The notes beneath the pieces were generated by a model. That model ran no database searches. It was not told the DNA's origin and was given only the letters and a program-made list of their open reading frames with translations. Below, piece by piece: positions 1 through 35,190 of a stretch of DNA of 35,190 nucleotides. The stretch spans positions 1 to 35,190 of the forward strand of contig JBBSNO010000002.1 in NCBI GenBank assembly GCA_038232615.1, written 5' to 3'. A program made the translations under genes and the position numbers. This DNA is from Actinomycetales bacterium. GTDB lineage: Bacteria; Actinomycetota; Actinomycetes; Actinomycetales; DASROP01. The stretch's first letter is position 1. Each line of letters starts with the position of its first letter.

Positions 1-45
1 CAGCGCAAGATCATGACCACCAACGAGGGAGCGGTGAAGGAGTAG
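1..45 (+). CDS. 3' end of an unidentified CDS that runs off the left edge (partial)
   Basis: The frame is open from base 1 (..QRKIMTTNEGAVKE) to TAG at 43-45. 13 of 14 codons end in G/C, as in real genes here. It is too short to identify. Confidence 0.3.
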   Translation, partial: QRKIMTTNEGAVKE

Positions 46-71
46 CGGACGTCACCGCGTGAGGACAGGCC

Positions 72-1313
72 TCACGCCGGTACCTCCTGGCCCTTGCCGA
101 CGACGGTGATGCCGGACGCGGTGACGGTGAACCCTCGGGCGAGGTCCTCCTCGTGGTCCATGCCGATCCTCGCACCCCGCGGGACCTGCACGTTCTTGTC
201 GATGATCGCCCGACGCACCACCGCGTGCCGCCCCACGCGGACGCCGTCCATCAGCACGCTCTGGCTGACGCTCGACCACGAGTGCGCGGTGACGCCGGGG
301 GACAGGACCGAGTTCTCGACCGTCGCCCCCGAGACGACGACGCCGGGGGATACGAGCGAGTTCACCGCGTGACCGATGCGTCCGTGCCAGCCGTGGACGA
401 ACTTCGCCGGCGGCAGCGGCGGCTGCTGCGACAGCGTCGGCCACTCGAAGTTGTAGAGGTTGAAGACGGGGTGCACCGAGATGAGGTCCATCTGCGCGTC
501 GAAGTAGGCGTCCAGCGTCCCGACGTCGCGCCAGTAGTCGCGGTCGCGCGCGGTGGACCCCGGGACGTCGTTGTCCTTGAAGTCGTACACGCCCGCCGCC
601 CCGCGGGAGACGAAGTCGGGGACGATGTCGCCGCCCATGTCGTGCCGCGAGCTCTCGGTGTCAGCGTCGCGGGTGACGGCCTCCACCAGGGCGTCGGCGT
701 CGAAGACGTAGTTGCCCATCGACGCCAGGACCTGGTCCGGAGCATCGGGCAGGCCGCCGGGGTCCTTCGGCTTCTCGAGGAAGGCCGCGATGCGGCGGGG
801 ATCGGCCGGATCTGCCTCGATGACGCCGAACTGGTCGGCGAGAACGATGGGCTGCCGGATCGCCGCCACCGTGCAGCCGGCACCGCTGGCGACGTGGGCG
901 TCGACCATCTGGGAGAAGTCCATGCGGTAGATGTTGTCCGCGCCGACCACCACGACGATGTCGGGGCGCTCGTCGGTGAGCAGGTTCAGGCTCTGGAAGA
1001 TCGCGTCGGCGCTGCCGAGGTACCAGTTCTTGCCGACCCGCTGCTGTGCCGGTACGGGCGTCACGTAGTTGCCGAGCATCGTCGACATGCGCCAGGTCAT
1101 GGTCACGTGCCGGTCGAGGCTGTGGGACTTGTACTGCGTCAGCACGACGATCTTGAGGTAGCCAGCGTTCACCAGGTTGGACAACGCGTAGTCGATGAGC
1201 CGGTACGTCCCGCCGAAGGGGACGGCCGGCTTGGCGCGGTCGGCCGTCAGGGGCATCAGGCGCTTGCCCTCACCGCCGGCCAGGACGATCGCCAGGACCT
1301 TCGGAGCAGCCAT
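72..1313 (-). CDS. glgC: glucose-1-phosphate adenylyltransferase
   Basis: Translation starts [48 protein letters not shown], the classic GlgC N-terminus. The C-terminal left-handed beta-helix region is present. Start moved to ATG 1313, which lies 7 nt after a TAGGCT box; the ORF-track start at 1382 adds 23 non-conserved residues. Confidence 0.93.
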
Positions 1314-1320
1314 GAGCGGC

Positions 1321-1326
1321 AGCCTA
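1321..1326 (-). promoter_or_regulatory. putative -10 box TAGGCT for leaderless glgC
   Basis: Minus strand reads TAGGCT-N7-ATG(1313). This is part of the recurrent TANNNT-N6-8-start pattern in this window. Confidence 0.4.
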
Positions 1327-1349
1327 TGGGCGAGCCGGTCGTGACGCAC

Positions 1350-1355
1350 TAGCGT
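1350..1355 (+). promoter_or_regulatory. putative -10 box TAGCGT for leaderless glgA
   Basis: TAGCGT-N7-GTG(1363). There is no SD sequence. Confidence 0.4.
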
Positions 1356-1362
1356 GCGCTGC

Positions 1363-2547
1363 GTGCGAGTCGAGTTGTTCACCCGGGAGTACCCGCCGGC
1401 CGTCTACGGCGGTGCCGGCGTCCACGTCGCCGAGCTCGCGCGCGTGCTCCGCTCGCACGTCGACCTCACCGTGCGCTGCTTCGGCGATCCCCGCGAGGAG
1501 CCGGGAGTGCACGCCTACTCCGATTCCGACGGCCTGTCCGGTGCCAACGCTGCGCTGCGCACCTTCGGCGTCGACCTGGCTATGGCGGGGGCGGCTGGTT
1601 CGGCCGAGCTGGTGCACTCCCACACCTGGTACGCCAACCTCGCCGGCCACCTGGCCGGGCTGCTGCACGGGGTCCCGCACGTGCTGACCGCCCACAGCCT
1701 GGAGCCCCTGCGCCCGTGGAAGGCCGAGCAGCTCGGCGGCGGGTACGCCCTGTCGAGCTGGGCCGAACGCACCGGGTACGTCGGTGCGGCCGCGGTGATC
1801 GCGGTGAGTGCCGGGATGCGCGAGGACATCCTGCGTGCCTACCCCGAGGTCGACCCCGGGCGCGTGCACGTCGTCCACAACGGCATCGACGCCGCATCGT
1901 GGGTGCGCGACGAGGGCACGGACGTCGCGCAGCGCCTGGGCATCGACCCCGCGCGGCCGTCGGTGGTCTTCGTCGGCCGCATCACGCGGCAGAAGGGGCT
2001 GCCGTTCCTGCTCCGGGCTGCCGCGGCGTTGCCGCCGGACCTCCAGCTCGTCCTGTGCGCCGGCGCCCCGGACACCCCCGAGATCATGGACGAGGTGCGC
2101 GCCCTGGTCGCCGAGCTGCGGGCGCGCCGGGACGGCGTCGTGTGGGTCGAGGAGATCCTGCCCCGACCGCAGCTGTGCCAGGTGCTCTCGCACGCGACGG
2201 TCTTCGTGTGCCCGTCGGTGTACGAGCCCCTGGGGATCGTCAACCTCGAGGCGATGGCCTGCGGGGCGGCGGTCGTGGGGACGGCGACCGGTGGCATCCC
2301 GGAGGTGGTGGAAGACGGCGTGACGGGGTGGCTCGTGCCGATCGAGCAGGTGCAGGACGGGACGGGCACGCCGGTCGACCCCGGCCGGTACGTGCAGGAC
2401 CTGGCCGAGGTGCTCGCCGCGGCGGTCGCCGACCCGGGGGAGGCCCGGCGTCGCGGCGAGGCCGGACGCCGTCGCGCCGTCGAGGAGTTCTCGTGGGACA
2501 CGATCGCGGAGCAGACGCTGGCCGTGTACCGCGCCGCGCTGGCCTGA
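1363..2547 (+). CDS. glgA: glycogen synthase, Corynebacterium/Mycobacterium family (GT4; GlgM-type ADP-glucose:glucose-1-P maltose-1-phosphate synthase)
   Basis: (M)[28 protein letters not shown]... and [29 protein letters not shown] (GT4 E-x7-E region) match the actinobacterial GlgA/GlgM family as I recall it. The gene is divergent from glgC, as in mycobacteria. The start could also be GTG 1354 (the ORF-track start). Confidence 0.9.
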
Positions 2548-2687
2548 CGCCATCTCCTTTCCCTCGCCGGGTCCGGGCGCCGACGACCCACGTGGCTCAT
2601 GCGGGTTCAGGGCGCTACGAGCTGCCGGAGCTGTTGCGGGATGTCGCGGTACGTCGCCGTGGTCCTGGAGCACGAGGACGCTCTCCG

Positions 2688-3467
2688 TCAGCGGGAGGGG
2701 ATCAAGGTGGCGTCGACCGCTGCTGCCATGGCGCGGCGAGCGACCCCGTCGACACCGGCGAGCGCCTGGCTCCGCTGCGCCGCCTCCCAGCCACTGATCG
2801 CGGCCCCGTCGTCCTCGGACGCGAGCGCCACGATGGCTCTGACCCGCGCTGCCGTCGCAAGCACACGGACGGCCCGCTGGTCGGTGCTCGGCGGCACGGC
2901 GTCGCGGGGCAGGCCACCGTCGCGGACGGCGGCGATCCGGTCGGCGGCGTCCTCGCGCCAGCGCGCCACGTCGAGCGAGGCCAGGGCCTCGGTGGACTGG
3001 GTCAGCGCTTGCCGCAGCGCCCGCTCGGCCTCGGCGAGGCTGCCCCAGTCGGTGACGCGGCGGGACTCCACCTGGTGCGCGTGCCAGGTCACCATCGCCC
3101 CCGGTTCCCACACGGACCCGAACTCGGTGACGGCCGGCACCAGGCCGAGGGCGGACGCCGGGTCCCTGGTGTCGGTGACGACGCCCTCGCCGACCTCGGT
3201 GGCGTCGGTGTTGAAGGCGGCCGGCCCGGGCAGGCCCAGCAGGTCCCCTGGTGCGGGCAGCACCACGCGCACGGAGGTGGCGCGCTCCGTCAGCAAGGTG
3301 AGGAACGTCGGAAGGTCCAGGACACCGGCGGGTGCTGCGTCGCCACCGACCTCGTGGGGCTCGTCATCGCCGGTGACCGCCCGGACGGCCATCTTGACGG
3401 GCACCTCGCCCAACAGGACGGCGGTGCCCCAGGCGGCGAGGCGCACGGAGCGCGGCACGTCGAGCAC
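2688..3467 (-). CDS. conserved hypothetical protein (no recognisable domain)
   Basis: 259-aa ORF with balanced, non-Arg-rich composition and high GC3. The GTG start at 3467 is preceded by TACGCT-N6. Confidence 0.65.
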   Translation of the reverse strand: MLDVPRSVRLAAWGTAVLLGEVPVKMAVRAVTGDDEPHEVGGDAAPAGVLDLPTFLTLLTERATSVRVVLPAPGDLLGLPGPAAFNTDATEVGEGVVTDTRDPASALGLVPAVTEFGSVWEPGAMVTWHAHQVESRRVTDWGSLAEAERALRQALTQSTEALASLDVARWREDAADRIAAVRDGGLPRDAVPPSTDQRAVRVLATAARVRAIVALASEDDGAAISGWEAAQRSQALAGVDGVARRAMAAAVDATLIPSR

Positions 3468-3473
3468 CGACCC

Positions 3474-3479
3474 AGCGTA
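3474..3479 (-). promoter_or_regulatory. putative -10 box TACGCT for the leaderless 2688-3467 gene
   Basis: Minus strand reads TACGCT-N6-GTG(3467). Confidence 0.35.
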
Positions 3480-3568
3480 GGCGCCCCTTAGGGTCGTGTC
3501 GTGGGCGAGCGTGCCCGACAGGGTGGGACGACGCTCGGGGCGACGACGAAGGAGGAGCCATCAGCGAC

Positions 3569-4345
3569 GTGCTGGAGCTGGCCGGGGTCAGCGTCGTGCG
3601 CGACGGGTCGGCGCTGATCGACGAGATCGACTGGTCCGTCGCCGAGGGCGAGCGGTGGGTCGTGCTGGGGCCCAACGGTGCCGGCAAGACCACGCTGCTC
3701 CAGGTGGCCGCCGGCCGGATGCACCCGACGCGCGGCGTGGCCGGCGTCCTGGGCGAGGTGCTTGGTGCGGTGGACGTGTTCGAGCTACGGCCCCGGATCG
3801 GGCTGGCCAGCGCGGCTCTCGCCGAACGCGTTCCCCCTGACGAGCGGGTCGCCGACGTCGTCGTCACCGCCTCGTACGGGGTCGTCGGCCGCTGGCGCGA
3901 GGACTACGACGACCTCGACCACACCCGGGCCGTGGAGCTGCTGGGCGCCCTCGGGGTCGCCGAGCTGGCGGCCCGCAGGTTTGGGACGCTGTCCGAGGGT
4001 GAGCGCAAGCGGGTGCAGATCGCCCGCGCGCTGATGACCGACCCCGAGCTGATGCTCCTGGACGAGCCCGCTGCAGGTCTGGACCTCGGCGGGCGCGAGG
4101 ACCTCGTGCACCGGCTCGGCGAGCTGGCCGCGGATCCAGACGCGCCGGCCATGGTGCTGGTGACGCACCACGTGGAGGAGATCCCGCCCGGGTTCACCCA
4201 CGCGCTGCTGATGCGCGGCGGCAGGGTGGTGGCGTCGGGTCCGCTCGCGCAGACCCTGACCGCGCAGAACCTGGGGGAGACCTTCTCGATGGCGCTGACC
4301 GTCGAGCGGCACGGCGACCGCTGGACGGCGCGCGCCTTCGGCTGA
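3569..4345 (+). CDS. ABC transporter ATP-binding protein (orphan, no adjacent permease)
   Basis: Walker A GPNGAGKTT, signature LSEGERKRV, Walker B LMLLDEPAAGLD and H-loop LVTHH are all present. An SD sequence AAGGAGG lies 8-14 nt upstream of GTG 3569. Confidence 0.9.
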   Translation: MLELAGVSVVRDGSALIDEIDWSVAEGERWVVLGPNGAGKTTLLQVAAGRMHPTRGVAGVLGEVLGAVDVFELRPRIGLASAALAERVPPDERVADVVVTASYGVVGRWREDYDDLDHTRAVELLGALGVAELAARRFGTLSEGERKRVQIARALMTDPELMLLDEPAAGLDLGGREDLVHRLGELAADPDAPAMVLVTHHVEEIPPGFTHALLMRGGRVVASGPLAQTLTAQNLGETFSMALTVERHGDRWTARAFG

Positions 4346-4360
4346 GGGCGTGACCCGGCG

Positions 4361-5644
4361 TCAGCCCGGTGCCGCCAGGATCCCGGCCTCGGCCTGCTGC
4401 ACCAGGTCCACGTACCAGCCCGCGTTGTTGTAGCGCAGCAGCGAGCGCCGCTCCGCCTCGGGTGTGCCCCGCCCGGCTCCGTTGGCGCACAGGTAGTTGG
4501 CGGCGGAGTGGATGGCGTCGGACGGGTTCCACGGGTCGGCCACCCCGTCGCCGTCCCCGTCGACGCCGTACGCCGCGAAAGTGCGCGGCATGAACTGCAT
4601 GGGACCCTGCGCGCCGGCCGACGACGGGCCGTTGTTGCGGCCGTGACGGGTCTCGACTTGGCCCACCGCGGCCAGCTGGCTCCACCGCATCCCCGGGCAG
4701 CGCTGGGCGGCCTCGACGTACAGCACCCTGAACGCGGCGGGAATGTCGCTGCCAGGCACGGAGCGGGACGGACCTGCTGCCGAGCGGGACGGACCTGCTG
4801 CCGCGCGCGACGACGCGACGAGACGCTCGGCCTCGGCGACCTGACTCCGCGCGACCTCCGCTGCCGCCGCGGCCCGGCGTCGTGTCTCCTGCGTGGCCTC
4901 GGTCCGCGCGGCCGTGGCGTCGAGGTCGGTGAGCAGCACCCGGGCGCGGGTGAGGGTGTCCTCGACGGCGTCCGTGGCGCGGGCCTCCGCGGCGGCGTCG
5001 ACGACCTGGGCGTCGGCGGCCTGCGCGCCCTCGTCCGAGGCGCCGCGGGCCAGGTCGTGCTCTCGCGTCGCGCGCCCGGACTCCTGCGCTGCCCCGTGCA
5101 GCAGCGACTGCGCGACACGGGTGCGGTCGGCAAGGTCCTGCAGGGAGCCGGCATCGAGCAGGGAGGAGAAGACCGCGACCGGACCACCGCTGGTGTAGAG
5201 CGCCCGGACGGTGCGCGAGTGCTGGGCTCGGGCGTCGACCGCCCGTGCCCCAGCATCGTCCGCGAGGGACTCGGCGGCGATGGAGTCGCTGACGCTACCG
5301 GCGACAGCCAGTCGTGCGGCCGCCTGGGCCTCCAGCCGGTCGACGAGCTCGGCCATCAACGCGTCGACCTCCCGGGCCCCGCGCTCGGCGGCTTCCCGGG
5401 CCTGGCCGGCGTCCGGCTCGGCCGGGCTGCCTGACTCGGCTTGGTCACCTGCGTCGGTGGGGTTGCCTGCTTCGGCTGGGCTTCCGGGCTCGGCGACGGC
5501 GGACGACGTCGCCGGGAGCGCGAGCGCGGACGCCAGCACGAGCGCGACAGCACCGCGACGACAGGGCAGGGCTCTCACCCGCCTGGTGTCGGCACTCCTG
5601 GCGTCCGCCTGGAACGCGGCGCGGGTGCCCTGCGCGGCATTCAC
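4361..5644 (-). CDS. secreted lytic transglycosylase (SLT-type domain) with long Ala/Glu-rich coiled-coil-like N-terminal region
   Basis: C-terminal VETRHGRNNG...GPMQFMPRTFAAYGVDGDGDGVADPWNPSDAIHSAANYL is the SLT_2/MltB-like catalytic region. A signal peptide is present (RRGAVALVLASALALPATSSAVA). The start is uncertain: GTG 5644 or GTG 5578. Confidence 0.8.
   Translation of the reverse strand: MNAAQGTRAAFQADARSADTRRVRALPCRRGAVALVLASALALPATSSAVAEPGSPAEAGNPTDAGDQAESGSPAEPDAGQAREAAERGAREVDALMAELVDRLEAQAAARLAVAGSVSDSIAAESLADDAGARAVDARAQHSRTVRALYTSGGPVAVFSSLLDAGSLQDLADRTRVAQSLLHGAAQESGRATREHDLARGASDEGAQAADAQVVDAAAEARATDAVEDTLTRARVLLTDLDATAARTEATQETRRRAAAAAEVARSQVAEAERLVASSRAAAGPSRSAAGPSRSVPGSDIPAAFRVLYVEAAQRCPGMRWSQLAAVGQVETRHGRNNGPSSAGAQGPMQFMPRTFAAYGVDGDGDGVADPWNPSDAIHSAANYLCANGAGRGTPEAERRSLLRYNNAGWYVDLVQQAEAGILAAPG
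4761..4802. repeat. perfect in-frame 21-bp tandem duplication inside the transglycosylase gene
   Basis: GAGCGGGACGGACCTGCTGCC occurs at 4761-4781 and again at 4782-4802. It encodes AAGPSRS twice. Confidence 0.9.
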
Positions 5645-5658
5645 CTGGATGCCAGGTC

Positions 5659-5664
5659 TAGCCT
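5659..5664 (+). promoter_or_regulatory. putative -10 box TAGCCT for the leaderless TauE/SafE gene
   Basis: TAGCCT-N7-ATG(5672). Confidence 0.4.
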
Positions 5665-5671
5665 CCCCCGG

Positions 5672-6448
5672 ATGGGCTGGGTGGAGGTGGTCGCGATCCT
5701 GGCGGCCGGCGTCGGCGCGGGCGCCATCAACGCGGTGGTCGGCTCGGGCACCCTCATCACCTTCCCGACGCTGCTGGCGTTCGGCATCCCACCCGTGATC
5801 GCAAACATCTCCAACAACATCGGCCTGGTGCCTGGCGGGGTCTCCGCGACCTGGGGCTACCGCCGTGAGCTCGTAGGGCAGCGCCGACGTCTGCTGATGC
5901 TCGCGCCCATGTCGCTCGTCGGGGCGGTGACGGGCGCGTTGTTGCTGCTGGTCCTACCCGCCGAGGCCTTCGTCACCATCGTGCCGGTACTGCTCGGGGT
6001 CTCACTGGTGCTCGTCGTCGTGCAGCCGCGCATGCAGCAGGCGCTGGCCTCACGCAGGGAGCGGCGGGGCACCGCGGATGACGGACCGGGGCACCGGCTC
6101 GTGCTGCTGGTCGGCACGTACCTGGCCGGCACCTACGGCGGGTACTTCGGTGCCGCGCAAGGGGTCCTGCTCGTCGGTCTGCTTGGCTCCCTGCTGCCGG
6201 AGACCCTCCAGCGCATCAACGCGGCCAAGAACACGCTGTCCCTCATCGTGAACTCCGTGGCGGCGTTGACGTTCGCCCTGGTCGCTTTCGACCGGATCGA
6301 CTGGCGCGTGGTCGGACTGATCGCCGTCGGGTCGAGCGCCGGTGGGCTGCTCGGTGCGAAGGTCGGACGCCGGCTGCCGAGCTGGCTGCTCCGCGGGGTG
6401 ATCGTCGTCGTGGGGGTCGTCGCGATCTGGCAGATCCTGGTCTCGTGA
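5672..6448 (+). CDS. sulfite exporter TauE/SafE family membrane protein
   Basis: MGWVEVVAILAAGVGAGAINAVVGSGTLITFPTLLAFGIPPVIANISNNIG, plus a second half with GAAQGVLLVGLLG. The polytopic hydrophobic profile is typical of DUF81/TauE. The ORF-track N-terminal extension from 5441 is Arg/Gly-rich junk. Confidence 0.85.
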   Translation: MGWVEVVAILAAGVGAGAINAVVGSGTLITFPTLLAFGIPPVIANISNNIGLVPGGVSATWGYRRELVGQRRRLLMLAPMSLVGAVTGALLLLVLPAEAFVTIVPVLLGVSLVLVVVQPRMQQALASRRERRGTADDGPGHRLVLLVGTYLAGTYGGYFGAAQGVLLVGLLGSLLPETLQRINAAKNTLSLIVNSVAALTFALVAFDRIDWRVVGLIAVGSSAGGLLGAKVGRRLPSWLLRGVIVVVGVVAIWQILVS

Positions 6449-7269
6449 GCCACCACCTAGTCGTCCACATCGACGACCCCGCGGACCGGCGAGTCCACGA
6501 GTACACCGGCCTGACCGACGTCTCCCTGCGCCGGCGCCGCGAGCCGGCCGAAGGGCTTTACATCGCCGAGTCGAGCAAGGTGATCCGCCGCGCCCTGGGT
6601 GCGGGCCACCGTCCCCGGTCGTTCCTGATGGCGCCGCGCTGGCTCGAGGAGGGCCCCGACCTGCTGGCCGCGGCCGTGTCGGCCGACGTGCCGGTCTACC
6701 TGGGGTCCTCCGACGTGCTGCGCGTCATCACCGGGTTCCAGCTGCACCGTGGTGCCCTCGCCGCCATGCACCGGCCGGTGCTGCCCTCGGTCGCGCAGGT
6801 CGTGCGCGGCGCGCGCCGTGTCGCCGTCCTGGAGGACGTGGTCGACCACACGAACCTCGGGGCCGTGTTCCGCGCCGCCGCCGCGATGGGTGTCGACGCG
6901 GTGCTGGTGACACCACGCTCCGCCGATCCCCTGTACCGCCGCTCGGTGCGCGTTTCCATGGGCACCGTGTTCCAGGTGCCGTGGACGCGCCTGGAGACGT
7001 GGCCGCAGGGGCTGGTCGACCTGCAGGCACAGGGTTTCGTCGTCGCCGCGCTCGCGCTGACCGACGACGCCGTGAGCCTCGACGACTTCGCGCTCGACCT
7101 TCCCGACAAGCTCGTGATCATGCTCGGCACCGAGGGCGACGGGCTCTCGCGCGAGTCGGTGACCGTCGCGGACGTCGTGGTGCGGATCCCGATGTCCGGC
7201 GGCGTCGACTCCCTCAACGTGGCCTCCGCCTCCGCCGTCGCCTTCTGGGCCACGCGACTCCGTCGCTGA
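6445..7269 (+). CDS. TrmH/SpoU family RNA 2'-O-methyltransferase
   Basis: SpoU motifs are present: VDHTNLGAVFRAAAAMGVD, LGTEGDGLS and IPMSGGVDSLNVASASAVAFW. The GTG start overlaps the TauE stop (GTGA at 6445-6448). Confidence 0.9.
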   Translation: MSHHLVVHIDDPADRRVHEYTGLTDVSLRRRREPAEGLYIAESSKVIRRALGAGHRPRSFLMAPRWLEEGPDLLAAAVSADVPVYLGSSDVLRVITGFQLHRGALAAMHRPVLPSVAQVVRGARRVAVLEDVVDHTNLGAVFRAAAAMGVDAVLVTPRSADPLYRRSVRVSMGTVFQVPWTRLETWPQGLVDLQAQGFVVAALALTDDAVSLDDFALDLPDKLVIMLGTEGDGLSRESVTVADVVVRIPMSGGVDSLNVASASAVAFWATRLRR

Positions 7270-7274
7270 CCCGG

Positions 7275-7343
7275 GGTGATCAAGGACCCCGCGCCCCCGC
7301 GGTGATCAAGGAATTCGTGTGGAAGATCGTGACCGGATCGTGA
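7275..7343 (+). repeat. two GGTGATCAAGGA units plus GATCGTGA(CCGG) repeats; same family as the 22659-22810 array
   Basis: GGTGATCAAGGA occurs at 7275-7286 and 7301-7312. GATCGTGA occurs at 7325-7332 and 7336-7343. There are four GATC sites within about 62 bp, and the region is locally AT-richer than its flanks. Confidence 0.8.
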
Positions 7344-7398
7344 TGCCTCGCAACGGTTATGGGCAGGTTCTTGGGGTGGGACTGTCGGTGGTGGCAAC

Positions 7399-7404
7399 TA
7401 GTTT
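7399..7404 (+). promoter_or_regulatory. putative -10 box TAGTTT for the leaderless DUF222/HNH gene
   Basis: TAGTTT-N6-ATG(7411). Confidence 0.4.
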
Positions 7405-7410
7405 CGTCGT

Positions 7411-8991
7411 ATGGCAACTGGTTCGGACGTCGACCCGCAGCACGATCTGCTGCGGGGCGTGGCGCTGGCCGTTCAGGGACTGAGCCTGGTCAACGAGGCG
7501 GCGTGCTGGTCGCTGTCGGACGCGCAGGCCCGCGCCGCGCTCAGCGAGGTCACCCGGTTGCAGGCCGTGGTGCGAGCCGCCTACCTGAAGCTGCTGGCCG
7601 AGTCGGCGAACCGCGACGTTCCCCGCCGCCGGGGGTGCACGGCCACCGGCGCGGACGGTGCCACGACCGACGACGCGGACGACGTCACGGGCGGCGGCCT
7701 CGTGCCGGCGGTGGCGGAGACGTGCGCGTGGCTGGCCGACCAGCACCGTCTGTCGGCTGCGCGGGTCCGTTCGGACCTCCGCGCTGCCCGGGTCCTGGAC
7801 CCGGTCGGCGGTGACCTGGCCTCCCTGGGTCGTGAGCTGACCGCGGGGCGGATCACGCCCGAGCACGCCGGGATCGGGGTCCGGGCCCTGGCCCAGATCC
7901 CGGTCAAGACCCGGCTCGAGCTGCGTGACCGTATCGACACCACGTTGACGGGCAACGCGAGAGACTTCGCCCCGCCGGCGATGGAGATCCTGGCCCGGCA
8001 CCTGCTGGACACCATCGAACCGGACCGGGCCAGGCACTTCGACGCCCTGGCCGACCAGCGCCGCGAGGTCTACGTCGCGACCGACTCCACCGGGATGCTG
8101 ATCATTCGTGGACAGCTCGAACCCGCCGGCGGGGCAGGGTTCAAGGGCATGCTCGACCATCTCTCCGCGCCCCACCGCGGGCCTGCCGACACCTATGGCA
8201 ACGGTGGGGGCGGGACCGGGCAGACCGAGATCACCGTCAACGACCTGCGCACCCCCGGCCAGCGCCGCCACGATGCGCTGATCGAGATGGTGCGCCTGGC
8301 ATCGGGGAACCTGGGCGCCGGAGTTCGCGCCGGGGAACCCGCCCGCGTCGTCGTGCACACCGACACGTACCAGCTCGCCGCCATCACCGCCGGCGACGGC
8401 ACCGCCTTCGGCAGACCCGACGAGGACCCGCAGGAGCCGAACGGGTCGTGCGAGCTACCCGGGGCACTGCCACCCGCAGCGACGCTGGCGCCGGGGTCGG
8501 CGACCTGCGAGCAGACCGGCCCGATCAGCCACGCCACCCTCGGGCGGCTGGCCTGCGACGCGATCATCGACCGGATCCTGCTCGACCCGAACGGCACGGT
8601 CCTGCAGATGCAGACCCTCGGACGGCTTTTCACCGCAGCCCAACGACGCGCCCTCGGCGCCCGCGACGGAGGGTGCGCCTTCCCAGGCTGCGACCGGCCC
8701 CCGAGCTGGTGCGACGCGCACCACATCATCTTCTGGTCGAACGGCGGCCCCACCACCGTCGCCAACGGGGTCCTGCTGTGCGGTCCGCACCACACCACGA
8801 TCCACCTCGGCCACTGGGCGATCGTGATGCGAGACGGCCTGCCCTGGTTCGTCCCCCCAGCACACCTGGACCCCGGCCGGACACCCCTGCGCAACACCCT
8901 CCGCGAAGCCATCGCCCGAACCCGCAAGCACGGACAGCAGCTCGCCCTCCGCCTCCAGCGTGGCGGCGTGCCGCCGCCCGACACCAGCTGA
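7411..8991 (+). CDS. DUF222 domain / HNH endonuclease (REP13E12-type)
   Basis: C-terminal CAFPGCDRPPSWCDAHHIIFWSNGGPTTVANGVLLCGPHHTTIH is the HNH signature. The long N-terminal region is typical of the actinobacterial DUF222 family. Confidence 0.9.
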   Translation: MATGSDVDPQHDLLRGVALAVQGLSLVNEAACWSLSDAQARAALSEVTRLQAVVRAAYLKLLAESANRDVPRRRGCTATGADGATTDDADDVTGGGLVPAVAETCAWLADQHRLSAARVRSDLRAARVLDPVGGDLASLGRELTAGRITPEHAGIGVRALAQIPVKTRLELRDRIDTTLTGNARDFAPPAMEILARHLLDTIEPDRARHFDALADQRREVYVATDSTGMLIIRGQLEPAGGAGFKGMLDHLSAPHRGPADTYGNGGGGTGQTEITVNDLRTPGQRRHDALIEMVRLASGNLGAGVRAGEPARVVVHTDTYQLAAITAGDGTAFGRPDEDPQEPNGSCELPGALPPAATLAPGSATCEQTGPISHATLGRLACDAIIDRILLDPNGTVLQMQTLGRLFTAAQRRALGARDGGCAFPGCDRPPSWCDAHHIIFWSNGGPTTVANGVLLCGPHHTTIHLGHWAIVMRDGLPWFVPPAHLDPGRTPLRNTLREAIARTRKHGQQLALRLQRGGVPPPDTS

Positions 8992-9026
8992 GGGCTGTTC
9001 ACTGCAGGAAGACTGGGCGGTCCGAA

Positions 9027-9623
9027 TCAAGAACGCGCCAGCAGCAGCACACGAGCGGTGTAGCCGCCTCGGGTGACGACGTCCCGGCGGACGACGAGCT
9101 CGGCGTCGTCGATCGACTCGTCGAGGTCATGCGGCACAGTCAGTGCCCCGCTACCGCCGACGAGACTGGCTGTCACGGTGCGGACGGCGCAGCCGAGCAA
9201 GGTCGAGGCCGGCGCCGGCACGACCACGACGCAGCGGCCGCCGGGGCGTAGCACCCGGGCGACCTCGCGCAGGCACTCCCGGCGGGCAGGAGAGTCCAGC
9301 ACGTGCAGCAGCCAGCCAGCCACGGCGAGGTCGACCACGCCGTCACCGACCGGGAGCCGCGTCACGTCGGCGCGGACCACGCCCTGACCCGTGCTGCGGG
9401 CGCGAGCAAGCATCCGTGGCGAGGTGTCGATGCCGACCCACCGGTCGGGGTCGCCCAGCCTCGACCGACGCATCTCGCGCACCGCCGTCCCGGGGCCGCA
9501 CGCCAGGTCCAGCACGACGTCGTCCGCGGCGGGCAAGGCCATGCGCAGCGCCGTCCGCCACGACGTCCGCTCGGCGGGTTCCTGCACCTGGTACCAGGTG
9601 GCGACGTCGTTCCAGACCGTCAC
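9027..9623 (-). CDS. class I SAM-dependent methyltransferase (small-molecule type)
   Basis: Motif I VLDLACGPG and LRPGGRCVVV (post-I/II) are present. The protein is 198 aa. The GTG start overlaps the upstream stop (GTGA). Confidence 0.85.
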   Translation of the reverse strand: MTVWNDVATWYQVQEPAERTSWRTALRMALPAADDVVLDLACGPGTAVREMRRSRLGDPDRWVGIDTSPRMLARARSTGQGVVRADVTRLPVGDGVVDLAVAGWLLHVLDSPARRECLREVARVLRPGGRCVVVVPAPASTLLGCAVRTVTASLVGGSGALTVPHDLDESIDDAELVVRRDVVTRGGYTARVLLLARS

Positions 9624-10159
9624 GAGGCCGCCCGCCCGAGACCGGGGACGACCTCGGCGCCCGGTAAAGCCGCGAGGTCAGCGCCAGGCAGGGCCAGCTT
9701 CGATCGCCGGGAACCGCTGCCGATCACGACGATCGGGACCGCGAGCACGTCGGCGTCCACGAGCAGTCGCCACGTCGCTGGCAGGCCGACCGGTGTGATG
9801 CCGCCGTACTCCATGCCGCTGCCCTCGACGGCGACGTCCATCCCGAGGAACGAGGCCTTGCGGACGTCGAGCACCCGGCGCACGACGGTGTTGACGTCGG
9901 CCCGCGTGGTGGCCAGGACCACGCAGGCCGCGACCCGCTGATCCCCGTCACGGCGTCCGGCCACGACGACGCAGTTGGCCGAGGCGGCAGCCGGGACGCC
10001 GTGGACCCGGACGAGCTCGGCGGTGTCCGCGACGTCGGGGTCGATCTGGGCGACGTGCACCCGCGCGGCGGCGTCCCAGGACTGCAGGGCCCGGTTGACG
10101 GGCTCGGCCAGCAGGTCCGGCCGGGTCAGGGCAGGCACCCAGTCGAGATCACCGATCAC
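9620..10159 (-). CDS. YbaK/EbsC (ProX-like) aminoacyl-tRNA deacylase family protein
   Basis: ACVVLATTRADVNTVVRRVLDVRKASFLGMD..GMEYGGITPVGLP...VIGSGSRRSKL resembles the YbaK/prolyl-tRNA editing domain. Start placed at GTG 10159, which forms a GTGA overlap with the upstream gene. Confidence 0.75.
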   Translation of the reverse strand: MIGDLDWVPALTRPDLLAEPVNRALQSWDAAARVHVAQIDPDVADTAELVRVHGVPAAASANCVVVAGRRDGDQRVAACVVLATTRADVNTVVRRVLDVRKASFLGMDVAVEGSGMEYGGITPVGLPATWRLLVDADVLAVPIVVIGSGSRRSKLALPGADLAALPGAEVVPGLGRAAS

Positions 10160-10674
10160 CGCGCCGCCTCGCGGTGTCCCCGCTGGCGCAGGCGCAACGG
10201 CATCAGCACCCAGAAGGCGAGGAACCACAAGGAGACGCCGCCGGTGATGGCGTACGCGGCGGTCCGTGAGAGCAGGGCGTCGAGCGCGAGCAGGCAGCCA
10301 CCCAGCATCGCGGCCAGCAGCAGCCCCAGCCCACCGGTCGCCAGGCGCGAGCTGATCCGGACCAGCACCTCCTTCAAGTGGCGCTGGAACACGGTGCGGT
10401 GCACGGCGACCGGTGCGATCAGCAGGCTCGTCGCCAACGCAGCCAGCACCAAGGTCGCCGCCAGCAGACGATGCTCGAAGGCTCCGGCGTCCTGGATGTA
10501 GGGCGTGAAGGCGACGGTCAGCAGGAACGCGAACAGGATCTGGGTACCGGCCTGGACGACGCGCAGCTCCTGCAGCAGCTCGCTGAAGTTGCGGTCGAGC
10601 CGTTCGTCGTCGCTCTCGCGGCGTCCCGAGACGCTGTTGACCGGCGTCCCACCGTCGTCAACTTCACGCGTCAT
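10156..10674 (-). CDS. DUF6328 family membrane protein
   Basis: ERLDRNFSELLQELRVVQAGTQILFAFLLTVAFT followed by 3 further TM segments is the pattern I associate with DUF6328. ATG 10674 is preceded by TAGCGT-N6. Confidence 0.75.
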   Translation of the reverse strand: MTREVDDGGTPVNSVSGRRESDDERLDRNFSELLQELRVVQAGTQILFAFLLTVAFTPYIQDAGAFEHRLLAATLVLAALATSLLIAPVAVHRTVFQRHLKEVLVRISSRLATGGLGLLLAAMLGGCLLALDALLSRTAAYAITGGVSLWFLAFWVLMPLRLRQRGHREAAR

Positions 10675-10680
10675 GGCAGC

Positions 10681-10686
10681 ACGCTA
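10681..10686 (-). promoter_or_regulatory. putative -10 box TAGCGT for the leaderless DUF6328-YbaK-methyltransferase operon
   Basis: Minus strand reads TAGCGT-N6-ATG(10674). Confidence 0.4.
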
Positions 10687-10722
10687 GACCGGACGACGTC
10701 GCGGTGAGCGGCTGACGAGCGC

Positions 10723-10989
10723 TCAGTCCGCCGGTGGTCGGGGCAGCGGGACGTCGTCGACCGCGGTGCACCGGCGGTGCTCCTCGGCCGCGCGCTGGGC
10801 CTGCCGCTCGGCGAGGAACCCGGTGTCGACGCCGCAGTCGTGGCAGATCGCGAACGCCCGGTCGCCGAGGTGGACCACCTCGACGGCGTGGGGGTGGCAG
10901 CCGGACGCGCGCACGGAGTGCCCGTGGTCGCGGCGGTGCGCCGCTCTGCACGTGGCGTCTGCGACGACTGCGTGGATCGAGGTGTCCAT
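10723..10989 (-). CDS. small Cys/His-rich hypothetical protein (88 aa)
   Basis: ATG 10989 is preceded by GGAG 7 nt upstream. The sequence carries C..HRRDHGH...GCHPH...CHDCG, a possible metal-binding pattern. The longer ORF-track version (to 11406) has no coding character upstream. Confidence 0.5.
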   Translation of the reverse strand: MDTSIHAVVADATCRAAHRRDHGHSVRASGCHPHAVEVVHLGDRAFAICHDCGVDTGFLAERQAQRAAEEHRRCTAVDDVPLPRPPAD

Positions 10990-11130
10990 GACGGTGCTCC
11001 GTCGGTGTCGGCCCGCGCGCCGGTGCGTGGGCGTTGACGCAGTATCGACCGGTGTGCAGCGCGTCTGAAGCGACCATCGCGGCGTGTCGCGATCGGGTGT
11101 TCGGACGCCGAGGCTGCGACACTCACCGAC

Positions 11131-11463
11131 ATGCAGAAGACCTCTCTCACCGCGCTGGTCCGCCAGCACCTGGAGACCGCAGCGCAGGCGTCGAGCGGGC
11201 GCAGTGCACACACGGTCTTCGGCGGCCACGAGCACGTCCTGCGACAGACCTTGATCGCACTGACGGCGGGACAGAGCCTGGCCGAGCACGAGAACCCCGG
11301 CGAGGCCACGCTCCAGGTGCTGCGCGGACGGGTACGCCTCGTCACGGACGACACCTCGTGGGACGGCGTCGCCGGGGACCACCTCGTGATCCCGGACAGC
11401 CGCCACAGCCTGGAGGCGCTGGAGGACTCGGCGGTGCTCCTGACCGTGGCCAAGATCGGCTAG
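11131..11463 (+). CDS. cupin domain-containing protein
   Basis: The 110-aa protein contains LAEHENPGEATLQVLRGRVRL...GDHLVIPDSRHSLEA, i.e. cupin motifs 1 and 2. GACACT-N7-ATG lies upstream. Confidence 0.8.
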   Translation: MQKTSLTALVRQHLETAAQASSGRSAHTVFGGHEHVLRQTLIALTAGQSLAEHENPGEATLQVLRGRVRLVTDDTSWDGVAGDHLVIPDSRHSLEALEDSAVLLTVAKIG

Positions 11464-11469
11464 CAGCCC

Positions 11470-11520
11470 GCCCTACGCGCACGCATCAGCCTTACGCCTT
11501 CGCAGTGCGAGACGTAGGGC
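11470..11520. terminator. compound hairpin between convergent cupin gene and tRNA-Leu (possible bidirectional terminator)
   Basis: GCCCTACGCGCAC (11470-11482) pairs with GTGCG-aga-CGTAGGGC (11505-20), giving 13 bp with a 3-nt bulge. There is no U-tract. Confidence 0.35.
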
Positions 11521-11528
11521 TCCGACCG

Positions 11529-11611
11529 TGTCCGGAGGGGGACTTGAACCCCCACGCCCGTTAGGGCACTAGCACCTCAAGCTAGCGCGTCTGCCATTCC
11601 GCCACCCGGAC
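11529..11611 (-). tRNA. tRNA-Leu (anticodon GAG), class II with long variable arm; CCA not encoded
   Basis: I folded it by hand. Acceptor GTCCGGG/TCCGGAC, D-arm GCG-GAATGGCAGA-CGC, anticodon stem CTAGC/GCTAG with loop TT-GAG-GT, variable arm TGCCCTAACGGGCGT, T-arm GGGGG-TTCAAGT-CCCCC, discriminator A. Total 83 nt. Confidence 0.92.
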
Positions 11612-11716
11612 GAGGTGGCCCCGGCGGGCCCGTCGCGGGCCGCCTGAGCGGGCATGACGATAGCACGCAGAACGGTTCTGGCCGCCCGCGCCCGGGTGCC
11701 CCGGACCCGCCTCGGC

Positions 11717-11722
11717 TAGCGT
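11717..11722 (+). promoter_or_regulatory. putative -10 box TAGCGT for the leaderless M20 peptidase gene
   Basis: TAGCGT-N7-ATG(11730). Confidence 0.4.
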
Positions 11723-11729
11723 GCCGAGC

Positions 11730-13079
11730 ATGACGCCGACACCCCAGGCCCCCACAGGTTCGAGCCCGGCGGACGGCGGCGCGTCGCGCGCCGAGACAGA
11801 GGTCGTGGACCTCTGCCGTGATCTGCTGCGGATCGACACGTCCAACTACGGCGACGGTTCCGGGCCGGGGGAGCGCCAGGCCGCCGAGCACGTCATGGGG
11901 CTGCTCGACGAGGTGGGGTTGACCGGTGAGCTCGTCGAGAGCGACCCGGGCCGCGCGAGCGTCGTCCTGCGGGTGGAGGGCGAGGACCCCGGCCGCGACG
12001 CCCTGCTCGTGCACGGGCACCTCGACGTCGTCCCGGCCCAGGCCTCCGACTGGCAGGTCGACCCCTTCGCAGGCGAGGAGCTCGACGGGTGCCTGTGGGG
12101 TCGCGGCGCCGTGGACATGAAGGGCATGGACGCGATGATGCTCGCCGTCCTGCGCGACATGACCCGCGCGGGACGCAAGCCCCCGCGCGACGTCGTGTTC
12201 GCGTTCCTCGCCGACGAGGAGGCGGGTGGCCTCAAGGGCGGGCACCACCTCGTCGAGCACCGCAAGGACCTGTTCGAGGGTGTGAGCGAGGCCATCAGCG
12301 AGGTCGGGGGGTTCTCGATCGACGTCGAAGGCCAGCGCTGCTACCTGCTCCAGACCGCGGAGAAGGGCATCCAGTGGCTGCGCCTGGTGGCCCACGGCAG
12401 GGCCGGCCACGGCAGCCAGGTGGGTACCGACAACGCCGTCACCCGGCTGTGCGAGGCGGTCGCGCGCATCGGCCGCTACGAGTGGCCGGTCGAGGTCACC
12501 CCCGCCGTCGGTGAGTTCCTGGACGGCGTCAGCGAGATCATCGGCCGGCCGCTCGACCCGAACGACCCGGAGCAGCTCACGCAGGTGCTGGGGACGACCG
12601 CTCGCTGGGTCGGCGCGACGCTGCAGAACACCAGCAACCCGACCCTGCTCGACGCCGGCTACAAGCACAACGTCATCCCGGGGACGGCGACCGCCCTGGT
12701 CGACACGCGCTTCCTGTACGGCCAGGAGGATCAGCTCCTGGACACGGTCCGTGAGCTGGCGGGTGAGCGGGTCGACGTGGAGGTGCTGCACCGCGACGTC
12801 GCCCTGCAGACCGACATGCAGGGCGCGCTGCCGGACGCGATGGTGGCTGCCCTGCTGGCGGAGGACCCCGGCGCGAAGGTGCTGCCCTACTGCCTCTCGG
12901 GCGGGACGGACAACAAGTCGTTCAGCCGGCTCGGCATCCGCGGGTTCGGGTTCGCCCCGCTGCAGCTGCCCGCCGGCCTCGACTTCGCCGGCATGTTTCA
13001 CGGGATCGACGAGCGGGTCCCCACCGACGCCCTGCAGTTCGGCACCCGTGTCCTGGACCGGCTGCTGCGAACCTGCTGA
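11730..13079 (+). CDS. M20/M25/M40 family metallopeptidase (DapE/ArgE-like dipeptidase)
   Basis: LLVHGHLDVVPA (metal-binding HxD), FLADEEAGG (catalytic/metal EE) and a dimerisation-domain-sized insert are present. Start set at ATG 11730; the in-frame GTG 11721 overlaps the -10 box. Confidence 0.9.
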   Translation: MTPTPQAPTGSSPADGGASRAETEVVDLCRDLLRIDTSNYGDGSGPGERQAAEHVMGLLDEVGLTGELVESDPGRASVVLRVEGEDPGRDALLVHGHLDVVPAQASDWQVDPFAGEELDGCLWGRGAVDMKGMDAMMLAVLRDMTRAGRKPPRDVVFAFLADEEAGGLKGGHHLVEHRKDLFEGVSEAISEVGGFSIDVEGQRCYLLQTAEKGIQWLRLVAHGRAGHGSQVGTDNAVTRLCEAVARIGRYEWPVEVTPAVGEFLDGVSEIIGRPLDPNDPEQLTQVLGTTARWVGATLQNTSNPTLLDAGYKHNVIPGTATALVDTRFLYGQEDQLLDTVRELAGERVDVEVLHRDVALQTDMQGALPDAMVAALLAEDPGAKVLPYCLSGGTDNKSFSRLGIRGFGFAPLQLPAGLDFAGMFHGIDERVPTDALQFGTRVLDRLLRTC

Positions 13080-13089
13080 GCACGTGTTC

Positions 13090-13120
13090 CCGCGCCGGCG
13101 CCGGACGCGTGCCGGCGCGG
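13090..13120 (+). terminator. GC-rich hairpin downstream of the M20 gene
   Basis: CCGCGCCGGC (13090-13099) pairs with GCCGGCGCGG (13111-13120), a 10-bp stem with an 11-nt loop. There is no U-tract, which is common in actinobacteria. Confidence 0.35.
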
Positions 13121-13185
13121 CGTGACCGTTGCCGTCGGCGCTCGGTGTAGGGATGCCATCAGAGCACCTCGACAGGAGCACAGCC

Positions 13186-13864
13186 ATGACCGTGCGCAGC
13201 GGGTGGACCGCAGCCGTGACCGGTCTCCTGCTCCTGGGGGGTGCGGGTGCGGCCGCGTCGGACCCGCTCGACGTGCCGCCGACGGTGGGGGTGACGGCTC
13301 CCGCGGTCGACGACGCGCGTGCCCTCCCGCTGCCACCGGCCCCGCTGCCTGTCGCGCCCCTGCCTGTCGCGCCCCTGCCTCCTGCCCCGGTCCCGGTCCT
13401 GCCGGCGCCCGCGCCGCCGTCCGCCCCGCCCGGTGAGAGCACTGCCCCGAAGCCCGTCTCCGCGACCCCTGCGTCGGCGCCCGGCCTCCGCTCCCGGGGT
13501 GCGGCGCACGGAGGTGGCGCGAGCCGTCATGGCTGGCGACGCCTTCCTGGCCCGGACGCCCCAGACGTGCGTCCGGCTCGACCCGGACGGTCCGTCCGAG
13601 GCCAGGGACCCAGTGGTCGTGCGGCTGACCGTCGACGTGTGGATCGACCTGACCAACGCCGGAGCCGTGGTCGAGGACCTGGTCACCTCCTGTGCCGGCG
13701 ACGACCGCCGGCACACCGGGCGGGGGGACGGCGAGACAGCAGTCCTGTCGGCCGCGGCGGACAGCCTGGCGATGACCGGCGCGTCGATCTCCCGCGTCGC
13801 CGCGGCCGGTCTCGGGCTCGCCCTGATGGGCTCGGCCCTGCGCGGCCGGCGACGACGCGTCTGA
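13186..13864 (+). pseudogene. LAXTG-anchored Pro-rich surface protein, reading frame interrupted near 13480-13500 (frameshift or sequencing error)
   Basis: Frame 1 carries SD AGGAG, ATG 13186, signal peptide MTVRSGWTAAVTGLLLLGGAGAAAS and a PLPVA-rich region, then decays into Arg/Gly junk with low GC3. From about 13499 frame 2 has high GC3. Frame 2 ends in LAMTG + hydrophobic AAAGLGLALMGSAL + RGRRRRV + TGA 13862-13864, a sortase sorting signal. Confidence 0.55.
13342..13386. repeat. three in-frame 15-bp tandem units (PLPVA/PLPVA/PLPPA)
   Basis: CCGCTGCCTGTCGCG / CCCCTGCCTGTCGCG / CCCCTGCCTCCTGCC. Confidence 0.85.
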
Positions 13865-13906
13865 CGCGCCGGACGACGACTCAGGGACCAGCGGACCGGG
13901 AACGCG

Positions 13907-14146
13907 TCAGGCGGTCCGCTCGACACGCAGGATGCGGCGCCGCAGCCAGACCTTGCGGGCGCCCCCGACGTACAGCCGCACCCTGGCCAGCTCCCACCGC
14001 CCGTACTCCGCGTGCTCGGTCAGCATCCTGCCGGCCTCGTTCCGGTCGGTGCCGCGGGGCAGCGTCAGCACACGGAACTCGAACTGCGGTCGAGGGCCCG
14101 CAGTGGTGCTCGAGGGGTGCTGGGGAAGGGGTTCGGCGTCGTCCAT
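13907..14146 (-). CDS. DUF5703 family protein
   Basis: FEFRVLTLPRGTDRNEAGRMLTEHAEYGRWELARVRLYVGGARKVWLRRRILRVERT matches the conserved actinobacterial DUF5703 pattern as I recall it. The start is ATG 14146 or GTG 14149. Confidence 0.8.
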   Translation of the reverse strand: MDDAEPLPQHPSSTTAGPRPQFEFRVLTLPRGTDRNEAGRMLTEHAEYGRWELARVRLYVGGARKVWLRRRILRVERTA

Positions 14147-14154
14147 CACTGCCC

Positions 14155-14160
14155 ATTCTG
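14155..14160 (-). promoter_or_regulatory. putative -10 box CAGAAT for the DUF5703 gene
   Basis: Minus strand reads CAGAAT-N8-ATG(14146). Confidence 0.3.
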
Positions 14161-14172
14161 CCCGCCTGCCAC

Positions 14173-14178
14173 TACGGT
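14173..14178 (+). promoter_or_regulatory. putative -10 box TACGGT for the leaderless acidic-protein gene
   Basis: TACGGT-N6-ATG(14185). Confidence 0.4.
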
Positions 14179-14184
14179 CGTGGC

Positions 14185-14610
14185 ATGACCACCCATCCGC
14201 GCGCCGCGCTCGACCGGCTGGTCGCCGCCCTGGAGTCCCACCTCACGGCGTCGGAGAACCGGCGCAGTGAGCGGGACCCCGCGGTCGAGGGTGCCTACCG
14301 GACGCTGGCGGACGCCTTCGAGACCTACGACGACGCGCTCTACGACGCGCACGGCGAGGTGACGCCGTTCGAGCTGTACGACGACCAGGAGGACGAGCGC
14401 GAGGACTCCGAGGACGACGACGCGGACGACGACTCCGATGACGAGGCGGACGACTCGGACGGCGAGGGCCGGCGCAGCGGGGCCGTGGCGGACGTCGACG
14501 ACCTCAGCGACGTGGAGGGCGACCACGACGACGAGGCGGCCGACCTGGGCCCCGACGACGACTACGAGTTCGAGCCCCGGCGGTCGTCGGAGACGTCGTC
14601 CAGGGCCTGA
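14185..14610 (+). CDS. hypothetical protein with helical N-terminal half and extremely acidic Asp/Glu-rich C-terminal half
   Basis: MTTHPRAALDRLVAALESHL...ELYDDQEDEREDSEDDDADDDSDDEADDSDGEG...; GC3 is high. This is the only plausible coding part of the 493-aa ORF-track entry 13129-14610. Confidence 0.7.
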   Translation: MTTHPRAALDRLVAALESHLTASENRRSERDPAVEGAYRTLADAFETYDDALYDAHGEVTPFELYDDQEDEREDSEDDDADDDSDDEADDSDGEGRRSGAVADVDDLSDVEGDHDDEAADLGPDDDYEFEPRRSSETSSRA

Positions 14611-15524
14611 CGGATCTCGGCTGGCAGCACCAGGTCCTCCGCCGCGAGCGCCCCGCGCAGTTGCGCCGCCGTCCGCGCCCCGACGATCACGCCGGTGATT
14701 CCGGCGGCGTCCCGGGCCCAGGCCAGGGCCACCTCGACGGGCGCGCAACCCAACCCGTCCGCGGCGGTGGCGACCGATTCCACGACCCGGCGCGAGCCGT
14801 CGTGCAGGTAGGTCTCGACGAAGTCGACGAAGTGCGGGGAGGCGGCGCGCGAGTCGGCCGGCGTCCCGCCCCGGTACTTGCCCGTCAGCACGCCCCGCCC
14901 GAGCGGTGACCACCCCAGGACCCCGACGCCGACCTCGCCGGCCGCGGGCACGACCTCGCGCTCGGCCCCACGGGCCAGCAGCGAGTACTCCACCTGGTCC
15001 GCCACCAGGGGGACGCCGCCACTCTGGGCGAGCGTCGCCGCTCGGGCCAGCTGCCAGCCGCGGTGGTTGGCGACCCCGACGTACCGCGCGCGCCCCGACT
15101 CCACGGCCCGCGCGAGTGCCGACAGCGTCTCCTCCAGCGGGACGCGGCCGTCCCACGCCTGGGCGAGCCAGAGGTCGACGTGGTCGGTGCGCAGCCGCGC
15201 CAGCGACGTGTCCAGGGCGGCCAGCAGCGCCCGCCGCGAGCCGTCGACGTCGCGGGTGCCTCCCGGTGAGCCGCTCACGCCGGCCGCCGAGCACAGCACG
15301 ACCTCGGTGCGCTGGACCACGTCGCCCAGCAACGAGCCGAGCAGCTCCTCGCTGGCACCGTCCCCGTAGCCGGCTGCCGTGTCCAGCAGGGTCCCCCCGG
15401 CGTCGGAGAAGGCCCGGAGCTGGTCCGCTGCCTCGTGCTCGTCCGTGTCACGCCCCCATGTGAGCGTCCCCAGCCCGACACGGGACACGCGGAGCCCCGA
15501 CCGACCCAGGTAGCGCTGCTCCAT
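14562..15524 (-). CDS. aldo/keto reductase
   Basis: MEQRYLGRSGLRVSRVGLGTLTWG...LDTAAGYGDGASEELLG...VDLWLAQAWD is the typical AKR N-terminal signature and catalytic region. Confidence 0.92.
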   Translation of the reverse strand: MEQRYLGRSGLRVSRVGLGTLTWGRDTDEHEAADQLRAFSDAGGTLLDTAAGYGDGASEELLGSLLGDVVQRTEVVLCSAAGVSGSPGGTRDVDGSRRALLAALDTSLARLRTDHVDLWLAQAWDGRVPLEETLSALARAVESGRARYVGVANHRGWQLARAATLAQSGGVPLVADQVEYSLLARGAEREVVPAAGEVGVGVLGWSPLGRGVLTGKYRGGTPADSRAASPHFVDFVETYLHDGSRRVVESVATAADGLGCAPVEVALAWARDAAGITGVIVGARTAAQLRGALAAEDLVLPAEIRQALDDVSDDRRGSNS

Positions 15525-15532
15525 GGTGGGTG

Positions 15533-15538
15533 AGGCTA
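15533..15538 (-). promoter_or_regulatory. putative -10 box TAGCCT for the leaderless aldo/keto reductase gene
   Basis: Minus strand reads TAGCCT-N8-ATG(15524). Confidence 0.4.
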
Positions 15539-15543
15539 CGCAC

Positions 15544-15549
15544 TAGGGT
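15544..15549 (+). promoter_or_regulatory. putative -10 box TAGGGT for the leaderless LLM oxidoreductase gene
   Basis: TAGGGT-N8-ATG(15558). Confidence 0.4.
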
Positions 15550-15557
15550 CGGGAACC

Positions 15558-16622
15558 ATGCGGCTCGGACTGAACCTCGGCTACTGGGGTGCCGGTAACG
15601 ACGCCGACAACCTCGCTCTCGCGCAGGAGGCCGACCGGATCGGCTACTCGGTCTGCTGGGCCGCGGAGGCGTACGGCTCCGACGCCCCGACGGTGCTGTC
15701 GTGGGTGGCTGCGCAGACGGAACGCATCGACGTCGGCGCAGCGGTCATGCAGATCCCGGCGCGCAGCGCGGCGATGACGGCGATGACCGCGGCGACGCTC
15801 GACACCCTCTCCGGTGGCCGTTTCCGGCTCGGCCTGGGCGTGTCGGGTCCGCAGGTCTCCGAGGGGTGGCACGGCGTCCGCTTCGACAGGCCGCTGGCGC
15901 GCACGCGTGAGTACGTCGAGGTCGTGCGGATGGCACTGGCCCGCGAGACGGTGCGTCTGGACGGCGACCACATCACGCTGCCGCTGCCCGGCGGGCCGGG
16001 CAAGGCCCTGAGGCTGACGGTGCACCCGGTGCGGGAGCACCTTCCGCTGTACCTGGCCGCGGTCGGCCCCAAGAACCTCGAGCTGGCGGGTGAGATCGCG
16101 GATGGCTGGCTGGCGATCTTCTTCAGCCCCGAGCACTCCACGGCCTCGCTCGACTCCGTCCGTGCCGGCCGGGCGAGGGCACCAGGCGTCGACGCCGCGG
16201 ACCCGCTGGCGGGCTTCGACGTCGTCCCGACCGTGCCCGTGGTGGTGGACTACGACCTCGAGCGCGCGGCGCTGCCGATCCGTGCCTACTCGGCGCTGTA
16301 CGTGGGTGGAATGGGCAGCCGGGAGCAGAACTTCTACAACCAGCTCGCGTGCCGGATGGGTTTCGAGGCCGAAGCGAAGCAGGTCCAGGACCTGTTCCTG
16401 GCGCGCCAGCACCGCGAGGCTGCACAGGCCGTGCCGCGCCAGTTCATCGACGCCACCTCGCTGATCGGGCCTCGCGAGCGCATCCGAGACCGGCTCCAGG
16501 CGTTCGCCGGGGCCGGGGTCACGACCCTGTCCGTCTCCAGCTTCGCCGGTGACCTCGAGGCCCGGACGGCGACCCTGCGCACCGTCGCCGAGGCCGTCGA
16601 CGCGGCCGGGCTGGCGGAGTGA
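15558..16622 (+). CDS. LLM class F420-dependent oxidoreductase
   Basis: MRLGLNLGYWG...AQEADRIGYSVCWAAEAYGSDA...LSGGRFRLGLGVSGPQVSEGWHG is typical of luciferase-like monooxygenase-family F420 enzymes of actinobacteria. Confidence 0.9.
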   Translation: MRLGLNLGYWGAGNDADNLALAQEADRIGYSVCWAAEAYGSDAPTVLSWVAAQTERIDVGAAVMQIPARSAAMTAMTAATLDTLSGGRFRLGLGVSGPQVSEGWHGVRFDRPLARTREYVEVVRMALARETVRLDGDHITLPLPGGPGKALRLTVHPVREHLPLYLAAVGPKNLELAGEIADGWLAIFFSPEHSTASLDSVRAGRARAPGVDAADPLAGFDVVPTVPVVVDYDLERAALPIRAYSALYVGGMGSREQNFYNQLACRMGFEAEAKQVQDLFLARQHREAAQAVPRQFIDATSLIGPRERIRDRLQAFAGAGVTTLSVSSFAGDLEARTATLRTVAEAVDAAGLAE

Positions 16623-16650
16623 GCGGGCCGCCGCCGCCGGAGGGCCTGTC

Positions 16651-17487
16651 GTGAGCTGGTTCGAGGCGCTGGTCCTCGGGCTGGTGCAGGGGCTGACCGA
16701 GTTCGTCCCGATCTCCTCCAGCGCGCACCTGTCGATAATCGGCCAGGCGTTCGGCGGCGACGACCCCGGCGCGGCGTTCACCGCCATCACCCAGCTCGGC
16801 ACCGAGACCGCGGTGCTGATCTACTTCCGCCGCGACATCGCGCGCATCGTGCGGGCCTGGGTGCTGGCGCTGGCCGGGAAGGTGCCCCACGGCGACCCCG
16901 ACGTCCGGATGGGCTGGCTGGTGATCGTCGGCTCGCTGCCCATCGGCGTCCTCGGCTTCGCCTTCGCCGACGTCATCGAGGGGCCCGTCGTCCGCAACCT
17001 GTGGCTGACCGTCACGATGCTCGTGGTCTTCTCGGTGGTGATCGGCGTCGCCGACGCCAGGGCCCGCAACGAGCGGACGCTCGACGGGCTCACATGGCGG
17101 CACGGCATCGGCTACGGGCTCGCCCAGGCGCTGGCGCTGGTGCCCGGCGTCTCGCGCTCGGGAGGCACGATCGCCGCCGGCCTGCTGATGGGCTACACCC
17201 GCGAGGCCGCGGCGCGGTACTCCTTCCTGCTGGCGGTCCCCGCCGTCCTGGGGTCGGGCGTCTACCAGCTGGCCAGGATCAGCGACGACCCCGTGGAGCC
17301 TGCGTGGGGGCCGATCGCCCTGGCCACGGTGCTGGCCTTCGCCGTCGGCTACCTGGTCATCGCGTGGTTGCTTCGGTACGTCGCGACGCACACCTTCCGG
17401 CCGTTCGTGATCTACCGGCTGGCGCTGGCGCTGGTGGTCGCGGTGCTGCTCGTGACCGGCGTGCTGGAGCCCGTCCCGCCCTCCTGA
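16651..17487 (+). CDS. uppP: undecaprenyl-diphosphate phosphatase
   Basis: (M)SWFEALVLGLVQGLTEFVPISSSAHL and PGVSRSGGTI are the two conserved UppP/BacA motifs. An SD sequence GGAGG lies 7 nt before GTG 16651. Confidence 0.93.
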   Translation: MSWFEALVLGLVQGLTEFVPISSSAHLSIIGQAFGGDDPGAAFTAITQLGTETAVLIYFRRDIARIVRAWVLALAGKVPHGDPDVRMGWLVIVGSLPIGVLGFAFADVIEGPVVRNLWLTVTMLVVFSVVIGVADARARNERTLDGLTWRHGIGYGLAQALALVPGVSRSGGTIAAGLLMGYTREAAARYSFLLAVPAVLGSGVYQLARISDDPVEPAWGPIALATVLAFAVGYLVIAWLLRYVATHTFRPFVIYRLALALVVAVLLVTGVLEPVPPS

Positions 17488-17490
17488 GCG

Positions 17491-18462
17491 CTACAGCCAA
17501 CCCGACCGCTTGAAGGCGCGGAACAGGACGCCGCACGCCACGGCGAGCAAACCCAGGACGGCGAAGTAGCCGTACCGCCAGCCCAGCTCGGGCATGTAGT
17601 CGAAGTTCATCCCGTACACGCCCGCGACCATCGTGGGAACGGCCGCGATCGCGACCCAGGCGGAGATCCGCCTCATGTCGTTGTTCTGCTGCACCGAGAC
17701 CTGGGCGAGGTGGGCGGATAGGACGTCGGTCAGCAGGCGGTCGTAACTGGCCACGTGCTCCTCGACCCGCAGGACGTGGTCGTGCACGTCGCGGAAGAAG
17801 GGCTTGGCGGCGCCGTCCACGAAGCGTATGTCCTCCTCCCAGAGCCGGCGGGCGGGCTCGACCAGCGGCCCGGCGGCGCGCCGGAACTCCAGCACCTCCC
17901 GCTTGAGGGCGTATATCCGGGCCGCGTCGGTGTGCCGGTCGCCGGCGAAGACGTCGATCTCGATGTCGTCGAGGTCGCGCTCGAGCTCGACGTCGATGTC
18001 GGTGTAGGTGTCGACGACGGAGTCCATCACCGCGTGCAGGACGACGGCGGGTCCGTGCGCGAGCATCTCCGGCTGCTCTTCCAGCAGCCGCCGGACGTCG
18101 CGCAGCGGGCTGAGCTCTCCCTGGCGCACGGTCACGACGAACCTGTCGCCGAGGAAGAGCATGATCTCGCCGGTCTCGACGTCGGAGCTCGCCTCGATGT
18201 ACCGCAGCGTCTTCAGGACGACGAACAGCGAGTCGCGGTACTGCTCCAGCTTCGGGCGCTGGTGCCCGTTGACCGCGTCCTCGACGGCGAGCGGGTGCAG
18301 GCCCAGCTCGGCCGCGACCTGCTCGAACTCCGCGGCGGTCGGGTCCTTCAGGCCGATCCAGATGAAGCCCTCACCGGCCGCACGCCGAGCGGCGAGCTCG
18401 TCGGAGTAGTCGCCGCACGCCAGGCGGCGGCCGTGGGTGTAGGTGGCGACGTCGACGATCAC
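17491..18462 (-). CDS. corA: magnesium/cobalt transporter CorA
   Basis: The YGMNF (GMN) motif precedes the last TM segment. The N-terminus (M)IVDVATYTHGRR is typical of actinobacterial CorA. The ORF-track version to 19122 is an antisense read-through of the phosphatase gene. Confidence 0.9.
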   Translation of the reverse strand: MIVDVATYTHGRRLACGDYSDELAARRAAGEGFIWIGLKDPTAAEFEQVAAELGLHPLAVEDAVNGHQRPKLEQYRDSLFVVLKTLRYIEASSDVETGEIMLFLGDRFVVTVRQGELSPLRDVRRLLEEQPEMLAHGPAVVLHAVMDSVVDTYTDIDVELERDLDDIEIDVFAGDRHTDAARIYALKREVLEFRRAAGPLVEPARRLWEEDIRFVDGAAKPFFRDVHDHVLRVEEHVASYDRLLTDVLSAHLAQVSVQQNNDMRRISAWVAIAAVPTMVAGVYGMNFDYMPELGWRYGYFAVLGLLAVACGVLFRAFKRSGWL

Positions 18463-18468
18463 GGCGTC

Positions 18469-18474
18469 ATCATG
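18469..18474 (-). promoter_or_regulatory. putative -10 box CATGAT for leaderless corA
   Basis: Minus strand reads CATGAT-N6-GTG(18462). Confidence 0.3.
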
Positions 18475-18498
18475 CTCGCCGTCCGCCGCGGCCGCGCG

Positions 18499-18578
18499 CA
18501 GGGCTCCCACCGCGTAGGGCTCCCACCGCGCAGGGCTCCCACCGCGCAGGGCGACCGCGGCGCAGGGCGACCGCGGCG
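18499..18578. repeat. five contiguous 16-bp tandem repeats (3 x [C/T]AGGGCTCCCACCGCG, 2 x CAGGGCGACCGCGGCG)
   Basis: Unit starts at 18499, 18515, 18531, 18547 and 18563. The array lies in the 135-bp gap between divergent corA and the histidine phosphatase gene. 16 is not a multiple of 3. Confidence 0.9.
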
Positions 18579-18584
18579 GTCGCC

Positions 18585-18590
18585 TACGCT
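18585..18590 (+). promoter_or_regulatory. putative -10 box TACGCT for the leaderless histidine phosphatase gene
   Basis: TACGCT-N7-GTG(18598). Confidence 0.4.
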
Positions 18591-18597
18591 GCGTCCC

Positions 18598-19323
18598 GTG
18601 CCCACCCTGCTGCTCGTGCGCCACGGACGGACGGCGGCGAACGCCGGCGGGGTGCTCGCCGGGCGCACACCTGGCGTCGACCTCGACGACACCGGCCGGG
18701 CGCAGGCCGCGGCGCTGGCGACCCGGATGTCCGTGCTGCCGTTGGTGTCGCTGGTGACCAGCCCCCTCGAGCGCTGCCGGCAGACAGCTGCGGCGGTCGC
18801 CGCCGTCGGCGGCACGACGTCCGTTCCCCGCCCGGAACCGCTGGCGGACCCGAGGCTGTCGGAGTGCGACTACGGGGACTGGACCGGCAAGACGTTGAAG
18901 GTGCTGGCCAAGGAGCCGATGTGGTCCGTCGTCCAGGCGCACCCGAGCGCGGCTTCCTTCCCGGGCGGCGAGACGCTCCGGGGCGTCCAGTCCCGCGCCG
19001 TCGACGCCGTCCGGGAGCACGACGCCCGCATGCAGGCCGAGCACGGCGACATGGCCGTGTGGGCGTTGTTCTCCCACGGCGACGTCATCAAGTCCCTGCT
19101 CGCCGACGCACTCGGCATGCACCTCGACGCCTTCCAGCGGATCGCGGTCGACCCGTGCTCGGTGTCGGTGGTGACCTACACCCCGCTGCGGCCGTTCGTG
19201 CTGCGCAGCAACGACTCCGGCGGTGACCTCACGCCGTTCGTCCCGCCGGCCCGGAAGAAGGCGTCCCGCCGCAGGCGCAGTTCCGACGCTCCCGTTGGCG
19301 GTGGCGCGGGGGTCGCGCCCTGA
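18598..19323 (+). CDS. histidine phosphatase family protein (MSMEG_4193/Rv2135c-type putative phosphomutase)
   Basis: (M)PTLLLVRHGRTAANAGGVLAGR (RHG motif), SPLERCRQTA and SHGDVIK (second catalytic His) are present. Confidence 0.88.
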   Translation: MPTLLLVRHGRTAANAGGVLAGRTPGVDLDDTGRAQAAALATRMSVLPLVSLVTSPLERCRQTAAAVAAVGGTTSVPRPEPLADPRLSECDYGDWTGKTLKVLAKEPMWSVVQAHPSAASFPGGETLRGVQSRAVDAVREHDARMQAEHGDMAVWALFSHGDVIKSLLADALGMHLDAFQRIAVDPCSVSVVTYTPLRPFVLRSNDSGGDLTPFVPPARKKASRRRRSSDAPVGGGAGVAP

Positions 19324-19367
19324 CGTCGTCGGGCGGAGTCGGGCGGGCCTAGCTGCCGACCCGTGGG

Positions 19368-19373
19368 TAGGGT
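19368..19373 (+). promoter_or_regulatory. putative -10 box TAGGGT for the leaderless DUF3090 gene
   Basis: TAGGGT-N7-ATG(19381). Confidence 0.4.
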
Positions 19374-19380
19374 TCGGCGC

Positions 19381-19980
19381 ATGTCACGGCAGGTGTTCGA
19401 CTACGACCCGCCGGACCGTTTCGTCGCGGGGACGGTCGGTCCCGCCGGCCAGCGCACGGTCTTCCTCCAGGCCCGGGGTGCCCCGACCGGGACGGTCGCC
19501 GCGGCCGCCCCCCTCGTCGTCAGCGTGTCGCTGGAGAAGCAGCAGGTCGCGGCGCTGGCCGAACGGGTCGAGGAGCTGCTCGACGAGGTGGTCCGACGCA
19601 GCGGCGGCGCCGCGCCCGTGCCTGCCGTGGCCCCTGCCGATATCGAGGACCTCGCCCCGATGGACACACCCATCGAGGAGGAGTTCAAGGTCGGCACGAT
19701 GAGCCTGGTCTGGGACGGCGAACGCGAGCTGGTCGTCATCGAGTGCTTCGAGGTCGGGGAGGAGTCCGAGGCGTCCGAGCTCGAGGGCATCGACCCCGCC
19801 GAGGACGACACCGACATCCGGACGCTGCTCCGGGTCTCGCTGACCGGGGCCCGTGCCCGGGCCTTCGCCAAGCGTGCTCTCGCGCTGGTGGCCGCCGGCC
19901 GACCTCCCTGCCCCTTCTGCGCGAACCCGCTCGACCCCGAGGGGCACATCTGCCCGCGGGCCAACGGTTACCGCCGCTGA
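19381..19980 (+). CDS. DUF3090 domain-containing protein (Rv2134c-type)
   Basis: MSRQVFDYDPPDRFVAGTVGPAGQRTVFLQA... and C-terminal GRPPCPFCANPLDPEGHICPRANGYRR are the family hallmarks as I recall them. Confidence 0.88.
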   Translation: MSRQVFDYDPPDRFVAGTVGPAGQRTVFLQARGAPTGTVAAAAPLVVSVSLEKQQVAALAERVEELLDEVVRRSGGAAPVPAVAPADIEDLAPMDTPIEEEFKVGTMSLVWDGERELVVIECFEVGEESEASELEGIDPAEDDTDIRTLLRVSLTGARARAFAKRALALVAAGRPPCPFCANPLDPEGHICPRANGYRR

Positions 19981-19990
19981 CCGGGGTTCC

Positions 19991-20824
19991 GTGACCGACC
20001 TCGCGCCGGAGCTCGACCCGGCCTTCGCGCTGGACCTGCTCACCCGGGGGGACGTCGAGGTCGCCGGGGCGATCGTCGATGCTTCTAACGCCACTCTCTT
20101 CGCCGAGGTGACGCTGGACGGCGTCACGTCGGCGTGCGTCTACAAGCCGGTCGCGGGGGAGCGACCGCTCTGGGACTTCCCGGGTGCGACCCTGGGCCGG
20201 CGCGAGGTGGCGGCGTACGCGCTGTCGGAGGCCGGCGGCTGGGACGTCGTCCCGCCCACGGTGTTCCGCGAGGGTCCCTTCGGCCCGGGCAGCCTGCAGC
20301 TGTGGATCCACCCGGACCCCGACGACGAATCGGCGGCGGAACCGGGTGCCGGGCTGGTCGACGTCGTCCCGGCCGGGCGGGTGCCGCCGGGATGGCTGCG
20401 GGTGCTCGACGCCTACGGGGGCGACGGGCAGCCCGTATCGCTCGTCCACCGCGACGACGACGCCCTGGCATCGATGGCCGTCTTCGACGTCGTCGCCAAC
20501 AACGCCGACCGCAAGGGCGGCCACGTGCTGCGCGGCGCGGGAGGTTCGACGTACGGCATCGACCACGGGTTGGTGCTGCACGACGAGCCCAAGCTGCGGA
20601 CGGTGCTCTGGGGCTGGGCGGGCCGGGCGGTGCCGCCGTGTGCGGTGGACCGGCTGCAGCAGTGCACGACAGCGCTGGACGGCGAGTCGGGACGCCGGAT
20701 CGGCGAGCTGGTCTCGGCCGCGGAGCTGGCCGCGCTGAGGGCCCGCGTCGGACGCCTGATGCGGACCGGACGCTTCCCCAAGCCGCACCCGGAGAGTCCC
20801 GCCATCCCGTGGCCACCGTTCTGA
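19991..20824 (+). CDS. SCO1664 family protein (PI3/PI4-kinase-like, Rv2133c-type)
   Basis: SNATLFAEV...[46 protein letters not shown] and IDHGL (kinase catalytic and DxG-like loops) are present. GTG 19991 lies 10 nt after the DUF3090 stop. Confidence 0.85.
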
Positions 20825-20826
20825 CC

Positions 20827-21243
20827 TCACCCCATCCCGTGGTCGACGACCAGCCACCGCTCGTCCGGGCCGTCACGGGCGAGCAGGTAGCCCCAGGCCG
20901 TGCGGCCGTCCAGCGAGATGTCGCCCCCCGACACCATCAGGTCCACCGGCACGTAGACCGCGTGCCCGTAGCCCTCGGCTTCGCTGCCGGCCGTCGAGCG
21001 GGGCCCCGAGCCACCGACGTCCAGGGCGCGCAGGTCCATGCCGAACCAGGTGTCCCTCACCAGGTCGGCGTGCTCCGCGGACGCCATCGCCTCCACGGCG
21101 GCGACGTCGCGGTCGTCGACGGCCGCCACGAAAGCCTGCACGACCTGTTCGGCGCTCGCGCTCGCGTCGGGCAGCTCACGCTCGGGAAGGCTCGCGCAGC
21201 CAGCGACGAGCGCGAGGACGAGCACGGGTCCCCCTCTGCCCAT
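20827..21243 (-). CDS. lipoprotein, NTF2/SnoaL-like fold suspected
   Basis: Lipobox LVAGC follows [11 protein letters not shown]. An SD sequence GGGAGG lies 7 nt upstream of ATG 21243. [23 protein letters not shown] is typical of NTF2-like proteins. Confidence 0.7.
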
Positions 21244-21353
21244 GGTCGCCGCCTCCCGTCGTCCCGCGCACATCCTGCCGGACCGGGGGTCGCGACGCCG
21301 GTAGCCGGAGGCCCGGCGCGCCGGGGCCGACCGATCACGCCGGGACGGACAGA

Positions 21354-21359
21354 TAGGGT
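21354..21359 (+). promoter_or_regulatory. putative -10 box TAGGGT for leaderless mshC
   Basis: TAGGGT-N7-GTG(21367). Confidence 0.4.
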
Positions 21360-21366
21360 CCAGCCC

Positions 21367-22614
21367 GTGATTGCCTGGCCCGCCCCCGAGGTCCCGCGGC
21401 TCCCGGGACGGGGACTGCCGGTCCGCCTGCACGACACCGCCACCGGCGAGCTGCGAGCGACTTCCCCCGGCCCGGTGGCAGGGCTGTACGTCTGCGGCAT
21501 CACCCCCTACGACGCCACGCATATGGGTCACGCGGCGACCTACCTGGCCTTCGACCTGCTCCAGCGCGCCTGGGTGGACGCCGGCCACGAGGTCCGTTAC
21601 GTGCAGAACGTCACCGACGTCGACGACCCGCTGCTGGAGCGGGCGACGGCGACGGGCATCGACTGGCGCGACCTCGCGGCCCGCGAGAGCGCCTTGTACG
21701 GCGAGGACATGGCGGCACTGGCGGTGCTGCCCCCGCAGGTGTACCTCGGCGCCACCGAGACCATCGGCCTCGTCGTCGACGCCGTCACGGCGCTGCTGGA
21801 CGCCGGCGCGGCCTACCGCGTCCGCGGCGACGGCCAGCCGGACGGCGACGTCTACTTCGACGTCACCAGCGACACGCTCTTCGGGGGCGTCGCGAACCTG
21901 GGCGCCGACCGGATGCGGGCGCTGTTCACCGAGCGCGGAGGGGATCCGGACCGCGCCGGCAAGCGGAACCCCCTCGACGCCCTGATGTGGCGGGTGGAGC
22001 GGCCCGGGGAACCGTCGTGGGACGGCGGCGCTCTCGGCGCGGGCCGCCCGGGCTGGCACATCGAGTGCGTCGCCATCGCCCGCGAGCACCTGCCGCGGCC
22101 CTTCGACGTGCAGGGCGGCGGGTCGGACCTCGCCTTCCCGCACCACGAGATGGGGGCGTCCCACGCGCACGTCCTCGAAGGCGCGGCGCCCTACGCCCGC
22201 ACCTACGCCCACGCCGGCATGGTGGGCCTGGACGGCGAGAAGATGAGCAAGTCCAAGGGGAACCTGGTGCTGGTCTCACGGCTGCGCGCCGACGGGGTCG
22301 ACCCGATGGCGATCCGTCTGGCGCTGCTCGCGCACCACTACCGCGACGACTGGTCGTGGACGGCGCAGGGGCTGGCGGACGCGGAGCAGCGCCTGCACCG
22401 GTGGCGCGACGCGGTGTCGCGCAACGGGGGCCCGGACGCGGCGGCCGCCCTGTCCGGCGTCCGCGAGCGGCTGGCCGACGACCTCGACGCACCCGGCGCC
22501 CTCGACGCCGTCGACCGCTGGGCGCACGAGCAGGCCACCAGCGGCGGGGACGTCGAGGGCGCACCGGGCGTCGTCTCCCGGGCCGTCAGCGCCCTGCTCG
22601 GTGTCCGCCTGTAG
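21367..22614 (+). CDS. mshC: cysteine--1-D-myo-inosityl 2-amino-2-deoxy-alpha-D-glucopyranoside ligase (mycothiol ligase)
   Basis: The protein is CysRS-like but short (415 aa). It has [17 protein letters not shown] (HIGH-type), GWHIEC and EKMSKSKGN (KMSKS). The context is as in mycobacteria. Confidence 0.92.
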
Positions 22615-22658
22615 ACCCCTGTCCACTGGTGGGGACCGGGCCGCCCAGGCGCTGCCAT

Positions 22659-22810
22659 GTCACGAGTTCCTTGATCGCGGGGGGAGGCGTCTCCCCGAGC
22701 CGATCAAGGAACTCCCCGTCGGTGATCAAGGAACTCGCTGCTGGTGATCAAGGAACTCCCCGTCGGTGATCAAGGAACTCCCCGTCGGTGATCAAGGAAC
22801 TCGTGACCGG
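22659..22810. repeat. 22-bp-phased array: one inverted plus five direct GATCAAGGAACTC units, bounded by an 18-bp perfect inverted repeat
   Basis: Direct units start at 22702, 22724, 22746, 22768 and 22790. The inverted unit is at 22664-22676. The inverted repeat is GTCACGAGTTCCTTGATC (22659-22676) / GATCAAGGAACTCGTGAC (22790-22807). An inner hairpin GGGGAG-GCGT-CTCCCC lies at 22681-22696. Confidence 0.93.
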
Positions 22811-22818
22811 TCAGCCGG

Positions 22819-23685
22819 TCAGCCGGTGGGGCGCTGGTGCCCTCCGTCGCCGCGGCGGCGCAGGTAGCGCTCGAACTCGCGGGCGATCGCCTCGCCGGAG
22901 GCCTCGGGCAGGTCGGTGGTGTCCTTGGCCTGCTCGAGCTGGCGCACGTACTCGCCGATCTCCTCGTCCTCGCCGGCGAGCTCGTCAACACCGTGCTCCC
23001 AGGCCTCCGCCTCCGCGGTGAGGTCCTCCAGCGGGACGGGGACCTCGAGCAGGTCCTCGACCCGGCCCAGCAGCGCGAGCACCGCCTTCGGTGAGGGGGA
23101 CTGACCCACGTAGTGCGGGACCGCCGCCCACAGCGACAGCGCGGGCAGGCCGGAGCGGGTGGCCGCCTCCTGCAGCACGCCGAGGATCCCGGTCGGACCC
23201 TCGTAGCGCGACTGCTCCAGCGCGAGGCGGGTCAGCAGCTCGGAGTCGTCGGTCGTGGAGGAGATCGGGATCGGACGCGTGTGCGGGACGTCGGCCAGCA
23301 GGGCTCCGAGGGTGACCAGCGTGGCCGCGCCGAGCCTCGTAGCGTGCCCGAGGACCTCCTCGGTGTAGGTGCGCCAGCGCATGGACGGTTCGATCCCGCG
23401 GACGAGGACGACGTCGCGGCGCGAGCCCGGTGGGCTCGCCCAGCTGATGCGCGTGGTGGGCCACGTGATGCGCCGCCGCCCGTCGTCGGTGAAGTTGACG
23501 ACCGGACGGTTCACCTGGAAGTCGTGGTAGAGCTCGGGGTCGAGGGCGACGAGCGGCTGCCCGCCCCACACCCGGTCCAGGTGGGCCACGGCGCCGCTCG
23601 CGGCCTCGCCCGCGTCGTTCCACCCCTCGAACGCGGCCAGGACGACCGGGTCCCGCAGCGTGGGTACCGCCGACAGCTCGCTCAC
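22819..23685 (-). CDS. PAC2 (proteasome assembly chaperone 2-like) family protein
   Basis: PVVLAAFEGWNDAGEAAS...VLVRGIEPSMRWR...GPTGILGVL...LWAAVPHYV matches the actinobacterial PAC2 family. An SD sequence GAGGAGG lies before GTG 23685. Confidence 0.87.
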   Translation of the reverse strand: MSELSAVPTLRDPVVLAAFEGWNDAGEAASGAVAHLDRVWGGQPLVALDPELYHDFQVNRPVVNFTDDGRRRITWPTTRISWASPPGSRRDVVLVRGIEPSMRWRTYTEEVLGHATRLGAATLVTLGALLADVPHTRPIPISSTTDDSELLTRLALEQSRYEGPTGILGVLQEAATRSGLPALSLWAAVPHYVGQSPSPKAVLALLGRVEDLLEVPVPLEDLTAEAEAWEHGVDELAGEDEEIGEYVRQLEQAKDTTDLPEASGEAIAREFERYLRRRGDGGHQRPTG

Positions 23686-23775
23686 CAGACCTCCTCGTGC
23701 GTTCTGCGCAGGCGACCGCCTGCCGACGCCGACCCAGCCTACGGTCGGGCGGCGGAGCGGACCGGACCGGACGCC

Positions 23776-23781
23776 TAGACT
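23776..23781 (+). promoter_or_regulatory. possible -10 box TAGACT for metH (would give a roughly 73-nt leader)
   Basis: This is the only TANNNT box in the PAC2-metH gap in suitable orientation. It is followed by two small GC hairpins. Confidence 0.25.
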
Positions 23782-23861
23782 CGCCGCGCGCATCCGCGCG
23801 CAACCCCTGTGGCGCCAGCGTGCGCCGACACCGTTCCCCGACCCGCGAAGGCGACACCTCG

Positions 23862-26800
23862 ATGAGCAGCCGCTCGATGAGCACCGGCACCGCAGACCAC
23901 GGGTCCGCACCGAACTCCCAGACTTCGCCGGACCCCCAGGCCGCGCCGGACTTCCTGACGGCACTGACCTCCCGCGTCCTGGTCGCCGACGGCGCGATGG
24001 GCACCATGCTGCAGGACGCCGACCCGTCCCTGGCCGACTTCGAGGGCCACGAGGGCTGCAACGAGATTCTCAACGTCACCCGCCCGGACGTCGTGGAGTC
24101 CGTGCACGCCGCGTACCTCGACGTGGGCGTCGACTGCATCGAGACGAACACGTTCGGTGCGAACCTGCCGAACCTCGGCGAGTACGGGATCAGCGACCGC
24201 ATCCACGAGCTGGCCCTGGCCGGCGCGCAGATCGCCCGGCGCGCGGCGGACGCCGCCTCGACGCCGGGCCACGAACGGTGGGTGCTCGGCTCGATGGGCC
24301 CCGGTACCAAGCTGCCGAGCCTGGGCCACGCGCCGTACTCCGCGCTGCGGGACGCCTACGCCGAGCAGGTCAGGGGACTGCTCGAGGGCGGCACCGACGC
24401 GCTGCTCGTCGAGACCAGCCAGGACCTGCTGCAGGCCAAGGCCGCGGTCGTCGGCGCGCAGCGCGCGATGACGGCAGCCGGCCAGCAGGTCCCCGTCATC
24501 GTCCAGGTCACGGTCGAGACGACCGGGACTATGCTGCTGGGCAGCGAGATCGGCGCGGCCCTGACGGCGTTGGAGGCCCTGGGCATCGACGCCATCGGGC
24601 TCAACTGCGCCACCGGACCGACGGAGATGAGCGAGCACCTGCGGCACCTGTCGCGGCACGCACGCGTGCCGGTGACGGCGATGCCCAACGCCGGCCTGCC
24701 CCAGCTCGCCAAGGGCGGCGCGTACTACCCGCTGACGCCGTCCGAGCTCGCCGACGCCCACGACGCGTTCACGTCCGAGTTCGGGCTGTCGCTCGTCGGC
24801 GGATGCTGCGGGACGACGCCCGAACACCTGCGGCAGGTCGTCGACCGCGTCCGTGGACGCGCGCTCGCCCCCCGGCGTCCACGCCCGGAGCCCGGGGTCG
24901 CGAGCCTCTACTCGCACGTCCCGTTCCAGCAGGACGCGAGCTTCCTCTCGATCGGCGAGCGCACCAACGCGAACGGGTCGAAGGCGTTCAAGGAGGCCAT
25001 GCTCGCCGCCGACTGGGAGGCGGTCGTCGAGATCGCCCGCGACCAGACCCGTGACGGGGCCCACCTGCTCGACGTCTGCATCGACTACGTCGGCCGCGAC
25101 GGCGTCGAGGACATCAAGGCCGTCGTCGGGCGGCTCTCGACGAGCTCGACCCTCCCGCTCGTCATCGACTCGACCGAGCCGGCCGTCATCGAGGCGGGAC
25201 TCGAGCTCGTCGGCGGTCGCAGCGTCGTCAACTCGGTGAACTACGAGGACGGCACGGGACCCGAGAGCCGCTTCCACCGCACCATGACGACGGTGCGCGA
25301 GCACGGTGCGGCCGTGGTCGTGATGGCCATCGACGAGCAGGGGCAAGCCCGCACGTGCGACCACAAGGTGGCGATCGCGTCGCGGCTGATCGACGACCTC
25401 GTCCGCGACTGGGGGATGCGTGTCGAGGACATCATCATGGACACCCTCACGTTCCCGATCGCGACCGGGCAGGAGGAGACGCGCCGCGACGGGCTCGAGA
25501 CGCTGAACGCGATCCGCGCGCTCAAGGAGCGCTACCCGCAGGTGCAGACGACGCTCGGGGTCTCCAACGTCTCGTTCGGCCTCAACCCCGCCGCACGCGT
25601 CGTCCTGAACTCGGTCTTCCTGCACGAGGCCGTCAAGGCGGGCCTCGACTCGGCGATCGTGCACGCCGCGCGCATCGTCCCGGTCGCGAAGGTCCCCGAC
25701 GACCAGCGGCAGGTGGCGCTCGACCTCGTCTACGACCGGCGCAGGTACGACGACGCCGGCAACCTGACGTACGACCCGCTCTCGGCGCTGCTCGACATGT
25801 TCGAGGGCGTAGACGCTGCCTCGGTGCGCGCCGACCGGGCCGCCGAGCTCGCGTCGCTACCGCTGGGGGAGAGGCTGTCGCGCCGCATCATCGACGGTGA
25901 GCGCCAGGGCCTCGAGGGTGACCTCGACCTTGCGCTCGCGGCGGGGGAGAGCCCGCTGGACATCATCAACGACCGCCTGCTCGAGGGCATGCGCGTGGTG
26001 GGCGAGCTCTTCGGCCGGGGGGAGATGCAGCTGCCCTTCGTGCTGCAGTCGGCCGAGGTGATGAAGGCTGCCGTCGCGTACCTGGAGCCCCACATCGAGG
26101 CCATGCTGGACGGCGGCGACCGCCAGGCCAAGGCCAAAATCGTGCTGGCCACGGTGAAGGGCGACGTCCACGACATCGGCAAGAACCTGGTCGACATCAT
26201 CCTGTCCAACAACGGGTACGACGTCGTCAACATCGGCATCAAGCAGCCGATCAGCGAGATCCTGCGGGCGGCCGACGAGCACGACGCCGACGCGATCGGT
26301 ATGAGCGGGCTGCTCGTGAAGTCGACGGTCGTGATGAAGGAGAACCTGGAGGAGATCAACTCCCGGGGCATGTCGGCGCGGTTCCCGGTGCTGCTCGGCG
26401 GCGCCGCGCTCACCCGGGCCTACGTCGAGAACGACCTGGCGGAGGTCTACGAGGGCGAGGTCCGCTACGCCCGGGACGCCTTCGAGGGGCTGCGCCTGAT
26501 GGACGCGGTGGCCAAAGCCCGCACGTCACCCGGCGCCGGCCTGAAGGAGCACCTCCCGGCGCTACGCCCCCGACGTGTCCGCAAGGTAGCCACCCCGGAG
26601 GTCGTCGAACCGGACGCGCAGACAGTGCGCTCGGACGTCGCCCACGACGTCGACGTGCCCACGCCGCCGTTCTGGGGGGACCGCATCGTCAAGGGCCTGG
26701 CGCTGAAGGACTACGTCACCTACCTCGACGAGCGGGCCACGTTCCTCGGCCAGTGGGGCCTGAAGCCGACTCGCGGCGCGTCGGGCCCGGGCTACGACGA

Positions 26801-27479
26801 GCTCGTCGAGACCGACGGACGGCCGAGGCTGCGGATGTGGCTCGAGCGGCTGCACACCGAGGGACTGCTGGAGGCCGCCGTCGTCTACGGGTACTTCCCG
26901 TGCTGGTCCGAGGGTTCGGACCTGGTGATCGGGCACCACGAGGGCTCTGGCGGGGAGCCTGGTGCGGAGCGGATGCGCTTCACGTTCCCGCGTCAGCGCC
27001 GTGACCGGCGCCTGTGCCTGGCCGACTTCTTCCGCTCGGCGCAGGAGGTGCAGGAGCAGGGGCGCCCCGACGTGATCTCGTTCCAGCTGGTCACGATGGG
27101 CTCGCGCGTCGCGCAGGCTGCGACGGAGCTGTTCGAGGCGAACTCCTACCGTGACTACCTCGAGCTGCACGGTCTGTCGGTGCAGCTCACCGAGGCCCTG
27201 GCCGAGATGTGGCACGCCCGGGTGCGGGCCGACCTCGGGTACGCGCCGGACGACGACGAGGCGCTGGCCGGCATCCTGCGGCAGGGTTACCGGGGCTCGA
27301 GGTACTCCTTCGGCTACCCGGCGTGCCCGGACCTGGAGGACCGGGCCAAGCTCGTCGAGCTGCTGCGGCCGGAACGGATCGGTGTCACGTTGTCGGAGGA
27401 GCTGCAGCTGCACCCGGAGCAGTCCACCGACGCGCTGGTCGTGCACCACCCGGAGGCCAAGTACTTCAATGCCGGCTGA
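23862..27479 (+). CDS. metH: cobalamin-dependent methionine synthase
   Basis: All modules are present: Hcy-binding (ADGAMGTMLQ...GGCCGTTPEH), pterin-binding, B12-binding (DVHDIGKN, GMSGLL) and the AdoMet activation domain (RYSFGYPACPD). The start is ATG 23862 or ATG 23877. Confidence 0.95.
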   Translation: MSSRSMSTGTADHGSAPNSQTSPDPQAAPDFLTALTSRVLVADGAMGTMLQDADPSLADFEGHEGCNEILNVTRPDVVESVHAAYLDVGVDCIETNTFGANLPNLGEYGISDRIHELALAGAQIARRAADAASTPGHERWVLGSMGPGTKLPSLGHAPYSALRDAYAEQVRGLLEGGTDALLVETSQDLLQAKAAVVGAQRAMTAAGQQVPVIVQVTVETTGTMLLGSEIGAALTALEALGIDAIGLNCATGPTEMSEHLRHLSRHARVPVTAMPNAGLPQLAKGGAYYPLTPSELADAHDAFTSEFGLSLVGGCCGTTPEHLRQVVDRVRGRALAPRRPRPEPGVASLYSHVPFQQDASFLSIGERTNANGSKAFKEAMLAADWEAVVEIARDQTRDGAHLLDVCIDYVGRDGVEDIKAVVGRLSTSSTLPLVIDSTEPAVIEAGLELVGGRSVVNSVNYEDGTGPESRFHRTMTTVREHGAAVVVMAIDEQGQARTCDHKVAIASRLIDDLVRDWGMRVEDIIMDTLTFPIATGQEETRRDGLETLNAIRALKERYPQVQTTLGVSNVSFGLNPAARVVLNSVFLHEAVKAGLDSAIVHAARIVPVAKVPDDQRQVALDLVYDRRRYDDAGNLTYDPLSALLDMFEGVDAASVRADRAAELASLPLGERLSRRIIDGERQGLEGDLDLALAAGESPLDIINDRLLEGMRVVGELFGRGEMQLPFVLQSAEVMKAAVAYLEPHIEAMLDGGDRQAKAKIVLATVKGDVHDIGKNLVDIILSNNGYDVVNIGIKQPISEILRAADEHDADAIGMSGLLVKSTVVMKENLEEINSRGMSARFPVLLGGAALTRAYVENDLAEVYEGEVRYARDAFEGLRLMDAVAKARTSPGAGLKEHLPALRPRRVRKVATPEVVEPDAQTVRSDVAHDVDVPTPPFWGDRIVKGLALKDYVTYLDERATFLGQWGLKPTRGASGPGYDELVETDGRPRLRMWLERLHTEGLLEAAVVYGYFPCWSEGSDLVIGHHEGSGGEPGAERMRFTFPRQRRDRRLCLADFFRSAQEVQEQGRPDVISFQLVTMGSRVAQAATELFEANSYRDYLELHGLSVQLTEALAEMWHARVRADLGYAPDDDEALAGILRQGYRGSRYSFGYPACPDLEDRAKLVELLRPERIGVTLSEELQLHPEQSTDALVVHHPEAKYFNAG

Positions 27480-28167
27480 GGCACCCACGGGGCTCGACGC
27501 CGTGCTGTGGGACATGGACGGCACCCTGGTGGACACCGAGCCCTACTGGATGGAGGCCGAGCACGAGCTGGTCGCCGCGCACGGTGGCACGTGGAGCACG
27601 GCCCACGCGCACGCACTGGTCGGCAACCCCCTGCTCGTGTCGGCCGCCTACCTGCAGGAGCACGGGGGCGTCGACCTCCCGGCGCAGGACATCGTCGACG
27701 TGCTGCAGTTCCACGTCGTGGCACGCGTGGGGGAGCGGCTGCCGTGGCAGCCGGGTGCGCGCGAGCTGCTCGCCCGGCTCGTCGAGCTCCGCATCCGCTG
27801 CGCCCTGGTGACGATGTCGTGGACGCCGCTGGCCCACGCCGTCCTGGCCCACGTGCCGCGGGGCACGTTCGACGTCGTCGTCACCGGCGACCAGGTCAGG
27901 GACGGCAAGCCGCACCCCGAGCCCTACCTGCGGGCGATGCAGCTGCTGGGGACGGTGCCGCAGCGGTGCGTGGCCGTCGAGGACTCGCCCACGGGCCTGG
28001 CCTCGGCCGAGGCCGCCGGCGTCCCGACGATCGCCGTCCCGCACCTGGTCCCGATCGCCGAGGCGACCGGTCGGACCTGCGTGGCCTCGCTCGAGGACGT
28101 CGACCACGACCTGCTCGTGCGAGTGGCTTCCGGGCCACGTCCCCCGACGCCGTCCGGCACGGCGTAG
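27469..28167 (+). CDS. HAD family hydrolase (beta-phosphoglucomutase/phosphatase-like)
   Basis: AVLWDMDGTLVDTE (DxDGT motif I), VTMS (motif II) and KPHPEPY...VEDSPTG (motifs III/IV) are present. ATG 27469 overlaps the metH end by 11 nt. Confidence 0.88.
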   Translation: MPAEAPTGLDAVLWDMDGTLVDTEPYWMEAEHELVAAHGGTWSTAHAHALVGNPLLVSAAYLQEHGGVDLPAQDIVDVLQFHVVARVGERLPWQPGARELLARLVELRIRCALVTMSWTPLAHAVLAHVPRGTFDVVVTGDQVRDGKPHPEPYLRAMQLLGTVPQRCVAVEDSPTGLASAEAAGVPTIAVPHLVPIAEATGRTCVASLEDVDHDLLVRVASGPRPPTPSGTA

Positions 28168-28314
28168 CCGAAACGTGACCAGACCTTCTCCGCGAGGGTG
28201 TTCATGTGCTGGACACCCGCGGCTAGGGTCGGGCCCGCCGGCCGGCCTGGCCGGCGACCACCAGCGGGAGCGGGTCCCACACGGAACCGCACCGCCTGCA
28301 CGATGGAGTGACTG

Positions 28315-30015
28315 ATGCGACTGAGCAGCACACGGCCACGCCGTGCACTTGTGCTCCTGGGCGTCGCCGCGCTGGCCCTGTCCACCGCAGCGTGCGCACA
28401 GAGCGACCGGGAAGACGACGCCGCTGGGGGCGGCGAGACCGGCGGCAGCGAGGCGAGCGGCGGCGACTTCGTCTTCGCGGCGTCCGCCGATCCGGTGATG
28501 CTCGACCCCGCCTTCGCGAGCGACGGCGAGACGTTCCGCGTCGCGCGCCAGATCTTCGAGGGCCTGGTGGGCACGGAGCCGGGCACCGCCGACCCGGCGC
28601 CGCTGCTGGCCAAGAGCTGGACGACGTCCGAGGACGGGCTGAGCTACACCTTCACGCTGGAGGAGGGGGTGACGTTCCACGACGGCACCGACTTCAACGC
28701 CGAGGCCGTCTGCGCCAACTTCGACCGCTGGTACAACTGGACCGGTCTCCTGCAGTCCGAGAACCTCACGTACTACTACCAGAACATCTTCAAGGGCTTC
28801 GCCGAGAGCGAGACCCCCGAGCTGCAGGGCGGCATCTACGGAGGCTGCGAGGCCACCTCGGAGTCCGAGGTCACGGTCGAGCTCACCTCGCCCTTCGCCG
28901 GCTTCGTCCAGGCCCTCTCGCTGCCCGCGTTCGCGATGCAGAGCCCCTCGGCGATGGAGGAGTTCGACGCCGACAACGTCTCGGGCGACGAGAGCGACCC
29001 GCGCTTCTCCTCGTACGCGACCGAGCACCCGACCGGCACCGGGCCCTTCCAGTTCGGCAGCTGGGAGCGCGACCAGCAGGTCACCCTGACCCGCTACGAC
29101 GACTACTGGGGCGAGGTCGCCCAGGTCGACAGCGTGATCCTGCGCACCATCTCGGACGGCAACGCCAGGCTCCAGGCGCTGCGCAACGGCGACATCCAGG
29201 GCTACGACAACGTCTCGCCCGGCGACATCGAGGGTCTGGAGTCCGACGGCTTCCTCGTCGAGAGCCGCCCGCCGTTCACGATCCTCTACCTCGGCATCAA
29301 CCAGGCGTCCACGACCACGCCGGAGCTGGCCGACATCCGCGTCCGGCAGGCGATCGCCCACGCGATCGACAAGGATGCGGTCATCTCGCAGTCGCTGCCG
29401 GCAGACACCGAGGCGGCCATCGAGTTCATCCCGCCGACCGTCGAGGGGTGGACCGACGAGGTCACGCAGTACGAGTTCGACCAGGACCGTGCCCGTGAGC
29501 TGCTGGCCGAGGCCGGCGCCAGCGACCTGACGCTCCAGTTCAACTACCCCACCGACGTCTCGCGGCCGTACATGCCGACGCCGGAGGCCACGTACACCGC
29601 GATCAGCGCACAGCTGGAGGCGGTGGGCATCACCGTGGAGCCGGTGGCGGACCGCTGGAGCCCGGACTACCTGGACAAGATCCAGGGCAGCGCGGACCAC
29701 GGCATCCACCTGCTCGGGTGGACCGGTGACTACAACGACACCGACAACTTCCTCGGTGTGTTCTTCGGTGACGCGAGCAACGAGTGGGGCTTCGACAACC
29801 CGGAGCTCTTCACCGCGCTCACCGAGGCGCGACAGCTGCCCACGCGTGACGAGCAGGCGCCCGCATACGTGGAGATCAACAAGCAGGTGATGGACTTCCT
29901 GCCGGGGATCCCGATCGCCCACCCGTCCCCGTCGCTGGCCTTCGCCGAGGGCGTGGAGGGGTTCACGGCGAGCCCGGTGAACGACGAGGTGTTCAACCAG
30001 ATCACCCTGCCGTGA
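28315..30015 (+). CDS. ABC transporter substrate-binding lipoprotein, family 5 (peptide/nickel, DppA/OppA-like)
   Basis: The signal and lipobox are LALSTAAC. FHDGTDFNAEAV and LRNGDIQGYDNV are typical SBP_bac_5 features. An SD sequence GGAG lies upstream. Confidence 0.9.
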   Translation: MRLSSTRPRRALVLLGVAALALSTAACAQSDREDDAAGGGETGGSEASGGDFVFAASADPVMLDPAFASDGETFRVARQIFEGLVGTEPGTADPAPLLAKSWTTSEDGLSYTFTLEEGVTFHDGTDFNAEAVCANFDRWYNWTGLLQSENLTYYYQNIFKGFAESETPELQGGIYGGCEATSESEVTVELTSPFAGFVQALSLPAFAMQSPSAMEEFDADNVSGDESDPRFSSYATEHPTGTGPFQFGSWERDQQVTLTRYDDYWGEVAQVDSVILRTISDGNARLQALRNGDIQGYDNVSPGDIEGLESDGFLVESRPPFTILYLGINQASTTTPELADIRVRQAIAHAIDKDAVISQSLPADTEAAIEFIPPTVEGWTDEVTQYEFDQDRARELLAEAGASDLTLQFNYPTDVSRPYMPTPEATYTAISAQLEAVGITVEPVADRWSPDYLDKIQGSADHGIHLLGWTGDYNDTDNFLGVFFGDASNEWGFDNPELFTALTEARQLPTRDEQAPAYVEINKQVMDFLPGIPIAHPSPSLAFAEGVEGFTASPVNDEVFNQITLP

Positions 30016-30042
30016 CGACCTAGGCGCGATCCGCCACGTCGA

Positions 30043-30082
30043 CACCGGTGGCCCGGCGGTAGCATCCGCCGGGCCACCGGTG
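30043..30082 (+). terminator. 17-bp perfect hairpin between SBP and permease genes (intra-operon attenuator / mRNA-stabilising stem-loop)
   Basis: CACCGGTGGCCCGGCGG (30043-30059), loop TAGCAT, CCGCCGGGCCACCGGTG (30066-30082). Confidence 0.5.
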
Positions 30083-30132
30083 CGGGCGGCACTCCTGCCT
30101 CCCCACCACTTCGCCCCTTGTGATGAGGTCCC

Positions 30133-31155
30133 GTGCTGAGATTCGTGGTGCGCCGGCTGGCGCTCGTCGTCCCGGTCCTGCTCGGGCTGGCGGTCCTGCT
30201 CTTCCTGTGGCTGCGTGCGCTGCCGGGAGACCCCGCCCGGGCGATGCTCGGTCAGCGGGCCACGCCCGAGGGCATCGCCCAGATCAACGAGCAGTACGGC
30301 TTCGACCAGCCGCTGCTGCAGCAGTTCGTCACCTACGTGGGCCAGCTCGTGCAGGGTAACTTCGGTTCCTCCACCCGCACCGGCGAGCCCGTGATGGAGA
30401 GCTTCCTGCTCCGCTTCCCGGCGACGGTCGAGCTGTCCCTGGCGGCGCTGCTGTTCGCCATCGCCGCCGGCATCCCGCTGGGGTACTACGCCGCCCGGCA
30501 CGCCGGCGGGATCCTCGACACCTTCGCCGTCGGCGGCTCCCTGCTCGGGGTCTGCATCCCCGTCTTCTTCCTGGCGTACCTGCTCAAGCTCGTCTTCGCG
30601 GTCGGCGTCCCGCCCCTGGAGTTCCTGGGGGTGATGCCCACCAGCGGACGGCAGTCGGTCACGCTCGACGCCACCCACATCACCAACTTCTACGTGCTCG
30701 ACGGCCTGCTCACCCGGGAGTGGGACGCGGCCCTGGACTCCGTCCTGCACCTGGTGCTGCCGGCCCTGGCGCTCGGCACCATCCCGCTGGCGATCATCGT
30801 GCGGATCACCCGCGCCTCGGTGCTCGAGGTGGTCTCGGAGGACTACGTGCGCACCGCCGAGGCCAAGGGTCTGGCGCAGCAGCTGATCCGCCGCCGGCAC
30901 GTGCTGCGCAACGCGATGCTCCCCGTCGCCACCACGATCGGGCTGCAGACCGGCCTGCTGTTCTCGGGTGCGGTGCTGACCGAGACCGTGTTCGCCTTCA
31001 ACGGCATCGGCTCCTACCTGTTCCAGGCCATCGGCCAGCTGGACTACTCGGTCCTGCAGGGCTACATCCTCTTCATCGCCGTGACCTACGCCCTCATCAA
31101 CCTGCTCGTCGACATCAGCTACGGCGTCATCGACCCACGGGTGCGTGTGTCATGA
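30133..31155 (+). CDS. ABC transporter permease (DppB/OppB-like)
   Basis: (M)LRFVVRRLALVVPVLLGLAVLLFLWLRALPGDP is the canonical DppB N-terminus. The EAA-type loop is VSEDYVRTAEAKGL. Confidence 0.92.
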   Translation: MLRFVVRRLALVVPVLLGLAVLLFLWLRALPGDPARAMLGQRATPEGIAQINEQYGFDQPLLQQFVTYVGQLVQGNFGSSTRTGEPVMESFLLRFPATVELSLAALLFAIAAGIPLGYYAARHAGGILDTFAVGGSLLGVCIPVFFLAYLLKLVFAVGVPPLEFLGVMPTSGRQSVTLDATHITNFYVLDGLLTREWDAALDSVLHLVLPALALGTIPLAIIVRITRASVLEVVSEDYVRTAEAKGLAQQLIRRRHVLRNAMLPVATTIGLQTGLLFSGAVLTETVFAFNGIGSYLFQAIGQLDYSVLQGYILFIAVTYALINLLVDISYGVIDPRVRVS

Positions 31156-32111
31156 GTGTGCTGCCCCCGCCCCCCGGACGAGGCACCGACCAGCTCGAGC
31201 CCGCGAGCATCGACGCCCTCGTCGGCCAGCTCAGCCAGGACGACGAGCGCGGCGTGAGCCTGTGGCGCGGTGCCTGGCGGCGGCTGCGCCGCAACCCGAG
31301 CGCCATCATCGGCGCGGCGCTGATGCTCACGTTCATCCTCGTCGCGGTCTTCGCGCCGCTCATCGCCGGCCACGAGCCGGGGCAGCCCATCGCCAACAGC
31401 GGGGTCACGCCGTCGTCGGTGCCGGGCCCCTCGGAGGAGTACCCGCTCGGTCTGGACTCCACCGGCGTGGACCTGCTCACGCAGCTCGTCTTCGGTGCGC
31501 GCCAGTCACTGCTCATCGGCGTCGTCTCGACCAGCTTCGGACTGGTCATCGGCGTCTCGATCGGCCTGTTGGCAGGCGGTTTCGGCGGCAAGGTCGACAG
31601 CGTGGTGATGCGGTTCGTCGACATCCTGCTGTCGATCCCGAGCCTGCTGCTCGCGGTCAGCATCGCCGCCGTGCTGGGCCAGAGCCAGACGTCGGTGATG
31701 ATCGCCATCGGTGGCGCGCAGGTGCCGATCTTCGCGCGCCTGCTGCGCGGGTCGCTCCTGCAGCAGCGGGCCTCGGACTACGTGCTGGCGTCGTGGTCGC
31801 TCGGGCTGCGTCGCCGCAGCGTCGTGATGAACCACATGCTGCCGAACTCCCTCGGGCCGGTGATCGTGCAGGCGACGCTGACCCTTGCCACCGCGATCAT
31901 CGAGGTGGCGGCCCTGTCGTACCTCGGCCTGGGTGAGCCCAACCCGAGCGCCGCCGAGTGGGGCCGGATGCTCGTGCAGGCCCAGAACCGGCTGGAGACG
32001 GACCCGCACCTCGCGCTGCTGCCCGGCATCTGCATCGCGGTCACGGCGCTCGGCTTCACCCTGTTCGGTGAGGCCCTGCGCGAGGCCCTCGACCCCAAGT
32101 TCCGCCGGTGA
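31152..32111 (+). CDS. ABC transporter permease (DppC/OppC-like)
   Basis: LWRGAWRRLRRNPSAIIGAALMLTFILVAVFAPLIA and the BPD_transp_1 core are present. There is an ATGA overlap with the upstream stop. Confidence 0.92.
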   Translation: MSVLPPPPGRGTDQLEPASIDALVGQLSQDDERGVSLWRGAWRRLRRNPSAIIGAALMLTFILVAVFAPLIAGHEPGQPIANSGVTPSSVPGPSEEYPLGLDSTGVDLLTQLVFGARQSLLIGVVSTSFGLVIGVSIGLLAGGFGGKVDSVVMRFVDILLSIPSLLLAVSIAAVLGQSQTSVMIAIGGAQVPIFARLLRGSLLQQRASDYVLASWSLGLRRRSVVMNHMLPNSLGPVIVQATLTLATAIIEVAALSYLGLGEPNPSAAEWGRMLVQAQNRLETDPHLALLPGICIAVTALGFTLFGEALREALDPKFRR

Positions 32112-33172
32112 CCCACCAGATGACGACCACGGCCAGCCCTTCCGCAGCCGCAGGGTCCTCGGCCCTGCTCGAGGTGGAGAACCTGACGGTCACCTTCGGA
32201 CCGAGGACGAAGCGTCCGGTCCTGGCCGTCGACGGGGTCACGTTCAGCGTGCGGCCGGGCGAGGTCGTCGGGCTCGTCGGGGAGTCAGGCAGCGGCAAGT
32301 CCGTCACCTCCCTGGCGGTGATGGGGCTCCTGCCCCGGCGCGGCGTGGACGTCGGGGGCTCGGTGCGGTTCGCCGGTCGCGAGCTCGTGGGCGCTCCCCG
32401 GCAGGAGCTGGCGCAGATGCGGGGCCGCGACATCGCGATGGTCTTCCAGGACCCGATGTCGTCCCTGAACCCCGTCGTCCCGATCGGGGTCCAGGTCACC
32501 GAGGTGCTGCTCGCGCACACCGACGCCAGTAGGGACGCCGCCCGCGACGAGGCCGAGGAGCTGCTGCGCCGTGTCGGGATACCGGACCCGCGTCGTCGGC
32601 TCAAGGACTACCCGCACCAGCTCTCCGGCGGGATGCGCCAGCGGGTGCTGATCGCGATCGCCCTGGCCTGCAAGCCGCGCCTGCTGATCGCCGACGAGCC
32701 GACCACGGCCCTCGACGTCACCATCCAGGCCCAGGTGCTCGAGCTGCTCCGGCAGATGGTGACCGAGACGGACACTGCCATGGTCATGATCACGCACGAC
32801 CTGGGCGTCGTCGCCGGGCTGTGCGACCAGGTCAACGTGATGTACAGCGGCCGGGTGGTGGAGACCGCCGGACGCCAGGAGCTCTTCGGCGTCCCCCGGC
32901 ACCGCTACACCGAGGGGCTGCTCGCCTCGATCCCGCGCCTGGACGCGCCGCGGGGCGAGCCGTTGCGCCCGATCCCGGGGACACCGCGCGACGTGCTGCC
33001 GTGGCTGCGCGCGTGCGCCTTCGCCCCACGGTGCGCGGCGGCGACGGACGAGTGCGCCGTCGGTGACCTGGCCCTGGCACCGGACCACGACCGTCCGGGG
33101 CACCTGCACCGGTGCGTGCACCCCGCGGTTGTCCCGTCCGGCGCCCGTGTCGCCGGCACGGGGGTCCGATGA
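32108..33172 (+). CDS. ABC transporter ATP-binding protein (DppD/OppD-like)
   Basis: [29 protein letters not shown] and the oligopeptide C-terminal domain are present. There is a GTGA overlap with the upstream stop. Confidence 0.92.
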
Positions 33173-34302
33173 CCGCGACCGAGGAGGAGGGGACCGCCGC
33201 TCCCGGCGACCGCGCGCAGGACGACGTGCTGCTCTCCGCGCGTGGCCTGGAGGTCCACTTCCCGATCAAGCGCGGGGTATTGTTCGACCGGACCGTGGGT
33301 CACGTCCGCGCCGTCGACGGTGTCGACCTTGACGTCGTCCGGGGGACCACGTTCGGCCTCGTGGGCGAGTCCGGGTGCGGCAAGTCGACGCTCGGGCGGG
33401 CCGTGCTGAGGCTCGAGGAGCCGACGGCCGGGGAGGTCGTATTCGACGGCACCGAGATGCGCGCTCTGCGCTCCGAGCCGCTGCGGCGGATCCGGCGCCG
33501 GATGCAGATGGTGTTCCAGGACCCGATGTCCAGCCTCGACCCGCGCCAGAGTGTGCAGAGCATCCTGACCGAGCCGCTGCGGGCGCACTCTCGCGAGGGT
33601 GGCCGCAAGGTCTGGGACGCCCGGGTCCGCGAGCTGCTGGAGGTCGTCGGCCTGCCGGCGAACGCGGGCGCGAAGTTCCCGCACGAGTTCTCCGGCGGCC
33701 AGCGCCAGCGGATCGGCATCGCCCGGGCGATGGTGCTGAACCCGGAGCTCGTGGTAGCCGACGAACCGGTCAGCGCGCTGGACGTCTCGGTGCAGGCCCA
33801 GGTCATCAACCTGCTCGAGGAGCTGCAGGACCGCCTGGGGCTGACCTACGTCGTCATCGCCCACGACCTGGCCGTCGTCCGGCACATCTCCGACCGCATC
33901 GGCGTGATGTACCTCGGCCGTATCGTCGAGGAGGCGGACGGCGACTCGTTGTACGAGAAGCCGTTGCACCCGTACACGATCTCGCTGATGTCGGCGATCC
34001 CGGTGCCCGACCCGGACGTCGAAGACCGGCGCGAGCGCATCCTGCTCGCCGGTGACCTGCCCAGCCCCGCGAACCCACCCTCGGGCTGCCGGTTCCACAC
34101 GCGGTGCCCGTTCCGTCAGGCCACGCGCTGCCACGACGAGGAGCCGGTGCTCGTCGAGCTGAAGCCCGGGCACCGTGTCTCCTGCCACTGGGCCCGCGAC
34201 ATCGCCGCTGGTCACATCACCGCCTCGGCGGCTGCCCACGATCCGACGACACTGCGCGAGGACGACGACGATGCCCTCGAGACTGCCCCCACCAGCCGCT
34301 AA
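33169..34302 (+). CDS. ABC transporter ATP-binding protein (DppF/OppF-like)
   Basis: [30 protein letters not shown] and C-terminal GCRFHTRCP are present. There is an ATGA overlap with the upstream stop. Confidence 0.92.
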
Positions 34303-34319
34303 CCCCGGGGGTTAGCGGC
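34295..34319. terminator. 12-bp perfect palindromic hairpin between convergent ABC ATPase and FtsX-type permease genes
   Basis: GCCGCTAACCCC-g-GGGGTTAGCGGC. It includes the TAA stop at 34300-34302. There is no U-tract. Confidence 0.45.
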
Positions 34320-34335
34320 TCGGACAGGCAGGGGG

Positions 34336-35190
34336 TCAGGGGGTGCTGATCGCGGCGAGCACGTCGAGACGGGTGGCCCGGACGGCGGGGAGGACGGCGC
34401 CCAGGACGCCGACGAGCGCCGCCAGCACGAACACCACGGCGATGCTGCCGACGGGGACGACGAGCTCGACGAGGCCGTCGTCGACGAGGGCACGCTGGAG
34501 GGCGACCCCCAGCACGAGCCCGAGCACGGTGCCCAGGACAGCCCCGAACAGCGCCGTCAGCACCGACTCGATCGTGATCACCCGCGCCATCTGGCCACGG
34601 GTCATGCCCACGGCCCGCAGCAGGCCGATCTCCCGGGTCCGCTCGAAGACGGACAGGGCGAGGGTGTTGACGATGCCGAGCACGGCGATCACCACCGACA
34701 GCGCCAGCAGCACGTAGATGATCACGAGCAGCTGCTGGGTCTGGTCGGCCTGCGCGGACGTGAACTGGCCCTTGTCCTGCACCGACACGACGACGAACGG
34801 GGCGACGACGTCGACGAGTGCGCTGCGGACCTCGGCCAGGTCGGCGCCGGGAGCCGCACGGACGTAGGCGAGCAGGTCGAGCTGCTGGGCAGCCGGGACG
34901 GCGCGCTCCGCCAGCCCGGTGGGCAGCACCAGGCTGCTCGACAGCACGGCGTTGTCCTCGAAGACGCCGCCGACCACCACGTCGGTCCCGGTGAGCGTCC
35001 CGACGGTGCCGGTCAGCACGCTGCCGACCTCCCAGCCGTTCTCCTGCGCTGCCGACGTCGAGACGAGAGCCTGCCCGTCGTCCAGGGCCCCGGCCGTGGG
35101 GGGGCGCCCCCGGAGGGGGCGGGTGTGCACCCGTGCGGCGGCCGCGGGCGGGGCGGCGCCCGGGGGGCCGCGGGCCAGCCCCACCGCGAC
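34336..35190 (-). CDS. ABC transporter permease, FtsX/MacB family (C-terminal part; runs off the right edge)
   Basis: ALSVVIAVLGIVNTLALSVFERTREIGLLRAVGMTRGQM...LVGVLGAVLPAVRATRLDVLAAI is the FtsX-domain signature. The frame is open to the window end. Confidence 0.85.
   Translation of the reverse strand, partial: VAVGLARGPPGAAPPAAAARVHTRPLRGRPPTAGALDDGQALVSTSAAQENGWEVGSVLTGTVGTLTGTDVVVGGVFEDNAVLSSSLVLPTGLAERAVPAAQQLDLLAYVRAAPGADLAEVRSALVDVVAPFVVVSVQDKGQFTSAQADQTQQLLVIIYVLLALSVVIAVLGIVNTLALSVFERTREIGLLRAVGMTRGQMARVITIESVLTALFGAVLGTVLGLVLGVALQRALVDDGLVELVVPVGSIAVVFVLAALVGVLGAVLPAVRATRLDVLAAISTP

Follow-up and report, generated by a model that had tools for sequence, protein, structure and literature searches.

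A 22-bp repeat array between mshC and a PAC2-family gene, a probable member of a dispersed extragenic repeat family of high-GC Actinomycetota

Results

A repeat array in a convergent intergenic gap

The window, by which we mean the whole 35,190-nucleotide stretch of DNA analyzed here, contains an array of short repeats between two convergent genes. The ORF upstream of the array scored 641.8 bits against the MshC equivalog model TIGR03447, for which the cut-off is 485.1. The coordinates of the PAC2-family gene on the opposite strand are those of the longest ORF; its homologs are about 290 to 300 amino acids long. The features of the region are the following.

21367 to 22614, + strand: mshC (cysteine ligase, mycothiol synthesis), TIGR03447 equivalog, with the stop codon TAG at 22612-22614
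22659 to 22676, - strand: inverted unit, also the left arm of the 18-bp inverted repeat; core GATCAAGGAACTC plus GTGAC
22681 to 22696, no strand: small hairpin GGGGAG-GCGT-CTCCCC, the G-rich tail of the inverted unit pairing with the C-rich leader of the direct array
22699 to 22807, + strand: direct array of five 22-bp units, (G)GTGATCAAGGAACTC plus spacer, as assembled in one metagenome contig
22807 to 22827, no strand: 8-bp tandem duplication of CCGGTCAG, 2.6 copies, across the junction of the array and the PAC2 stop
22819 to 23964, - strand: PAC2-family gene, convergent with mshC (longest ORF, E = 5.8e-61)

An earlier note on this DNA had described five direct copies and one inverted copy of GATCAAGGAACTC. 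All six were found without a mismatch, the direct copies starting on the + strand at 22702, 22724, 22746, 22768, and 22790 and the inverted copy lying on the - strand at 22664-22676. When two mismatches were allowed, the window held eight matches, as opposed to 0.36 expected from shuffled sequences, none of which reached eight. Tandem Repeats Finder ranked the array (22702-22802, period 22, 4.6 copies, score 174) as the top-scoring one in the window. The fifth direct unit ends in GTGAC and thereby forms the right arm (22790-22807) of the perfect 18-bp inverted repeat that the note had reported: 22659-22676 is its exact reverse complement, GTCACGAGTTCCTTGATC. The small hairpin was likewise found at 22681-22696. 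The five 13-nt cores are identical, and the spacers differ at four to five positions (CCCCGTCGGT three times, CGCTGCTGGT and CGTGACCGGT once each).

The array is non-coding and is not a promoter, as had been proposed. Plus-strand TGAs at 22672, 22723, 22745, 22767, and 22789 cover the three frames, and minus-strand TCAs do the same; a further plus-strand TGA lies at 22804. The gap separates two gene ends, that of mshC at 22614 and that of the minus-strand PAC2 gene at 22819 (stop codon TCA, 22819-22821), and no sigma-70 promoter was found. The candidate explanation that the three-frame stops exist by design was rejected, since arrays of the family with an 18-bp period hold all their TGAs in one frame. 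A terminator scan of 22300-23100 found no canonical terminator (GC-rich hairpin plus U-tract). The GC content is 60% in 22659-22807 and 65% in the whole gap, compared to 74-77% in the flanking coding sequence and 72.5% in the window, so that the region is AT-richer than its surroundings, again as described.

The perfect arms at 22659-22676 and 22790-22807 are terminal inverted repeats of the kind that characterizes MITEs. The flanks of the element, GCCAT (left) and CGGTC (right), contain no direct repeat, and no target-site duplication was found at 22659-22807. The window holds neither a transposase gene nor a RAYT (Y1/HUH) gene.

Relatives of the core in intergenic DNA

Judged by sequence comparison, the array is not a unique designed structure, for relatives of its core occur elsewhere. 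The core of the family reads (c)GGTGATCAAGGAAyyC, and in the loci examined it recurred only in intergenic DNA. In about 100 kb of the window's own lineage (the window, L118, L119, L120, and L376), GATCAAGGA is present in 16 copies forming eight clusters, where base composition predicts about 0.2 copies; by gene calls, 16 of 16 are intergenic. The genome matches listed include further carriers: Actinotalea lenta (L084), where uppS-phoH (4012-4170) is one such locus, and three MAG loci, L005, L024, and L108. High-GC carriers from metagenomes are L260, L268, L269, L276, L277/L287, L293, L326, L362, and L370; about 14 of the 120 loci listed in the metagenome scan were relevant, a sample of other loci that is biased in that the search patterns demanded GGTGATCAAGGA. 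Two contigs, L375 and L293, terminate inside the motif, which is a sign of high copy number.

The same searches returned other sequences. Matches listed in the 16-mer genome scan were mostly coding, GTGATCAAGGAAYTC being read as Val-Ile-Lys-Glu-Leu/Phe. The metagenome scan was swamped by low-GC repeats whose periods are multiples of 3; these look like collagen-like coding sequences because GGTGATCAAGGA reads Gly-Asp-Gln-Gly.

The distribution of the motif is patchy. It is common to a Kineosporiales-like lineage and a Cellulomonadaceae species, and 105 kb of nearer relatives contained no copy. In the distant relative L373, CGCAGATCGTGGCCGATCTGCG units follow the PAC2 and mshC stops, and in L374, CCTCGTTAACGAGG palindromes lie at these gene ends. 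More distant relatives have lineage-specific repeat families of their own at the same gene ends.

The window itself contains a second cluster of the family.

7270 to 7320, + strand: second family cluster, CCCGGG followed by direct cores GGTGATCAAGGAC at 7275 and GGTGATCAAGGAATTCGTG at 7301
7326 to 8991, + strand: DUF222-HNH (REP13E12-type) gene (7411-8991) with its conserved leader, which starts from ATCGTGACC at 7326

This cluster comes after the TGA (7267-7269) of a SpoU-type methylase gene, and within 7275-7320 GGTGATCAAGGA occurs twice in direct orientation, 26 bp apart.

The mshC/PAC2 gap in related lineages

The gap between mshC and the PAC2 gene was compared with its orthologs. In L119 and L120/L121, whose MshC proteins are 81-83% identical, an inverted pair of the core lies between the two genes. 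The gap in L118 lacks the motif; only CCCGCGATC is left. The arrangement of the motif varies between lineages at one orthologous site. The earlier note had reckoned with a functionless repeat limited to this array and the copies at 7275 and unconserved in relatives; that case does not apply, since the orthologous gap of two lineages and other genomes carry the motif.

The inverted unit of the window with the G-rich stretch that follows it, GAGTTCCTTGATCGCGGGGGGAGG, matches the right arm of the L119 hairpin, GAGTTCCTTGATCGCGGGGAGGGG. At the PAC2 gene end, L119 has one TCAGCCGGTGGGG, versus the window's 2.6 copies of CCGGTCAG. We infer that the window retains the PAC2-side arm (22659-22690) of a hairpin of facing units, that the mshC-side arm was lost, and that a five-unit block (about 22692-22818) was added between this arm on the PAC2 side and the PAC2 stop. 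In the simplest scenario, a unit would have been inserted or duplicated, and slipped-strand copying would then have multiplied 22 bp.

Position, orientation, and conservation of the units

A unit consists of a C-rich leader of about 8 to 25 nt and the core, often followed by GTGACC. Of the 14 cluster sides whose upstream gene could be called, 13 have their first sense copy 8 to 31 nt after a TGA or overlapping the TGA. At least 6 of the first 10 nt after the stop are cytosines at 11 of 12 motif-bearing stops, compared to 21 of all 123 strictly called gene ends in related loci, three of which bear the motif; a C-rich tract as a general trait of the clade's gene ends was rejected on this comparison. 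We also rejected the possibility that the TGA of the motif serves as a back-up stop for the upstream gene, since 5 of 12 such TGAs are in frame, about as many as chance would give.

The core hardly varies from position -3 to +9, and 40 of 52 copies have a C at +12; the flanks are unconserved. The spacers of the L260 array bear no relation to one another. Divergent spacers around an invariant core point to a sequence-specific factor.

Convergent gaps contain two facing units, that is, an inverted pair; elsewhere, two to five direct units stand in tandem. Inverted pairs or mixed orientations were seen in L119, L120, L108, L268, L269, L084, and the window, and the inverted pair, rather than the array, is the common form of the family. 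The window array breaks the orientation rule because mshC and PAC2 both meet antisense copies first. One copy of the family lies in a divergent promoter gap (L376:4913). Neighbors of the clusters across the family loci are mshC, PAC2, metH, uppS, phoH, purD, and other housekeeping genes, unrelated to one another. None of the clusters is linked to a DNA-binding gene, and no gene for a cognate initiator or binding protein and no replication origin was found beside them.

Phasing and predicted RNA structure

The exact 22-bp spacing had been read as placing all units on one face of the helix, in the manner of iterons. The periods of the family are 18, 18, 18, 18/19, 22, 22, 23, 26, 30, 32, 32, 34, 36, and 42 bp, and the inverted pair is the common form. 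Thus, the 22-bp period is a local property and not a helical-phasing design; it looks like a by-product of the duplication of one 22-bp unit at this locus.

Inverted pairs are predicted to form strong hairpins, of -61.7 kcal/mol in L119 (z = -8.4), -74.3 kcal/mol in L120 (z = -9.3), and -98.2 kcal/mol in L268 (z = -14.4), with a z of -7.7 in L108. In L119 and L120, both stop codons lie inside the predicted stem. For 22659-22807 of the window, the predicted fold has -72.2 kcal/mol and a z of -4.5. Direct-only arrays folded no better than shuffled sequences (z = +0.8 and +1.1), and the core, GGTGATCAAGGAAC, is not self-complementary, a single unit being no palindrome. Since direct-only arrays lack structure, a hairpin cannot be the common function of the family. 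The suggestion that the single inverted copy pairs in RNA with any of the direct copies is plausible for the window, but it does not extend to the unstructured direct-only arrays. The core is invariant whether paired or unpaired, which implies a sequence-specific trans-acting factor.

The DUF222-HNH neighbor

In the window, the conserved leader of the DUF222-HNH gene begins 13 nt past the core at 7304-7312. A second such gene with a core was found in L376 (10001-11425); its protein is 62% identical to that of the window. Both leaders share ATCGTGACC(G/T)GATCGTGATG..CGCAACGGTT and are preceded by a C-rich stretch and the core, and exactly 13 non-conserved nucleotides separate core and leader at both loci, which occupy different chromosomal sites. 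A third DUF222 locus, L377 (59% identical), lacks the motif and that part of the leader. The core thus stands 5' of the gene at a fixed offset in two of three loci, and no copy lies on the 3' side; homology between the elements ends at the stop codon. Inverted motif copies on both sides of the L376 gene were considered and rejected, as the right-hand ones belong to a separate purD gap about 700 bp away.

Discussion

Comparison with known elements

The earlier note knew of no described element with this sequence, and our searches bear it out: nothing was found in Rfam, in phage and plasmid records, or in a sequence-based literature search. Rfam returned one tRNA and noise at gathering and permissive thresholds, and phage and plasmid records gave no relevant blastn match. 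Viral-contig scans for inverted pairs, direct pairs, and DUF222 relatives gave chance or coding matches only. Literature searches by sequence yielded only primers, and the REP surveys and DUF222 papers do not contain this family. Of two REP surveys (PMC3733652, PMC12306157), one includes neither actinobacterial genera nor this family, and the other merely tables three Actinomycetota genomes.

The REP, BIME, and REPIN elements of Proteobacteria (the REPs of E. coli and the REPINs of Pseudomonas) resemble the family in several respects. They are short, multi-copy extragenic units, located mostly at gene 3' ends and in convergent gaps; they form inverted doublets that fold into hairpins as well as clusters of mixed orientation; the sequence family differs from lineage to lineage; and roles in mRNA 3' ends have been proposed for them. 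According to reports, E. coli REPs near a stop codon influence how the upstream gene is translated. However, a REP unit is an imperfect palindrome and the present unit is not, tandem direct arrays with periods of 18 to 42 bp are common here, and in the present family a C-rich leader belongs to the element, as does a fixed sense orientation downstream of the stop. Its hosts are Actinomycetota, and RAYT was not seen in the window.

The closest actinobacterial parallel is TRIT, the "Tuberculosis Rho-independent terminator" motif of Mycobacterium (Gardner et al. 2011, PMC3152330), with 147 copies conserved in sequence and structure. TRIT is palindromic and bidirectional, numbers about 150 copies per genome, and has a very narrow position near stop codons, reaching into the gene end with a start centered about -8 from the stop; it has been reported only from Mycobacterium, and its authors, too, inferred that an unknown factor recognizes the sequence (PMC3152330). 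The family described here is likewise actinobacterial and has a conserved motif at gene termini, a narrow distance to the stop, and inverted pairs with z of -7.7 to -14.4. It differs in that the distance from the stop to the core is 8-31 nt, as opposed to the TRIT start at about -8, and no direct-repeat arrays are described for TRIT; the two are set apart here by their descriptions. We did not file the family as TRIT because its carriers are Kineosporiales-like and Cellulomonadaceae. In M. tuberculosis, each class of predicted terminators, TRIT included, overlapped only 2-4% of mapped 3' ends, and a terminator role of TRIT found little support in Term-seq (bioRxiv 10.1101/2022.06.01.494293). 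The analogy with TRIT therefore does not establish termination.

Further systems share single traits with the array. The stoperators of cluster A mycobacteriophages such as L5 are 13-bp asymmetric sites, GGTGGMTGTCAAG, repeated many times and bound by a known repressor (gp71 sites) in a phage system. They too lie in short intergenic gaps by stop or start codons and in one orientation to transcription; unlike the units here, they are single sites that form neither arrays nor hairpins, and sequence identity is limited to GGTG...TCAAG. MITEs and Tn7- or Mu-type transposon ends recall the perfect 18-bp terminal inverted repeats and the asymmetry of one repeat facing five 22-bp repeats. Yet the window offers no target-site duplication and no transposase, unit orientation relative to the element ends is reversed in L268, L119, and L120, and the period varies across the family; Tn7/Mu-like ends were rejected for lack of a transposase and of a target duplication. 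A CRISPR was rejected on account of the short units, the near-identical spacers within the array, and the lack of cas genes, and plasmid or ICE iterons for want of a rep gene. The REP13E12 (DUF222-HNH) elements of Mycobacterium tuberculosis are matched in that such a gene adjoins the repeat at a fixed offset in the window and L376. REP13E12 itself is a gene-carrying repeat of roughly 1.4 kb, whereas the present motif has 13-16 nt, and we know of no short companion repeat described for it.

Interpretation

On balance, the array probably belongs, as one locus, to a dispersed family of extragenic repeats in a clade of high-GC Actinomycetota. The best reading is that the family consists of REP/BIME/TRIT-like extragenic repeats and that the array is a locally expanded copy. 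Facing units in convergent gaps would give a long hairpin with a stem reaching up to both stop codons. By analogy with REP/BIME and TRIT, both convergent transcripts may finish with a strong stem that can pair in several alternative registers, and such a 3' stem would be expected to hinder read-through and 3' exonucleases. A putative sequence-specific factor, acting in trans, would read the core.

The units could instead be binding sites of a chromosomal protein that occupies adjacent cores, either iteron-like or as a roadblock to RNA polymerase after the fashion of L5 stoperators; the five units would then be a strong multi-site version, and the hairpin potential would be incidental. An invariant core with free spacers and arrangement, direct-only arrays devoid of RNA structure, an orientation bias relative to the upstream gene in 10 of 11 independent clusters (as expected of a polar roadblock), and short gaps by stop codons, as with the stoperators, all fit. 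We nevertheless consider this reading rather unlikely: helical phasing is not constant, with periods from 18 to 42 bp; the clusters have housekeeping neighbors and no linked DNA-binding gene; DNA binding alone leaves the C-rich leader and the fixed distance to the stop codon unexplained; and phage records and viral contigs held nothing similar. It is very improbable that the repeats act as an RNA decoy, whether GGUGAUC and AAGGA pair with the 16S rRNA 3' tail and hold the 30S subunit once translation has terminated or CAAGGA repeats titrate a CsrA-like protein as CsrB/RsmZ do. The sequence part of the 16S remark in the earlier note is correct, since AAGGAGGTGATC, which is complementary to GAUCACCUCCUU, becomes exactly GGTGATCAAGGA when rotated; the core stands in sense orientation directly after stop codons, and spacings of at least 18 nt suit dual-site CsrA binding. 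The rotation was spotted after the fact, however, and the conserved positions extend past the 16S-complementary parts. Moreover, the common inverted-pair form buries the core in a perfect stem, and both transcripts of the window reach antisense copies first.

A connection with mobile DNA is unlikely as well, somewhat more so than the binding sites. Here the core would be the recognition site of the DUF222-HNH nuclease, beside which its gene inserts, or the 5' end of an element with gene-less, MITE-like derivatives, and the array would be a pile-up of ends or targets. Such a link is favored by the C-rich stretch and core exactly 13 nt from the leader of two genes at different chromosomal sites, by GTGACC after the core in gene-less copies too (window 22803, L268, L260, and L269), and by the patchy occurrence of the motif in Kineosporiales-like and Cellulomonadaceae carriers with its absence from 105 kb of nearer relatives. 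The perfect 18-bp terminal inverted repeats of the window element and the differing arrangements of orthologous gaps, L118 lacking the motif, agree with it. But only two loci speak for the link, L377 having neither the motif nor that leader part; the motif is one-sided, with element homology stopping at the stop codon; no target-site duplication surrounds 22659-22807; most clusters have no DUF222 gene nearby; and insertion at random fits poorly with the stop-codon distance rule. Neither HNH-mediated transposition nor spread of short repeats by this route is an established mechanism. The least credible alternative is that the array is a recent product of local slippage, or an assembly artefact, without function or relatives. 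Three of the five units are identical 22-mers and the window is a single metagenome contig, but the core recurs in independent assemblies, in the relatives' orthologous gap, and in other genera, and units 2 and 5 have diverged spacers around intact cores.

Significance

Extragenic repeats are well studied in Proteobacteria and hardly in Actinomycetota, where TRIT, the only comparable case, still lacks an explanation. The repeat family offers a sharper handle than TRIT: its core of 13-16 nt is identical across orders, paired or not, its units keep strictly to their place and orientation behind the stop codon, and one carrier at least, Actinotalea lenta, has been cultured. The question of what reads the motif is therefore directly testable. 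Such elements break metagenome assemblies and can be mistaken for regulatory arrays in annotation.

There is also a small chance that the core is the DNA site of REP13E12-type DUF222-HNH proteins, in a partnership of repeat and nuclease like that of REP and RAYT but based on HNH. This would explain the invariance of the core across genera, its patchy distribution, and the 13-nt offset in two genomes. If true, the link would give a function to the REP13E12 family, which has been known since the first analysis of the M. tuberculosis genome and has long been unexplained.

Repeat array between mshC and the PAC2-family gene

GATCAAGGAACTC occurs on the positive strand five times, spaced at 22 bp (22702-22790), with one further copy on the negative strand (22664-22676); counting near-matches, the window holds 8 copies against 0.36 expected from shuffles. 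Tandem Repeats Finder ranked the array first in the window (period of 22, 4.6 copies, score of 174). All five cores are identical, and the spacers among the units are CCCCGTCGGT (three times), CGCTGCTGGT (once) and, in the last unit, CGTGACCGGT. The outermost copies extend into a perfect 18-bp inverted repeat, and TGA/TCA triplets of the array occupy all six frames. The array is bounded by the stops of two genes, one of the PAC2 family and one encoding a true MshC (TIGR03447, 641.8 bits versus a cut-off of 485.1). Everything that an earlier note had stated about the sequence of the array (units, 22-bp steps, inverted repeat and six-frame stops) was verified, and the array is indeed AT-richer than its surroundings (60% GC against 72.5% for the window). 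The interpretations that it is noncoding and not a promoter were upheld, and the element is, as claimed, apparently undescribed.

At the junction of the array with the PAC2 stop codon (22807-22827), CCGGTCAG is repeated 2.6 times. The PAC2 gene end of the related contig L119 has TCAGCCGG only once, and 8 bp including the stop codon were therefore apparently duplicated in the window.

Two other repeats were observed in the window. A second tandem array, at 18495-18568, consists of 4.6 copies of CGCGCAGGGCTCCCAC with a 16-bp period, followed by CGCGCAGGGCGACCGCGG-type units; judging from Pfam domain positions, it seemingly lies in a divergent gap between CorA (negative strand) and histidine-phosphatase (positive strand) genes, a gap of only ~40 bp in the related contigs L118, L119 and L120. 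At 14378-14546, beside an aldo-keto reductase gene, GAC/GAG-rich tandem repeats of 12, 15 and 21 bp overlap one another. In relatives, this site is occupied by a small gene without a Pfam match and likewise has GAC/GAG-rich repeats, which would encode an Asp/Glu-rich protein.

A dispersed family anchored at stop codons

The core recurs at a second site in the window (7275-7320), at three loci of metagenome-assembled genomes (L005, L024 and L108), on ~10 distinct high-GC metagenome contigs, and after uppS in Actinotalea lenta (Cellulomonadaceae; L084), with two direct and two inverted copies. Four core sites lie within 18 kb on contig L376, which shares its sample of origin with L119. Sequence of the window's lineage totalling ~100 kb contains 16 copies in 8 clusters, all intergenic, where ~0.2 copies were estimated by chance. 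The genes adjoining the clusters have nothing in common. Contigs L375 and L293 end inside the motif, as expected where a repeat breaks assembly.

In an alignment of 52 copies, positions -3 to +9 are nearly invariant (GGT-GATCAAGGA-A), position +12 is a C in 40 copies, and a C-rich stretch spans -15 to -4; conservation does not extend beyond these positions. GTGACC commonly follows the core. In 13 of the 14 callable cases, the first sense copy lies 8 to 31 nt past a same-strand TGA or overlaps it, and a C-rich leader accompanies 11/12 motif-bearing stops versus 21/123 of all gene ends. A single core at L376:4905-4925 (CCCCGCGATCAAGGAACTCCC, negative strand) is an exception to this rule, as MarR-family and B12-dependent mutase genes diverge from the promoter gap that contains it. 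A possible degenerate copy, TGA-CCC-GTGATCAAG-CGG, was seen in a 7-bp convergent gap between peptidase M28 and DUF5703 genes (L120:2096-2115). Such copies are missed by an exact 9-nt search, and the true density of the family may exceed the count.

In convergent gaps, facing units and their C-rich/G-rich flanks are predicted to form very stable stems (z of -7.7 to -14.4), which in L119 and L120 include both stop codons. Direct-only arrays have no predicted structure (z of about +1). A convergent gap at L370:20-150 holds five direct units (period of 18/19 bp), and the array is enclosed by pairing between the gene ends GGCGCTGAGCC and GGCTCAGGCGCC, both stop codons included.

The 22-bp period had been read as helical phasing of an iteron-like array. 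That reading was not supported: the period varies between 18 and 42 bp across the family, and a 22-bp period was found elsewhere only in L268 and part of L260. The 22-bp phasing is thus a local feature of the window array.

The orthologous gap in relatives

The window is a complete 35,190-bp metagenome contig of ordinary chromosomal genes, with no transposase among them, and a search for its MshC on other contigs found no second contig carrying that protein. The closest MshC proteins (81 to 83% identity) are from uncultured Actinomycetota, and the closest named species is Thalassiella azotivora (Kineosporiales; 77%). Gene order around mshC is kept in every relative compared.

The mshC/PAC2 gap of L119 (73 bp) consists of two facing units, TGA-CCCCCCACCTCTCCCG-CGATCAAGGAACTCC-loop-GGAGTTCCTTGATCG-CGGGGAGGGG-TCA. 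In L120/L121 the gap is 96 bp, with units TGTTGATCAAGGACTTCATGC facing each other, and in L118 it is 30 bp and retains only CCCGCGATC. The gap carries no trace of the motif in Thalassiella (L122) or in the more distant L371, L372 and L374. The window, L118, L119 and L120 all differ from each other to about the same extent (79 to 87% nucleotide identity at the gene ends). Given this distance, conservation of the 9-nt core in both arms, next to divergent loops and flanks, is not neutral.

The left copy of the window array with its G-rich tail (GAGTTCCTTGATCGCGGGGGGAGG) matches the right arm of L119 (GAGTTCCTTGATCGCGGGGAGGGG), which adjoins the PAC2 stop. On this comparison, the five-unit block (~22692-22818) separates what would be an ancestral arm from the PAC2 stop; the mshC-side arm would have been lost. 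The 18-bp inverted repeat that seems to close the array would then consist of this older arm and, paired with it, the last of the new units.

Other repeats occupy the same gene ends in more distant relatives, which is typical of REP-like lineage-specific families. L373 (MshC 71% identical) has CGCAGATCGTGGCCGATCTGCG units after both the PAC2 and mshC stops (11263-11284; 11326, negative strand; 12297-12422), a repeat different from the window family: a TGA and C-rich tract precede three 42-bp units, each with a hairpin CGCAGAT(C/A)GTGGCCGATCTGCG, and further copies lie past the mshC stop. Downstream of PAC2, L374 (MshC 70% identical) has a cluster of GTTAAC-centred near-palindromes (12179-12256), of which CCTCGTTAACGAGG is the best; the cluster forms a 39-nt inverted repeat with 87% complementarity and no loop.

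Possible association with DUF222-HNH genes

The second cluster in the window (7275-7320) lies just upstream of the following gene.

7411-8991, DUF222-HNH (REP13E12-type) gene, flanked on one side by a SpoU-type methylase gene and on the other by a methyltransferase gene convergent with it

L376 carries a 62%-identical homologue at a different chromosomal site, also with a C-rich stretch and core. At both loci (n = 2), the core is followed by exactly 13 nonconserved nucleotides and then a conserved leader; a third homologue, L377, has neither the motif nor the corresponding part of the leader. Homology between these elements stops at the stop codon. A 99%-identical copy of the window gene (L375:1-1755) is on a 2.9-kb contig from a separate assembly (GCA_002900785.1, PPFU01231318) that starts inside the repeat core (CAAGGAATTCGTG...).

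Possible mode of action and classification

Both convergent transcripts of the mshC/PAC2 gap could form a predicted stem of about -72 kcal/mol in alternative registers, and such a stem could restrict read-through and decay from the 3' end, a role also proposed for REP and for TRIT, the "Tuberculosis Rho-independent terminator" motif of Mycobacterium. Two findings weaken this view: the array has no U-tract, and in Term-seq data from M. tuberculosis few 3' ends were explained by predicted terminators, including TRIT (bioRxiv 10.1101/2022.06.01.494293). The core is invariant even where unpaired, which makes a sequence-specific factor the more general requirement. Candidates for such a factor would be a DNA-binding protein, a mobility-linked nuclease and an RNA partner. 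Rotating AAGGAGGTGATC, which perfectly complements the 16S rRNA 3' tail GAUCACCUCCUU, yields exactly GGTGATCAAGGA (22721-22732 and every unit). Judged by complementarity, this tail could pair with the AAGGA in one unit together with the GGUGAUC in the following unit if the spacer loops out.

Extragenic repeats are exemplified by REP/BIME/REPIN and, within Actinomycetota, by TRIT, which has 147 copies in M. tuberculosis with conserved sequence and structure, is bidirectional and is narrowly positioned near stop codons; its authors suspected a binding factor, then unknown (PMC3152330). The present family resembles such repeats in behavior but differs in unit structure. The family was not assigned to REP, because its unit lacks palindromic symmetry and no gene for RAYT, the Y1/HUH transposase partnered with REP, was seen; assignment to TRIT, compared by description rather than by model, was not adopted, as TRIT is reported only from Mycobacterium. 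The window element belongs to a stop-codon-anchored repeat family and has expanded locally; the family most likely falls in the general class of extragenic repeats.
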